Assembly: GCA_965541585.1 (NCBI GenBank)
Contig: CBEUCH010000002.1
Location: 224,001-288,000 of the forward strand
DNA from: an uncultured bacterium
GTDB lineage: Bacteria > Zixibacteria > MSB-5A5 > UBA10806
Length of the DNA stretch: 64,000 bases
Direction: 5' to 3'
Part shown: one piece after another, positions 1 to 64,000 of the stretch
Numbering within the stretch: position 1 is the first letter of the stretch
How the letters are laid out: each line of letters starts with the position of its first letter
The notes under the pieces: generated by a model
What the model was told of the DNA's origin: nothing
The model's database searches: none
The model's input: only the letters and a program-made list of their open reading frames with translations
Translations under genes and position numbers: made by a program

Positions 1-276
1 GGTGAGGATTTCTGGAGCGATTACAACCTATCGGTCAAACCTGAAAGCGATGAAGTAGTTTTCTGCGATGCTTTAGCTTCGCCAATATACAGGGGAATGG
101 GATTATATACTTACATGCTGGCTTATAAGCTCAACAAATATTCCCGGGAGGGTTACCGAGCGTTATCCGCAATTGCGAGATCGAACACTCCGGCTTTGAA
201 GACGACGGCGAAATTTGGTTTTAGCCGTCTCCGGACGTATCGAAGGCTGAAGCTCTTTTCCAGATGGGTAATATGA
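1..276 (+). CDS. 5'-truncated GNAT-family acetyltransferase (C-terminal part)
   Basis: Frame 1 is open from base 1 to TGA 274-276. It reads ...SPIYRGMGLYTYML...NTPALKTTAKFGF, resembling GNAT motif A (RGxG) and NxxAxxxxxKxGF. ATGA overlap with the next gene. Not in the ORF track. Confidence 0.6.
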   Translation, partial: GEDFWSDYNLSVKPESDEVVFCDALASPIYRGMGLYTYMLAYKLNKYSREGYRALSAIARSNTPALKTTAKFGFSRLRTYRRLKLFSRWVI

Positions 277-1397
277 TAAATATAGTTTTCATCATAGACT
301 ATATGTTGGGCGCTAACGGTGGCACCGAGGGTCAGCTGCTAATGCTCCTGAACAGGCTGGATAGGAGCAGGTTTAACGTCCACCTTTTCTGCCTCAAAAA
401 TACCGACTGGCTGGAAAACAGCGAACTGGATTTTCGGGTAAAGGTACTGGATGTCAAGAGACTCTTCAGTGCAAATACTGTAATGAAAATGTTTGAGTTT
501 AGAAAATATTGTAAGGCACACGACATCAATATTATTCAAACGCATTTTAATGACAGTTATATTTTTGGAGTTCTTGCGGCGCGTCTTTCGAATATAAAGA
601 ATATCATCGTTTGTCGGAGGAACCTGGGTCCCGGATTCTGGGGGAATAAAGCCCTCCTCTTCGTTTATAGAATATTAAGGTATATTACGCCGAAATATCT
701 GGCAAACAGTCAGGCGACCAGAGAATCTATAATAAAATATGAGGGCATAAGCCCGGAAAGGATAAGTGTAATATACAACGGCCTCGACATGAAACGCTTC
801 GAAATAATCGACGATGATTATCGACTGCAGGCTCGCCGGGATCTGGGAATCGATGGATCGCAAATTCTGGTGGGTATGGTCTCACATATGAGAAAGGATA
901 AGAATTTTGAGCTTTTTCTGGATGCGGCGGCCAGGGTCCATAAGAGTCATCCCGAAACGCAATTCATGATCCTGGGAGAGGGGCCATATCGACCGAATAT
1001 CGAAAGACGGATCGAAGATCTGGGGCTGCAGGATTCCGTTTCTCTGATCGGCTCTGTGAACGATGTGGTTCCGTATCTTGCGGCGATGGATATTGCCTGC
1101 TTGACCACGGATGGCGAGAGTTTTTCAAATTCGATATTGGAATATCTTGCCGCAGGTCTTCCGGTGGTTGCCACTGAGGTAGGCGGGAATATCGAGGCTT
1201 TAAAAGAAAATGGATTCCTTTTCCCGCGAAACAATTTAGAGAAATTTGTTGATTTATTGACAGCTCTGATACAAGATAAACAGATGAGATGCCGGGTCGG
1301 GATCAGCGGCAGAACAGAGGCGGCCTCTCACTATGGAGTTGGCAAAATGATCTCCGAATATGAAGAGGTTTTCCTAAAAGTGCGTGGCACCTTATGA
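273..1397 (+). CDS. Glycosyltransferase family 4 (GT-B)
   Basis: N-terminal GGTE, IYNGLD, KDKN, ESFSNSILEYLAAGLPVVATEVGG. Start moved from 264 to ATG 273 (ATGA overlap). Confidence 0.92.
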   Translation: MINIVFIIDYMLGANGGTEGQLLMLLNRLDRSRFNVHLFCLKNTDWLENSELDFRVKVLDVKRLFSANTVMKMFEFRKYCKAHDINIIQTHFNDSYIFGVLAARLSNIKNIIVCRRNLGPGFWGNKALLFVYRILRYITPKYLANSQATRESIIKYEGISPERISVIYNGLDMKRFEIIDDDYRLQARRDLGIDGSQILVGMVSHMRKDKNFELFLDAAARVHKSHPETQFMILGEGPYRPNIERRIEDLGLQDSVSLIGSVNDVVPYLAAMDIACLTTDGESFSNSILEYLAAGLPVVATEVGGNIEALKENGFLFPRNNLEKFVDLLTALIQDKQMRCRVGISGRTEAASHYGVGKMISEYEEVFLKVRGTL

Positions 1398-1522
1398 CAG
1401 CGAATCGGGATGAGTGGTGCAGATACCAGTGTCTAATAAAGAAACGGCCTGTTCAGGTAACGGGCAGCAGACAATCTGTTGCAGAAAAGAGAGAGAAACG
1501 TCTACATGACGAACCAATTGGC

Positions 1523-1576
1523 AATCAGCAGGTTAAATGAGCGGGTATTTGGCTGATAGGTGGCACTATTCTTGCA
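1523..1576 (+). promoter_or_regulatory. Sigma54 (-24/-12) promoter with upstream IHF-like site
   Basis: TGGCAC-TATTC-TTGCA at 1561-1576 matches TGGCAC-N5-TTGCW exactly. AATCAG-CAGG-TTA at 1523-1535 fits WATCARN4TTR. Confidence 0.7.
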
Positions 1577-1767
1577 TTGAGCTCTGGTTGTGGTTAACAA
1601 TAATGGCAACGGGTGGGGATGGTCGGATCTTCTCAGGTTCTAATAATCAGACCCTCTCTGCCGATTATGAGTCATGAAGGCAATAAAATTTGGAGTCTCT
1701 TAATGGGGGGTTCTGAACTCGAGGATATCGATCGATGTCTTTGGGCTGTAGAGACTAAGGAGGAAAA

Positions 1768-4700
1768 GTGATTTATAATAAGGCACCGGGAAGGCGATAC
1801 AGGCAAATCGCTCGAACAATGTCAATATTATTTATGACCCTTGTTGTGTTCTCATCTATATCGTATGGCGCTCAGCACGTGATAACGTCATTGCCGTTTA
1901 CGATTACGACCGGCCACAACAATGATACACTCTATATGAGTGGAAATCTAAGTGCAGCTGGAAACGCTATAACGATCGATGCAGGTGTAACAGGATTCTA
2001 TTTAAGGGGCAAAGGCGATACCATCACGTTCAATACCGATGAGGGCAACGGTGCATACGGGATAGAGTTTAACTCAAATACCTACTTCAAGATCGACTCG
2101 TTGACCATTATACAATATTCGGCACAAGGAACTAACTGTGTGGGCATGAGAATTGTCGGGGGAACCCATGATGCCCAAATTTATGATTGTAATGTTCACG
2201 TAAAAGGAAAAGATTGTAATAATATTTATCATACGTCAAGCACCAGAAGTTACAACTTTGAGATTTTCAGCGGTAACTGGACGAGCTTTTCTGATTCTTT
2301 TACTAATCGATGTCAAAATAGTGGTGCTGCTATTATAGGGGGCTATGCTTCTATTACGGGACAGGGAGATTATGGTTACTGGATTCACAAGGTTACAATT
2401 GATAGTTGTCCTGCAGTGGGTATCTATGCTGACGAGAAAAGTTTAATAGATTCAAATACCGTATATGTCAACGCTCATACCGATGTTTATGATTATCCAT
2501 CAGGACAAACTTGTTGGAGTGCCGATAATTCTTGGGGGATAGTATTGGCAAGCGCAATGCCTGGTGCGCGGGTAATGGGCAATTATGTCCGTGTCAGGAG
2601 TAATCATGAGGGTGGTCGGGGAATTACACTGGGGGATCCTCAAGGTAGTGAGTCGGAGCCAATCGATGTATCTTATAATGATGTATTGGTTACGCAAGGG
2701 CGATCAGACTATGAGGGAGCCACCCCTTTTACCCATGGAATTGAGATAGAACCCGATGACGCAAATGCTGGTATTAACTGGTTGAATATTCATCACAATA
2801 GGATTGAAACATATGTGGATACGCTTGCATCCACGACCCACGTACCCGCCATTGGATATGCTCTTTCGATTGTTTTGGATATTATCAATGGGAATAATCA
2901 CGATATTAATATTTACAACAACACAGTCATCGCCAATGGCGATACCAGGGGCAACAACTTTGCTTCTGGTGTAGGGCGCGCAGCAGCCTTTAATCTTATT
3001 TCAGATGATACTGTCAATTCTATATTATCATATAATAATCGCTACGTGTCTAATAGTGTTTGCTGGTCTTTTGGAAGGGCAGCGGCACAAAGCAATTATA
3101 CGATAAGTATTGGAGATACGCTCGAATGGAACAATCCCCACTATGGTGATTATCTCGGCACCAACGAGAGTGGCCCGATAGTATTCACAGAAGGCCAGAA
3201 CTCTCTCGATCATTATTTCATAGATGCGGTTTATACGGGTGACAATAATCATCCTGATAGCACAGCGGATACTTATGCGGGCGGAACTAAAATAGTCTTT
3301 CACCAGAAAACTCTGAGAGTATACGTCTATGGCAATAACGATTTCCCGGTTCCTGGCGCCTCCGTCTGGGCTGTGAATAATTACGGAGATTCGGTGCTGG
3401 TGGGAACCTCTAATTCGCAGGGATTCGTGGCCGGCATCGTAACCTACGACTATGATAGGTGGGATGGCGCCGCGTACTACGATTCGTTATATAACGATTT
3501 TACATTGAAGGCGAAAAAGGATAATGACAGCACGATTGTCTCTTATACGGTTGCATCTACCTCGGCGCCACCGATTCTGATTCTATCGAACACCTCAGGG
3601 GAAGATCCTCCCGAGGATGTCATGGCACCAGGCAGGGTGGATGATTTAGATGGTGTGCCGGGGGGTACGCATGGCGAAGTCGATTTAGCTTGGACGGCAC
3701 CGGGCGACGATGGAAATATCGGGACGGCCGCCTATTATGTCATAAGATATTCAACCGCACGGATCACCGAGATCAACTGGGCCTCTGCTCCGGTCGTGCC
3801 GAATCCGCCGGTCCCATTGGAATCAGGAACCTTTCAGACTTTCACGGTTAACGGATTAGGTGAAGGCGAGAGATATTATTTTGGAATTAAAGCTTACGAT
3901 GATGCCGGCAACGTTGCTCCCCTGTCTAATATCCCCAGTTCCTTAGCATGCGGTATCGCGGTACCGCCGCCCCTTGAAACCCTGATCGATCCTGATAACG
4001 CCTCGGTCGAGGCTATCTCTTTAGCCGTCGATTCATATCTGCCGGTGTATTATGAGTTCGCCCTGGATACGGTTGAGAATTTCGCGAATCCCAGGATAGA
4101 AGTGGACCTGTTGGCAGATTCGACGGCTTCGGCCGCGTTTGGCGGTTTGTCTGAAGAATTCAGCTATTTCTGGCGTTCCCGTGCCGTGGCCTCAGATCAA
4201 TCGGATTCCAGCAACTGGTCTCAGATGATAGCTTTCAATATCCTTACGGGCGTTACCCAGACGCTTGCCAGCTCGAACTGCATATATCCGCGGGAGGGCC
4301 AGGCCATCCAGACAAACAGGCCGGTTTTTATAGTCGAATACGTAGCCGATATTGCGGGAGTCTATTTTCAGGTGGACGATAATGCCAGCTTTGACTCCCC
4401 CCTGGAATCGGGGCCGATCCAGACAATACCGAATATTGATACCGAATGGCAGATCACTGAGTCCCTCTCAAATGGTATGACCTATTACTGGCGTATAAGT
4501 TCGGATAACACGGTCTGGACTGCGCCCATTATCTTCAGCGCCTCTCTGGATATCCATCCCTATCCCAACCCTTTCAGGGTTTCCGAAGGCCACACGAATA
4601 TCACATTTACCAACCTGCCGCCTGAATCCAGGCTCACGGTTGCAACGGTTTCCGGCAATATAGTAAGGAGGATCGAGGGCATCGGGCCCGATAACTGGGT

Positions 4701-4809
4701 CTGGGATGTAAGGAACGATGATGGAAAAGTGCTGGCCTCCGGTGTATACCTTTATGTTATCGAATTCAAAAACGGGTATTCCAGAGATAAGTTCATGGTG
4801 ATAAGATAG
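1768..4809 (+). CDS. Large secreted protein: right-handed beta-helix N-domain, FnIII-like domains, C-terminal FlgD-Ig/T9SS-CTD-like domain
   Basis: AGGAGG before GTG; signal peptide; Asn-rich repeats (IHHNRI, IYNNTV); FnIII-like LAWTAPGDDG...YYFGIKAYDDAGN; tail PYPNPF...WDVRNDDG..LASGVYLY...KFMVIR. Confidence 0.75.
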   Translation: MIYNKAPGRRYRQIARTMSILFMTLVVFSSISYGAQHVITSLPFTITTGHNNDTLYMSGNLSAAGNAITIDAGVTGFYLRGKGDTITFNTDEGNGAYGIEFNSNTYFKIDSLTIIQYSAQGTNCVGMRIVGGTHDAQIYDCNVHVKGKDCNNIYHTSSTRSYNFEIFSGNWTSFSDSFTNRCQNSGAAIIGGYASITGQGDYGYWIHKVTIDSCPAVGIYADEKSLIDSNTVYVNAHTDVYDYPSGQTCWSADNSWGIVLASAMPGARVMGNYVRVRSNHEGGRGITLGDPQGSESEPIDVSYNDVLVTQGRSDYEGATPFTHGIEIEPDDANAGINWLNIHHNRIETYVDTLASTTHVPAIGYALSIVLDIINGNNHDINIYNNTVIANGDTRGNNFASGVGRAAAFNLISDDTVNSILSYNNRYVSNSVCWSFGRAAAQSNYTISIGDTLEWNNPHYGDYLGTNESGPIVFTEGQNSLDHYFIDAVYTGDNNHPDSTADTYAGGTKIVFHQKTLRVYVYGNNDFPVPGASVWAVNNYGDSVLVGTSNSQGFVAGIVTYDYDRWDGAAYYDSLYNDFTLKAKKDNDSTIVSYTVASTSAPPILILSNTSGEDPPEDVMAPGRVDDLDGVPGGTHGEVDLAWTAPGDDGNIGTAAYYVIRYSTARITEINWASAPVVPNPPVPLESGTFQTFTVNGLGEGERYYFGIKAYDDAGNVAPLSNIPSSLACGIAVPPPLETLIDPDNASVEAISLAVDSYLPVYYEFALDTVENFANPRIEVDLLADSTASAAFGGLSEEFSYFWRSRAVASDQSDSSNWSQMIAFNILTGVTQTLASSNCIYPREGQAIQTNRPVFIVEYVADIAGVYFQVDDNASFDSPLESGPIQTIPNIDTEWQITESLSNGMTYYWRISSDNTVWTAPIIFSASLDIHPYPNPFRVSEGHTNITFTNLPPESRLTVATVSGNIVRRIEGIGPDNWVWDVRNDDGKVLASGVYLYVIEFKNGYSRDKFMVIR

Positions 4810-4840
4810 AAGCGAGTATGAAATTTATCTTATGCTGTGG

Positions 4841-4870
4841 GAAGGCCGTGGAGATTACGGCCTTCTCTTT
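4841..4870 (+). terminator. Intrinsic terminator between convergent genes
   Basis: GAAGGCCGT-ggagatt-ACGGCCTTC followed by TCTTT. Confidence 0.65.
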
Positions 4871-4919
4871 ATAGAACGAATCCTCTTATGATCCAGGGAT
4901 CAGAGGTTAGTATCGTTTA

Positions 4920-6041
4920 TCAAGGTTGCAGGCCAGGCGAATAAGAGCGGAAAATTTCATAGATCCTTTTTCCCACCACGGGCCATGTATGATTGGATCT
5001 TAACTTTTCGAATCCCGATTTTCCCAATTCAGTAGCCAGGCCGGGATTCTCCAGTATCCTGATCAGGTATTCCGCCAGAGTCCCCGTATCCCCCGGCTCT
5101 ATGATGAAACCCGTTTTGCCATCATCTATCAGTTCGGGCATGGCGTCGACGGTGGTTCCGATACATGGCAGTTTGCATGACATAGCTTCCAGAAAAACCT
5201 GGCCCACAGGTTCATTTCTTGAAGGCATGGCGAATAGCGAATGTTGATAGTAGAATTCTTTCACTCTGTTTTTGTCGGTAATTCTGCCCAGATAATTCAA
5301 ACCTTCGCCCTGAATGTTCAGGTTTGTCGGCCCGATAATCGTTAACTGTGCATCCGGAACGGCCGTCCTTGCTTCGCTGAAAGCGGAAAGGAGCGTATCC
5401 AGTCCCTTCCCCTTAAACCCTTTACCGATAAAGAGTATTTTCTTCGCTGTGTAATCGGGGAATCTATCGGGTTCCAATTTATCGTAGGGAGCGCCGACGC
5501 CGGCGCCCACGGTCACCACCTTTTCAGGCCGGACGCCGTAATCATTGATGATAGATTGTCTGGCATTCTCGGTAGAGGTCAATACTTTTACGGCCTTATT
5601 GTAAAGATCTATTTCCTTTCTGATCCAGAACTCTTCTTCCTTACCCGGCTTTCTCTTCCATTCGCTGTTTCTTTTCTTGGAGAGCAAAGAAGTATAATCG
5701 ACCTGGAGAAAAAACGGCAGGTTTATGCCCTCCTCTGTCGGATCCCACAGGCTCCCGATCTGGTATATAATATCAACACCGCTCTGATATTGCCTGATTT
5801 TCTTTCGGGCGAATGCCGATTTCCTTTTGAAAGCTGATATCGAAGTATGATATTGAAGATCTCTTTTAAGCGCCCATCTCTTTTTTCCGGGATAGAAGCT
5901 CTTAGCGGTACAGTATATCTTAAAAATCGGAAGTTCGACCTCGATATGTTTTATAGTTTGATCGTAAGCCGCCAGAGCGTCAAAGAATGATGTTTCAAAG
6001 CCGGAAAAAATTCTGCTTGGAGAGAGCCCGAGTATCTTCAT
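4920..6041 (-). CDS. Glycosyltransferase family 4
   Basis: KGKGLDTLL; MPSRNEPVGQVFLEAMSCKLPCIGT; ELIDDGKTGF. Confidence 0.9.
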   Translation of the reverse strand: MKILGLSPSRIFSGFETSFFDALAAYDQTIKHIEVELPIFKIYCTAKSFYPGKKRWALKRDLQYHTSISAFKRKSAFARKKIRQYQSGVDIIYQIGSLWDPTEEGINLPFFLQVDYTSLLSKKRNSEWKRKPGKEEEFWIRKEIDLYNKAVKVLTSTENARQSIINDYGVRPEKVVTVGAGVGAPYDKLEPDRFPDYTAKKILFIGKGFKGKGLDTLLSAFSEARTAVPDAQLTIIGPTNLNIQGEGLNYLGRITDKNRVKEFYYQHSLFAMPSRNEPVGQVFLEAMSCKLPCIGTTVDAMPELIDDGKTGFIIEPGDTGTLAEYLIRILENPGLATELGKSGFEKLRSNHTWPVVGKRIYEIFRSYSPGLQP

Positions 6042-6593
6042 AACTGATGCAGGGATGGGGTAATGTTTTGGAAAGCCATCGTTTTATATCGTTAAAAGCC
6101 TGTTAAATCATCCTGAGATCTACTACGAATTACGGTTCAAGATTCAGATATTTTTATCAGATTCCCTGGCCTCTTGACAACCTATGTTCAAAGAGCGTTT
6201 TGGACGCTCTAATAATATAGTAGCAGACGCCTTTCCGTTTCGCAAGGCATTTTAATCAGGCGCATCTGATATCCATGCAGGCGGTGCCATCCGGTGTTGT
6301 TCGGGAATAAGCTGAAGGTGAATTGAGCGGTGTTAAAATATCTACAATGGAGGCTGTTTTGAGTGCTGGTTTGTGCGGTCGGACCGGCGCCGGTCAGGTT
6401 GTGCAGCCTGGGAATATCCTTTGAGGGGGGTACGCTTTTGAACCAGAAAGGCACTTCCCATACGGGCTTTGCCTCCTTTCAGGGGATTTGCGAATTGGCG
6501 TGATGATAAATGCGGCCGCCCCCGCAAGCGCAAAATTTACCCATAGTTGCGATTATACAGAAACTTCTGGACAATCGTACTCGTATCCGATCT

Positions 6594-7085
6594 ATGACCA
6601 ACGAAGAAACATTGCGCGAACATCTGGCGAAGTTCTTAAACTGGGATTGTGCGCATCAGAGTTTTGATATGATCGCCGATTTCCCGGAGAGGGTCAGAGG
6701 AACCAGGCCGGAAGGTATGCCGTATACTGCGTGGCAGCTATTAGAGCATATGCGCATATGCCAATGGGATATCCTGGAGTTTTGCCGGAACCCTGATCAT
6801 GTCTCGCCGAAGTTTCCCGATGGCTACTGGCCCGAAAGCGGCACCCCTTCTGATCGAGAAGCCTGGGATAATAGCGTGAATAGCTTTCGCTCGGATCTGA
6901 AGGCTATGCAGAACCTCATAGCCGATCCATCCACGGATCTGTTTCGTTCGATATCGCATGGGGACGGACAGACCATTCTGCGAGAGGCGCTACTCCTTGC
7001 GGACCACAATTCTTATCATCTGGGGCAGTTGATGGCCGTGCGGCGGCTCCTCGGCGCCTGGCCTGACAATACGGCCGGGAAGTAG
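6594..7085 (+). CDS. DinB/YfiT-family protein
   Basis: WQLLEHMRI and ADHNSYHLGQ His motifs. Start likely ATG 6594 rather than 6510. Confidence 0.85.
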   Translation: MTNEETLREHLAKFLNWDCAHQSFDMIADFPERVRGTRPEGMPYTAWQLLEHMRICQWDILEFCRNPDHVSPKFPDGYWPESGTPSDREAWDNSVNSFRSDLKAMQNLIADPSTDLFRSISHGDGQTILREALLLADHNSYHLGQLMAVRRLLGAWPDNTAGK

Positions 7086-7146
7086 TAAGATTATCGTCCG
7101 GCCAGACAGGTCAGGGAACTATTGAAGATATTCCGTTGGTAGGTCT

Positions 7147-7719
7147 TTAAAGCATCCCCGGCTTCCTGTTCCGGGCTGCCCATTCGATTACCTGCTTGAT
7201 CCTTTTTTCTCGCGTCTCATCTTTTTTTGCGGCTGCTATCCATTCAATATACATTCTTCTATAACCGGCTGCGAAATTCTCGAAATTTCCCAGAGCTTTT
7301 TTATTTTTGGCTAATGCTCTTTTGAAAGCCAGAGGGATAACCAGCTTCTTTGATCGCTTGTCCCTCAACTCTTTTTCATTATTCTTCATTTCATTGAACC
7401 GGGCCGATCCTGCCCCGGTCATCTTTCCCGCCCGGATCATCTTCTTAGCCCTTCTTATATTCAGTTCGGACCATCTGCTTTTCTTCCTGCGGGGAGTAAA
7501 TTTCTGAGCATACCTCTCATCATCTATCCTCTGCACGGTACTATCTATCCACCCGAAACACAGAGCCTCCTCGACCGCATCATCGTATGGAATTCTACGC
7601 TTACCCGTGTGTTTCTTATAATAGATCAACCAGATCTCCTTTTTGGCTTCCTGGTTCTTTTTCAGCCATGCGCGCCAATCATCTCGATTTGTTATGTAGA
7701 GCGTTTCGGTTATTCTCAT
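7147..7719 (-). CDS. YdeI/OmpD-associated family protein
   Basis: WRAWL, YDDAVEEALCFGWIDS, FTPRR.KS.WS, WIAAAKKDETREKRI. Confidence 0.9.
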   Translation of the reverse strand: MRITETLYITNRDDWRAWLKKNQEAKKEIWLIYYKKHTGKRRIPYDDAVEEALCFGWIDSTVQRIDDERYAQKFTPRRKKSRWSELNIRRAKKMIRAGKMTGAGSARFNEMKNNEKELRDKRSKKLVIPLAFKRALAKNKKALGNFENFAAGYRRMYIEWIAAAKKDETREKRIKQVIEWAARNRKPGML

Positions 7720-8009
7720 GCTACAGTCCCCGGTTGCATCTCGAAGGAAATCGTTGATTAACCTCCATGGAAATTAAGATACCGATCCTGGCTTTTCACG
7801 TCAACCCCCCTTCCATTCAATATTGTCGGCGATTGCCATATAGAAAACGCTTGTGAAATTGAAGAACATATTCTTATATTTGAGCAAGCATGAACAGGAG
7901 ATCAGGTAACCGGCTCGCGGATCGTATGCCAATATCCTCCGAGACATTGATCAGGGAAATAGCAATCGATGGTAAGATTTTACATTATTTAAGAAGGTGG
8001 AGGTGTAAG

Positions 8010-8468
8010 ATGAAATCGATCAGAATTATGGCAATCCTGTCAATGATAATTCCGGTCGTCATTATAACAGGCTGCGGAGAGGACAATGACCCCACCGGCC
8101 CGGATACCAGCATTCCAGCCGGGCTTATCGCCACCTGGACATACCAGTCAGCGACTATTGGCGGACAGGAGATTAATCTCGGGATAGCGCTTCAATGGCA
8201 GGAGGGTACTGTCTCCGCCAGATTTATGGTCAGTGACGATGGGACTTTTGTTAACGAGGAACTCGATATTGCAGATACGGTTCAATGGACTGAAAGAGGC
8301 ACGTTTACAGTAAGCGATAATAACGCTACTATAACAATAACCAGCGACAGCGACGGGCCTGTCGATCCGCCCGATATCATGAGCGGGACCTGGGCGTTGA
8401 ATGGGAACCTACTGACTCTAACGACTTCCATGGAAGGACTTGCAGTAGTGATTGTCGCAGTAAAATAG
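8010..8468 (+). CDS. Lipoprotein, lipocalin-like beta-barrel
   Basis: GGAGGTG before ATG 8010; lipobox IITGC; LIATW...GTF...GTW pattern. Confidence 0.7.
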   Translation: MKSIRIMAILSMIIPVVIITGCGEDNDPTGPDTSIPAGLIATWTYQSATIGGQEINLGIALQWQEGTVSARFMVSDDGTFVNEELDIADTVQWTERGTFTVSDNNATITITSDSDGPVDPPDIMSGTWALNGNLLTLTTSMEGLAVVIVAVK

Positions 8469-8524
8469 CTTCCGGGCGCTCGTTTAATAGAGGATACAGA
8501 CAACCGCAATTATCATAAATCGAG

Positions 8525-11434
8525 ATGCGCATCGGAATTCTCTCAGAACAGAAAGAAATAGTCATCTCAAGACATCTGCGCCCGTGGTGCGTTTGTTCAT
8601 GGGCTATAATTATCTTAATCGCTCTGGTGCCGACCGTAGTTTTTGCTCAGGGCGGGACCTTGACCGGCGAAGTCACTAACAGTAGTGACGGAGAACCGCT
8701 TTTCGGCGCAAATATTATGATGAGATATCAAGACACGTCATTGAATGTTATGGGAACGACAACCGATGATAATGGCCGTTACGAGATCACAGGTATTCCT
8801 CCGGGAGAATATGCCGTTACGATTTCTTTTATCGGTTTCATCGCCGGTGAATTTACGGGCGTAATAATTTCGGAATCCGGGACGACGACCCTGAACGCCG
8901 AATTGACTCATGGGGCCGTAATTGTCGAGGACGTCCTCGTAACGGCTTCGCGCCGGCCGGAGAAAATCCTGGAAGCGCCGGCATCGGTGAGTGTAATCGG
9001 GGCAGAAGACATTGAAGCACGCGTTGTTCTCACGCCGAGCGAGCATGTCAAGGGGCTGCCGGGAGTCGATGTCGCCACTACCGGATTGAACCAGTCAAAT
9101 GTCGTGGTTCGCGGATTCAACAACGTATTCTCCGGCGCCCTGCTGGTACTCACCGATAACCGTCTGGCCCGGGTGCCGTCTCTGCGATATAACGCATACA
9201 ACTTCATTCCCACAGTAAACGAGGATATCGAGCGAATCGAAATCGTCTCGGGTCCGGGCTCGGCCTTATACGGTCCTAACTCGGCGTCCGGAATAATGCA
9301 TATAATCACGAAATCGCCATTCACCTCCGAGGGAACTACGGTCAGCATCGGCGGCGGTGCGCGCAGTCTATACACCGGATCATTCCTTCATGCCAGAAGC
9401 ATCAAGAACAGGATCGGTTACAAGATCTCAGGGCAGTATTATAGGGGAGAGGACTGGGAATCTTTCGATGCTTACGAACCGGATTCCATTCGTTTGTTCA
9501 GGCCTACGTCGACAGGTCCGGAGTATATTGGGGAATGGAGGCCGAATCGGCGAGATTTTGATGTCGAAAAGATCGCCGGCGAAGCGAGAGTTGATTTTAT
9601 TGTCAATCGAGACTTATCTCTTATTTTGAACGGGGGTTTCAACAGGGCGAGCGGTATTGAATTGACCAGTCTCGGGGCCGCACAGGCGATCGACTGGACC
9701 TATTTTTTCGCCCAGGCTCGCATTAAATATAAAGACCTGTTCGCTCAGGGCTTTGTTAATGCCAGCGATGCCGGCGATACTTACCTGCTTCGGACAGGCC
9801 AGTTGGTAATCGATAAATCGAGGGTCTGGGCGGGACAAATCCAGCATCAATTTAATCCAGGCGACAGGTTATCTCTCACATACGGCCTCGATGCTCTGCT
9901 GACGCGGCCTAATACCGAGTCCACGATCAATGGGCGTAACGAACAGAACGATAGCATAAATGAGTTTGGACTCTATCTGCAATCCGAGACAAGGCTATCA
10001 GAGCGTCTGAAGTTTATCGGCGCGGCAAGAATTGATGATCATAACAGGATTGACGGCGCGATATTCTCACCGCGAGCGGCGATAACCTACCAGCCCGATT
10101 CGGATAATAACCTTCGCCTCACTTATAATCGAGCTTACTCCACGCCCGACAACGTCAATCTTTATCTCGATATTCTGCAGGCCGAAGACCCGTTTGGAGT
10201 CGGCGCCGCATTTGAACCGCTGCTGGGATTCAGCCCCGATATTGATATCCGCGTCCAGGGGGTTCCCGAGACAGGATTCCACTGGCGCATCAACGGGAAT
10301 GGCCCGCAATTCCGCTCGTCCTTTGCTCCACTCGATCCGCGCGGCCTTGATACTGGAGACTTCATAGATTTTAATGACCCTGTTTTCACCAACGTAATGT
10401 GGACGGCCGGCCGCGAGGCTGTTTTTTCCGGTTTCGCCTCCCTCTTGGCTGCCCTGAATTTTCCTCAACAGACAATCGATTCTTTATCGACCTCCCTGCA
10501 GGCGGTAACTCCCACTACGGTGTCGGGGGTAAACAATGCTCTGAAGACGTTTAATATCGATACCAGGTCGTTCGATCCCACCGAGAGGGGAGATATTTCC
10601 GATATCGATCCTCTGGAGCCCTCCTATACCAGGACAATTGAATTTGGCTACAAAGGCGTCTTTGGCGAACGCATGAAGTTCAGTTTCGATGCGTATCGCA
10701 CCGAGAGAGACAATTTCGTGGGCCCGCTGGCTATTGAAACTCCAAATATTTTTCTCGATCAGGAGACCCTCTCAGCTTATCTCGAGCAGAAATTTGATTC
10801 AATCCTGGCCGATCCGGCCAATGCCGACTACGCCTCGACGCTTGCCATTCTCGATGATACGACTTTCTTCGGCAATGGAAATGGCAGTCCGGTTGACGAA
10901 CTTATAAGTATCTTTGGCTATGGAGCAACTCAGATTCCATTCGGTACTGTCAGCCCTCAGGAGGCACTGGATCCCGAAGCCGTGCTGGTTACTTTTCGAA
11001 ATTTCGGAGACGTCGCCTTATACGGCGCCGATCTGGCTTTCGCCTTTGACTTGAGCCAATACCTGAGTTTAGGATGCAGCTATTCATACATTTCAAAAAA
11101 CTTCTTTAAAAAATCGGACGAACAGGTGCACGATATCTACCTTAACGCCCCGAAGCACAAGTTCGGAGTTTATCTTCAGTATGCCAATCCGAGAATCGGG
11201 CTTTTCGCCCATACCCGCTTGAGATTCGTAGATGCTTTCGATATGTACGGCCCGTTTGTCGGAACCAGGGTTGAATCGTACACGGTAGTCGACATGAATC
11301 TGAGGTGGAATCTGCTCTACAAACTGCAATTGGCCGTGACCGTGCAGAATCTTCTGGACAATGAGCATTCTGAATTTGTGGGAGCGCCGGAGATAGGACG
11401 GCTTGCCATGCTGCGCGCTTCGTATTCGTTTTGA
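8525..11434 (+). CDS. TonB-dependent receptor with N-terminal carboxypeptidase-regulatory-like domain
   Basis: GEPLFGANI..GTTTDDNGRY; TonB-box-like VLVTASRR; plug motif IERIEIVSGPGSALYG; QNLLD; terminal YSF. Confidence 0.93.
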   Translation: MRIGILSEQKEIVISRHLRPWCVCSWAIIILIALVPTVVFAQGGTLTGEVTNSSDGEPLFGANIMMRYQDTSLNVMGTTTDDNGRYEITGIPPGEYAVTISFIGFIAGEFTGVIISESGTTTLNAELTHGAVIVEDVLVTASRRPEKILEAPASVSVIGAEDIEARVVLTPSEHVKGLPGVDVATTGLNQSNVVVRGFNNVFSGALLVLTDNRLARVPSLRYNAYNFIPTVNEDIERIEIVSGPGSALYGPNSASGIMHIITKSPFTSEGTTVSIGGGARSLYTGSFLHARSIKNRIGYKISGQYYRGEDWESFDAYEPDSIRLFRPTSTGPEYIGEWRPNRRDFDVEKIAGEARVDFIVNRDLSLILNGGFNRASGIELTSLGAAQAIDWTYFFAQARIKYKDLFAQGFVNASDAGDTYLLRTGQLVIDKSRVWAGQIQHQFNPGDRLSLTYGLDALLTRPNTESTINGRNEQNDSINEFGLYLQSETRLSERLKFIGAARIDDHNRIDGAIFSPRAAITYQPDSDNNLRLTYNRAYSTPDNVNLYLDILQAEDPFGVGAAFEPLLGFSPDIDIRVQGVPETGFHWRINGNGPQFRSSFAPLDPRGLDTGDFIDFNDPVFTNVMWTAGREAVFSGFASLLAALNFPQQTIDSLSTSLQAVTPTTVSGVNNALKTFNIDTRSFDPTERGDISDIDPLEPSYTRTIEFGYKGVFGERMKFSFDAYRTERDNFVGPLAIETPNIFLDQETLSAYLEQKFDSILADPANADYASTLAILDDTTFFGNGNGSPVDELISIFGYGATQIPFGTVSPQEALDPEAVLVTFRNFGDVALYGADLAFAFDLSQYLSLGCSYSYISKNFFKKSDEQVHDIYLNAPKHKFGVYLQYANPRIGLFAHTRLRFVDAFDMYGPFVGTRVESYTVVDMNLRWNLLYKLQLAVTVQNLLDNEHSEFVGAPEIGRLAMLRASYSF

Positions 11435-11615
11435 ATCGAGGGAGCATATTCACAACAAGGTTTTCTATTGATCTGTTGTTGAATTATGATTAATATAGAT
11501 TACAATCTTCTCTTGATGACTGGAGGAGAAATTAATACGGCTACCCGCAATAACGGAAAAATCGAGGCGGTGCCCGAGAGTTCCGGCCACCTCTCATAAG
11601 GATTAGGATGTAGAG

Positions 11616-12200
11616 ATGGAAAAGAAAGCGAAATTGAAAGACGGCAGTGAGGTTCTCATCAGAGAGCTGAGAAAGGACGACATAGGCAGATCCCATGCCT
11701 TTTTTCGGGCACTTCCCAAAGAGGATAGGGCCTACCTTCGTGTCGATGTCACAAGGCGGGAAGTTGTTGAACGGAGAATCAAGGCCATGGAATCGGGAGA
11801 GGTCAGTCGGCTGGCAGCTCTTGTCGGGGATGAAATCGTGGCCGACGGATCTCTGGAACGAGAAATTCTGGACTGGAAAAAACATATAGCGGAATTGCGA
11901 CTGATTGTAGCACATTCATTTCAGCGCAAGGGACTTGGCCTCTTGATGGCTCGTGAGCTTTTTGGGCTGGCTGCCAGCCAGAAGGTTGAGGAGATCCTTG
12001 TGAGGATTATGGCGCCACAGGTCGGAGCCCTGAGCATTTTTAAAAGGCTTGGATTCCATCAGGATGCCATCCTGCACGATTACGTGAAGGATATTGACGG
12101 CAAAAAACAGGACCTTATTTTGATGCGGTGTGATCTGGAGTCACTCTGGCAAAAGTTGGGGGATTTTATGGATGATTTCGACTGGCAACGTTCCCGTTGA
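11616..12200 (+). CDS. GNAT-family N-acetyltransferase
   Basis: LKDGSEVLIREL; FQRKGLG motif A; FKRLGF. Confidence 0.85.
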   Translation: MEKKAKLKDGSEVLIRELRKDDIGRSHAFFRALPKEDRAYLRVDVTRREVVERRIKAMESGEVSRLAALVGDEIVADGSLEREILDWKKHIAELRLIVAHSFQRKGLGLLMARELFGLAASQKVEEILVRIMAPQVGALSIFKRLGFHQDAILHDYVKDIDGKKQDLILMRCDLESLWQKLGDFMDDFDWQRSR

Positions 12201-12284
12201 TACCTATCATATTGCAACCCAACAAGTTAACGGCGAGAGTATGTTTGTTAGAATAAGATCCTTGCCTGATGATAAAAAAAACTA

Positions 12285-12312
12285 TTGACAAAAAACCATA
12301 TATGGTTATCTT
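12285..12312 (+). promoter_or_regulatory. Sigma70 promoter of the aromatic operon, with a palindrome in the spacer
   Basis: TTGACA 12285-12290, 16-nt spacer, TATCTT 12307-12312. Perfect palindrome AACCATATATGGTT at 12294-12307. Confidence 0.7.
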
Positions 12313-12321
12313 GCATTTGTG

Positions 12322-12411
12322 ATGGCAGAGTTGAGAAATAGCATTCGTTTGTCCCGCTATTATTGGTGGTATGGATATAAATACGATCGGATAGCGGCTT
12401 CTGCCTATTAG
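12322..12411 (+). CDS. Attenuator leader peptide (Tyr/Trp-rich), 29 aa MAELRNSIRLSRYYWWYGYKYDRIAASAY
   Basis: Hand translation: 6 Tyr, tandem Trp-Trp, 0 Phe. Lies directly upstream of a terminator and trpE. In-frame GTG at 12319. Confidence 0.88.
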   Translation: MAELRNSIRLSRYYWWYGYKYDRIAASAY

Positions 12412-12449
12412 CTGAGAATCGAAAAATCAATTAAGAGCCTGCTGTCCGA
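12354..12449 (+). promoter_or_regulatory. Alternative attenuator helices (1:2 protector, 2:3 antiterminator)
   Basis: CCGCTAT 12354-12360 pairs with ATAGCGG 12391-12397. Alternatively, TCGGATAGCGGCT 12387-12399 pairs with AGCC(T)GCTGTCCGA 12436-12449, the terminator 5' arm. Confidence 0.82.
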
Positions 12450-12469
12450 CGAGGACAGCAGGTTTTTTT
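12436..12469 (+). terminator. Attenuator terminator (3:4)
   Basis: CCTGCTGTCC-gacga-GGACAGCAGG perfect 10-bp stem plus T7, 11 nt before the trpE ATG. Confidence 0.9.
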
Positions 12470-12480
12470 GTGGAGAATTT

Positions 12481-13947
12481 ATGGATTTAACAGACATTTT
12501 GAAGAGTAACAGCAGAAAGGCCGTACTGGAGCCGTTGATTGCCGATCTTCCGGCTGATCTTGAAACGCCTGTTTCAGCGTTCTTGAAGCTGAGGCCTGTG
12601 GGGGCGAAGTTTCTGCTGGAGAGTGCGGACGGCATAGAACTAACCGGACGATATACGTTTATCGGCATCAGGCCGAGATTCAAAGTCAACATTTTCCGGG
12701 AAAAATCTGTAATTGTCTCTCCGGGGAGGACGGATGATTTCCTGCATTCGGGTATGGGAGATCCGTTTTCGGCCCTGCGACATATAACAAAGTCCATAAG
12801 CCTGGAATCGAATCCTTCAAGCCTGACTCTCTTAGGAGGGCTCGTCGGTCATATCAATTACGAGATGGTTGGCTTTTTCGAACCGCATCTCGGCCTGCTT
12901 GACGATTGTAACGAAACGCACCTGGCCAGCTTTTATATGGTGGATACTCTTCTTGTATTCGATCATTTCACGAGGCGGATGCAGGTCATCGCGCTGATTC
13001 CGAAGGGAAGTGATTCGGCAAAGGTAGAAGGAGAAAGGACAATCGATGAGATTTTGTCCGCGCTCAGATCGGATATAGAAATTCCACCAACCAAAGCGAC
13101 AGAATCAAACGAGAATTTCAGATCGAATTTCACGCAGGAGCGTTTTGAGAAGATTGTCGAGGATGCCAGAGGACATATACTAAAAGGAAATATATTTCAG
13201 GGCGTCCTTTCCCAGGCTCTGAAGGCCAGAATCGATATAGACAGTTTTCAGATTTACCGCGCCCTTAGAATGTTAAATCCCTCTCCTTATATGTATTACC
13301 TGGATATGGACGGCCTGGCGTTGATAGGGTCCTCGCCCGAAACCATGGTGAAATTAAGCGGAGACGTTGCCACGCTCCGTCCCATAGCGGGTACTCGTCC
13401 CAGAGGAAAGGATGAAACAGAGGATAGGCGGCTCGAGAAAGAGCTTCTATCCGATGACAAGGAGAGGGCCGAACATATCATGCTTGTCGATCTGGGGCGC
13501 AATGATCTTGGCAGAGCGTGCGAGTACGGGTCCGTGGCTGTCGACAAGCTGATGGAGGTCGAGCGTTTTTCGCACGTCATGCATTTAACCTCGACCGTCA
13601 CCGGCCGGCTGAAAAAGGGAAAGGACCAGTTCGATCTGTTCAGGTCGGCTTTTCCTGCAGGCACAGTCACAGGGGCACCGAAGATCAGGGCCATGGAGTT
13701 GATACGCCAGCTTGAAGGACAGCCCCGCGGACCATACGCCGGAAGCGTTGGATATTTTTCATTATCGGGGGATATGGATACGTGTATTACTATCAGGACC
13801 ATCATAATGAGGGGAAACGAGATTATTCTGCAAGCGGGCGCCGGAATCGTTGCGGATTCCAAACCTCAATTCGAATATCAGGAAACATTGAATAAACTCC
13901 AGGCTCTCAAAGCCGCCGTGTCAAACGCAGAAGGGGGATTGACATGA
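12481..13947 (+). CDS. trpE: Anthranilate synthase component I
   Basis: ADLETPVSAF, FLLESA, NPSPYM, PIAGTRPRG, KERAEHIMLVDLGRND, FPAGTVTGAPKIRAM. Confidence 0.97.
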   Translation: MDLTDILKSNSRKAVLEPLIADLPADLETPVSAFLKLRPVGAKFLLESADGIELTGRYTFIGIRPRFKVNIFREKSVIVSPGRTDDFLHSGMGDPFSALRHITKSISLESNPSSLTLLGGLVGHINYEMVGFFEPHLGLLDDCNETHLASFYMVDTLLVFDHFTRRMQVIALIPKGSDSAKVEGERTIDEILSALRSDIEIPPTKATESNENFRSNFTQERFEKIVEDARGHILKGNIFQGVLSQALKARIDIDSFQIYRALRMLNPSPYMYYLDMDGLALIGSSPETMVKLSGDVATLRPIAGTRPRGKDETEDRRLEKELLSDDKERAEHIMLVDLGRNDLGRACEYGSVAVDKLMEVERFSHVMHLTSTVTGRLKKGKDQFDLFRSAFPAGTVTGAPKIRAMELIRQLEGQPRGPYAGSVGYFSLSGDMDTCITIRTIIMRGNEIILQAGAGIVADSKPQFEYQETLNKLQALKAAVSNAEGGLT

Positions 13948-14513
13948 TAGTCTTTGTGGATAACTACGACTCGTTCATTTACAATATCGTTCAATACGTC
14001 GGACCGATCGACCCGGATCTAAAGGTTTTCCGCAATGATGAAATCGATCTCGAGGGTGTAAGAAAGCTCAGACCCCGCAAAATTATAATCTCGCCCGGCC
14101 CGGGTCATCCGGATGACGCAGGCATCTCGTGTGAGATTGTTAGAGCCTTTTTCGATAAGATTCCCATACTGGGCATTTGTCTGGGGCATCAGGCAATAGC
14201 CAGGGCGTTTGGCGGCGAAGTAGGAGAGGCTCCTGAACTTCTTCATGGGAAATCGTCGCAGGTCTTCCATAAAGCTATTGGAATCTTGAATGGCATGCCA
14301 AATCCGTTTACAGCCGGGCGATATCATTCGCTGGCTGTGTTCGAAGAGAAGCTGCCCGACTCGCTCGAGGTAATAGCCTATACATCGAAAGGCGACATCA
14401 TGGGGATAAAGCACCGCCAGTATCCCGTTTATGGATTGCAATTTCACCCTGAGTCGGTCCTTACCGAAGGCGGGGAGAAGATAATAGCAAACTTTCTGAA
14501 TGGTAACATATGA
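13944..14513 (+). CDS. trpG: Anthranilate synthase component II (glutamine amidotransferase)
   Basis: DNYDSF, ISPGPG, GICLGHQ, RYHSL, QFHPES. Confidence 0.96.
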   Translation: MIVFVDNYDSFIYNIVQYVGPIDPDLKVFRNDEIDLEGVRKLRPRKIIISPGPGHPDDAGISCEIVRAFFDKIPILGICLGHQAIARAFGGEVGEAPELLHGKSSQVFHKAIGILNGMPNPFTAGRYHSLAVFEEKLPDSLEVIAYTSKGDIMGIKHRQYPVYGLQFHPESVLTEGGEKIIANFLNGNI

Positions 14514-15523
14514 GTAATAAGGAAATTGTATCAAAATTGATCGGCGGATCGGATCTGACCGCTGAGGAGACCGAACAATTTATGGGAGATATTGCCGACG
14601 GCAATCTTGCCCCCGCCCGGAGCGCCGCGTTTCTCACGGCGCTGGCAATCAAGGGAGAAACTCCCGAGGAGATAGCCGGATGCGCAAAGGCATTTCGTGA
14701 CAGGTCGCTTAAGGTACCGCATAATCAGAAGATGGTATTTGATTGTTGCGGCACCGGCGGCGACGGTTCGGGGAGCTTCAATATATCGACTGCCGTGGCA
14801 TTTGTTATGGCGGCCTGCGGTGTTCCGACTGCCAAGCATGGTAATCGCTCCATTTCGTCCCTTTGCGGCTCGGCTGATGTTCTGGAGGAATTGGGAATTA
14901 AGATCGGTCTCAAGCCGAAATCTGCGGCCACCTGTCTCGATGAGATAGGTATCTGTTTTATCTTTGCCCCATTTTACCATCCGGCGATGAAACACGCCGC
15001 GCCTGTCAGAAAGGAGCTTGGTTTTAGAACCGTTTTCAATCTTCTAGGCCCTCTGATGAATCCGGCGGATGCAACGCATCAAATAATAGGTGCGCCGTCT
15101 ATGGATATAGGACGGAAACTGGCTATGACTGCATTTCGCCTGAAGAGCGGTGAGATTCGGCTTTTGTATAACTCGGAGGGAATGGATGAACTGGTGCCGT
15201 TCGGGGAAAACTGGATAATATCGGCCGGTGAGAATGGTGTGGAAGAATGCAGATTAGATATTGCCTTTATCGGCCGCGCAGATAAATCGAGTATAAAAGG
15301 CGGTTCGGCAGGTGAGAACGCCCCCATCATAAAGAAAATATTCGAAGGGGAAAAATCACCCCGGAGAGATGCGGTCGTCCTTAACGCCGCTGTGGGATTG
15401 GTATTAACCGATACAGCATCGGATTACAAAGAGGGCATGAAGGTGGCGGAGGAAACCATTGACTCCGGAATGGCGGCCCTGAAGCTGGAAAAATTGATAG
15501 AACTCTCAAATAGACTCGTGTGA
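14510..15523 (+). CDS. trpD: Anthranilate phosphoribosyltransferase
   Basis: DCCGTGGDG, NIST, AKHGNR, GSADVLE, RTVFNLLGPL. Confidence 0.97.
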   Translation: MSNKEIVSKLIGGSDLTAEETEQFMGDIADGNLAPARSAAFLTALAIKGETPEEIAGCAKAFRDRSLKVPHNQKMVFDCCGTGGDGSGSFNISTAVAFVMAACGVPTAKHGNRSISSLCGSADVLEELGIKIGLKPKSAATCLDEIGICFIFAPFYHPAMKHAAPVRKELGFRTVFNLLGPLMNPADATHQIIGAPSMDIGRKLAMTAFRLKSGEIRLLYNSEGMDELVPFGENWIISAGENGVEECRLDIAFIGRADKSSIKGGSAGENAPIIKKIFEGEKSPRRDAVVLNAAVGLVLTDTASDYKEGMKVAEETIDSGMAALKLEKLIELSNRLV

Positions 15524-16305
15524 TGTTGGAAAAGATAGTCTCAACAAAAAAGAGGTCGCTTGGCGCCATTGACAGGGGAAGATGGGAGGACCAACTTCGG
15601 TCGATGCTTTCCAATATTCCACCTGTTAATTCTTTTATCGATGCAATTACGGGGAAGGACAAACCGGCCCTGATTGCCGAGTTTAAAAGAAGATCGCCGT
15701 CCGCGGGGACTATCAATGATTCAGTCGACCCGGTCGAACAGGCCATTCTTTATGAGAAGGGTGGAGCATCGGCGGTTTCGGTTCTAACCGAGGAGGATTA
15801 TTTCGGCGGACGCCTCGATGATATCGGGAAGATAAAATCAGCAGTCGGGTTACCAATTCTGCGGAAGGATTTCATATTCGATCCTCTTCAGATATTGGAA
15901 GCCCGAGCGGCCGGAGCAGACGCAGTTTTGCTGATTGTCGGGATTCTGGATTTTGGAATATTAAAGACTCTTCTGGATGAGGCTGCACGCCATAATCTTG
16001 ACTGTCTTTGCGAGGTTCATTCGGAAGCCGAAATAGAGACGGCTCTCTCCTGCGGAGCGCGAATGATAGGCATAAACAACCGAGATTTAAACACTTTTGA
16101 AATCAACCTTGATGTAACAAAACGTCTGCGTCCGGAGATACCGGAAAATATCACGGTAGTTTCTGAGAGCGGTATTCATACGCCGGAGGACGTTGCGTTT
16201 GTCCGGCGCTGTGGTGTGGACGCCATACTTGTAGGCACCGAACTGATGAAGGCGCGCGATGTCTCAGGGAAGATTGCGGAGATAATGGGATGTCGGCCAA
16301 GGTAA
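15520..16305 (+). CDS. trpC: Indole-3-glycerol-phosphate synthase
   Basis: IAEFKRRSPS, SVLTE, LRKDF, GINNRDL, SESGI. Confidence 0.97.
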   Translation: MMLEKIVSTKKRSLGAIDRGRWEDQLRSMLSNIPPVNSFIDAITGKDKPALIAEFKRRSPSAGTINDSVDPVEQAILYEKGGASAVSVLTEEDYFGGRLDDIGKIKSAVGLPILRKDFIFDPLQILEARAAGADAVLLIVGILDFGILKTLLDEAARHNLDCLCEVHSEAEIETALSCGARMIGINNRDLNTFEINLDVTKRLRPEIPENITVVSESGIHTPEDVAFVRRCGVDAILVGTELMKARDVSGKIAEIMGCRPR

Positions 16306-16868
16306 AAATTTGCGGCATCACAAATCTCGAGGACGCGCTGCTCTCTCATACGCTCGGCGCGGACATGCTGGGCATGATATTTGCCAGAAGTCCAAGGAGA
16401 ATATCTATTTCTACGGCAGCTGATATCGCTTTACGGCTTTCGGGAAAGGTCGCTCTGGTCGGCGTATTCTCAGATCCTGACGATCCTCAGATTGGTGAAG
16501 TTTGTGAAAGGATCAAGCTGGATATGTTACAGATCTATTTCGGTGAAAACGTCAACGGATTTCCCAGCTATCCGCTTCCCATTTTACCCTCATACTGGGT
16601 CAAAGAGAAAACGGATATTTCAAAGATCGAATTAGCCGGATCACTGCTCGATTTCAAGAGGGCTCCTCGCTTGCTCGGGAAATGCCGATCTGAGAATATC
16701 GATATGAGCGAAGCGATCCTTGCCGGAGGGCTGCACAGTGGAAATGTGGACAGTATTTTAAAAACCCTTAAGCCCTTCGGAGTGGACGTGGCACGGGGGG
16801 TTGAGAGCGAACCGGGGAAAAAAGATAAGGCCAAGCTCGAGCAATTCATCCGGAAGGTGAAATCATGA
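16290..16868 (+). CDS. trpF: Phosphoribosylanthranilate isomerase
   Basis: [31 protein letters not shown]. Confidence 0.9.
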
Positions 16869-18052
16869 AAGTCCCCGATCGATTCGGTTTCTTCGGTCCC
16901 TACGGCGGCCGTTACGTTCCCGAGACCTTGATATCTGCTCTGGACGACCTTGAACAAGCCTTTGATAAATATAGAAAAGACGGGGATTTCATTTCCGAGC
17001 TTAACGGTCTTCTTAAGGACTTTTCCGGCAGGCCGACTCCGCTTTACGAGGCGGCCAATATCTCGCGACGCTGGGGAGCGAAAATCTATCTTAAACGTGA
17101 AGATCTGAACCACACCGGCGCGCACAAGATAAACAACACGCTGGGCCAGGCGCTGCTTGCCAGAAGGCTGGGGAAAACGAGAATAATCGCGGAAACCGGC
17201 GCGGGTCAGCATGGAGTCGCAACGGCATCGGCCTGTTCTCTATTAGGACTAAAATGTATCGTTTATATGGGAATAATCGATGCCGCCCGGCAGAAGCCCA
17301 ACCTTTTGAGAATGCAGATGATGGGAGCCGAGGTGGTGGAGGTAAAATCGGGATCGGGCACGCTCAAAGACGCCTGCAACGAGGCTATACGTGATTGGGT
17401 GGCTAACGTCGACGACACGCATTATATCATCGGCTCAACCGTGGGGCCCCATCCCTATCCTCTGCTGGTAAGGCATTTTCAAAAGATTATCGGGGAAGAG
17501 ACCCGACGTCAGATTATAGCCAAAGAAAACAGGCTTCCCGATTATGTATTCGCTTGTGTGGGAGGCGGCTCAAACGCTCTGGGTATATTTCATGGTTTTT
17601 TGAAAAATAATGGTGTCGGTCTGGTAGGAGTCGAATCCGCCGGGCATGGCCTGAGAAGCGGGCGTCACGCGGCCACATTGGCCCGCGGAAAGCCGGGTGT
17701 ACTTCATGGTTCGTTGTCGTATCTGTTGCAGGATGACGATGGTCAAATTGTTCCCACGGAAACACAGGCGGCCGGTCTCGATTACCCTGGGGTTGGGCCC
17801 GAACACAGTTACTTAAAAGATATCGGAAGAGTCCGGTACCTGTCGGTTACGGATAAACAGGCGGTCGATGCCTGCTTTGAGCTTTCCCGTTACGAAGGGA
17901 TAATCCCGGCGTTGGAATCATCGTACGCTCTGGCGGCCGTTAAGCGACTCGCAAAGGGCGAGGGAAAAGGGAAGCTGATCGTGGTGAATCTCTCCGGAAG
18001 GGGAGATAAAGACCTCGATAGCATAAAGGATTATGAAAACGGCAATAAGTAG
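16865..18052 (+). CDS. trpB: Tryptophan synthase beta subunit
   Basis: [45 protein letters not shown]. Confidence 0.98.
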
Positions 18053-18827
18053 AAAACTCGGCAAACGAGGTGGGCGAAAGGCGCTGGTGCCTTACCTGAC
18101 CTGTGGCTTTCCCGATATGAACAGCTTTGAAAGTCTGGCTCTTTCTGTATGCGACGCGGGAGTGGATATGATTGAAATCGGGCTCCCGTTCTCAGATCCG
18201 CTCGCCGATGGGCCGACAATACAATATTCGTCGAAGACGTCGCTGGATAACGGGTTTAACCTCGAAAGAGGTTTCGCTTCCATCAAGCGGATCGCCGGAA
18301 GCACCGAAATACCGATTATCGTTATGACCTACCTGAATATCATCAGCGCCATGGGGGAGACAAAATTCTTTCGGCAATGCAGAAAAGCGGGTATCTCGGG
18401 ATTGGTGATACCTGATCTTCCCGCCGATCTATCCCATGATATCGGGAGGGCGTGTAGAGAGTTTTGTATAGATCTGGCATTATTGGTTGCCCCAACGACC
18501 CCGGTCGAGAGGATTAAAAAGATCGCCGGGCAATCGAGGGGTTTTCTATATCTGGTTTCAGTAAAAGGGACAACAGGAAAGCGAGATCGTTTTCCGCCCG
18601 GGACACTGTCGTTTATACGGAGAGTAAAAAAGCTTTCGCCTGTTCCCGTACTTGTCGGCTTCGGGATTTCCAGTCCCGCCATGGCCGCCATGGCGGCACG
18701 CTACTCAGATGGTGTCATAATTGGCAGCGCCCTGATTGATATCATTCGAAACAACGGTGATCCGCGCAAAGCATCGATACAATTGAAATCGTTTCTTCAA
18801 TCCATAGAAAAGGAGATGAATTCTTGA
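18033..18827 (+). CDS. trpA: Tryptophan synthase alpha subunit
   Basis: [41 protein letters not shown]. Confidence 0.97.
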
Positions 18828-19192
18828 GAACAAGAGGTGTAAGAGGGGCAATAGTCGTGAAGGAGAATACACGCGAGGCGATTTTCGAAGCCACCGTGGA
18901 GCTTCTGGAGGAAATACTAAAGAAAAACTCGATTCCCACCGAGGAAATCGCGTCGATATTTTTGACGGCGACCACCGACGTTGATGCGGAATTCCCGGCC
19001 TATGCCGCTCGTCGCATGGGTTTGACCTCGGTTCCTCTCCTATGCGCTCGGGAGATGGAAGTCCCCGGCGCTATGAAAGGCGTTATCAGAGCTTTGATAC
19101 ATTTTAATACCGAGAAAAAACAATCGGAAATTATAAATCGATACCTGGGAGAGGCGCAGAAGCTTCGTCCCGACCAAGGAGTAGAAAATTGA
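18824..19192 (+). CDS. aroH: Chorismate mutase, AroH class
   Basis: RGVRGA, AEFPAYAAR, PLLCAREMEVPG, YLGEAQKLRPD. Confidence 0.93.
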   Translation: MRTRGVRGAIVVKENTREAIFEATVELLEEILKKNSIPTEEIASIFLTATTDVDAEFPAYAARRMGLTSVPLLCAREMEVPGAMKGVIRALIHFNTEKKQSEIINRYLGEAQKLRPDQGVEN

Positions 19193-20205
19193 TGATCGTA
19201 GTAATGGAGAAAAAGGCCACCGCCAGGCAGATTGGGGCGGTGATAACGAAGATCCAATCGCAAGGTTGCCAGGCGCATATCTCGGAGGGGACGGAGAAAA
19301 CCATTATAGGCGTAATGGGCAACGGTTCTGGGCTTGACAAATCAAAATTGCGGATACTGGACGGCGTGGAAGATATTATACCGATTCTCAAGCCGTACAA
19401 GCTGACATCGCGAGAATTCAAGTCGGAGCAGACAGTGGTCACGGTCAATGGCGCGCGAATAGGCGGAACAAAGATAGCAGTAATTGCCGGTCCCTGCGCG
19501 GTTGAATCGTACGAGCAAACGCTGGCGGCTGCGAAGGCGGCAAAGGCCCATGGTGCAGGGTTGATGCGCGGGGGAGCCTTTAAACCTCGCACGTCGCCTT
19601 ATTCATTTCAAGGGAAGGGAAAGGAGGGGCTGGAGATCCTGGCTCAGGTGAAAAGAGAAGTGGGGTTACCCATAGTGACGGAGGTTATTTCCCCGGAAGA
19701 CGTGGAACTTGTGGCGCAATATGTCGATGTCCTTCAGATCGGAGCCAGGAACATGCAGAATTTCGCTCTTCTGGAAGTGGTGGGGAAAAGCGATAAACCC
19801 GCGCTGCTCAAGAGGGGGATGATGTCCACTGTAGAGGAGTTGTTGATGTCGGCGGAATATCTTCTTTCCAACGGCAATCGAAATGTTATTTTGTGCGAGA
19901 GGGGCATCCGGACGTTCGCAAAAATCACCCGGAACACTCCCGATCTCGCGGCCATACCCGTTATAAAGAAACTATCGCACCTCCCGGTAATTTTCGATCC
20001 GTCTCATTCTACAGGTAGAAGAGATCTTATTCTTCCCATGTCGGCGGCAGCGATAGCCTGTGGAGCGGACGGTATAATTGTCGAGATACATCCTGCACCC
20101 GAGGAAGCGCTATGCGACGGCGAACAGAGCCTTACGTTCGATGCATTCGCTGAAATGATGAAATCTCTATCGCGCCTTGCGGGCGCTGTGGAGAGGAGCC
20201 TGTGA
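19189..20205 (+). CDS. aroF: DAHP synthase type I-beta with N-terminal ACT-like regulatory domain
   Basis: MIVVM N-domain; IAGPCAVES, GGAFKPRTSPYSFQG, QIGARNMQNF, CERGIRTF, DPSH. Confidence 0.95.
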   Translation: MMIVVMEKKATARQIGAVITKIQSQGCQAHISEGTEKTIIGVMGNGSGLDKSKLRILDGVEDIIPILKPYKLTSREFKSEQTVVTVNGARIGGTKIAVIAGPCAVESYEQTLAAAKAAKAHGAGLMRGGAFKPRTSPYSFQGKGKEGLEILAQVKREVGLPIVTEVISPEDVELVAQYVDVLQIGARNMQNFALLEVVGKSDKPALLKRGMMSTVEELLMSAEYLLSNGNRNVILCERGIRTFAKITRNTPDLAAIPVIKKLSHLPVIFDPSHSTGRRDLILPMSAAAIACGADGIIVEIHPAPEEALCDGEQSLTFDAFAEMMKSLSRLAGAVERSL

Positions 20206-21068
20206 GCAGACAGCCGGCCCATACCGTCGGAATGCTTGGCCTGGGTCAGATGGGGGGTTCGCTGGCCATGGCTCTGAAATCCAGCAGGCAATCCTGGACC
20301 GTTTCAGGTTACGATATCAAAAGATCGCTTACAAAGCGGGCAAAACAGGATGGGATTATAGATAAGGCAAATGTTTCCGAGGTAGATCTGATCGAGGGAT
20401 CGCAGACGGTCGTCCTGGCATTACCTGTCAATATTATTCTGGAGGTTATGGCACGCCATAAACGTATGCTTTCGACAAAAACGCTGGTTGTGGATCTGGG
20501 AAGCGTGCGCGGTTCCATCCAGAGGGTCTCATCCAGATTGAGAATGAAAAACCATGTCGGTATTCATCCCATTTGCGGCACCGCCCTTAGGGGAGGATCG
20601 GCGTGGAATGGGAGATTATACGAAGGGGCCTCCTGTTTCGTCTTTTCGAATGAGTCGACTAATGCCAGAGCTATAACCTTTGCGAGAAAACTTATAAGGG
20701 CTACAGGCGGCCAGCCTGAGACTATCGATTTTCATAATCATGATCGCGCCTTTGCCGTAACAAGTGGTCTTCCACATATTCTTGCATATTCCTTAATGAA
20801 AGTGAGGACCGGTTCACGATATATCCCGGTTGAATTGGAGGGCCCGAGTTTTGCGGGGGCTACCAGAGTTTCAGCCAGCGACCCTGTAATGGCGGGGCAG
20901 ATGCTGTATCATAATCGTGATAATCTGCTGAAGGCGGTCTCGAGGATTGAAAAGAATATCGTAAGAATCAAAGAACTTCTTTCAAAGGGCGATCTTGAGA
21001 AGCTTATTCTGACGCTGGAGAGTTATGGGAAAACGAGTCGAAGGTCGGTTAAAGCTCCCCGGGGATAA
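20202..21068 (+). CDS. tyrA: Prephenate/arogenate dehydrogenase
   Basis: GLGQMGGS, DLGSV, GIHPICG, HDRAFAVTSGLPH. Confidence 0.88.
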   Translation: MSRQPAHTVGMLGLGQMGGSLAMALKSSRQSWTVSGYDIKRSLTKRAKQDGIIDKANVSEVDLIEGSQTVVLALPVNIILEVMARHKRMLSTKTLVVDLGSVRGSIQRVSSRLRMKNHVGIHPICGTALRGGSAWNGRLYEGASCFVFSNESTNARAITFARKLIRATGGQPETIDFHNHDRAFAVTSGLPHILAYSLMKVRTGSRYIPVELEGPSFAGATRVSASDPVMAGQMLYHNRDNLLKAVSRIEKNIVRIKELLSKGDLEKLILTLESYGKTSRRSVKAPRG

Positions 21069-22290
21069 ATCGATATCGCATCGCGCCCTTATACTGGCGG
21101 CGATATCGGACGGGGAATGCACAATTGAGAACCTGTCGCCGGGTCTGGATACTGAGTCAACGGCAAAATGCCTGAGCGACCTGGGAGTGAAAATGTGCAC
21201 GAAGAATGGAAAGCGCCGGATTTCCGGATTGGGTTTCCGCAATTTCAAAATCCCCGCTGCAATCCTCAACTGTGGTAATTCGGGGACGACTCTCAGGCTT
21301 CTTACAGGTTTACTGGCGGGCTCCAACATTGAGGCCGTTCTCGACGGGGATGAATCTTTAAGGCGCCGTCCGATCAATAGGGTCATAGATCCCTTGAAAA
21401 ATATGGGAGCCGATATCGAAACCACCGATGGCAATGACGGATGCCCCGTAAGAGTTCATGGCATGCAGCTTAAGGGCGTCTCTCAAATATTGAATGTACC
21501 GAGCGCGCAGGTGAAAACGGCCGTCTTGCTCGCGGGGCTTTTAGCCGAAGGAACGACTGAATTGATACAATCCGCAGACACGAGAGACCATACCGAGAGA
21601 ATTCTATCACATCTCGATGTCGATATAAAAACGGATTACGGGATAATAACTCTTAAACCGCCTGAGAACCTCAAACCGTTCGATGTCAGCGTTCCTGCAG
21701 ATCCATCCTCAGCCGCGTTCCCTGTTGTGGCCGCTCTATTGTTGCCTGGTTCCGAATTGACTCTGTATGATCTTTTACTGAATCCAGGTCGCATTGGATA
21801 TATGCGAATATTAGAGTCAATGGGGGCCGATATTGAAGTCGTGAACAAGAATAAACAATATGGTGAGACGGTTGGTGAGATTGTCGTTAAATCTTCATTA
21901 TTAAAAACCATAGACGTGGAGGCAGGCGAGGCACCATCATATATAGATGAAGCCCCGATCCTGGCTCTGGCAGCAAGCCAGGCGGCGGGACAAAGTGTAT
22001 TTCGGGGACTTTCCGAGTTGAGAGTTAAGGAATCGGACAGGTTAACGAATATTATGAGAATCATCAACATTATGGGAGGAAAAGCGTCAATCAACGAAGA
22101 CGACCTGGTTATAGAAGGTCCGTCGAGGTTGAAATATTACGATGGAGATTGTTATGGAGATCACAGGCTGGCAATGATGATTGAGACAGGTAACATTATT
22201 TCGTCCGGAGCAATGAGCGAGAAATATGGCGACGTGGCGGAGGTTTCATTCAAAGGTTTCTATGATACTATGAAGGGAGCGCTGATTTAA
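21025..22290 (+). CDS. aroA: EPSP synthase
   Basis: PGDKSISHR, CGNSGTTLR, SAQVK, RDHTER, LRVKESDR, DHRLAM. Confidence 0.96.
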   Translation: MGKRVEGRLKLPGDKSISHRALILAAISDGECTIENLSPGLDTESTAKCLSDLGVKMCTKNGKRRISGLGFRNFKIPAAILNCGNSGTTLRLLTGLLAGSNIEAVLDGDESLRRRPINRVIDPLKNMGADIETTDGNDGCPVRVHGMQLKGVSQILNVPSAQVKTAVLLAGLLAEGTTELIQSADTRDHTERILSHLDVDIKTDYGIITLKPPENLKPFDVSVPADPSSAAFPVVAALLLPGSELTLYDLLLNPGRIGYMRILESMGADIEVVNKNKQYGETVGEIVVKSSLLKTIDVEAGEAPSYIDEAPILALAASQAAGQSVFRGLSELRVKESDRLTNIMRIINIMGGKASINEDDLVIEGPSRLKYYDGDCYGDHRLAMMIETGNIISSGAMSEKYGDVAEVSFKGFYDTMKGALI

Positions 22291-23088
22291 ATGAAACCGC
22301 CCCGATTATATGGCCTTCTGGGGCATAATATATCGTATTCGCTGTCGCCGTATATGTTCAATACCATATTTAGGAAGCGGGGGATGAACAGTCTGTATAT
22401 GCCTTTTGATATAAAGCGAAACCATCTCCGGAAATTTACCGAGTCCGTGAGATTACTGGGAATCTCGGGTTTCAATGTAACGATTCCGCATAAGCTACAA
22501 GTAGCCAGATATCTCGATGACCTCGATAATTCCGCAAAGTCGGTTGGTGCGGTTAATCTCGTTATCTTTAGGAAAGGCAAACTTGTAGGATATAACGTTG
22601 ATCTGCATGGAATAAAAGGGACAGTAGAGAACCATCTGAAATTTCCGCTTAATAATCGTCGGGTGGTCTTGATCGGGGCCGGAGGTGCGGCGAGAGCTGT
22701 CATCGAATACCTTCGTAAGTCAAAACCGGGATCGGTCATTCTGACGAATAGAACGATAAAACGAGCAAGAGAGCTGCAGGATATATCGCGGGTACCAATT
22801 GCAAAGATCGTGCGTCTTGAAAAACTGAGCCGATGCATTGAAGATCTCGGTGTCGATATAGTCATAAATGCCACACCTGTGTCGACGCCCTCTATTTTGA
22901 AAAGTATCCCTTCCGGATTGAGGATATTCGACATGTCTTACAAACCGTCTGAATTTCCATACGGAAAGAGCCGTATCCGTTGCGACGGTAAATATATGCT
23001 GGCGGCTCAGGCGGCTCGCAGTTTTTCAATACTCTGTGGGGTAAAGATACCGGCTGATGAAATGTTCAAATTAATCAGGGGGAAATGA
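22291..23088 (+). CDS. aroE: Shikimate dehydrogenase
   Basis: SLSP, GFNVTIPHK, GAVN, GAGGAARA, NRT, INATPV. Confidence 0.93.
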   Translation: MKPPRLYGLLGHNISYSLSPYMFNTIFRKRGMNSLYMPFDIKRNHLRKFTESVRLLGISGFNVTIPHKLQVARYLDDLDNSAKSVGAVNLVIFRKGKLVGYNVDLHGIKGTVENHLKFPLNNRRVVLIGAGGAARAVIEYLRKSKPGSVILTNRTIKRARELQDISRVPIAKIVRLEKLSRCIEDLGVDIVINATPVSTPSILKSIPSGLRIFDMSYKPSEFPYGKSRIRCDGKYMLAAQAARSFSILCGVKIPADEMFKLIRGK

Positions 23089-23089
23089 A

Positions 23090-24220
23090 TTGCGTTATCT
23101 TAGTTCCGGTGAATCTCACGGGCCTGCGTTGACCGTAATTATCGAAGGTCTACCGGCGGGCATCAAGATAGATCGGCGTCTGATTACAAAGGCGCTCAGT
23201 AACAGGCAAAAGGGATTTGGGCGGGGAGACAGGATGAAAATCGAATCCGACAGGCCCGAGTTCCTCTCCGGATTGATGCGCGGGAAAACAACAGGCAGTC
23301 CGCTTACTATTATGATACGCAATCGCGATTGGGATAACTGGAAAGATAGAAAACACCCTAAAAAGACGGTTCCCAGGCCCGGTCATGCAGACCTCACGGG
23401 TATGTTAAAATACGATACCGATGATATTCAGATGATAATCGAGAGAGCGTCGGCGAGGGAGACGGCTGCAAAAGTGGCGGCAGGAAGCATCGCGAAAATT
23501 TATCTTCAAAGTTTTGGCATTAAAATAATTGGCCATACTGTTGGGTTGGGAGGAGTTTTCGTCGATGATGTCCCGGACGACTACGATCGAATAAAGGCAT
23601 TGGTTGAGAAATCGGATCTCCGATGTGCAGATAGAAACTCGGCTGCCGAGATGAAGAAAAGAATTAAGAAGGCTATGGATAAAGGAGACACGGTAGGGGG
23701 GGCGGTAGAGGTCAGGGTATTCGCAGTCCCGCCGGGGATAGGAAGCTACGTGCAGTGGGATCGTCGTCTTGACGGGCGTCTGGCACAGGCCTTGATGTCA
23801 ATACCCTCTGTTAAGGCTGTCGAGCTGGGGGAGGGGTTTGCCAATGCAGCGCGCCCGGGAAGCGACGTTCATGACCCTGTATATTACTCGTCGAAGACCG
23901 GATATTTCCGCAAGAGTAACCGCGCCGGCGGGATCGAGGGGGGAATGTCTAACGGGGAGACGATTCTCGTCAGGGCCTACTTAAAGCCGATATCGACCTT
24001 GCGCAATCCGCTTGATTCCGTTGATACAAAGAATCACAGGGCGGTAAAAGCACCTTATGTCAGATCGGATACGGCCGTTATACCGGCGGCGAGCGTAGTG
24101 GCCGAGGCGGCGACAGCCTGGACTATCGCGACCTGCTTTGCTGAAAAGTTTGGCGGCGATTCTATCGAAGAATCGCTGAGAAACTACAAAGGTTACCTCA
24201 AACAGATTAAAAAACGATGA
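23090..24220 (+). CDS. aroC: Chorismate synthase
   Basis: GESHG, PRPGHAD, ERASARETA, NRAGGIEGGMSNG, KPISTL. Confidence 0.97.
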   Translation: MRYLSSGESHGPALTVIIEGLPAGIKIDRRLITKALSNRQKGFGRGDRMKIESDRPEFLSGLMRGKTTGSPLTIMIRNRDWDNWKDRKHPKKTVPRPGHADLTGMLKYDTDDIQMIIERASARETAAKVAAGSIAKIYLQSFGIKIIGHTVGLGGVFVDDVPDDYDRIKALVEKSDLRCADRNSAAEMKKRIKKAMDKGDTVGGAVEVRVFAVPPGIGSYVQWDRRLDGRLAQALMSIPSVKAVELGEGFANAARPGSDVHDPVYYSSKTGYFRKSNRAGGIEGGMSNGETILVRAYLKPISTLRNPLDSVDTKNHRAVKAPYVRSDTAVIPAASVVAEAATAWTIATCFAEKFGGDSIEESLRNYKGYLKQIKKR

Positions 24221-24732
24221 ACGATAAAAGGAACATAATCATATGCGGCTTTATGGGCACCGGTAAGAGCGTGGTCGGAAAGGCCGTTTCATTAGCTCTC
24301 GGTTTTGATTTTGTGGATACCGATAGTCTCGTTGAGAACAGGTGCGGAAAGACCATTGCAGAAATATTCCATGACGATGGAGAGGAATACTTTCGAGATC
24401 GGGAGAAGGAGATTCTATCTCATTTGCCGGTGCACAATACTGTCATAGCTGCAGGGGGAGGGATGATTATCGATCGGGGAAATTACAGACGGCTTTCAGG
24501 ATTGGGCCTGATGATACTTCTAACGGCGTCGGTGGATACCATATGCAAAAGGATTGGGAATAATGGTTCCCGACCGCTGCTATCCGGCGAAAACTTGAAT
24601 GAAAAGGTGCAGGGTTTACTTTCTCTCAGGCAGCCTGTTTATGACAGAATTGAATATAGGGTTAATACCGATCGAATGAATGTTGCCGATGTTTGCGACG
24701 CCGTGACAAAAATATATCGGGAAAACGCATGA
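24217..24732 (+). CDS. aroK: Shikimate kinase
   Basis: GFMGTGKS P-loop, DTD, GEEYFRDRE, GGG, RPLL. Confidence 0.95.
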   Translation: MNDKRNIIICGFMGTGKSVVGKAVSLALGFDFVDTDSLVENRCGKTIAEIFHDDGEEYFRDREKEILSHLPVHNTVIAAGGGMIIDRGNYRRLSGLGLMILLTASVDTICKRIGNNGSRPLLSGENLNEKVQGLLSLRQPVYDRIEYRVNTDRMNVADVCDAVTKIYRENA

Positions 24733-25805
24733 AAACAGAAATAACTGATTCTGATATAATGGTTGGCAGGGACCTGTTCAGCAGCTTGAAGGATATTATT
24801 GACTTCACTTCTTATTCATCATCTTTCTTGCTCACGGACAACAATATATTTACGGTGTATTCTGATAAGATAGGGAGGATCTTCGGCGAGGAAATGGAAA
24901 GCGGAAGATATTTATCCCTTCCCGCTGGTGAAAAAAGTAAAACGCTACAATTTGTGGGCCGGATAGGTGAGAAGATGCTGTTGTCGGGATTGGATAGGCG
25001 TTCGGTTCTTATAGCTCTGGGCGGCGGTGTGATCACTGATATCGGAGGGCTGGCTGCATCGATGTACATGCGGGGTATTGATTTCGTAAACATACCGACC
25101 ACGCTTGTAGGTCAAATCGACGCTTCCCTGGGTGGGAAATGCGGAGTTAATCTAAAATCCGCCAAGAACATCATGGGGCTGTTCTCTCTGCCCCGGAAAA
25201 TTATTATCGATCCCGGCTTTCTGGATACCTTAACGAGTCAGCAGATATGTGATGGCATGGTGGAGCTTCTGAAGATCGCCGCTGTGGCTGATTCCGATCT
25301 GTTCAGCAGGCTGGAATCTATTCAGTGCGATCTTGAGGGCGTGAATGATTCTATAAAGCTGGAGTTGATAGAAAGAGCCGCCCGATTGAAACTAACTGTT
25401 GTCGACAAGGATTTTCGGGAGAACGGTTACCGGATGGTCCTCAATTTCGGGCATACTACGGGACACGCGATGGAGGCGTGCGCCGGATACGGAAAATTCA
25501 GCCATGGCCAGGCCGTAGGCGTCGGAATTTTAGTGGCGGCCGAGCTATCCGATATCATCTGCCGGTTCAACGCCGGGGATAAAGGGAGATTGAAGAATGC
25601 GGTGAAATCGCTTCTGGAAAAGACGAACATCCCGGGTATTGGTGGCGGCGAGTTGTGGGATAGGATCCAATATGATAAGAAGAAGGACTTGGGAGACGTC
25701 AAATTCACGCTTCTGGAAGACCTGGGAAAGCCGCAAATTAAGACTGTGTCAAGGGATCAATTCTTGGCTGCCTATGATACAGTTTGTAAGGAGCTTTCAA
25801 GATGA
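24729..25805 (+). CDS. aroB: 3-dehydroquinate synthase
   Basis: GEKSK, ALGGGVITD, PTTL, DASLGGK, LNFGHTTGH, HGQAV. Start at ATG 24729 (ATGA overlap). Confidence 0.95.
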   Translation: MKTEITDSDIMVGRDLFSSLKDIIDFTSYSSSFLLTDNNIFTVYSDKIGRIFGEEMESGRYLSLPAGEKSKTLQFVGRIGEKMLLSGLDRRSVLIALGGGVITDIGGLAASMYMRGIDFVNIPTTLVGQIDASLGGKCGVNLKSAKNIMGLFSLPRKIIIDPGFLDTLTSQQICDGMVELLKIAAVADSDLFSRLESIQCDLEGVNDSIKLELIERAARLKLTVVDKDFRENGYRMVLNFGHTTGHAMEACAGYGKFSHGQAVGVGILVAAELSDIICRFNAGDKGRLKNAVKSLLEKTNIPGIGGGELWDRIQYDKKKDLGDVKFTLLEDLGKPQIKTVSRDQFLAAYDTVCKELSR

Positions 25806-26242
25806 AAAAAGTCTTCGTTATTCACGGACCGAACCTCAATTTACTGGGAAAAAGGGAACCCGATATCTATGGCGGCTCAACGCTTGATGAAATAAACGAG
25901 CGCATATCCCGAGAGGCGAAAAGAATCGGGATCGAATGCGAGTTTTTCCAGAGCAATATAGAGGGGGAACTGGTTGATATCGTCCAGAAGGCAGGGGAGA
26001 AGGCTGACGGCATCATAATAAATCCTGCCGGCTATAGTCATACGTCGGTGGCGCTGCTCGACGCTCTTAAGGCTGTCGATATTCCCAGAGTCGAGGTTCA
26101 TCTTTCGAACATCTTCGCGCGCGAAGAGTTTCGACGCACCTCGTTGACGGCATCCGGGTGCACCGGATCGATATCCGGCTTGGGAGTTGAAGGCTATCTG
26201 CTGGCCCTGCGTTATATTTCAGTCCTTTTGGATCGCGACTGA
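25802..26242 (+). CDS. aroQ: Type II 3-dehydroquinate dehydratase
   Basis: HGPNLNLLGKREPDIYG, QSN.EG, INPAGYSHTS, EVHLSN. Confidence 0.97.
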   Translation: MKKVFVIHGPNLNLLGKREPDIYGGSTLDEINERISREAKRIGIECEFFQSNIEGELVDIVQKAGEKADGIIINPAGYSHTSVALLDALKAVDIPRVEVHLSNIFAREEFRRTSLTASGCTGSISGLGVEGYLLALRYISVLLDRD

Positions 26243-26631
26243 AAGCTGGATGCTGAAATAGCCGGATAATTCAATTCTGTAATCAATATTAATTCTCATT
26301 TTTCTCCAGCATCTAAAGCCTAGAAACGGTTTTGGCCGGCATGCAAGCGTCGGAAAATAAGATCCCGATAAAATGTCCTTGACATGCCCCGACGAGCACG
26401 TCTTTTTATATGCGAAGTTTCCCATCCCCCCGGGAATGTTTTTGAAATACCGGCCTTTAGCGGGCTGGATATTAAGACCGGTCCCATGAGGTGCCTTTGA
26501 TGATGGTGAGGACACTACAAAGGCAAGGACAGAAAAGTGTTTATTGATTCTCGGTTTGGACCGTCCCAGAGTTTGGTCGACGGACAGCGAATCAAATTTC
26601 AATTCTTTTATTCGTTGAGGAGGAGAATAAA

Positions 26632-29172
26632 ATGTTCAGATTATTTGTGATTCTATTGTTCCTATCGAATTCGGTTCTGGCAAATGTTGTATTTGCCGAT
26701 CCTGTCAGGGAGCGAGATGAATTAGATTCTCTCACCGTTTTGAAGGTTTTGAAGTCAGAACAACTGGTAGGACTGCAAGCAGATAAAATTGTTGATCTTC
26801 TTTGTGACTTAAGCACTTCCTTTTCCCATCAAGCGCCATCGATTGACACGCCGGACAGGTTTTCACTTGTGATTCTGCACACAAACGATCGATTGGGCTA
26901 CCTCACGAACCTTTTCGATACCAGTGACTCACTTGTTCACAGGCCTATCATTATTGCCCACTTAGCGCAGAAAATCAGAGAATGCTTTCAAAAAGACTCA
27001 ACGGTAAAAGTTTTGCTATTGGATGCCGGAAACGCCATTGGTCCAAACCCACTTTCCGCTGATACTGCAGCACCAGGTGCCGGCACGAGAGCTATAAAAT
27101 CTCTTGAATGGGCAGGTTACGATGCAATGGCAATGGCGGTCCATGAGTTCGACTATGAAAATTTTCCATGGCTGACAAAGATAGAATCAAAACTTTCCGT
27201 GCTCTCGGCAAACGTTCATATCACGGAAGCCCCGCTAAAAGATCGTGCTGTTTCCCTGAAACCCAGCAAGACAATCACTCTGGATGGTATTTCTGATGGA
27301 AAAATTGTCATCGTTGGAGTCACAAGCTCGGATACAACAAATATCCTTGAGAGTCGTAGAAAGGGTTTGAAATTCACCAACCCGCTTAAAGCTTTGGAAG
27401 GATTGTTAAGTTCTCTAAAGAATAAGAACCCAAAACCAGTAGTCATAGTCCTGGGGAAATTAGATCATACGACAGAATCAAGATTGGCAAACGAATTTCC
27501 CGGTGTCCATGTAATCGTAGGTGGAGTAGGTCATAACGAGGGAAAATCTCCCGATCGTATGGAAGGACAGAGCTTCCTTATGGATGGCACGCCAATACTG
27601 TCTGCAAAGCCGTATTGCCTTTCTCTGGGCTTTTGCCATCTGACTTTCGAGAAATCTGCGACCAGTAATTCGGACTCGGTTTTTAAGATAACCAGAGGAT
27701 TTTTTGCATCCATACCGATAGTAGAAGACATGGTAGACACAGCTTCTCTTGATCCACAACTAAAAGAGGCGAATCATTACCTTAATGAGCGGACCCAAGA
27801 TCTTCTAGGAGAAAAAAGAAACCCGAAGGCCCCCGTAGCAACAGATACAATAAGGGAAGCTGGAGTCGTGGCTGAAATTATCAGACGGAGAATAAGGGCA
27901 CAGGTGTCATTGTTGAACAAAGACGCGCTGGACTTGACTGTTCCCTGGAAGAGTCGAGGAAAAACAAAAACCTATTTAATACGGGAAGGAGATAAGATTA
28001 CACCGGCTCATCTGGAAGTAATGTTTCCTTATCCGGACAAACTTATTACCCTTATGCTCTCCGGGGAAAATTTAAAAGCGGTTCTGGACAGATCTCAACA
28101 AAATGAGAAATCGCCGGCGGAACTGGTTTATGCCGGCGTAGAATGGGACAAAAGCAAAGCAACGTGGCTGGTGAATGACAGGCCGTTGAAAGATGATGAG
28201 ACCTACAAGGTGGTGACAAACAATTTCTTAGCCAGCGAAGGAGCGGGATACTCCCAGTTGAGGTCGGAGGATTTGGAGGGACCGGACGTGCGAAAAGAAG
28301 TAGAACTGTTTCTAAGCGATGAGGCTGATTACCCGCGATATGATTCAAAACGTTCTTTCGAGGAAGGATTCCTCAAAATCAATTATACTTTTGCGGGCAG
28401 CTTTTTGAGGAACCAGAGCTGGAATCATAATAGTTATACAGGCACAGTTCTTCCCTGGAAACCAGAGTATCAACTAACCTTTAAAGAATATATGCTCAGG
28501 GGGGATTTTAAAGCCACCTATGTCAAGGGCAAGAGCGATATTTCTCTGTCAATTACCGATTTTGACTACGATACCAGAATCCTGGCTGACAGTACCGATG
28601 TCAGAAGAGATGAGGCCACTCTAATATTAAAGTACGAACGCACGCGGGAATTAGGACTCGGTTCTGTGTTAATATCCCCATACACCGCTTACCAATATAT
28701 TCCTGATCTATCCGAGCTTTTTCGCAAACGAGCCTTTTTTGGCGATAATAGGATAGAGATTGGCGCATTCTTTTTCGATGATAAGGAGTGCTTAAAGGTC
28801 AAAGCAGCACCCCTGACGTTTCGATTGAACAAGGATACGACACCTTCGCCCTGGCAATATGGTTTTCTTATAGGACTTAATGTAAAGGAGAAACTACCGG
28901 AACCTCTGACGAAACTGATTCCTATCTTAACGTTAGAAGATACTAAGATTAACGTAGGCATAGAATTTTTCTGGTATTCTATTAAGGGGGGATTTATCAT
29001 ACAATCTGCGGACAAAGGAATAAGTATTCGTACTCCCCTTATATCGTCGATCCATCTTGACATGGGTTTTGATCTGCGTTTCTATTATAGCCGGGCGGTT
29101 GGTAAATGGAGCTACAATATCAGACCAACCCTTGAGATTAAATATGAGGGAATATCAAGAATCTTTAAGTAA
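26632..29172 (+). CDS. Secreted 5'-nucleotidase-like protein (metallophosphoesterase + 5'-NT C-domain) with degenerate metal ligands and an extra C-terminal beta-rich domain
   Basis: GAGGAGG RBS; signal peptide; ILHTND, LLDAG, HEFD, LSANV, FPY, YKVVTNNFLA..G.GY. Confidence 0.72.
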   Translation: MFRLFVILLFLSNSVLANVVFADPVRERDELDSLTVLKVLKSEQLVGLQADKIVDLLCDLSTSFSHQAPSIDTPDRFSLVILHTNDRLGYLTNLFDTSDSLVHRPIIIAHLAQKIRECFQKDSTVKVLLLDAGNAIGPNPLSADTAAPGAGTRAIKSLEWAGYDAMAMAVHEFDYENFPWLTKIESKLSVLSANVHITEAPLKDRAVSLKPSKTITLDGISDGKIVIVGVTSSDTTNILESRRKGLKFTNPLKALEGLLSSLKNKNPKPVVIVLGKLDHTTESRLANEFPGVHVIVGGVGHNEGKSPDRMEGQSFLMDGTPILSAKPYCLSLGFCHLTFEKSATSNSDSVFKITRGFFASIPIVEDMVDTASLDPQLKEANHYLNERTQDLLGEKRNPKAPVATDTIREAGVVAEIIRRRIRAQVSLLNKDALDLTVPWKSRGKTKTYLIREGDKITPAHLEVMFPYPDKLITLMLSGENLKAVLDRSQQNEKSPAELVYAGVEWDKSKATWLVNDRPLKDDETYKVVTNNFLASEGAGYSQLRSEDLEGPDVRKEVELFLSDEADYPRYDSKRSFEEGFLKINYTFAGSFLRNQSWNHNSYTGTVLPWKPEYQLTFKEYMLRGDFKATYVKGKSDISLSITDFDYDTRILADSTDVRRDEATLILKYERTRELGLGSVLISPYTAYQYIPDLSELFRKRAFFGDNRIEIGAFFFDDKECLKVKAAPLTFRLNKDTTPSPWQYGFLIGLNVKEKLPEPLTKLIPILTLEDTKINVGIEFFWYSIKGGFIIQSADKGISIRTPLISSIHLDMGFDLRFYYSRAVGKWSYNIRPTLEIKYEGISRIFK

Positions 29173-29357
29173 GGTTGTGAGCCGCCTGTTCGACTCTTGA
29201 TGAGATTGGACAGATAAGAAGGATAAATTGGGATACGGATTTTAGTTAGGTTTCTAACGATGCTATCAATCCCAGATTACCTTTGAAAAATAGGACCAAC
29301 CTAATGGCTCAGGCAAGACTTTGTATGTATAAAGCCAGGCGGTTATGTTGTTTTTAC

Positions 29358-31787
29358 TTACAGGCTCCACCAGTAACTGGCTTTTACAAGGAAGACATTC
29401 TCCGAATTGCCAGAGAACAGCCGATCGAGATCGCGGGAGAAATCGAGATCATTGAGATTGTCATCACCCTCTGACATTGCCCTGGTCCATACAAGGTAGA
29501 GCGTGCTGCCCGGCATATATTCCCAGCGGATTATAAAGGTCGAATTCAGTGCGGCGTAGTTGAAATCGTGCTCATCGACATCATATGGCTCGTAATTTTC
29601 GCCGCTGATGTATCGCCGGTAATTTTGATAATTGATTCCGGATATATACCCCTGGCCCGATATCTGGCAGGACAGATCGCGGGTCAACATGACACTTGCA
29701 GTTAATCTCAACTCCAACTCATCCTGGTCCATATCGGCAAAGATTGAATTATCATCGACGTTTTCCACCCATATAGCCGTTCCAAAGGTTCTTATGTAAT
29801 TCGTACCTATGGAGAATTCCATGTTGCTTGCGGGACGATACTCCACGCCAATCCAGTTAGCCCACCAGGAGCCATAGCGACTTTGCCCGCTGCCAGGATT
29901 AAGATTGAAGGATATCTTTTTGCGTTCGTCCGTATTTAAAGACGCCCACCAGCCCCATGAGGACGGTCTCTTCCAGACACCGTTATCACGAGTCTCCCGA
30001 TCGTCGTACTCCGCCAGTTGCATGTTGAAGCCGCCGCCAAGCGTCCAGTTATTAAGGAACTCGAAGAAGCTATTTACATTCCAGCCCTTATTTATATTAT
30101 AGCCATCGAAATTCCAGTCGGCATAGGTATTGAAATTATTCCAGGTGTTGCGGAAAATCCACCAATCATCGTTGGTGCGGTACTGCACCCAGAACCAGCC
30201 GCCCCGTTCATCATTTCGGCTCAGAAAGCCGAGGCGGTTCAGATCGAGATGTTTGTCTTTTATATTCATTCCGATCGAGCCACGGATATGATCTCCGGCC
30301 TCCTTTTCAAATTCGCCGTCGAAACCATACCCGACATTTTCATCGTCCACGCGGCTGAAAACGGCCTGTCCGCTCATACCCCATTTACCGTTCTTGGTTA
30401 GCAAATTCCAGTCAACGCCGCCCGTTGTGACAGGATTTCTTTCATTCTGGGCGGCCAGTGTAACCATCCCGCCGAAATTCGAGTTTGAGAGAACATCCTG
30501 CTGCAAGCGGAATACAGAATAGTTGGCAGCTGGTTCGACCATTCCATCAAGGTCACCGCCGGAGAGATTAGCGTACTTTGCTTTCTCCTCCTGTGTGACT
30601 GTATTAAGAAAAGCAATTGAGGTACCGCTGCTCAGCTTGCCGGTCAACTTGGCGGCGCCCAGTATTGTTGTGGATTTGGGATAATGAGTGTAATAGTCAA
30701 AGTCCGGATCATAGTGGTCGTTGTCCTCGTTATCGATATCGCCACGAGGTGGTCGCCCGATTCGGCGCGAATAGAATAATCCGAAACGGGTATCGAAAAG
30801 ATTGGCGCCCTCGACGAAGAACGGTCTTTTTTCCTCGTAATAGGTCTCGTAAGTTGAAAGGTTCAACACCGGGCGGTCAAGCTCCACCTGGCCGAAATCG
30901 GGATTGATGGCGGCGTCCAGGATAAGATTCGATGACAAGCCATACTTAACATCGAACCCGGTATTTTTCATATAATCCCGACCGTCGGGATTGCCCTGGT
31001 CCTTTGGCTGGGTTTCCAACCCGGAGACGGCATAAGGTAGGATTTCCAGTTGCCGTGCCGGCTTGATGCCGGTAAGGCCGGTGAGATGTCCGAAACGGGA
31101 AACAAAGCCGCCCTCGGACGACGGAGAAAACGCCCACCAGGGCGATTCGACTCTCCGGCTGATATAACGAGTGACATTCATTCCCCACGTATGTTCATCT
31201 TTCTCCGTGAATCGCAGGCAGTGGTAAGGAATGCGAAGCTCGGCCGACCACCCCCACGGTTGAGACTTGACTGCAGATTCCCAGACACCGTCCCAGGAAT
31301 AATCCTGCCAGTCGTCATTATATAAACGGCAATCACGCTGGACACCGGCAGCGCTTACGTCAAACTTGTAACCGGTCTGATGGTCATGATAAGGATCTAA
31401 ACGGACCGTTACGACATCCGATTCGCCCCAGCGGTCGCGTCGGACAAGCTGCCGGTCGATTTTATCCGGTTCAGCGTCAAAACACCAGAATGCAAAATAT
31501 AAGGCTTCATCGTCATAGGCTATCGCCACCAGGGTCGATTCGGTGGCGGGCATTCCCTCGTCCGGTTCACGCTGTATAAAATCCCGGGCGAATTCAATCT
31601 GATCGCTTTTCCAGATCTTATCATCGAGACTTCCATCAATCGACGGTACCGCAGGGTTAATGCGAAGCGCCTTTATCTCCGGAACGATTCTTTCATCCGA
31701 TGGATTATCATCCGCAAACGCCAGGTTGCTGCAGAAAAATATCAATGACAAAATCGATAGCCATAATAATCGATATCTACATGTCAT
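29358..31787 (-). CDS. CBM9-like + DUF5916 outer-membrane/secreted protein
   Basis: IDGSLDD..W, FIQREP, GWSAELRIPY, INPDFGQVE, EKRPFFVEG, FYSRRIG, terminal KASYW. Confidence 0.85.
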   Translation of the reverse strand: MTCRYRLLWLSILSLIFFCSNLAFADDNPSDERIVPEIKALRINPAVPSIDGSLDDKIWKSDQIEFARDFIQREPDEGMPATESTLVAIAYDDEALYFAFWCFDAEPDKIDRQLVRRDRWGESDVVTVRLDPYHDHQTGYKFDVSAAGVQRDCRLYNDDWQDYSWDGVWESAVKSQPWGWSAELRIPYHCLRFTEKDEHTWGMNVTRYISRRVESPWWAFSPSSEGGFVSRFGHLTGLTGIKPARQLEILPYAVSGLETQPKDQGNPDGRDYMKNTGFDVKYGLSSNLILDAAINPDFGQVELDRPVLNLSTYETYYEEKRPFFVEGANLFDTRFGLFYSRRIGRPPRGDIDNEDNDHYDPDFDYYTHYPKSTTILGAAKLTGKLSSGTSIAFLNTVTQEEKAKYANLSGGDLDGMVEPAANYSVFRLQQDVLSNSNFGGMVTLAAQNERNPVTTGGVDWNLLTKNGKWGMSGQAVFSRVDDENVGYGFDGEFEKEAGDHIRGSIGMNIKDKHLDLNRLGFLSRNDERGGWFWVQYRTNDDWWIFRNTWNNFNTYADWNFDGYNINKGWNVNSFFEFLNNWTLGGGFNMQLAEYDDRETRDNGVWKRPSSWGWWASLNTDERKKISFNLNPGSGQSRYGSWWANWIGVEYRPASNMEFSIGTNYIRTFGTAIWVENVDDNSIFADMDQDELELRLTASVMLTRDLSCQISGQGYISGINYQNYRRYISGENYEPYDVDEHDFNYAALNSTFIIRWEYMPGSTLYLVWTRAMSEGDDNLNDLDFSRDLDRLFSGNSENVFLVKASYWWSL

Positions 31788-32099
31788 TTTGATCTCTCCC
31801 TCGCTGAAAGTTGACCGCCAACCATTTACTACACGTTATTTACGCAAATCGAAGCTGAAAGTTGCGTTTTTGGCAGCGAGCTTATGCATTGCCGGGGCGT
31901 TGCAAATGAATTGCGGGAAGGCCGATTGCGGCTGGCAGATCGGCAATATACGAGGTGGCAATGCTTGCTCGTCCGGCTTATATCGGCGCCCCCTCCGGTT
32001 CCAGCAATACATCAACCACAATACTGGAGCCAGCTAAGGAAAGGCAGATTACCCCTCCTATCCACAATTCGCCTCACCCCTGGAAGGCCTCAGGCCCCA

Positions 32100-32276
32100 T
32101 CATTTGAGGATAAATCCTCCATACGCCAGGAAATTACTGCCCGTAGTCGTGAGGATAAAGCTCCGTATATCCATATCTGTGCTCGGCGGTTTCATGTCGG
32201 TGCAAATCTTCACATTCCCGACTACGAAGCACTCGTCAGCGAAGGCTGAGTTGCCTGCAGCCGCTATTTTTAGCAT
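32100..32276 (-). CDS. Small hypothetical protein, 58 aa (MLKIAAAGNSAFADECFVVGNVKICTDMKPPSTDMDIRSFILTTTGSNFLAYGGFILK)
   Basis: Very strong SD AAAGGAGGTGA just before ATG; TATACT upstream. Below the ORF-track cutoff. Confidence 0.45.
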   Translation of the reverse strand: MLKIAAAGNSAFADECFVVGNVKICTDMKPPSTDMDIRSFILTTTGSNFLAYGGFILK

Positions 32277-32824
32277 CTGTACTCACCTCCTTTCATCAGG
32301 CCGCTCTACGGCCATTCTGCATATTAGTATATGCACATATATCTATATTTTTTTCACGAAAACGCACATTTTCTGAATTTTTTGCCAAGGGCTTCTATGA
32401 TTCGCTGTTTAACATTAGCTTGAGATTGCGGGGAAGTACCTCATACCTCTATATGGTTTGTCAAAATCGCACTATGCGGGCCGATTGCTCGAGGATTCAA
32501 AACGGGTGAGAGGCCTCCATGATCGGTGGTATCGGGATCTCTAATTCAAAATAGATAAAACTTTGTTGAAAATGGGAACCATTTTCATAAATGTCATGTT
32601 TCAACTTCCATGCGGCATCTATCATCGTCAGGCGGATACACCCTGAGAGCTTGTATCCAGAATCAGACGAAGGGAGAACGCCAGTGAAAAGCCAGATCGC
32701 TTTCCAGGCAGGGCACTTCCTTCGCAGGTTTCACGCGTTGAATGATTCAATCATAATTTTCAGGCTAGCGGAAAACTCTTTTTGAGGAATTCCTAACAGA
32801 TCAACTTAAAATCTTGGAGGAACT

Positions 32825-33109
32825 ATGCCATTCGTAAGGGTCCAACACAGGGTTCAGGATTATGATACCTGGAAAGAGGTGTTTGACGGTTTTCACGCAA
32901 CCCGTAAATCGGGGGGCGAAAAATCGTTCCAGATCTTGCACACGGAAGACGATCCCAACAACTTGAGCTTGATGTTCGAGTGGGACAACGCCGAAAACGC
33001 TCACTCCTTTATGACATCGTCAAAATTGAAAAATACGATGAAGGAGGCCGGCGTATTGGAGCATCCGCGGATCGATTTTCTAAATGAGATCGACAAGGGA
33101 AAGCTGTAA
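32825..33109 (+). CDS. Dimeric alpha-beta barrel (cyclase/ABM-like) small protein
   Basis: GGAGG RBS; HRVQDYDTWK.VFD...DDPN...FEWD...MKEAGV pattern. Confidence 0.75.
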   Translation: MPFVRVQHRVQDYDTWKEVFDGFHATRKSGGEKSFQILHTEDDPNNLSLMFEWDNAENAHSFMTSSKLKNTMKEAGVLEHPRIDFLNEIDKGKL

Positions 33110-33228
33110 ACGGCCAGCAGAAAAAGGACTAAGGTCTCCGGTTTGTCGAGTAAGGTGCGAAAGGCAACCTGAGAACGATCAATCTGCATGAAGCAAGATT
33201 GATTACAGAACAGTAATGAAAGGAGAAC

Positions 33229-33987
33229 GTGACCATGCAAAAGATTAAAAGTCCGATCGCCACGATGCTTACCGGGTTGCTGATTACTCTTTCGGCGATG
33301 TCGACTTCATTTGCTCAACTGCCCGACCCGGGTATGTCTATCGATCCTGAGCGAACCGCCCTGGTGATAACCGATCCTCAGAACGACTTCCTCAGTCCGA
33401 ATGGGGTCACATGGGGTGTCGTGGGCAAGAGCGTAACTGAAAACAACACCGTTGCCAACATCGAGCGGCTGCTTAGAGCGGCTAAGCAATCCGACATTCC
33501 GGTCTTCGTCTCGCCGCACTACTATTATCCCACGGATCACGGCTGGAAGTTCGAAGGCGCCCTGGAAGTGTTGATGCATAATTTAGGGATGTTTGACCGC
33601 AAAGGGCCGCTTACCCTTGAAGGATTTGAAAACTCCGGAGCCGATTGGCTCGCCCGCTACAAGAAGTATATTGAGGATGGTCGGACGGTTGTAGTCAGTC
33701 CCCACAAGGTCTATGGTCCGGAGACTAACGACCTCAGGCTCCAGCTGCGCAAACGTGGAATTGACAAAGTCATTCTCGCCGGGATGTCCGCAAACCTGTG
33801 CGTTGAATCTCACCTCCGCGAACTGCTCGAGCAGGGCTTCGAGGTTGCAGTCGTCAATGATGCTACTGCCGCAGCCATAGTGCCGGAAGGAGATGGATAC
33901 AAAGCCGCGCTGGTTAACTTCCGTTTTCTGGCAAATGACGTCTGGACCACCGATGAGGCGTTACAGAAAATAAAGACGTCTAATTAG
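33229..33987 (+). CDS. Isochorismatase-like cysteine hydrolase with signal peptide
   Basis: TALVITDPQNDF, K in SPHK, AGMSANLCVESH, DAT. Confidence 0.88.
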   Translation: MTMQKIKSPIATMLTGLLITLSAMSTSFAQLPDPGMSIDPERTALVITDPQNDFLSPNGVTWGVVGKSVTENNTVANIERLLRAAKQSDIPVFVSPHYYYPTDHGWKFEGALEVLMHNLGMFDRKGPLTLEGFENSGADWLARYKKYIEDGRTVVVSPHKVYGPETNDLRLQLRKRGIDKVILAGMSANLCVESHLRELLEQGFEVAVVNDATAAAIVPEGDGYKAALVNFRFLANDVWTTDEALQKIKTSN

Positions 33988-34009
33988 GAGTTGCGATCGT
34001 TGCGATATC

Positions 34010-34038
34010 GAAACGAGCTCCTGACGGGGGCTCGTTTC
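34010..34038 (+). terminator. Hairpin/terminator after the isochorismatase
   Basis: GAAACGAGCTCC-tgacg-GGGGCTCGTTTC. Confidence 0.55.
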
Positions 34039-34111
34039 TCTCACAGGTAGTTGTTTTTGCAGAGGCTCAGGCTCTCTGCGGGCAAAAATTCAGAAAAGAA
34101 AGGAATTAAAG

Positions 34112-34507
34112 ATGAACAGGCAACAAGTTTACGACGACATAAAAGAGATGTTCGGGGTGGTTCCCGGCTTTCTTAAGGCGATTCCCGATTCATCCCTGGA
34201 AATGGAATGGAATCTATTTAAGCGCGTGCAATTCGATGAGGGGCCGATTCCCAATAAGTATCGTGAGTTGATGGGCCTTGCCATCGCGGCCGTCACCAAG
34301 TGCCGCTATTGTGCCTTCTTCCATACCGAGACGGCCAGAATCAACGGCGCCACCGATGCTGAGATCGAAGACGCAGTGCACTTTGCAAAATCCAGCGCGG
34401 GATGGAGCGCGTACATTAACGGCTTGCAGACAGAATTCGAGCAATTCAAGGACGAGGTTCTTCAAATTTGTGAACACGTCCGGTCATTGCAGGCTGTAGA
34501 GGCATAA
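34112..34507 (+). CDS. Carboxymuconolactone decarboxylase/AhpD-family protein
   Basis: FGVVP, KYRELMGLAIA..TKCRYC..FH, GATDAEI. Confidence 0.88.
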   Translation: MNRQQVYDDIKEMFGVVPGFLKAIPDSSLEMEWNLFKRVQFDEGPIPNKYRELMGLAIAAVTKCRYCAFFHTETARINGATDAEIEDAVHFAKSSAGWSAYINGLQTEFEQFKDEVLQICEHVRSLQAVEA

Positions 34508-34732
34508 CCAGACATTGGCGAGGCTTGCGGGAACGAAAGATCTTCTCACAAGCCTCGGCGATTTTATCCGTCTCCATGCTACCAACGATCAGCGCGAACT
34601 GCGCAAGCCATACCACGGAGTGGCCATCAGGGTCTACCATTCCATCCGGGGTTTGCGAATCCATCTGTAATTCCCCTATGGCTTTGGTAGCCAGGGAGTT
34701 GTAAACGCGGCTATGACTGACGGGAGGATTTC

Positions 34733-35071
34733 ATGAAACTTTTCGACCGCCAAGAAAACGGCGCTACTGTACTTGAACTTAAGGGGAACATTAAGGGAGG
34801 CAAGGACGGAACCATTTTCTATGATAAGCTACAAGATCTAATTAAACAGAACAGGAAAAAGGTTGTGCTCGATCTTTCGAAAGTCAACTGGATAAATTCC
34901 AGAGGCCTCGGCATCCTGATTGCCGGGCTGAAAATCATGCACCAGAACGACGGAGAGCTTAAACTGGCTGCGGTCGCGGAAAAGGTGAGATCCCTGATGG
35001 TATTGACAAAGCTGATAACAGTTTTTGAAGATTACAATACCGTCGAAGAGGCCATTGGAGCCTTCGAATAA
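34733..35071 (+). CDS. STAS-domain anti-sigma factor antagonist
   Basis: VVLDLSKVNWINSRGLGILI, GELKLA, TKLITVF, VEEAI. Confidence 0.88.
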   Translation: MKLFDRQENGATVLELKGNIKGGKDGTIFYDKLQDLIKQNRKKVVLDLSKVNWINSRGLGILIAGLKIMHQNDGELKLAAVAEKVRSLMVLTKLITVFEDYNTVEEAIGAFE

Positions 35072-35401
35072 CCGCCTTTTTGTCCTCTCCGGTTTTCGCG
35101 CCATTTTTTTATTCCAGCCGGCCTGAGAATCCTCAAACAATGCCGCAAGCTATAATAATAAACAGATTGAAAAATAGATCCCTCGGGAAACTATATGTTA
35201 AGGAAGGACGTTTTAATCCAACGAATGAATCGGAAAACCATTAAGCTCGATACGGATGATATTAATCCCGGAGCGAATGATCCGTCAAAATAGCAGACAT
35301 GTCTAAATGAAGTTGCAGACATATGAAAATTAATCTATATTTCATGCTCCATGGAGAAGGTAAGAATAGATGGCTTACCATGAAACCGCATTTGGGATGA
35401 C

Positions 35402-36256
35402 ATGAAAATTCTAAGTTTGATTCAGTTAACGAAGCCGTCAATAATGCTGCTGATCCTGGCAGCAGGCCTGACCGCTCTTTTTATGGAAGGAAGTATGATT
35501 TCGAATCCCGGTCGGGTTTTGGTCTTTTTGTCCGGCCTGTTCTTGACCGGCGGCTGCGCAAACGCTTTAAACCAGTATCTTGAACGAGACATCGATTCAT
35601 TAATGCTGCGAACTTCCGGCCGACGACCGCTACCGCTTGGAAGAATATCCAATCATCAAGCGCTCTTTTTTGCAGTGGCCATCGGGATAAGCGGGATATT
35701 CATCCTGGGCGCAGTCTTTAACCTGTTAACAGCCTTATTGTCTCTGGGGACAATAATCTTCTATAGTTTCGTCTACACGTTATTATTAAAGCCGAATTCA
35801 CGGCATAGCACAGTAATAGGCGGTGTTGCCGGCGCCATGGCGCCGGTGGGAGCCTGGACCGCAGCCACCGGCTCGATTGCGCTGACGCCGTGGATTCTGT
35901 TTTTGATTATTTTTTTCTGGACTCCGCCGCACTTCTGGTCGCTCGCTATCTGCTTTAAGGACGATTATAAGAGAGCCGGTTTGCCGATGTTGCCGGTTGT
36001 CAGAGGAGATGACGCGACCTTACGCCAGGTATTCTATTATACCCTGGTACTGGTGGCAATTAGCTTCACCCCACTGCTGGTGAATTTCGGGTGGATATAT
36101 CTTACAACGGCTATTATTCTCGGAACGACCTTTATATGGAAATCGTTTCAAGCCAGGAAGAATGGAGACCGAGAATCCGCCCGGGGTCTATTCAGGTTTT
36201 CGATTTTCTATTTGCTCTCCTTATTTCTGGCATTGATAAGCGAAACATTGATCTGA
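35402..36256 (+). CDS. ctaB: Heme O synthase (protoheme IX farnesyltransferase)
   Basis: LTKP, ERDIDSLM.RT..RPLP, YT..LK, GG.AGA, FWTPPHFW, DDY..AGLPMLP. Confidence 0.95.
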   Translation: MKILSLIQLTKPSIMLLILAAGLTALFMEGSMISNPGRVLVFLSGLFLTGGCANALNQYLERDIDSLMLRTSGRRPLPLGRISNHQALFFAVAIGISGIFILGAVFNLLTALLSLGTIIFYSFVYTLLLKPNSRHSTVIGGVAGAMAPVGAWTAATGSIALTPWILFLIIFFWTPPHFWSLAICFKDDYKRAGLPMLPVVRGDDATLRQVFYYTLVLVAISFTPLLVNFGWIYLTTAIILGTTFIWKSFQARKNGDRESARGLFRFSIFYLLSLFLALISETLI

Positions 36257-36281
36257 TCAGGGGCCGATAAAGGAAATACTG

Positions 36282-36929
36282 TTGGGACAGCTATTCCCGA
36301 AATGGACTAATAAGCTACCTGTCTATCTGGTCGCGGGTATAATATTCGTTCTGATAGCGGCGACTGCACTTACATGGTATTATTTTTCGCCATGGTATAC
36401 CGATGTTGGTTATCGTCCCGCGCAGCCAGTTGCGTTCAGTCATAAGCTGCATGCTGATGATCTGGGTCTGGACTGCCGGTATTGCCATAATTTTGTCGAA
36501 TTCTCGGTGCACGCAAATATCCCGCCGACCCAGACCTGTATGAATTGTCACAAACTTATATTGCCCGACAGCGAAAAACTCTTAGCAATCAGGGAGAGCT
36601 GGAGCAAAAAATTGCCGGTGAAGTGGGTGCGCGTTCATAAATTGCCGGATTTCGCTTATTTCAATCATAGCGCACATCTGAATGCGGGCGTAGGTTGCGC
36701 AAGCTGCCATGGCAATGTAGCGCAGATGGAGGTCGTCACGCAAAACCGGCCTCTAAGCATGTCGTGGTGTCTGGACTGTCATCGCGACCCGAGAATGCAT
36801 CTGCGACAACGCTCGGAACTGACTGATATGAACTGGCTGCCACCTGCAGATCAACTCGTTTTTGCGGAAAAAGTGATGTTTGAGAAAAAAATAAATCCAA
36901 CGGTTGATTGCTCGGGATGCCATCGATGA
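36282..36929 (+). CDS. actA: Alternative complex III pentaheme cytochrome c
   Basis: N-terminal TM; GY.P.QPV.FSHKLH; five CxxCH (CRYCH, CMNCH, CASCH, CLDCH, CSGCH). Confidence 0.93.
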   Translation: MGQLFPKWTNKLPVYLVAGIIFVLIAATALTWYYFSPWYTDVGYRPAQPVAFSHKLHADDLGLDCRYCHNFVEFSVHANIPPTQTCMNCHKLILPDSEKLLAIRESWSKKLPVKWVRVHKLPDFAYFNHSAHLNAGVGCASCHGNVAQMEVVTQNRPLSMSWCLDCHRDPRMHLRQRSELTDMNWLPPADQLVFAEKVMFEKKINPTVDCSGCHR

Positions 36930-39904
36930 GCAAGGACATAAATTTGAACGGCAAAGAGTACTGGTTGAGTCTGGACCAGGCCAGAGGCCCGGAGGAATAC
37001 AAGAGATATCTCCTCGAGCGATATCACGATGGCAATCATAAGACGCCGGATCATTTGAGTCGCCGTAACTTCTTAACCCTGATGGGCGCCTCTATAGCGC
37101 TGGCCTCGTTGTCGGGCTGCCGTCGCCCGGTTGAGAAAATAATTCCTTATGTGAATCAACCGGAGGGGGTGATCCCCGGTGTCGCCCAACATTATGCCAC
37201 CTCCATGCCGTCCGGCAATTCGGCCTATGGTCTAATTATCGAAAACCATGAAGGCAGACCGACAAAGATCGAGGGCAATCCTCTGCATCCATCGACTCTG
37301 GGCGCATCGAATGCTATGATCCAGGCGTCAATACTCGGTCTATACGATCCTGATCGATCAAAAGCGGTTAAACATAAGGGCGCTGACAGCAACTACGATG
37401 AATTCGTCAGTTTCTGGCGCGAAAAGATTGACGGCGTCAAGACCAATAAAGGTGACGGGCTCGTGATTCTGTCGGAGCCTTTCAGCTCCCCGACACTGGC
37501 CCGCTATAAAAGAGATATTATGAAAACATTTCCCGAGGCTGAATGGATAACCTGGGAACCGATCGGCGAAGAGAATATTTACAATGCGGTTAAAAACCTC
37601 TCCGGCAAATCGCTAAGGCCGGTATATCATTTTGACAGGGCTCGCGTAATACTGGCGCTCGACTCTGATTTCCTTAACGCCGAGGGCGAAAACATAAGAG
37701 CCGCGAGAGGATTCGCCGACGGCCGACGTCTGGACAATTCCAATAACAGTATGAACCGGCTTTATGCGGTTGAGAACGCATTCTCGATTACAGGCGGGAT
37801 GGCCGATCACCGCCTGCGGGTGCGAAGCGGCGATATCGGAGGATTTGTAATCTCTCTGGCACAAACGCTTAAACAACTCGGTTTAAGGTTGGGTGATATC
37901 TCTGGTCAAAACAACCACAACTTCGATGAAAAGTGGCTGGAGGCTCTGGCAAGAGATTTGATTCAATCCAGAGGCAAGAGCCTGTTGGCGGCAGGTAATC
38001 GTCAACCGGCGTGGGTTCACGAACTTGTGCTCTTATTAAACGATGCCCTGGGCAATTTCGGTCAGACAATAGACTTCGTGAAATTAGAGGATTTGTCTGT
38101 ACCGGATAGTGATGACTTGCGGAATCTCGTGGATCAGATGTCAAACGGCGAAATCAATACCCTGGTCATCCTTGGAGGCAATCCGGTTTACGACGCTTTC
38201 GAGGACTTGAATTTCAAAGATGCGCTACAGCATGTCGATCATACGGTTCATTTCAGCGAATATCCGGATGAAACATCGCGCCATGTCGAATGGCACATTC
38301 CAAGGGCGCACTTTCTTGAAAGCTGGGGGGATGTTCGCTCTGCTGACGGTACCATCGGTGTAGTTCAGCCGATGATCGAACCGTTGTTCGATGGACATTC
38401 CGATAGCGAGTTTTATGCGCTTCTCTCGACGGGCAGAGATAGACGGGGTTATGATATAGTCCGCGAGACATGGAAGAAGCTAATTAACGGCGGTGATTTT
38501 GAGAAGGAGTGGCGACGGGTTCTACACGATGGTTTACTCGAAGGTAGTTCTTCATCAAATTTAAAAATCAAATTGAAAAAAAACGTCAGAGATATAGTGA
38601 AAACTGCGGGCATAGGAAACGAGACAGCCTCGACTGATAATCTCGAGATAAACTTCTACCCATCGCAGCTGTATGATGGCCGCTATGCCAATAACGGCTG
38701 GCTTCAAGAGTTGCCCGACCCGGTCAGTAAGATCTCCTGGGATAACGCTGCCATGATCAGCCCTGAAACCGCTGATGAACTCAGGCTTGAAAACGGCGAC
38801 GTCGTTCGGGTCGAATATGATGGCCGTATTCTGGAGATGCCGGTTTGGATCTCTCCGGGCCAGGCTGCTTATACAATCGGTCTGGCGTTAGGCTATGGAC
38901 GTGAGCAGGCGGGACAGGTGGCCAGGGGCGTTGGTTTCAATACATACAGATTGAGAACAACAAAAATATGTCATTTCGGCAATGGCGCCAAATTGACCGG
39001 GACGGACAAGACCTACGAACTGGCCAATACGCAGGACCATAACAGCATGGAGGGCAGGCCGATTATCCGCGAAGCCACTCTTGAGGAATACCTGGTGAAT
39101 CCGGAATTCGCGGCGGAGATGGTAGAGCATCCGCCGCTAAAATCTATATACGGGGACCATGATTACAGCCATGGCTATCAATGGGGCATGGTGATCGATT
39201 TGAATACCTGTATCGGCTGTAATGCCTGTACGATCGCCTGCCAGAGCGAGAATAATATTCCCATAGTCGGCAAGGAACAGGTGGTAAAAGGCCGGGAGAT
39301 GCATTGGATTCGCAACGACCGTTACTACACCGGCGATGCTGTTGAGCCGGAAATGGTTCATATGCCGGTAGCCTGTCAGCATTGCGAGAATGCCCCCTGT
39401 GAGTCCGTTTGCCCGGTGGCGGCAACGCTCCACGATAAAGAGGGCATAAACGTGATGACCTATAACCGATGCATAGGCACGCGCTACTGCTCCAATAACT
39501 GCCCGTACAAGGTCCGGCGGTTCAATTTCTTCAACTATACTAAGGACAAGAACGAGGTTGAGAAAATGAGCCAGAACCCGGATGTAACAGTTAGATCGCG
39601 CGGGGTCATGGAGAAATGCTCGTTCTGTATACAGCGGATCAACAGGGCAAAAATAAAAGCCAAAGGCGAGGGCCGCACGGTCGCCGACGGTGAGATCATA
39701 GCCGCCTGCCAGCAGGCCTGCCCGACTCAGGCTATCCAGTTCGGTAATATAAACGATCCCGAAAGCAAAGTATCAAAGCAGAAACGAATAAATCGAAATT
39801 ATGAGCTTCTGGCAGAATTGAATATCCGCCCCAGAAATTCATACCTCGCAAAGATCAGAAATCCGAATCCCGAATTAACAAAATATAAATCCCGAGAAAG
39901 TTGA
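36926..39904 (+). CDS. actB: Alternative complex III subunit B (molybdopterin-oxidoreductase-like + Fe-S domain)
   Basis: YW.SL, Tat SRRNFL with lipobox [17 protein letters not shown]-terminal [36 protein letters not shown]. Start 36926 (ATGA overlap). Confidence 0.93.
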
Positions 39905-39932
39905 ATGGTTATCAGGCGTTGGTTGCCAGAAT

Positions 39933-41324
39933 ATGAATAGCAAAACTACAGATTTAGAGAGCACAATTTCGGGCGATGCGCCACTTCTTGGCGGTAAACA
40001 TACGTTCGCCAGCCTGACGGAGAAAATCAGCAGCATCACCGAAAGAAAAACGCCTCCGGTCTGGTTCCTGGCATTTGGAGTGGCGTTTTCGCTGCTTCTG
40101 GTTCTGTTCGGCTCAATTGGTTTTCTGTTCTGGGAAGGTATCGGCATCTGGGGTGTGAACAATCCGGTCGGCTGGGGCTGGGCGATAATTAATTTCGTCT
40201 GGTGGGTCGGAATCGGTCATGCCGGTACGCTCATATCAGCGATACTCTTCCTGTTAAGGCAACGCTGGCGCACTTCCATAAACCGCTTCGCCGAGGCTAT
40301 GACGTTATTTGCGGTTTCATGCGCCCTGATATTCCCGGCCATACACGTCGGTCGGGTATGGATTGTATACTATATATTTCCACTTCCCAATCAGATGGCT
40401 GTGTGGCCGAATTTTCGCTCGCCGCTTTTATGGGATGTCTTCGCGGTCGGTACCTATTTTATGGTCTCCTTCCTCTTCTGGTATACGGGTCTGATTCCGG
40501 ACCTGGCTACTCTGAGAGACCGGGCCGTAACCAGAGTCAGGAAGATCATAATGGGAATATTGGCTCTTGGCTGGCGTGGCGGTAACCGTCAATGGAAACA
40601 CTATGAACTTGCTTATCTGATATTGGCAGGAATATCGACGCCGCTCGTACTATCCGTTCATAGCGTGGTTAGCACCGATTTTGCCGTTAGCATTTTGCCG
40701 GGTTGGCATACCACGATATTTCCGCCGTATTTCGTAGCCGGCGCGATATTTTCCGGATTCGCCATGGTTGTGGCTCTTTCGATAATAGCCCGCAAGATTT
40801 ACTCACTGGATGATATAATCACCCTGGAGCATCTCGAAAAGATGAGCAAAATAATGCTGGTCACCGGCATGATGGTCGGCTATGCCTATAGCGTAGAATT
40901 TTTTATTGCCTGGTACAGCGGTAATATCTACGAGCAGTTCGCATTTGTGAACCGGGCTTTCGGAAACTATGCCTGGGCCTATTGGCTGATGCTATGCTGC
41001 AATGTTCTGGTACCGCAGGTGTTCTGGATTAAGAGATGGCGTCGAAAGGTGGCAGTGATGCTTATAGCCAGTATCCTGATCAATGTCGGTATGTGGTTCG
41101 AGAGGTTTGTTATCGTGGTGACATCGCTGTCGCGTGACTTCCTGCCCTCGAGCTGGGACTATTACTCCCCGACGATCTGGGATATCAGCACTTTTGTCGG
41201 CTCATTCGGTCTGTTTTTCACGTTGTTTCTGCTGTTTATCAGGTTTTTGCCCATGATCTCGATGTCCGAGGTAAAAACGGTTCTGCCGGGGGCTAATCCG
41301 CATCAAATGAATATGGGACATTAA
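39933..41324 (+). CDS. actC: Alternative complex III subunit C (NrfD/PsrC family)
   Basis: [45 protein letters not shown]. Confidence 0.94.
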
Positions 41325-41869
41325 TGGAAAATCCGAAGACAGATCAGGCCCTGGGGATGCTGGCCCGGTTTGATAGCCCGGCCGAGCTGTTGCATTCGGC
41401 CGAAAAGGTCCGCGATGCCGGCTATAGGGAATTCGATTGCCATTCGCCATTCCCGATCCACGGGATGGACCGTGCGATGGGTCTTAAGCGTTCGCCCCTG
41501 GGCTGGATAGTCGGCCTATCCGCGCTGGTCGGCACCACGGGTGCCCTGGCGTTACAATGGTGGACGAGTTCCGTTGCTTACCCGGTGGTGATTTCCGGTA
41601 AACCGTTTTTCAGTTATCAGGCATATCTACCGGTTACTTTCGCCTTGGGCGTTCTTTTGTCCGCTTTTGTTGCCGTAATAGCCATGCTGGCATTTAATGG
41701 ACTGCCAAGATTGAATCACCCACTCTTTAATTCGGATCAATTTGCGAAAGTTACCGATGATGGTTTCTTTATCAGCATCGATTCGGACGATCCATTGTTC
41801 GATCGAAAAGATACGAAAGCCTTGCTTAATTCGGTAGGTGGGAAAGATATCGAAATCATTGAGGAGTAA
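41324..41869 (+). CDS. actD: Alternative complex III subunit D (DUF3341)
   Basis: SPFPIHG, YP..ISGKP, GLPRLNHPLF, DGFFI. Confidence 0.92.
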   Translation: MENPKTDQALGMLARFDSPAELLHSAEKVRDAGYREFDCHSPFPIHGMDRAMGLKRSPLGWIVGLSALVGTTGALALQWWTSSVAYPVVISGKPFFSYQAYLPVTFALGVLLSAFVAVIAMLAFNGLPRLNHPLFNSDQFAKVTDDGFFISIDSDDPLFDRKDTKALLNSVGGKDIEIIEE

Positions 41870-42501
41870 TGAGACGACTTAGTACACATAGGAATTCTTA
41901 TCTCTCGGCATCGATTGCGATCCTGCTCGGGTTCGTGCTTTTTGTCGGTTGTACCAGGCAGCGTCCTTCGGAGAAACCACCGTTGCATCTCAACCCTGAT
42001 ATGGACAGCCAGCCGAAATACAAGGCCCAGGCGGAGAGTGAATTTTTCGAGGACGGCGCTACCATGCGCACGCCGGTTGCAGGGACCGTGGCCCGGGGTG
42101 ACCTGCGAGACGACGATATATTCTACAAAGGCAGACATGCCGATGGCAGATTTGCGGAAAAAGCGCCGGTGGAGGTCACAAGACAGCTTCTCAATCACGG
42201 CCGGGAGCGTTATGATATTTACTGCGCACCATGTCATAGCCGTGTCGGGGATGGGCGAGGTATAATGGTGACTCGCGGTTATGTTCCACCGCCCACATTC
42301 CATTCTGACAGAATCAGGGGAATGGCGGACGGCGAGATATTCGATGTTATCACGAATGGCGTACGAAATATGCCCTCCTATCGCCATCAGGTAAATCCAC
42401 GGGATCGTTGGGCGATCATCATATACCTGCGCGCCCTTCAACGAAGTCGGGATGCGACAATCGATGATGTACCGGCAGAACTCAGGGAGTCTATCAAATA
42501 A
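41869..42501 (+). CDS. actE: Alternative complex III monoheme cytochrome c lipoprotein
   Basis: Lipobox FVGC, DMDSQPK, MR.PV.GTVARG, CAPCH, MPSY, DRWAI. Confidence 0.92.
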   Translation: MRRLSTHRNSYLSASIAILLGFVLFVGCTRQRPSEKPPLHLNPDMDSQPKYKAQAESEFFEDGATMRTPVAGTVARGDLRDDDIFYKGRHADGRFAEKAPVEVTRQLLNHGRERYDIYCAPCHSRVGDGRGIMVTRGYVPPPTFHSDRIRGMADGEIFDVITNGVRNMPSYRHQVNPRDRWAIIIYLRALQRSRDATIDDVPAELRESIK

Positions 42502-42509
42502 AAGACGCT

Positions 42510-43694
42510 ATGAAATACGACTGCAAGACATACAGACTTGCCGATGGTGGAAATTTCAACAGGATCGCCCTCGCTATTGGCGTTGTCGGTATCGCTTTGA
42601 GTATAGTCGGATATATTGTCGATTCGGAACAGTTTATTCATTCCTATCTCACCGCTTTCATGTTCTGGGTCACGATTGGCCTTGGTGGGATTTTCTTCGT
42701 CATGATTCACCATCTAACGAGCGCCACCTGGAGCGTTGTGCTGCGGCGTCTCGCAGAAAATATCATGATCGTTTTGCCTTTTATGGCTGTAATGGCCATT
42801 CCCCTGCTCATTGGAATTAAGGACTTATACCAATGGAGCAATTATGATATTGTAAAAGCCGATCACCTGCTCGAAGGCAAGTCGGTTTATTTGAATACTC
42901 AATTCTTCATTCTAAGAATGGCCGGTTATTTTGCCATCTGGTATTTATTGGCTCGATATCTTTATAAAACATCTTTGAATCAGGACAGGGGACATAGAGA
43001 TGAATATTTCGCCAGGATGCGGAAAATCAGCGCGCCGGGAATGATCCTGTTTGCATTTACCATCACTCTCGCTTCTTTTGACTGGTTGATGTCGCTTGAT
43101 GCCCACTGGTATTCGACGATATTTGGCGCCTATCTGTTTGCGGGAAGCGTGCTGGGATTTCTTGGATTTCTTATCCTGATAGTAATGTATTTTAAAAGCA
43201 AGGATATATTATCTAAAGAAATAACAATCGAACATTACCACGACCTGGGCAAACTGACCTTTACCTTTATTATCCTCTGGGGCTATATGGCGTTTTCTCA
43301 GTATTTCCTGATATGGTACGGCAATATCCCCGAGGAGACCTTCTGGTTTTTGCATAGATGGGAAGGTTCATGGAAGATTGTCACCTTGATGATAGTTTTT
43401 GGCCATTTCTGTATTCCGTTTTTTATCCTCTTCCCGAGAGGAACCAAGAGAAACCGGGGCGTGTTGACTGTGATGGCGATCTGGATTCTGGGCATGCACT
43501 GGCTTGATTTATACTGGCTGGTAATGCCGTCGCTCCATAAAGACGGCGTGCATTTATCCTGGATGGATTTAACGGCGATGCTGGGTATCGGGGGCATCTT
43601 TGTCTGGCTATTCTGGCGCAGGATGATCGCTCAGCCCCTGGTGCCGATCGGAGACCCGGGTTTGAATAGATCAATTCGATTTGTTAATTCTTAG
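42510..43694 (+). CDS. actF: Alternative complex III subunit F
   Basis: DWLMSL..HWYSTIFG, HDLGK, SQYFLIWYGNIPEE. Confidence 0.92.
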   Translation: MKYDCKTYRLADGGNFNRIALAIGVVGIALSIVGYIVDSEQFIHSYLTAFMFWVTIGLGGIFFVMIHHLTSATWSVVLRRLAENIMIVLPFMAVMAIPLLIGIKDLYQWSNYDIVKADHLLEGKSVYLNTQFFILRMAGYFAIWYLLARYLYKTSLNQDRGHRDEYFARMRKISAPGMILFAFTITLASFDWLMSLDAHWYSTIFGAYLFAGSVLGFLGFLILIVMYFKSKDILSKEITIEHYHDLGKLTFTFIILWGYMAFSQYFLIWYGNIPEETFWFLHRWEGSWKIVTLMIVFGHFCIPFFILFPRGTKRNRGVLTVMAIWILGMHWLDLYWLVMPSLHKDGVHLSWMDLTAMLGIGGIFVWLFWRRMIAQPLVPIGDPGLNRSIRFVNS

Positions 43695-43702
43695 AGATAG
43701 TT

Positions 43703-44062
43703 ATGGCTGAGAAAAATAGTACGAGAATCACAGAAGCTGATAATGCCGGCTATGAGAAGCGGGACGTCAGCGCTGTCAAGCTGATTGTTTTCGGCGGTTT
43801 AAGTTTAATCATTGTTGCAGTTATTTTAGTATTCCTTTACGAATATTTCACGGTGGCCTCCGGCAGGATGGTGGAGGAGATGGTGCTGAAACCGCAATCG
43901 GTAGCTTTGCGTGAACTGCGCGCCAGGGAAACCGAGGAGTTGAATAGCTATAAACTCCTGGATGCCGAGAGGGGGATTTATCGAATCCCCATCAGCCGGG
44001 CGATAGAACTTATGGCGGATGAGGCATACCGGCAGCGCCGTCAAGCATCCATAGGTGATTAG
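43703..44062 (+). CDS. Alternative complex III small subunit (ActG-like)
   Basis: GYE.RD, single TM, RIPISRAIEL; position after actF. Confidence 0.7.
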   Translation: MAEKNSTRITEADNAGYEKRDVSAVKLIVFGGLSLIIVAVILVFLYEYFTVASGRMVEEMVLKPQSVALRELRARETEELNSYKLLDAERGIYRIPISRAIELMADEAYRQRRQASIGD

Positions 44063-44080
44063 GATATTTATGAGTTCGTT

Positions 44081-44944
44081 ATGCCAAACTTAAGAGAAAA
44101 TGCAGCATATCAGGTCCTCCTCATAATCGCCGTCATGCTTTTGTCAGGACGGTCTGGCATCATGGCTCAGATTGTGCAGGACGATCCGGAGGAATTGCGG
44201 GATATCGACGTGGAAGAGCATCTGAACGAATTTATCCCGCTTGACCTTCAGTTTACCGCCGATGACGGCAGCGCTGTTAAATTGGGAAAATACTTCATCG
44301 AGGATAGACCGGTGATTCTGATTATGGGCTATTACTCTTGCCCGATGCTTTGCAATTTGATAATGAACGGTGTCAGCGAAGGGGTCAGGCAGCTTGCCTG
44401 GCTGCCGGGAAAGGAATTTCAAATCGTCAGCGTCAGTATCGATCCCGTCGAAACCGAACTTCTGGCCTCCGCCAAGAAAGGCAATTATATAAAAACTATC
44501 GGCAAGCCAGGAATCGATAAAGGATGGGATTTTCTAACCGGACCGGAAGAACGATCGCGGGCATTGGCCGATGCGGTCGGCTTCAAATATTATTTCGACG
44601 AGGATCAGGATATGTATGCGCATCCGGCCGTACTGGTCGTCCTCACCGGTGATGGCAGGATTTCACGCTATCTATACGGCATAGAATACAATGAGCGCGA
44701 CCTGCGCCTTGCCCTGGTGGAAGCATCCGAGGGCAGAATAGGCAGCACGCTGGATAAGATCATTCTTTATTGTTATCACTACGACCCGGATGCGGGAAGC
44801 TATGTGATTTTCGCCGAAAATATCATGCGTCTTGGTGGGCTTATAACCCTGATCCTGCTGGCTATCTTGTTGATTTCGCTCTGGTTGAAGGAACGTCGTA
44901 AGAGACGTAAAGCATCCGTTAGCGAAAAATCGAACCCGGGTTGA
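44081..44944 (+). CDS. SCO1/SenC copper chaperone
   Basis: YYSCPMLC, VSIDP, YAHPA, RYLYG. Confidence 0.9.
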   Translation: MPNLRENAAYQVLLIIAVMLLSGRSGIMAQIVQDDPEELRDIDVEEHLNEFIPLDLQFTADDGSAVKLGKYFIEDRPVILIMGYYSCPMLCNLIMNGVSEGVRQLAWLPGKEFQIVSVSIDPVETELLASAKKGNYIKTIGKPGIDKGWDFLTGPEERSRALADAVGFKYYFDEDQDMYAHPAVLVVLTGDGRISRYLYGIEYNERDLRLALVEASEGRIGSTLDKIILYCYHYDPDAGSYVIFAENIMRLGGLITLILLAILLISLWLKERRKRRKASVSEKSNPG

Positions 44945-44967
44945 GGTAAGAAAAGAAGAAACAGATA

Positions 44968-45915
44968 ATGGATACAACCGGAACATTATTTATGCCGCCC
45001 GGCAGCTCGACAATCGCCGGCGAGGTCGATGCTCTTTTTTATTTTCTGGTTTATACCTCGATCGCGTTTTTCGCTATCGTGGTATTCGGCTTGGTTTTCT
45101 TCAGCCTGAAATACCGCCGGAGAAAAGACGAAGAGGCCTCAGTTACACCGGGAATCTCCCATAGCACAAAGCTGGAGCTTGTCTGGTCGATAATCCCGGC
45201 CATACTTGTCTGCATCGTTTTCTTCTGGGGTTTCAATGTATATCTCAAAATGAACGTGGTTCCCAAGGACGCCATCGAGATCAAGGTTACCGGCCAGAAG
45301 TGGTTCTGGGCTTTTGATTATCCCGAGGGCATTAACACCGTAAATGAACTGGTCGTGCCGCTGGGCAAACCGGTCAAGCTGCTTTTGTCATCCCGGGATG
45401 TAATCCATAGCTTCTTCGTGCCGGATTTCAGGATTAAGATGGATGCCTTGCCGAATCGCTATACGATTACCTGGTTCGAGGCTACCCAATTGGGGAAGCA
45501 TAATTTATTCTGCGCGGAATTTTGCGGCGATAAGCATTCGGAGATGATCGGCACCGTGAGAGTGGTTTCCGAGCGCGAATATGACGAGTGGCTTGAGACA
45601 GGACTCGAAACCGGCGACGACATGACCCTCCAGGAATACGGAGGCAGGCTTTTTGTATCGAGAGCCTGCAATACATGCCATAGTGTGGAGGGGAAGAATT
45701 CGGTGGGACCGCATCTGGACGGCATTTTCGGCAAGCCGACAGAGCTGGCCGATGGAGGCACGGTTGAAATTGATGAAAACTATATACGCGAGGCAATTCT
45801 AAACCCGCAGGCATCGGTTGTTGCCGGGTTCCAGCCGGTGATGCCGACTTATCAGGGCATATTGAAAGACCGCCAGATAGACGCCTTGATTGCGTATATA
45901 AAATCCTTGGAGTAG
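44968..45915 (+). CDS. ctaC: Cytochrome caa3 oxidase subunit II (CuA + C-terminal heme c)
   Basis: [23 protein letters not shown]. Confidence 0.95.
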
Positions 45916-45928
45916 ATGGGGATTTGTT

Positions 45929-47542
45929 ATGAACACAATTCCAGAAACAAATTACTTAAACGCCACCAGCGGGATTAAATCGTGGATATTTACGCTGGAT
46001 CATAAGCGGATCGGCGTTCTGTATTTATTCAGTATCATGACCGCATTTTTTATCGGCGGTATGTTTGCCATGGTGATTCGTCTTGAGCTGCTCGGGCCGG
46101 GCAAGGATTTCATAGATGCTCGCACTTATAACCAGGTGTTCACTCTTCATGGCGCGGTGATGATTTTTTTGTTTATCATTCCCTCGATACCGGCGGCTCT
46201 GGGTAATTTCCTCCTGCCGCAAATGATCGGCGCTAAGGATGTCGCCTTTCCTCGTCTGAACCTCGCCAGCTGGTGGATATATATACTCGGTTCGATTTTT
46301 GCGGTTTACTCTATAGCCGCCGGCTCGGTCGATACCGGCTGGACATTCTATACACCCTACAGTACGGAGACAACCGGATCGGTTGTCGCCATGACGCTGG
46401 GGGTGTTTATTCTCGGTTTCTCCTCGATATTTACCGGCCTGAATTTCATAGTCACCATCCACAAGATGAGAGCGCCGGGCCAGACCTGGTTTAAGCTGCC
46501 GCTTTTTGTCTGGGGACTATACGCGACTGCAATCATCCAGGTGATAGCCACCCCCGTTCTGGCAATCACTTTGCTACTTTTAATCCTGGAGAGAGTAGCC
46601 GGTATCGGGATATTTGATCCGGCTCTGGGCGGCGATCCGGTATTATATCAGCATTTCTTCTGGTTCTATTCTCATCCGGCTGTCTATATAATGATACTGC
46701 CGGGTATGGGTATTATCAGTGAATTGATCTCCACTTTTTCCCGCAAAAAGATTTTCGGCTACAAGGCAATTGCTTACTCGAGCCTGGCAATCGCCTTTAT
46801 CAGCTTCCTGGTCTGGGGACATCATATGTTCGTCAGCGGCCAATCGCAATTGGCGGCGATGATTTTTTCGTTTCTAACTTTTCTGGTGGGTATCCCATCG
46901 GGGATTAAGGTATTCAACTGGCTGGCAACGTTGTACAGAGGCAGGATTAGTTTTGAAACTCCGATGCTGTATGCATTATCATTCTTGTTTCTTTTCACAA
47001 TCGGCGGTCTGACCGGTATATTTCTCGGGGCACTGGCGACGGATGTTCATCTGCATGATACTTACTTCGTGGTAGCGCATTTTCATTATGTCATGGTCGG
47101 CGGTACCGTGATGGCTTTTTTAGGAGGAATCCATTACTGGTGGCCGAAAATCTGGGGCCGGATGTATAATGAGCGGTGGGCGAAAATAGCCGCGGCTTTC
47201 GTTTTTGTCGGCTTCAACATGACTTTTTTCACACAATTCATTCTTGGAACGAAGGGTATGCCGCGCCGCTATTACAGCTACCTAGACCAATACCAGCCTC
47301 TCCACGGTTTTTCATCATTTGGCTCGTGGGTAATGGCGATCGGCTTTTTCATTATGGCGTTTTATCTTTTCCGTTCGATTTACAAAGGCCCCGTAGCCGG
47401 CAAAAATCCCTGGGGCGCGTTAACACTTGAGTGGGAGACAACGTCGCCACCTCAGACCGAAAATTTCGAAGAGACGCCTGAGCTGCGGCATGGCCCATAC
47501 GATTACGACAAAATAGTCCCGGAGAGGACATTCAACAGGTGA
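45929..47542 (+). CDS. ctaD: Heme-copper oxidase subunit I, A2 type
   Basis: [22 protein letters not shown] (YS motif), WGHHMF, VAHFHY, GMPRRY. Confidence 0.97.
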
Positions 47543-48192
47543 AGGATAATCACGCAATAAGACAACCGAAACATCTGGCTCATCACTTCAGCGAGGTCGA
47601 GCAGCAACGCGAATCCGCCAAGATGGGCATGTGGCTATTCCTTCTCACGGAGATCCTGCTCTTCGGCGGATTGTTTGCGGCCTACACAATATACAGGGTC
47701 TGGCAACCCGATATGTTTTATAATGCTCATAAGCATCTGGATGTTTACATGGGCACATTAAACACGATTGTATTAATCAGCAGTTCCGTCACAATGGCGC
47801 TGGCTATAAGGTCTATTCAACTGGATGCCAGAAGAAAGGCCATATATTTTCTCATCACTACCTTGATCCTCGCCGGAATATTCCTGGTTGTCAAGTATTT
47901 CGAATACAGCCATAAAATCCATTTAGGCCAGTTGCCGGGCAAGTACTACACGTATACGGGAATCGAGGGGGATAATCCCCATATCTTTTTCAGCATATAT
48001 TTTATGATGACGGGCCTGCACGGCATCCACGTGCTGGCCGGTATCGCCACCATAGGATGGGTGCTTCGCCGGACTATTCGAGGGGAACTGACCTCGGATT
48101 ACTATACGCCCATGGAGTTGACAGGGCTGTACTGGCATCTTGTCGATGTGATCTGGATATATCTATTTCCGCTACTATACCTGATAGGATAA
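47539..48192 (+). CDS. ctaE: Cytochrome c oxidase subunit III
   Basis: [27 protein letters not shown]. Confidence 0.95.
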
Positions 48193-48196
48193 AATT

Positions 48197-48616
48197 ATGA
48201 GCGAACATTCATCAGCAGCGAAACATCACGTCATACCGCTAAGAATCTACCTGGCAGTAGGCATCGCTTTGATAATATTGACAGCCGTTACGGTGCTCGT
48301 ATCGACGATCAATCTCGGGGGCTGGAATGCGATCATCGCGGTCGGTATAGCTTCGGTTAAGGCAACACTGGTAGCTTTTATTTTTATGCACCTGTTATAC
48401 GACAGGAAGATATACCTGGTCGTCTTTCTGGCTGCCATAACGTTTCTGACGGCTTTTATTGCCTTAACCATGTTCGATACGCTGAGCCGGGGGCAGATCC
48501 ATTCAATAACCGAAAAGCCGATAAAAGGCAAAGCCGCAATGTATAGAGATAACGCGATAGATACACTCTCAACGGAGGAAGATTCGCTCTCAGCCGATTC
48601 CGAGAATGAGCATTGA
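48197..48616 (+). CDS. ctaF: caa3-type oxidase subunit IV
   Basis: LT..TV, IA.VKA.LV...FMHL. Confidence 0.85.
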   Translation: MSEHSSAAKHHVIPLRIYLAVGIALIILTAVTVLVSTINLGGWNAIIAVGIASVKATLVAFIFMHLLYDRKIYLVVFLAAITFLTAFIALTMFDTLSRGQIHSITEKPIKGKAAMYRDNAIDTLSTEEDSLSADSENEH

Positions 48617-48690
48617 CATTTTTGTTCTTGAGAATTGTCCGAGATTGATGATACAATTAGGAAATTAAATATAAAAGGACGGTAGCGGTA

Positions 48691-49620
48691 ATGAGAAATT
48701 TCAGAGTAATGGCAACAATCGCCACGCTGGCGACATATTTTGTGATTTTCATGGGAGGTTTGGTGCGTGTTTCCGGGGCAGGCCTGGGATGTCCCGACTG
48801 GCCAAAATGTTTTGGAAGCTGGATTCCGCCGTTGAGCCTCAGCCAGTTGCCGGCGGATATCGATCCCAATTTGTTCAATTTTACCCTGGCCTGGATCGAG
48901 TATATAAACAGGCTGTTTGGTGTCTCCGTCGGTATCCTCATAGCGATCGTCGCCGTCTGGGCGCTGGTCAAATTCCGAAAGATTCCAAGGATAGTAATAC
49001 CCTCCGCGTTGGCCGGTATTCTGGTTGCTTTTCAGGGTTGGCATGGCAGCCGCGTCGTGGCCTCCGAACTCGAACCGTTGGTTGTTTCGGTGCACATGGC
49101 CCTGGCATTAATCATTGTCGGCTTGCTGATATATATATCCCAGCGGGCATACTATATTGAGCGCCCCGACACCGAAAGCAAATCTATCTATCCTCGAGGA
49201 ATGAAAATATGGGTCGGGCTGCTCTGGGTGCTGGCCCTGATCCAGGTTGTATTCGGTACCCAATTCCGCGAGGCTATAGAAATCATTTCCAGGGGATTCC
49301 CTTTATTATCCGAGCAGGCCATAATTGGCCGGGTCGGGGCTATCAAGTATTTTCATCCGGCTTTTGGAATATTTATCGCTATAGCCTCGCTTGCCACAGC
49401 ATACAGGCTCTTGTTTCGGAGCCGGAATCCATCATCGCTCAACTGGCAGTGTGCCTGGACTATGGCCGGGCTGGCGATTATTCAGCTTCTAATCGGCGCG
49501 GGGATGCTCTCGATCGGCATTCCGGCTGTTGCTCAGGTGCTTCATCTATGGGTGGCCAGCCTCATGATCGGTATAATTCTCATTTCGTTTACTGCTCTCG
49601 GTCAAAAACAGGAGGCTTAG
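48691..49620 (+). CDS. ctaA: Heme A synthase (COX15/CtaA)
   Basis: GG.VR..GAGLGCPDWPKC, EY.NR, VH, LH. Confidence 0.9.
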   Translation: MRNFRVMATIATLATYFVIFMGGLVRVSGAGLGCPDWPKCFGSWIPPLSLSQLPADIDPNLFNFTLAWIEYINRLFGVSVGILIAIVAVWALVKFRKIPRIVIPSALAGILVAFQGWHGSRVVASELEPLVVSVHMALALIIVGLLIYISQRAYYIERPDTESKSIYPRGMKIWVGLLWVLALIQVVFGTQFREAIEIISRGFPLLSEQAIIGRVGAIKYFHPAFGIFIAIASLATAYRLLFRSRNPSSLNWQCAWTMAGLAIIQLLIGAGMLSIGIPAVAQVLHLWVASLMIGIILISFTALGQKQEA

Positions 49621-50229
49621 ATGGAATTTAAGAAACCATATCCCGGGATGCTGATGCTGGCGGTGATCGCCATGTTAGTTCTGGGTTTAATCGCGATATT
49701 GGTGGTTAACCGGGCGGATCATTCACGGTCGCAGGTCCCGATCTTCGCCCAACTGTCGGATTTCGAGTTTACAGCAGCTCACTCGGGGCAACCATTTGGA
49801 CTCCAACAGATGCAGGGGAAGCTCAATGTTGTTGATTTTATTTTCACGAGTTGTCCGAGTATCTGCCCCATAATGGCCGTAAATATGTCCGAGCTGTACG
49901 AACTGTACAGGAATTCGGATAAAGTCCAATTCGTTTCGATCTCTGTCGATCCGGATCGCGATTCACTTGAAGCATTGATCGAGTATGGCAGAAGCCTGGG
50001 AGTCGACGATAATCGATGGGTATTTCTGCGGGCGCCTGTCGAGCAGGTGATAGAAGTTTGCGAGGAGCAATTCATGCTGGCCGCGGAGGCTCTGCCTATG
50101 GGCCACACGACAAAATTCATCCTGGTCGATCAACACGGGCGGATCCGCAGTTATCATGAAGGCCTGAAAAATGAGAGCATGCTCGCCCTTAAAAACAATA
50201 TCAAACAATTAAGCCGTGAAATGCGATGA
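49621..50229 (+). CDS. Second SCO-family protein
   Basis: FIFTSCPSICP, SISVDPDRD, HTTKFILVD. Confidence 0.9.
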   Translation: MEFKKPYPGMLMLAVIAMLVLGLIAILVVNRADHSRSQVPIFAQLSDFEFTAAHSGQPFGLQQMQGKLNVVDFIFTSCPSICPIMAVNMSELYELYRNSDKVQFVSISVDPDRDSLEALIEYGRSLGVDDNRWVFLRAPVEQVIEVCEEQFMLAAEALPMGHTTKFILVDQHGRIRSYHEGLKNESMLALKNNIKQLSREMR

Positions 50230-50639
50230 GTGCGGCCGATCTGCCGACTTTAAACGTGGCCCTGAATTTCATCAGCGCAATCTTTCTTCTTACAGGTTTT
50301 ATTTTCATCAAGAGAAACAAGCCATCGATTCATAAAAGATTCATGTTGTTAACTTTGTTTACCTCGGCGCTGTTTCTGATATCCTATCTGGTGTATCATA
50401 TAAATGTCGGCTCGGTTCCCTATCCCTACCATGATTGGACACGGCCGTTGTATTTTGCAATACTGATTCCGCATGTGATCTTATCCGGAATAATGGTGCC
50501 ATTTATTATCGCGGCAGTTCGATTTGCCTTAAAAGAGCAATTCGATAAGCATAGAAAGCTGGTCAGGTGGGTCTGGCCGGTCTGGATGTTTGTCTCTCTC
50601 AGCGGCATTATTATCTATCTGATGTTGTATAGACTCTAA
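50226..50639 (+). CDS. DUF420 membrane protein
   Basis: LP.LN..LN, HK..M, Y..IL..H..L, FDKHRK, PVW.FVS.SG. Confidence 0.88.
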   Translation: MSAADLPTLNVALNFISAIFLLTGFIFIKRNKPSIHKRFMLLTLFTSALFLISYLVYHINVGSVPYPYHDWTRPLYFAILIPHVILSGIMVPFIIAAVRFALKEQFDKHRKLVRWVWPVWMFVSLSGIIIYLMLYRL

Positions 50640-50705
50640 GATATAAGTGTATTCCGTGCTCCGATTATCTTAACGAGGAAGGTCAATAAGAAGATAAAGA
50701 CCGCG

Positions 50706-51686
50706 TTAAAACCTCTTCTGATAGGAATGGCAATAAGGCTGACCATTCTCTTTTGAATAATATTCCTGATGATAATCTTCCGCTTTCCAGAATGGCCCGG
50801 CGGCGGTTACCTCGGTGGCAACCTGATGACCTTTATCCTTCAGTATCCCGATCAGCTTCTCGGTAGTCTGTCTCTGGCGATCATCTACATAGAATACAGC
50901 CGATCGATATTGGTCTCCTGCATCCGGTCCCTGGCGGTTGATCTGCGTGGGATCATGTATTTCGAAAAAGAGGCTCGCCATTTTTTCATATGAAGTTAAT
51001 TCGGAGTCATACACTATTTCAATCGCTTCCGCATGACCGGTTTTGCCGCTGCAGACCTCTGAATAAGTTGGATTCTCCTTATCACCACCCATGTATCCCA
51101 CCGTGGTCGATACCACGCCGGTGGCATTCTGGAAATAATATTCCACACCCCAGAAACAGCCGCCCGCGAAATATGCTTTTTCATATTTCTCGGTTTTCTC
51201 GACCGGTACAAAATTCATTGATATTGAATTAACACAATGCCTGATATTCTTCTCGGTAAAACCCTCGTCGGCAAAAACGTGCCCGAGATGTGCTCCGCAA
51301 TTGTTGCAAAGGATTTCCGTGCGTTTTCCATCGGCGTCGGGCAGTCGTTTGACTGCTCCGGGAATTTCATCGTCGAAACTCGGCCAGCCGCAATGAGAAT
51401 CAAACTTATCGACTGATTTATAAAGTCGAGCGTTGCATCTTTTGCAAACGTAGGTTCCCTTCTCCCAATGATCATGAAATTCGCCGGTGAACGGCCTTTC
51501 GGTTTCCTTCTGAATAATGACGGCCTCTTCCTCGGGTGTTAAGTTATTGTAGTTCATATCATTATCTCCAGAGATGGCTGTTGAGAGAATAATAAATGGT
51601 AGACCTATAGATACTCTCAGAGCAATGGGCAGATAATCGATCACTCTGGATACCGGTCTTTTCAAAATCTTAATTGATCTTTCCAT
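50706..51686 (-). CDS. msrAB: Bifunctional methionine sulfoxide reductase, MsrB-MsrA fusion
   Basis: MsrB: TERPF, CGWPSF, HLGHVF, RHCVNS. MsrA: GGCFWGVE, HDPTQ, AEDYHQ. Alternative start ATG 51557. Confidence 0.95.
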   Translation of the reverse strand: MERSIKILKRPVSRVIDYLPIALRVSIGLPFIILSTAISGDNDMNYNNLTPEEEAVIIQKETERPFTGEFHDHWEKGTYVCKRCNARLYKSVDKFDSHCGWPSFDDEIPGAVKRLPDADGKRTEILCNNCGAHLGHVFADEGFTEKNIRHCVNSISMNFVPVEKTEKYEKAYFAGGCFWGVEYYFQNATGVVSTTVGYMGGDKENPTYSEVCSGKTGHAEAIEIVYDSELTSYEKMASLFFEIHDPTQINRQGPDAGDQYRSAVFYVDDRQRQTTEKLIGILKDKGHQVATEVTAAGPFWKAEDYHQEYYSKENGQPYCHSYQKRF

Positions 51687-51863
51687 ACTTACCTTTTATT
51701 AATTCGCCGCCTGTGCGATTTGTTCCTCTTTAGTATCCGTCTTGTCCCTATTATTGTGCGGAACTTAAGGTGGTCCCGGCATGCTTATTAACAGGCCGAC
51801 CTTCGCCCCAAACTGGTCCAATCATAACCTCAGAACATGCCCAATATTGTTATGAATAATAAG

Positions 51864-51883
51864 AAAAAAGCCCCTCCAGAGGC
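51864..51883 (-). terminator. Weak terminator following the distal tRNA 3'-half copy
   Basis: Minus strand GCCTC-tgga-GGGGC-TTTTTT. Confidence 0.45.
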
Positions 51884-51906
51884 AGAAATGTCTTCAGAGT
51901 TATTAG

Positions 51907-51949
51907 TGGTAGGGACGGGTTTGAACCGCCGACCTTCGGATTATGAGCC
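51907..51949 (-). repeat. Diverged tRNA-fMet 3'-half copy (att-type direct repeat, distal)
   Basis: Minus strand GGCTCATAATCCGAAGGTCGGCGGTTCAAACCCGTCCCTACCA: anticodon loop, pairing T-arm and ACCA, with a shortened acceptor strand. Confidence 0.8.
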
Positions 51950-52100
51950 TGTTCAACAGTCCAAACAACAGAAAGCACCAGACACTAACCTGCAGTAATA
52001 GCAACTACTTACGGGAAACACAATGTCTGGTGCTTTCTCTCATTATCTGTTGTTTTTACTAATTCTGTTAGAAAAATGTTAGAAAGGGGTGTATGTCAAA
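51950..52100. repeat. Conserved 151-bp att-like arm, copy 1
   Basis: Colinear with 53112-53262. Inverted repeat AGAAAGCACCAGACA/TGTCTGGTGCTTTCT, IHF-like TAGCAACTACTTA, direct repeat TGTTAGAAAAA-TGTTAG, ending GGTGT-ATGTCAAA. Confidence 0.85.
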
Positions 52101-52504
52101 GTCTTCTTAGTGTTGATCATAAAAGGCGTCTTGACTGAATCGCATGCAGTATGTTCCTCAATTCCAGCTGGAACCAGCGGGCCGATTGTTCCCGTTTCGT
52201 CGTTTCTTTCATCTTAATTTGGCAAAAGCTCTCTGTTGAGGTTTCATTGGGCGAAATTGCCTGGCCTAAAGTAAACCGACCGTGACGTTTGTTATTGACA
52301 TAATCTACCATTTAAAGTAGATTAAAAAGGTCCAAAACCTCCAGGTTGTGCTCAAGATCTGTTTTGTCAGTCGCAATTCCCAGCAATCAGTGGCTGCAGC
52401 GAATCTTGAAAGCGGCCATTCAGTGACTCTTGTATCAGCGTCGGCTGATTCTTTAAGCGGCCAAGGGTCACAAAGCGAACCTTACAGATCAAAGAGAGAT
52501 CAAG

Positions 52505-52996
52505 TTGGAAAAACCACCAGGCAGCGACGAAATCATAGAATCGTTACCATTTCAGGATGAGATCCTCAATAACCACTGCTATGGCTGCGGGTCGTCTAAT
52601 CAACAAGGGTTAAGAATCAAGAGCTTTTGGGACGGGGAGGATTCAGTTTGCAATTTCGAGCCCAGGCCGTATCACATGGCCGGCCCCCGGCATATTCTCA
52701 ATGGGGGTGTAATCGCTACTGTTATTGACTGCCATTGTATTTGCACGGCTATCGCCGATGCCTACCGGCGGGCGGGCCGTCCGTTTGATTCGAATAACTC
52801 CATTTGGTATGCCACCGGTTTGCTGGATGTCAAATACCTGCGACCGGCATCTATCGAACATCAGCTGGTCCTGCGAGCGAAAATTATTGAAGTGACCGAT
52901 AAGAAAACTGTCCTCAATTGCATGGCTTTTTCCGGCGATGAAAAGTGCGCTCAGGCCGAGGTGGTAGCGGTGCGCGTACCCGATGACTGGCGATAA
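52505..52996 (+). CDS. PaaI/hot-dog fold thioesterase
   Basis: HCYGCG..N..GL, LNGGVIATVIDCH, YATG.L.VKYLRP. Confidence 0.88.
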   Translation: MEKPPGSDEIIESLPFQDEILNNHCYGCGSSNQQGLRIKSFWDGEDSVCNFEPRPYHMAGPRHILNGGVIATVIDCHCICTAIADAYRRAGRPFDSNNSIWYATGLLDVKYLRPASIEHQLVLRAKIIEVTDKKTVLNCMAFSGDEKCAQAEVVAVRVPDDWR

Positions 52997-53033
52997 CACA
53001 AGTGGCCCACTGCTTGCGGTGGGTTACTCTCGT

Positions 53034-53057
53034 AAAAAAACCGGCTTTTGCCGGTTT
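53034..53057 (-). terminator. Terminator following the middle tRNA 3'-half copy (possibly bidirectional)
   Basis: Minus strand AAACCGGC-aaaa-GCCGG-TTTTTTT. Confidence 0.7.
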
Positions 53058-53065
53058 CTAAGTTT

Positions 53066-53111
53066 TGGTGGGGGGGAGGGATTTGAACCCTCGACCTCCG
53101 GGTTATGAGCC
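53066..53111 (-). repeat. tRNA-fMet 3'-half copy (att-type direct repeat)
   Basis: Identical to 54101-54147 except for one deleted base in the acceptor strand. Confidence 0.92.
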
Positions 53112-53262
53112 TGTTCAATAGTCCAAACAGTAGAAAACGCCAGGCGCTAATAGACAATAATAACAACAACTTAGCTTGAGCCTTTTGTCTGGTGCTTTTC
53201 CTTAATATCTTTTGTTCTTGCTCGTTTTGTTAGAAAAATGTTAGTAAGAGGTGTATGTCAAA
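53112..53262. repeat. Conserved 151-bp att-like arm, copy 2
   Basis: Same length and landmarks as 51950-52100 (TGTTCAAyAGTCCAAACA..., TGTCTGGTGCTTT, TGTTAGAAAAATGTTAG, GGTGTATGTCAAA). Confidence 0.85.
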
Positions 53263-53686
53263 AACGACCGAGCAACTGCGGCTAAGATTTTACTCCCCGC
53301 CTATCCAGATTGTCTGCGGCCGTAATATAAAACAGTGGTGGACAACATCGGTCCATGCATTATACTTAATGCCATTGTCAGTTTGTATTTAAGCTGAACC
53401 GAAAACTTGAAGGACTTCCTAACAACTCAAATTACGGGAGATCTTTCTGAAAGGACTGTTTCTTGTGCCAATGGTACAGATAAAACGTATCTGCGGTGAT
53501 TGAGGGATCGGCGGCAAAGGAATTACTGTGGAAGATGTCAGGGCGATTGCATCCGGGAATTCCTAAGATTGTCATAATCCAAGTGCAAAATAAGGAGTGG
53601 TCCCAACCGACTACCCCTGCAATCGGTGATATCTAATAACAGGCAGATCAAGTAATAACCTTAGATCAAGATTGAGGAGAATTATC

Positions 53687-53962
53687 ATGCCAAAATTCGT
53701 AATCGAGCGAGAGATCCCCGGCGCGGGGAATTTATCAGCCCAGGAACTACGGGGCATCTCACAGAAATCCTGTGGAGTGTTGCAGGAGATGGGAACCCAG
53801 ATCCAATGGGTTCAGAGTTATGTCACCGATGACAAGATTTATTGTGTGTATATCGCTGAAAATGAGGCGATGGTGCGAGAACACGCGCAAAAAGGAGGCT
53901 TCCCAGCAAATCTTGTTACCGAGGTCAAATCAGTTATTGATCCTACTACTTCGGAAGGCTGA
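53687..53962 (+). CDS. DUF4242 family protein
   Basis: GAGGAG RBS; MPKFVIEREIPGAG, IQWVQSYV..DKIYCVY.A, HA..GGFPA. Confidence 0.88.
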   Translation: MPKFVIEREIPGAGNLSAQELRGISQKSCGVLQEMGTQIQWVQSYVTDDKIYCVYIAENEAMVREHAQKGGFPANLVTEVKSVIDPTTSEG

Positions 53963-54056
53963 TAGCCTGCTTTGGGCATTAGATTCCCCGTCAGCTCTTC
54001 CACTTCTTTATGACCTTCGGGCATTAGAAAATCCGGTTTCTGAAGGAAATCCCACC

Positions 54057-54094
54057 AAAAAAGAAACTCCCGAAATTGTTAAACTTCAGGAGTT
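54057..54094 (-). terminator. tRNA terminator
   Basis: Minus strand AACTCCTGAA-loop-TTCGGGAGTT-TCTTTTTT. Confidence 0.72.
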
Positions 54095-54100
54095 AAAATT

Positions 54101-54411
<311 letters not shown>

Positions 54412-54420
54412 TCGATCAGC

Positions 54421-54448
54421 AATATATTCTGCGGGTAACCGATGTCAA
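54421..54448 (-). promoter_or_regulatory. Sigma70 promoter of the tRNA locus
   Basis: Minus strand TTGACA (54448-54443), 16 nt, TATATT (54426-54421). Confidence 0.7.
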
Positions 54449-54565
54449 GGATTAATGGAAATATATAATCGCCTTTTCCCGAATCGCCGATCGAGGTATT
54501 TCTAGTTACCTCGAGAGTTTATGATCCGACCAGCTGCTTCTCCTGCGGCGGGCTCAGTACGGATA

Positions 54566-55303
54566 CTAATTGATTCTATAATCCCCGTCCACACCCACGA
54601 TGAGCGACTCTACCTCGACCTGCTTGCCCGATAACTCAACCGCCTGATTCACAATGTAGAGTATTCCCATGCAACAGGGGACTTCCATGTGGGCGACGAC
54701 TATCTTCGGGATATTGTTATTCTTCAGAATTTCGGCAATTTTGGCAGCGTATGACGAGACGTCGTCGAGCTTGGGGCATCCGATCGCCAGGGATCTGCCT
54801 TTCAAAAGCCTCTGGTGGAAACTGGGATCGGCAAATGGGACGCAGTCTGCGGCCACCAGAAGCTCCTTGCCATCGAAATAAGGAGCCAGCGGAGAAACGA
54901 GATGCAGTTGCACCGGCCATTGAGTTAATTCGGATTGCATGGGACCGGACGGGGTAGCGGATGGTTTTTCCTTTTTGTCGAGAACCATTGTCCTGGAGCC
55001 GGGGCATCCCCCGGAATGAGGGTCGGGGACCGGCTTGGCGGGCTGTTTTTTTGCCAGTTCTGCTTTTCTCATATTCTCCATGGCGGCGGCTTCGTCGAAT
55101 TCCGGGGCTTCACGTTTTATCACGGTCATGGCGCCCAGCGGGCATTCGCCCACACAGGCCCCCATGCCATCGCAATAGTTTTCGGAAACCAGCTTCGCTT
55201 TCCCGTCGACTATTGCCAGCGCACCCTCCGGGCAGGACGGTATGCAAAGGCCGCAGCCGTCGCATTTCTCCTCATCGATTAGAATGATTTCTCTTACCTG
55301 CAT
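54566..55303 (-). CDS. 4Fe-4S dicluster ferredoxin-domain protein (hcp/NO-stress-associated type)
   Basis: CDGCGLCIPSCPEG, CDGMGACVGECP, GCPGS, QWPVQL, AADC, GCPKLD, MEVPCC. GAGG before ATG 55303. Confidence 0.85.
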   Translation of the reverse strand: MQVREIILIDEEKCDGCGLCIPSCPEGALAIVDGKAKLVSENYCDGMGACVGECPLGAMTVIKREAPEFDEAAAMENMRKAELAKKQPAKPVPDPHSGGCPGSRTMVLDKKEKPSATPSGPMQSELTQWPVQLHLVSPLAPYFDGKELLVAADCVPFADPSFHQRLLKGRSLAIGCPKLDDVSSYAAKIAEILKNNNIPKIVVAHMEVPCCMGILYIVNQAVELSGKQVEVESLIVGVDGDYRIN

Positions 55304-55319
55304 ATCAACCTCTCTTTTT

Positions 55320-55679
55320 CTAAAAGAAATATTTCCAGACCAGGTCAATCCGGCCCGACCTTATAAGCTTCAGGCCGGAATAACGCATCACTCTTTTCAC
55401 AAAATCTCTGTATTCGCCCGAAAAGCAGGGCTCCGTGCATTGCTTGCAGCGAGGTTTCGGATCGAAGGGACAGTTAATCCGCTTCACCAATCCGTGAACC
55501 AGGAGGCTGGCGCATTCACGGCAAAGGCGGGTTTCACGAAAGTCGAGCGTTTCGAGAATACCCCGCCGTATGATATCCCCCTTTACAGTATCGGAATGAT
55601 GACCAGAGCAATATATCTGCACCATTCTGGCCAGCATGGCAGCGTCGCCTCTGGTTTTCTTTGCTGTCGTCTCAATCAC
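55320..55679 (-). CDS. YgbA-like (nitrous oxide-stimulated promoter family) protein
   Basis: MV.IYC..HH, LC.EC..L, CP...KP.CK.C..PCF, VMRYSG. Likely start GTG 55679. Confidence 0.85.
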   Translation of the reverse strand: MIETTAKKTRGDAAMLARMVQIYCSGHHSDTVKGDIIRRGILETLDFRETRLCRECASLLVHGLVKRINCPFDPKPRCKQCTEPCFSGEYRDFVKRVMRYSGLKLIRSGRIDLVWKYFF

Positions 55680-55685
55680 GATGGG

Positions 55686-55727
55686 AGAATAAGCTAAAGG
55701 GCGGTATCGGGCATTGACTTTGGTCAA
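55686..55727 (-). promoter_or_regulatory. Class II Crp/Fnr-family promoter (HcpR-like box)
   Basis: TTGAC-tttg-GTCAA at 55714-55727; -10 TATTCT at 55691-55686; box centred at -41.5 from a predicted +1 of 55679. Confidence 0.72.
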
Positions 55728-55901
55728 AGAACACGGTTTTATTTGAAAGGCGCGAAATAGATGAATTTGGCGTCATTGTGTCCGGGGCCGGCCTGCCGGG
55801 CTTTTTTATTGACGGAATTTTATTCCGGATTATCTTGTATTATGTGTGGATTGATTGCATAGAAAGCCGGTGTTTTTGAATTGATGAACAGGGAGAATCC
55901 C

Positions 55902-57533
55902 ATGCCGAAATATTTGACGTATTCCATTTTTGCTATACTTCTCTGTCTGTTGCCGAATAGCATCCGGGCAGGTGATATCGATTACTCAAAACCGTTTCCA
56001 TTGTCGCCTTTGGAATATCCAATCTCGGATGCGCCCTACGTGCCTCCGGTTATCCTCGATGTGGAAAATATCCAGATAAACAGTGACAACACCACTCAGT
56101 TGCAGAACGAGGAGATGGTCTGCATCAACCCCACAAATACGGCCAACGCGGTGGCCGTCTGGCGCGATTTCCGCCTCGGCTACCGTCGGGTAGCGACCGG
56201 ATACACTTTCGATGGCGGTCAAACGTGGTACGATGCCCTGCTGGATGTTCCCTATCGTCCGTGGGTATCCGATCCGGTGCTGACTGTAGACGATGACGGC
56301 AATTATTTCGCCTGCACGTTGGCGTATGAGGGAACGTTTAGCGAGCCGTCCGGGCTCTATGTGCAAAAATCCACAGACGGCGGCGTCAGCTGGTCCGAGC
56401 CGGTTATCGCAATTGATTCGGTCGAAGGAGTGTTTGAGGACAAGCAATGGATAACACTCGATAGAACCAGCGGATCCACCAACGGCAATATTTACATCAG
56501 CTGGACGAGGTTTTTTGATACCCAGATCCTCCTTGTATCCTCCACCGACGGCGGCGAGACCTATTCCGATCCGGTAAATGTATCGGATGAGGAGGGTGTT
56601 CAATGGTCGGTTCCAACAGTTGGCGCCTCGGGAGATCTGTTTATTGCCTGGGTTCAATATTATCCGACCCGCGGGATTCTAATGGATGTTTCCGTCGATC
56701 AGGGAGCAACCTTCGGAAATGACCAGGTGATTGTTGAAACGAACGTCTCGTCGGGTCAAATCAACGGCGGCATCACGGTTTTTTCATATCCAGCCTTGAA
56801 CTCCGATGTGAGTCTTCTCTCACCATATTTGGGAAACCTCTATATCGCCTTTATGGATGAGAACGTTACCGATATGGATATCTTCTTTATGAAATCCGAG
56901 GATAACGGGGCCACCTGGTCGGAGCCGATCAGGATCAACGATGATCCGTTGCACAACGGTGCCGATCAGTTTCATCCCTGGATAACCATTGACGAAAGCG
57001 GCGTCATCCATGCTATTTTCTACGATAGACGTCTGGACCAGAATAATTGGCTTTTCGATCTTTATTACACCAAGTCCGACGATGCCGGTGAGACTTGGTC
57101 TCCCAACGAGCGGATCTCTACTGTTTCCTCCAATCCAAGTGATGCCCGTTTGGCGGGTTTGATAGGGGAGTATATCGGCCTTTCCGCCTGGGAGGGCGAG
57201 GTTCAGATGGTCTGGACCGATACCAGAAACGGCAACCAGGACGTTTTCTCCGCCAGGATTTCCACTACTGTAGTCGGCGCATGTTGCTCGACCGAGGGTG
57301 GCTGCCAGGAAATGACCGAGGAGGATTGCATCGCGGCCGGCCATGAATGGTTGGGCGCCGGAACCGCGTGTCTTGGAGATAACAACGGCAACGAAATCGA
57401 TGATGCCTGTGAAATCCTGGAGATCCCCACGCTCTCCGAATGGGGAATGGTGATTATGGGATTGCTGTTGTTGGCAATTGGAACGGTGGCGGTTGTGAGA
57501 AGAAGGAAAGCATTTCTTGGTAAGGCTGCGTAA
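55902..57533 (+). CDS. Secreted BNR/Asp-box (sialidase-like) beta-propeller with Cys-rich linker and IPTL-CTERM anchor
   Basis: Signal peptide; S/T-x-D-x-G-x-T/S-W/F repeats (TFDGGQTW, STDGGVSW, SEDNGATW, SDDAGETW); IPTLSEWG-TM-RRRK tail. Confidence 0.85.
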   Translation: MPKYLTYSIFAILLCLLPNSIRAGDIDYSKPFPLSPLEYPISDAPYVPPVILDVENIQINSDNTTQLQNEEMVCINPTNTANAVAVWRDFRLGYRRVATGYTFDGGQTWYDALLDVPYRPWVSDPVLTVDDDGNYFACTLAYEGTFSEPSGLYVQKSTDGGVSWSEPVIAIDSVEGVFEDKQWITLDRTSGSTNGNIYISWTRFFDTQILLVSSTDGGETYSDPVNVSDEEGVQWSVPTVGASGDLFIAWVQYYPTRGILMDVSVDQGATFGNDQVIVETNVSSGQINGGITVFSYPALNSDVSLLSPYLGNLYIAFMDENVTDMDIFFMKSEDNGATWSEPIRINDDPLHNGADQFHPWITIDESGVIHAIFYDRRLDQNNWLFDLYYTKSDDAGETWSPNERISTVSSNPSDARLAGLIGEYIGLSAWEGEVQMVWTDTRNGNQDVFSARISTTVVGACCSTEGGCQEMTEEDCIAAGHEWLGAGTACLGDNNGNEIDDACEILEIPTLSEWGMVIMGLLLLAIGTVAVVRRRKAFLGKAA

Positions 57534-57620
57534 GGAGTCAGCCTTTTGGATGAAAACATGCGGAGACTTCTCGACCCCTTTCTTCCCGTCGCTTTCTGAG
57601 CGGCAGTTTGTGGATGTAGC

Positions 57621-60600
57621 CTCGAGAAACGGTCGCGTTAATTACAATCTTGCATCTATACATTTCTTCGAAGATGGACATATATCTCCTTGACTGGTAA
57701 CTCCTGATCGATATATTAAATTAAGGTCTGCGAATGGCTTCGTAGAGGTAGCGCTTCAAACAGGGATAAGGATACCGATTGCCTGATGATGATTTAGGAG
57801 GATCGCATGAAGAGTGTAATTCTAATCGTATTGTTTGCGTTTTCGAGCGCTTTTATTACTGATGGCGCGGAAGCTCAGGATGTACTTGACGGCAATTCCG
57901 GAGTGCAGAAGACATTGACAAGGCAAACATTATATCTGATCGACGCGGATGAACTCAGCCCGTCGGCCCGGCCGTTAATCTCAGGGGAAGATTATGCACT
58001 CATCTGGGAGAGCGACATTCCGCATGAGGCCACAAGTCATTCTGCTATATTGCCTGACAGGCCGGGAGACTATTATCTCATGCGCGTTTTCAACCCGGAT
58101 AATCTACGGCCGGTTGACGGGGAAATCCCGTATGTCCTGATCAATGATAATGCAATATTCAGGACCGACGCCGAGGGCGCGGCCGTCCTTCCGAATTACG
58201 GCTGGGGCCTGACCAGGCTGACGGTGGTGGACGTGGTTCGAAAGCCGTTTTCACCCCCTTCACCTCCCACCGTGACCGAATATGATCCCGATATCGCAGA
58301 GATGATCTCCAATATCACTCCGGAATTATGCGAATTGACGCTTACCGATCTAACGAGCTTTCCGACACGGAATTCATATTCGGACTACTGTCGGGATGCG
58401 GAGCAGTACGTTTATGAGCAGTTCGATGATTTTTCGTTGAACACTTCCTTTCATGATTTTTCTTATCAAGGTTACGATATGAGAAACGTGATCGGGGAAA
58501 TGACCGGCACGACCCAACCGGATTCTGTAATTATAGTCTGCGGCCATCTCGATTGCACCAGCGGTTCCCCCTGGACAGATGCGCCCGGCGCGGAGGATAA
58601 CGGGTCGGGCTCGACTGCTGTAATAGAAGCTGCCAGAGTATTGAGTCAATATCAAACGGATCTCACGATTCGTTTTATAACCTTTTCCGGTGAGGAACAG
58701 GGTCTGATCGGCTCGGACTACTACTCTCAACTTATGGTCGATATCGGTGAAGATATCGGCGGGGTGTTGAATCTCGATATGGTCGCCTACCAGGGCCCTT
58801 ATGCATATGATATGCACGTGTTCTCGGATAACCTGTCCCACTGGCTCGGCGATCTGGCTTTACAGACTTTGGATGATTATACGCCGATCATTGGTTTCGA
58901 AGATTACGCTTACGACCCGCTTTACGGTTCGGATCATTATTATTTTGCCCTGCGAGGCTACCCGGCAATCAAATTCGCCGATGCCTGTTGCGCTCCCGAC
59001 TATTATCCATACTGGCATTCGACAAACGATATAATGGCCCATCTCAATATGGATTTGCTGGCGGATATCACCAGGACGAGCGCAGCCCTGGCCGCAATTC
59101 TTGCACGGGTCGATTTCGATCCCGGAGGCAGTGACTGTGTATATATTCCAGGCGATTGCGACGGCAATGACACCTCCCGGGAGCTTACTGATATTATTGC
59201 CATGATCACCTATTACAGAGGCCAGATTCCAGAATACTCATGCGAGTGCCCGCCGGATCATCTCGAATATTATCCGCACGCCGACGCGGATGGGGACTGT
59301 CTGGCTTTTGAGCTCGAGGACGTGGTTAAGACGATAGCTGCCTATAGAGGCCCCGATCCGCTCTCCAGCTGCGAGGATTGTCCCGGTCAGGGAAGGTTGT
59401 TGTCGGGCGGAGACCGGCCGCTGGTAGTACCGTCCCTGAAGTCAAGGGTCAGAACGGGCAGAAAATAGTAGTAGAATAGAACATCAGATAATGCTTTTCC
59501 TCCCATAGAAGATTGGGGCTGCATATCGGGAGCCCCTTTTCAATTGATACTATCCGGTCGGCTATATCCCATCCCTCGAACTCAGCCGTCCGTGGCAAAA
59601 CCGGAAGCTTTGCCCTGGCGCAGGTTGAAGCCGTCTCCTGCAACAAGAGTGAACGGATATGGCCTCGAGAAACGGTCATGTTAATTGCAATCTTATTTCT
59701 ATTCATTTCTTCAATGATGGACATATATCTCCTTGACTGGTAACTCTTAATCGATATATTAAAATACGGTCTGCGAATGGCTTCGTAGAGGTAACGCTTC
59801 AAACAGGAATAAGAATACCGATTGCCTGATGAAAATTTAGGAGGATCGCATGAAGAGTGTAATTCTAATCGTATTGTTTGCGTTTTCGAGTGCTTTTTTT
59901 GCCGATGACGCGGAAGCTCAGGATGTTCTTGGCGGCAATTCCCGAGAGCAGAAGACATTGACAGCGCAAACATTATATCTGATCGATGCGGATGAGCTCG
60001 GCCTGTCGGCCCGGCCGTTAATCTCAGCGGGAGATTACGCACTTATCTGGGAGAGCGATATCCCGCATGAGGCCACAAGTCATTCGGCTATATTGCCTGA
60101 CCGGCCGGGAGACTATTACCTCATGCGTGTTTTCTCACCGGCTGATCTGAGGCCGGTTGACGGGAAAATTCCGTATGTTCTGATGGATGATAATGCAATA
60201 TTCAGAACCGACGCGGAGGGCGCAGCCACCCTTCCGAATTACGGCTTTGGCCTGACCAGGCTGACGGCGGTGGACGTGGTTCGAGAGCCGTTTTCACCCC
60301 CTTCTCCTCCCACGAAAACCGAATATGATCCCGACATCGCAGAGATGATCGCGAATATCACCCCGGAATTATGTGAATTGACGCTTACCGATCTAACAAG
60401 CTTTCCGACACGTTATTCATATACGGAAGGCTGTCGGAACGCGGAACAGTACGTTTACGAGCAGTTCGATGGTCTTTCGCTGAACACTTCCTTTCATGAT
60501 TTTTCATATGCAGGTTACGATATGAGGAACGTGATCGGGGAAATGACCGGCACGACCCGGCCCGATTCTGTAATCATCGTCTGCGGCCATCTCGATTGCA

Positions 60601-61410
60601 CCAGCGGTTCCCCCTGGTCAAATGCGCCTGGCGCGGAGGATAACGGGTCGGGCTCGGCGGCGGTAATAGAAGCTGCCAGGGTATTGAGTCAATATCAAAC
60701 AGATCTCACGATTCGTTTTATAACCTTTTCCGGTGAGGAACAGGGTCTGATCGGCTCGGACTACTACTCTGAACTTATGGTTAGTATCGGTGAAGATATC
60801 GGCGGGGTGTTGAATCTCGATATGGTCGCTTACCAGGGCCCTTATGCATATGATATGCACGTGTCGTCGGATAACCTCTCCCACTGGCTCGGTGATCTGG
60901 CCTTACAGACCCTCGATGATTATACGCCGATTGTTGGTGTCGACGATTACACTTATAACCCGGCTTACGGTTCCGATCACTATTACTTTGCCCTGCGAGG
61001 CTACCCGGCAATCTTCTTCATCGATGCCTGGAGCGGGCCCGACTGGTATCCATACTATCATTCTACAAACGACGTGATTGCCCATCTCAATATGGATTTG
61101 CTGGCGGATATCACCAGAACCGGCGCAGCCCTGGCCGCAATTCTTGCACGGGTCGATTTCGAAGGCAGTGACTGTGTGTATGTTCCCGGGGACTGCGACG
61201 GCAACGACACCTCCAGGGAGCTTACGGATATTATTGCCATGATCACCTATTACAGAGGCCAGATTCCCGAATACTCATGTGAGTGCCCGCCGGATCATCC
61301 CGAATACTATCCTCGCGCCGATGCGGACGGGGACTGTCTGGCTTTTGAGCTTGAAGACGTGGTTAAAACGATAGCTGCCTACAGAGGCCCCGAACCGCTC
61401 TCCGGCTGCC
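57621..61410 (+). repeat. ~2-kb tandem duplication (promoter, 5'UTR and M28 gene)
   Basis: 57621-57806 is similar to 59663-59849, including TTGACT-16-TATATT and TTTAGGAGGATCGC-ATG; the coding regions are colinear. End point approximate. Confidence 0.88.
57807..59468 (+). CDS. Secreted M28 metallopeptidase with dockerin-like C-terminus (copy 1)
   Basis: GHLD, GAEDNGSG, GEEQGL, NLDM, SDH, YWHSTND; paired GDCDGN/ADADGD repeats. Confidence 0.9.
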   Translation: MKSVILIVLFAFSSAFITDGAEAQDVLDGNSGVQKTLTRQTLYLIDADELSPSARPLISGEDYALIWESDIPHEATSHSAILPDRPGDYYLMRVFNPDNLRPVDGEIPYVLINDNAIFRTDAEGAAVLPNYGWGLTRLTVVDVVRKPFSPPSPPTVTEYDPDIAEMISNITPELCELTLTDLTSFPTRNSYSDYCRDAEQYVYEQFDDFSLNTSFHDFSYQGYDMRNVIGEMTGTTQPDSVIIVCGHLDCTSGSPWTDAPGAEDNGSGSTAVIEAARVLSQYQTDLTIRFITFSGEEQGLIGSDYYSQLMVDIGEDIGGVLNLDMVAYQGPYAYDMHVFSDNLSHWLGDLALQTLDDYTPIIGFEDYAYDPLYGSDHYYFALRGYPAIKFADACCAPDYYPYWHSTNDIMAHLNMDLLADITRTSAALAAILARVDFDPGGSDCVYIPGDCDGNDTSRELTDIIAMITYYRGQIPEYSCECPPDHLEYYPHADADGDCLAFELEDVVKTIAAYRGPDPLSSCEDCPGQGRLLSGGDRPLVVPSLKSRVRTGRK

Positions 61411-61517
61411 CCGATTGCCCGGGCGATGGCAGATTGTTGACGGGCAAAGATCAGCCGATAATGATACCATCCCTGAAGACCAGAACTAAGATCGGCGACG
61501 GTCGCGCGGCTGAATAA
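59850..61517 (+). CDS. Secreted M28 metallopeptidase with dockerin-like C-terminus (copy 2)
   Basis: Same motifs as copy 1 (YYHSTND). Confidence 0.9.
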   Translation: MKSVILIVLFAFSSAFFADDAEAQDVLGGNSREQKTLTAQTLYLIDADELGLSARPLISAGDYALIWESDIPHEATSHSAILPDRPGDYYLMRVFSPADLRPVDGKIPYVLMDDNAIFRTDAEGAATLPNYGFGLTRLTAVDVVREPFSPPSPPTKTEYDPDIAEMIANITPELCELTLTDLTSFPTRYSYTEGCRNAEQYVYEQFDGLSLNTSFHDFSYAGYDMRNVIGEMTGTTRPDSVIIVCGHLDCTSGSPWSNAPGAEDNGSGSAAVIEAARVLSQYQTDLTIRFITFSGEEQGLIGSDYYSELMVSIGEDIGGVLNLDMVAYQGPYAYDMHVSSDNLSHWLGDLALQTLDDYTPIVGVDDYTYNPAYGSDHYYFALRGYPAIFFIDAWSGPDWYPYYHSTNDVIAHLNMDLLADITRTGAALAAILARVDFEGSDCVYVPGDCDGNDTSRELTDIIAMITYYRGQIPEYSCECPPDHPEYYPRADADGDCLAFELEDVVKTIAAYRGPEPLSGCPDCPGDGRLLTGKDQPIMIPSLKTRTKIGDGRAAE

Positions 61518-61630
61518 GATAATCCAATAATTTTAAGAATGGGAAAAGGGACCGTTCTCTGTACCGTCATGTCGGTCTACGAGCCGTATCCAAATGGTTT
61601 TATAGGATTGTGACCACCAGATGTTCGCAA

Positions 61631-62317
61631 TTATTCCTGGCGCGCGGCGATCTTGAGCAGGCCTTCGTAATTGTTGATCCGGATAGTGTTACCGATCTCG
61701 CTGATATAGCCGCCCGATTTCAATTTGGCGAAGGCCCGCGATAGGGTCTCCGGCACGGTGCCCAGAATCGAAGCCAGATCTCCCTTGGAAATATCCAGAG
61801 AAACTTCGTTTTTACCCTCCGATTCATGAGCAATATATTCCGCCAGCCGCGGCACGACTCCCATCAATGAAAGCTGCTCGATTTTTTTAGCAAAATTCCG
61901 GAGGCGTTCGGACAAAAGCGCGATCATGTTTAGGGCAATCTGAGGCCTGGTCTTTATCAATTCGAGAAAACGGCTCCTGTCGATACTGATAAGTTCGGAA
62001 TCCTCCTGGGCCACCGAATAAGCAGGATATTTCCCGTCGGCGAATAAAGCGGCCTCGGCCATCGATGTACCCGGGCCGGGAGTAATCAGAGTCTGCTCCC
62101 TCCCTGATGCCGAGAGCTTATAGATACGCATGCGACCACGGAAAACGACATAGAAGGCTTTGGCTATCTCGCCCTCGCTAAACAGAAGCCGGCCCTTTGG
62201 GATGTGCACTATCTCCGACAGACCGGCGATATCCTCGAGATCGCTTCCGGCAAGCCCTGAAAAAAGCGAACATGATTCGAGCCCCCCGATAATTTGATGT
62301 TCTCCGGATTTGCTCAT
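61631..62317 (-). CDS. Crp/Fnr-family transcriptional regulator (HcpR/Dnr-like, no FNR Cys cluster)
   Basis: LFSEGE, GREQ, AEAALF...YPA, HTH LASILGTVPETLSR. Confidence 0.9.
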   Translation of the reverse strand: MSKSGEHQIIGGLESCSLFSGLAGSDLEDIAGLSEIVHIPKGRLLFSEGEIAKAFYVVFRGRMRIYKLSASGREQTLITPGPGTSMAEAALFADGKYPAYSVAQEDSELISIDRSRFLELIKTRPQIALNMIALLSERLRNFAKKIEQLSLMGVVPRLAEYIAHESEGKNEVSLDISKGDLASILGTVPETLSRAFAKLKSGGYISEIGNTIRINNYEGLLKIAARQE

Positions 62318-62428
62318 TTCCTATCCTGCGCACATAGCTTATAAGCCGACTTAAAATTCGCCTGAATTAGTTACCGATTGTTTAAAGAGATCTATGAGTA
62401 ACGCCAGTCCGGGCAGAAAACCCGGCGG

Positions 62429-62692
62429 CTATTCGGCCGTATCCTGAACTGCCAAAACCTGCTTAATTTCCGGTACCTTTTGTTTTATGACTCGTTCGAT
62501 ACCCATCTGCAGTGTCATCTGCGCCATCGGGCAGCCTCCGCAGGCGCCGGTGAGCCGTACTTTTACTACCCCCTGATCCTCGATGACATCCACCAGCTCA
62601 ACATCTCCGCCATCGGCCTGCAATGCGCCCCTGACGGAGTCCAGAGCTTCGATCACTCTTTTCTTCATTCCCTGATCTTCCATAAACACCAT
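62429..62692 (-). CDS. NifU C-terminal (Nfu) Fe-S scaffold/carrier
   Basis: LQADGGDVEL, GACGGCP, TL..GIE. Start could be 62683 or 62668. Confidence 0.92.
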   Translation of the reverse strand: MVFMEDQGMKKRVIEALDSVRGALQADGGDVELVDVIEDQGVVKVRLTGACGGCPMAQMTLQMGIERVIKQKVPEIKQVLAVQDTAE

Positions 62693-63040
62693 TCCTTGTT
62701 GGCCCGCTTATTTCATTGATCGACTGCTGCTTGTTATCTTCAGCATTAAGAATATATCCAGTTGCCTATTCGGTCGCAAGCAAATATGAGAGGTATTATT
62801 GGTTAACTATAATCATAAGAAATCCTCCCCGGGCATTTAAAATAGCCTGTATAGCGGCATTATTCAGAACCGGGCAGCATGGATGCTGATTATCAGACAA
62901 ATCTTTTCTCCTCGAATAACTTCAAGTGTGGCAATCGCTTGAGGGCTTCCCATGAGACAATTCCCAGATATGGACTTGAGCGGTCTATGGATATCATAAA
63001 GATTGCGTAACACTGGTTCAATGGGAGTCTCAATTTTTCC

Positions 63041-63093
63041 TTGACAGCCCCGATAAGGTTTCTATATTTGGCATTTTGTGAATCCCTTCACAA
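63041..63093 (+). promoter_or_regulatory. rex promoter with Rex operator (ROP)
   Basis: TTGACA 63041-63046, TATATT 63063-63068, perfect TTGTGAA-tccc-TTCACAA 63076-63093. Confidence 0.88.
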
Positions 63094-63117
63094 AGCGGGC
63101 AGGACGGGAGAACAGAT

Positions 63118-63774
63118 TTGACACAAAAACAGAAGGCCAAGAAGATTTCGGATTCGACGATTCATAGGTTGTCTGTTTATTATCGCGCCCTTATGGCACT
63201 CGAAAAAGATGGCTATGAAACCATTTCGTCGAAGGAACTGGCGAAACGAGAGAAATTAACCCCGGCACAGGTCAGGAAAGATCTCTCTCTCTTCGGGAGT
63301 TTCGGCACCAGGGGACTTGGCTATCCGGTAAGACAACTGATGCAGCAGATAGCCGAGATCCTGGGTATTAACAGGCTATGGAATGTGGCCCTGGTTGGTG
63401 TCGGTAATGTCGGTTCTGCGCTTGTGAGCTATAAGGAATTCGCCAAGCAGGGATTCGTAATAAAACTGATATTCGATAATGACCAGCGTAAAATAGGCTC
63501 CAATCATAAGGGAATCTTAGTATCCGACACCACTGAGATGAAAAGGCTTCTGCATCAACATGACATCTCTATCATAATTCTCACCGTTCCGGCGGCGTCG
63601 GCACAGGCGGTATGCGACGAGGTAGTCGAGGCCGGAGTAAAGGCCATTCTGAATTTCGCGCCGGTGAACCTGCGGGTGCCGGATGACGTTCTTCTGCGGA
63701 GTGAAAACATGGCAATCGAGCTGGAACACCTTTCCTTTTCTTTGACGAGCAAAGATTTAAGATTGGTAGAATGA
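63118..63774 (+). CDS. rex: Redox-sensing transcriptional repressor Rex
   Basis: TIHRLSVY, ISSKEL, AQVRKDLS.FG.FG.RG.GY, VGVGNVGSAL, ILNFAP. Confidence 0.96.
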   Translation: MTQKQKAKKISDSTIHRLSVYYRALMALEKDGYETISSKELAKREKLTPAQVRKDLSLFGSFGTRGLGYPVRQLMQQIAEILGINRLWNVALVGVGNVGSALVSYKEFAKQGFVIKLIFDNDQRKIGSNHKGILVSDTTEMKRLLHQHDISIIILTVPAASAQAVCDEVVEAGVKAILNFAPVNLRVPDDVLLRSENMAIELEHLSFSLTSKDLRLVE

Positions 63775-63876
63775 GGCCGATAAACCTAATAGAGTTAGCG
63801 AGTTTGAGAAAATCTCCCATTTTGGACTTGACAATGATCCGGGAGAAGTTGATATTACGACGCTTGGGTATATAAT

Positions 63877-64000
63877 ATGTTGAATGGAAGAATAATAATC
63901 CTGACTCTTATAATGGCTGCTATGTCTGTTTCCGCCGTTTCGGCCCAGGTAACTAATGGAATGGAGTGCGAGCCGTATGGATCAGTCACTATTAAGGGCG
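63877..64000 (+). CDS. 3'-truncated secreted protein (signal peptide only visible)
   Basis: MLNGRIIILTLIMAAMSVSAVSA/QVTNG..., open to the window end. Confidence 0.5.
   Translation, partial: MLNGRIIILTLIMAAMSVSAVSAQVTNGMECEPYGSVTIKG

Follow-up and report, generated by a model that had tools for sequence, protein, structure and literature searches.

The window, by which we mean the whole 64,000-nucleotide stretch of DNA analyzed here, comes from a member of the Zixibacteria, to our knowledge an uncultured phylum, and carries a 16-gene operon for tryptophan, tyrosine, and shikimate biosynthesis preceded by a short leader region (Table 1). All 15 junctions within the operon abut or overlap, the intergenic distances ranging from −44 to +1 nt. 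An AroH homologue with 93% identity to that of the operon is assigned to candidate division Zixibacteria. Directly 5′ of the leader promoter lies a GNAT-family acetyltransferase gene (11616-12200) that shows no sign of belonging to the system, and positions 26632-29172 encode an 846-aa protein that resembles 5′-nucleotidase/metallophosphatase clusters and has a long C-terminal extension. Searches of the genome, which is 98% complete, returned no match for pheA, TrpR, TRAP, or T-box elements; the TRAP search (PF02081, no match in this one genome) was positive in a B. subtilis control, and the T-box riboswitch (RF00230) matched neither the leader nor the genome. A gene for a class IV aminotransferase, likely the aromatic transaminase, lies 3′ of aroQ or tyrA in many relatives (e.g., L077:14803-15696); the window's operon does not include it.

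Table 1. Features of the leader and operon in the window, and related elements in other genomes.
Feature	Position	Strand	Remarks
Promoter, σ70-type	12285..12312	+	TTGACA-16-TATCTT; 10/12 match; start site predicted near 12319
Leader peptide ORF	12319..12411	+	probably leaderless; GTG 12319 or ATG 12322; stop TAG 12409-11
Segment 1, anti-antiterminator	12354..12360	+	exact complement of 12391-12397, 7 bp
Control codons Tyr-Tyr-Trp-Trp-Tyr	12358..12372	+	from footprint folding and conservation; Y19 (12376) marginal, Y21 (12382) outside
Segment 2	12387..12399	+	alternative partners: segment 1 or segment 3
Helix 2:3	12387-99 with 12436-49		13 bp, one bulge
Intrinsic terminator	12433..12469	+	segment 3 12436-49, loop, segment 4 12453-62, U7 12463-69
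Shine-Dalgarno-like site of trpE (GGAG)	12470..12480	+	by sequence; outside terminator stem
trpE, trpG, trpD, trpC, trpF, trpB, trpA	12481..18827	+	
aroH (chorismate mutase), aroF-type DAHP synthase, tyrA (prephenate dehydrogenase)	18824..21068	+	
aroA, aroE, aroC, aroK, aroB, aroQ	21025..26242	+	
Tandem units (G209)	L084:598-952		
Tandem units (G208, G195, G196, G192)	L102, L097, L103, L121		
Trp-only copy (G189)	L188:4316-4454	minus	before stand-alone trpB-like gene
Trp-only copy (G187)	L133:11463-11612		before short fragment like the end of a trpB-like gene
Trp-only copy (G188)	L161:1151-1287	minus	

A reading made from the sequence only had placed in this region an unannotated 29-aa leader with an aromatic control tract, two mutually exclusive helices (1:2 and 2:3), and a terminator of 10 bp followed by T7, and all of these are present where it put them. 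The leader ORF has an ATG start (12322-12411, MAELRNSIRLSRYYWWYGYKYDRIAASAY*), and its aromatic tract extends from Y13 (beginning at 12358) to Y21 (ending at 12384). A GTG lying upstream in frame at 12319 gives a 30-aa version of the leader and, in the leader alignment, lines up with the ATG of the corresponding ORFs of G007 and G109. The promoter was not among the features listed earlier; its −10 element ends 6 nt from this GTG and no Shine-Dalgarno site is present before the leader ORF, so the leader is probably leaderless. Across the genome, the starts of long ORFs peak 6 to 8 nt past −10 boxes (34 of 99 placements, counted at distances of 0-30 from 631 promoter-like sites), and the layout of promoter and leader is common to most relatives. 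The leader is a short upstream ORF in which codons for the operon's own products are clustered, and in a chance check covering 88 strong terminators genome-wide and 31 short upstream ORFs, only the window's leader had at least four Tyr/Trp codons within six; the window's element was also the only one with a promoter match among the candidates listed. Scans of six leader peptides against NCBIfam and Pfam gave no match above cut-off. Within four DNA sequencing runs, relatives vary at 12374-12399, Y21 included, and no change falls inside 12358-12372 among 40 of 124 rows listed.

The intrinsic terminator lies between the leader ORF and the first gene, and its stem comprises 10 Watson-Crick pairs (12438-47/12453-62) followed by T7 and can be lengthened to 15 bp; its folding energy is −25.5 kcal/mol (z −6.7), and the entire leader has z −5.4. 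The antiterminator, helix 2:3, excludes the terminator. Our terminator scan missed this plus-strand terminator, probably by extending the stem into the U run. With an E-value limit of 10, an Rfam scan of the leader gave five matches; each scored far under its gathering threshold, and the Trp_leader and Phe_leader families were not among them.

The effect of a ribosome on these helices was modeled by folding with a masked footprint. In a first scheme, which used partial transcripts and masked 18 nt behind and 12 nt ahead of the A-site codon, the probability of 2:3 was 0.98-1.0 for A sites from Y13 to Y19 and fell to 0 at K20, Y21, and the stop codon. In a second scheme it stayed at 0.9 or higher as far as G18, was 0.7 at Y19, and did not exceed 0.5 beyond. 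Such a switch had been anticipated from the sequence, and these computations reproduce it: a stall at the control codons would free segment 2, a stall at K20 or Y21 would block it, and onward translation would cover it. In the second scheme, most of the 57 leaders lose 2:3 at or just past their Y/W tract. On the strength of the footprint folding, the predicted control window is Y13-Y17, which is narrower than the full Y-Y-W-W-Y-G-Y-K-Y tract first proposed: Y13 to Y17 stand as effective control codons, Y19 is marginal, and Y21, replaced by Cys in the nearest relative (G007), falls outside. At equilibrium, the full terminator always dominates on transcripts ending at 12462 or later, so that read-through would need 2:3 to have formed first, as a kinetic trap. 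The fold predicted with no ribosome is ambiguous at equilibrium, with 2:3 at 0.2-0.7 in the first scheme and 1.0 in the second.

Conservation was followed in 285 genomes, the class and phylum searches covering the same set. This type of trpE occurs in 54 of them, and regions were taken for 52 of the 53 other genomes, with upstream DNA missing or cut in G061, G105, G227, and G241. A Trp-containing leader and a terminator were found in 49 of 49 readable cases (48 relatives and the window's own genome). In an alignment of 51 of the 57 leaders, from which six near-identical copies of one genus were left out, 98.9% of cells in the terminator are paired and 9 of 11 pairs show two-sided changes; for the antiterminator 2:3, the values are 95% and 5 of 9. 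Pairing of both helices is far above that of slid controls, and the shuffle controls ignore kinship. Helix 1:2 is paired in 81% of cells in one fixed register, compared with 60% for slid controls. The peptides are 25 to 51 aa long and vary widely in sequence outside the tract. Both the covariation and the Tyr/Trp conservation that the sequence-only reading named as checks upstream of trpE are thus found. A more distant trpE type has 11 loci in the class, and the five of these that were read in the correct orientation show no leader; a contig search gave 29 distant trpE loci.

Five genomes carry two full leader-plus-terminator units in tandem before trpE (Table 1); read-through of both would be required, which could give a sharper response. 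Only 2 of the 14 genomes of the window's own family have this trpE type. The TrpE of this pair groups with that of G109, which belongs to a different family and also has the closest leader, and this coincidence suggests joint transfer of the operon and its attenuator.

The leaders are found before operons of differing gene content, and codon content tracks operon content. Three operon classes were defined by gene content, and codons were counted in a nine-codon window placed by geometry relative to segment 2, in the frame richest in Tyr plus Trp. Before operons with both trp genes and tyrA (42 leaders from 38 genomes, the class being inferred across contig breaks in six of these genomes and likewise in G108), at least two Trp codons are present in 42 of 42 leaders and at least two Tyr codons in 38 of 42 (mean 2.7 Tyr and 2.8 Trp). 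Where the operon has trp genes and no tyrA (12 leaders, 11 genomes), all 12 leaders keep at least two Trp, only three have at least two Tyr, and seven have none (mean 0.67 Tyr and 3.3 Trp). The pattern is reversed before aroH-(aroF)-tyrA operons that lack trp genes, in which all 19 leaders have at least two Tyr and none has as many as two Trp (no Trp in 15, one in four; mean 4.7 Tyr and 0.2 Trp). Two lone trpB-like loci, a gene and a fragment, have 0 Tyr and 3 Trp. Eight reverse-strand terminator matches and one truncated leader were left out before counting. Three copies that precede genes of other or unexamined kinds stayed unclassified, and a separate count was kept for four leaders whose sole link to their operon crosses contig ends; each of the four has at least two Tyr and at least two Trp.

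In G187, G127, and G128, the trp genes and the tyrA operon lie apart, and the latter is headed by a second copy of the element, with runs of Tyr and no Trp. These copies were spotted by eye ahead of any model, and a covariance model trained mostly on Trp-rich leaders then recovered 15 further Tyr leaders in 80 more genomes, plus one in G108; model matches below ~35 bits include ordinary terminators (G015, G175, G176, G272, and G195) and were set aside. G187, G127, G128, and G108 thereby have one Trp-rich and one Tyr-rich copy each, before the matching genes. Exceptions exist in both directions: 4 of the 42 mixed-class leaders have fewer than two Tyr, the leader of G028 reads Phe-Phe-Arg-Trp-Trp and has no Tyr, and the trp-only operons of G182, G183, and G128 retain two. 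Outside the count, aroH-tyrA is preceded in G095 by a degenerate Tyr/Cys leader and in G039 by no leader at all. The leaders before aroH in G095 (L193) and G108 (L189) hold many Cys among their Tyr codons, possibly Tyr tracts that have decayed by one-base changes.

Phylogenetic comparison leaves few independent contrasts. The TrpE tree has four changes of operon class, three on starred branches, and of its 3 independent pairs, 2.7 follow the prediction for Tyr count (median p 0.25); the TyrA tree has eight changes, five on starred branches, with at least five switches, and Trp count goes as predicted in 5 of 5 pairs (p 0.0625). Both tests are non-significant and point in the same direction. 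Individual cases can be followed in detail. The leader of G127, which is Tyr-only, has 79% mean column identity with those of G142 and G143, which are mixed; where these read TGG TGG it has TAC TCG, and a compensated change runs through segments 2, 3, and 4. In G050, which the TyrA tree places as sister to the window's genome, the same variant of the terminator follows a leader of the Tyr-only kind.

Further variants of the scaffold were seen. Phe codons occur in some leader windows (mean 0.43; G028, G058, G161, and G151), and in L075 (G028), L165 (G161), and L174 (G151) Phe replaces or joins Tyr, the operon regions read being without pheA; from these codons, Phe may be an input in some relatives. 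Matches to pheA were obtained in 24 of the 54 genomes, none of them within the operons read, and 15 pheA upstream regions showed no leader-plus-terminator. For the window's own genome, Phe was considered as a third input and rejected, there being no pheA match. L171:1410-1641 (G260, a genome with 9% contamination) places a Cys-rich short ORF, with two Cys-Cys pairs and then Trp-Trp, on the scaffold ahead of a gene that is cysteine synthase-like by eye, and is a possible cysteine attenuator. In L190:3254-3383 on the minus strand (G211), ORFs of 603 and 464 aa that have the appearance of ABC-transporter subunits follow a scaffold-like element whose leader closes with four Gly codons.

We propose, with a probability of about 0.8, that the window's leader is a ribosome-mediated transcription attenuator that would allow read-through into the trp-tyr-aro genes when Tyr-tRNA or Trp-tRNA is scarce. 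The conserved codons, the covarying helices, and the match between codons and operon all support the original suggestion that stalling at either Tyr or Trp codons is the signal. Transcription would begin near 12319 and the ribosome would initiate on the leaderless message. With both amino acids plentiful, it would pass codon 19 and cover segment 2, which lies inside the ORF, leaving 3:4 and U7 to stop the transcript near 12469. With either scarce, it would stall within Y13-Y17 and mask segment 1, segment 2 would be free, and 2:3 would form before segment 4 leaves the polymerase, such that the operon, presumably including all 16 genes, is transcribed. The leader would in this way act as an OR gate for both products that the operon can make, with Phe left out of the gate because the genome has no pheA match. 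We also consider it likely that a single scaffold has had its control codons rewritten at each operon fusion or split, the series running from Tyr plus Trp before the joint operon, through Trp before trp, to runs of Tyr before aroH-tyrA, with tandem copies in five genomes; the window's leader would then truly sense either Tyr or Trp, and its Tyr-only sisters would be tyrosine-specific attenuators.

The leader could alternatively sense Trp only, its Tyr codons being a by-product of RNA structure (the CGC TAT of segment 1) or of U-rich sequence. The first Tyr codon, Y13, falls within segment 1 and hence in the 1:2 helix, so part of its conservation is structural; TAT is favored over TAC by 155 to 59 in the leaders as against 65 to 44 within the operon; the motif RYWWWY is kept in G182 and G183, both without a tyrA match; and aroR of C. 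glutamicum is a precedent for a Tyr codon with, reportedly, no Tyr response (PMC11802643). We nevertheless regard this explanation as unlikely, given that the 19 aroH-tyrA leaders on the same scaffold have two to seven Tyr and at most one Trp per window, and that 7 of the 12 trp-only leaders lack Tyr yet keep the helices.

Somewhat less probable still is that the Tyr/Trp attenuator is real and acts mainly on the proximal genes, distal tyr and aro genes being expressed also from internal promoters. The operon is 14 kb long and has 12 plus-strand promoter-like matches within it, but such matches are near chance (24, compared with 16.3, sd 4.2), all 15 junctions in the operon overlap or abut, and it would be difficult to account for the retention of Tyr codons where the operon has tyrA if tyrA did not depend on the leader. 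Recurrence of a DSG motif and the conserved-looking hydrophobic N-terminal halves of some peptides could speak for sensing of free aromatics by the nascent peptide or an RNA-binding protein (TnaC-, TRAP-, or T-box-like), with codon stalling secondary; DSG is, however, simply the translation of segment 2, the peptides are diverse in length and in sequence outside the tract, and neither a TRAP or T-box match in the genome nor an Rfam match above gathering scores was obtained, which makes it very improbable. The attenuator reading, if true, extends classical attenuation to tyrosine and to the Tyr plus Trp pair, and does so in an uncultured phylum. Homologous leaders that differ almost only in their control codons would form a natural series in which an RNA regulator is re-specified at operon fusion or split, and the 200-nt element is a possible protein-free biosensor for Tyr or Tyr/Trp.

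The element has the anatomy of the classical attenuation class, and its proposed mechanism is that of the textbook; the new part would be the use of Tyr and the Tyr plus Trp pairing. The leader-peptide attenuators trpL and pheL of E. coli work by ribosome stalling, and the window's element resembles them in its small upstream ORF, whose cognate codons overlie segment 1, in its mutually exclusive 2:3 and 3:4 helices, and in its intrinsic terminator before trpE; the alternative helix 1:2 is perfect over 7 bp in this genome and less consistently paired in relatives. It differs from them in having Tyr and Trp codons together, in being probably leaderless, in placing segment 2 inside the ORF, in heading a 16-gene trp, tyr, and shikimate operon, and in matching no Rfam model. 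Multivalent attenuators such as thrL (Thr and Ile) and ilvL/ivbL have long been known and likewise interleave codons for more than one end product in one leader, as an OR gate; an IlvL is also present in S. lividans (PMC8079986). The integration of two amino acids, proposed in the sequence-only reading, is consequently not new in itself; what remains new is the aromatic pair Tyr and Trp, whose inputs separate in relatives when the operon splits. That reading also knew of no characterized Tyr-sensing leader, which agrees with our survey of mainly open-access literature, seen in part: we found no demonstrated Tyr-sensing or Tyr plus Trp leader, earlier predictions of which may exist, and no description of attenuators in Zixibacteria. 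The six attenuators reported in Shewanella include none for Tyr (PMC3223726), and in Acholeplasma a Phe uORF precedes aroF (PMC8632094).

Closer comparisons come from systems in which Tyr or tyrA is involved, in each case as far as the accessible portions of the sources go. The aroR leader of C. glutamicum (Neshat 2014) reads Phe-Tyr-Phe and reportedly responds to Phe and ignores Tyr (PMC11802643); like the leader described here, it contains Tyr and precedes a gene for DAHP synthase, whereas the window's leader has runs of Tyr and no Phe, and relatives have Tyr-only versions. In Vibrio, Thermus, and others, attenuators have been predicted ahead of operons that contain tyrA (PMC1173090, in whose available text the word "leader" does not occur), and a 1980 tyr-tRNA hypothesis for E. 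coli aroF-tyrA has been cited (PMC2659441). These resemble the present elements as proposed premature terminators in front of operons with tyrA, and differ in that a Tyr-codon leader peptide, found here, is not described in the text available for them. A leaderless short ORF as the sensor has parallels in actinobacteria, namely the leaderless trpL1 of S. lividans, a species for which the eight leaders listed include none for Tyr (PMC8079986), and the leaderless polycysteine sORFs that serve as attenuators in mycobacteria. From these, so far as they are described in the portions available, the Zixibacteria leader is set apart by its phylum and by its Tyr codons.
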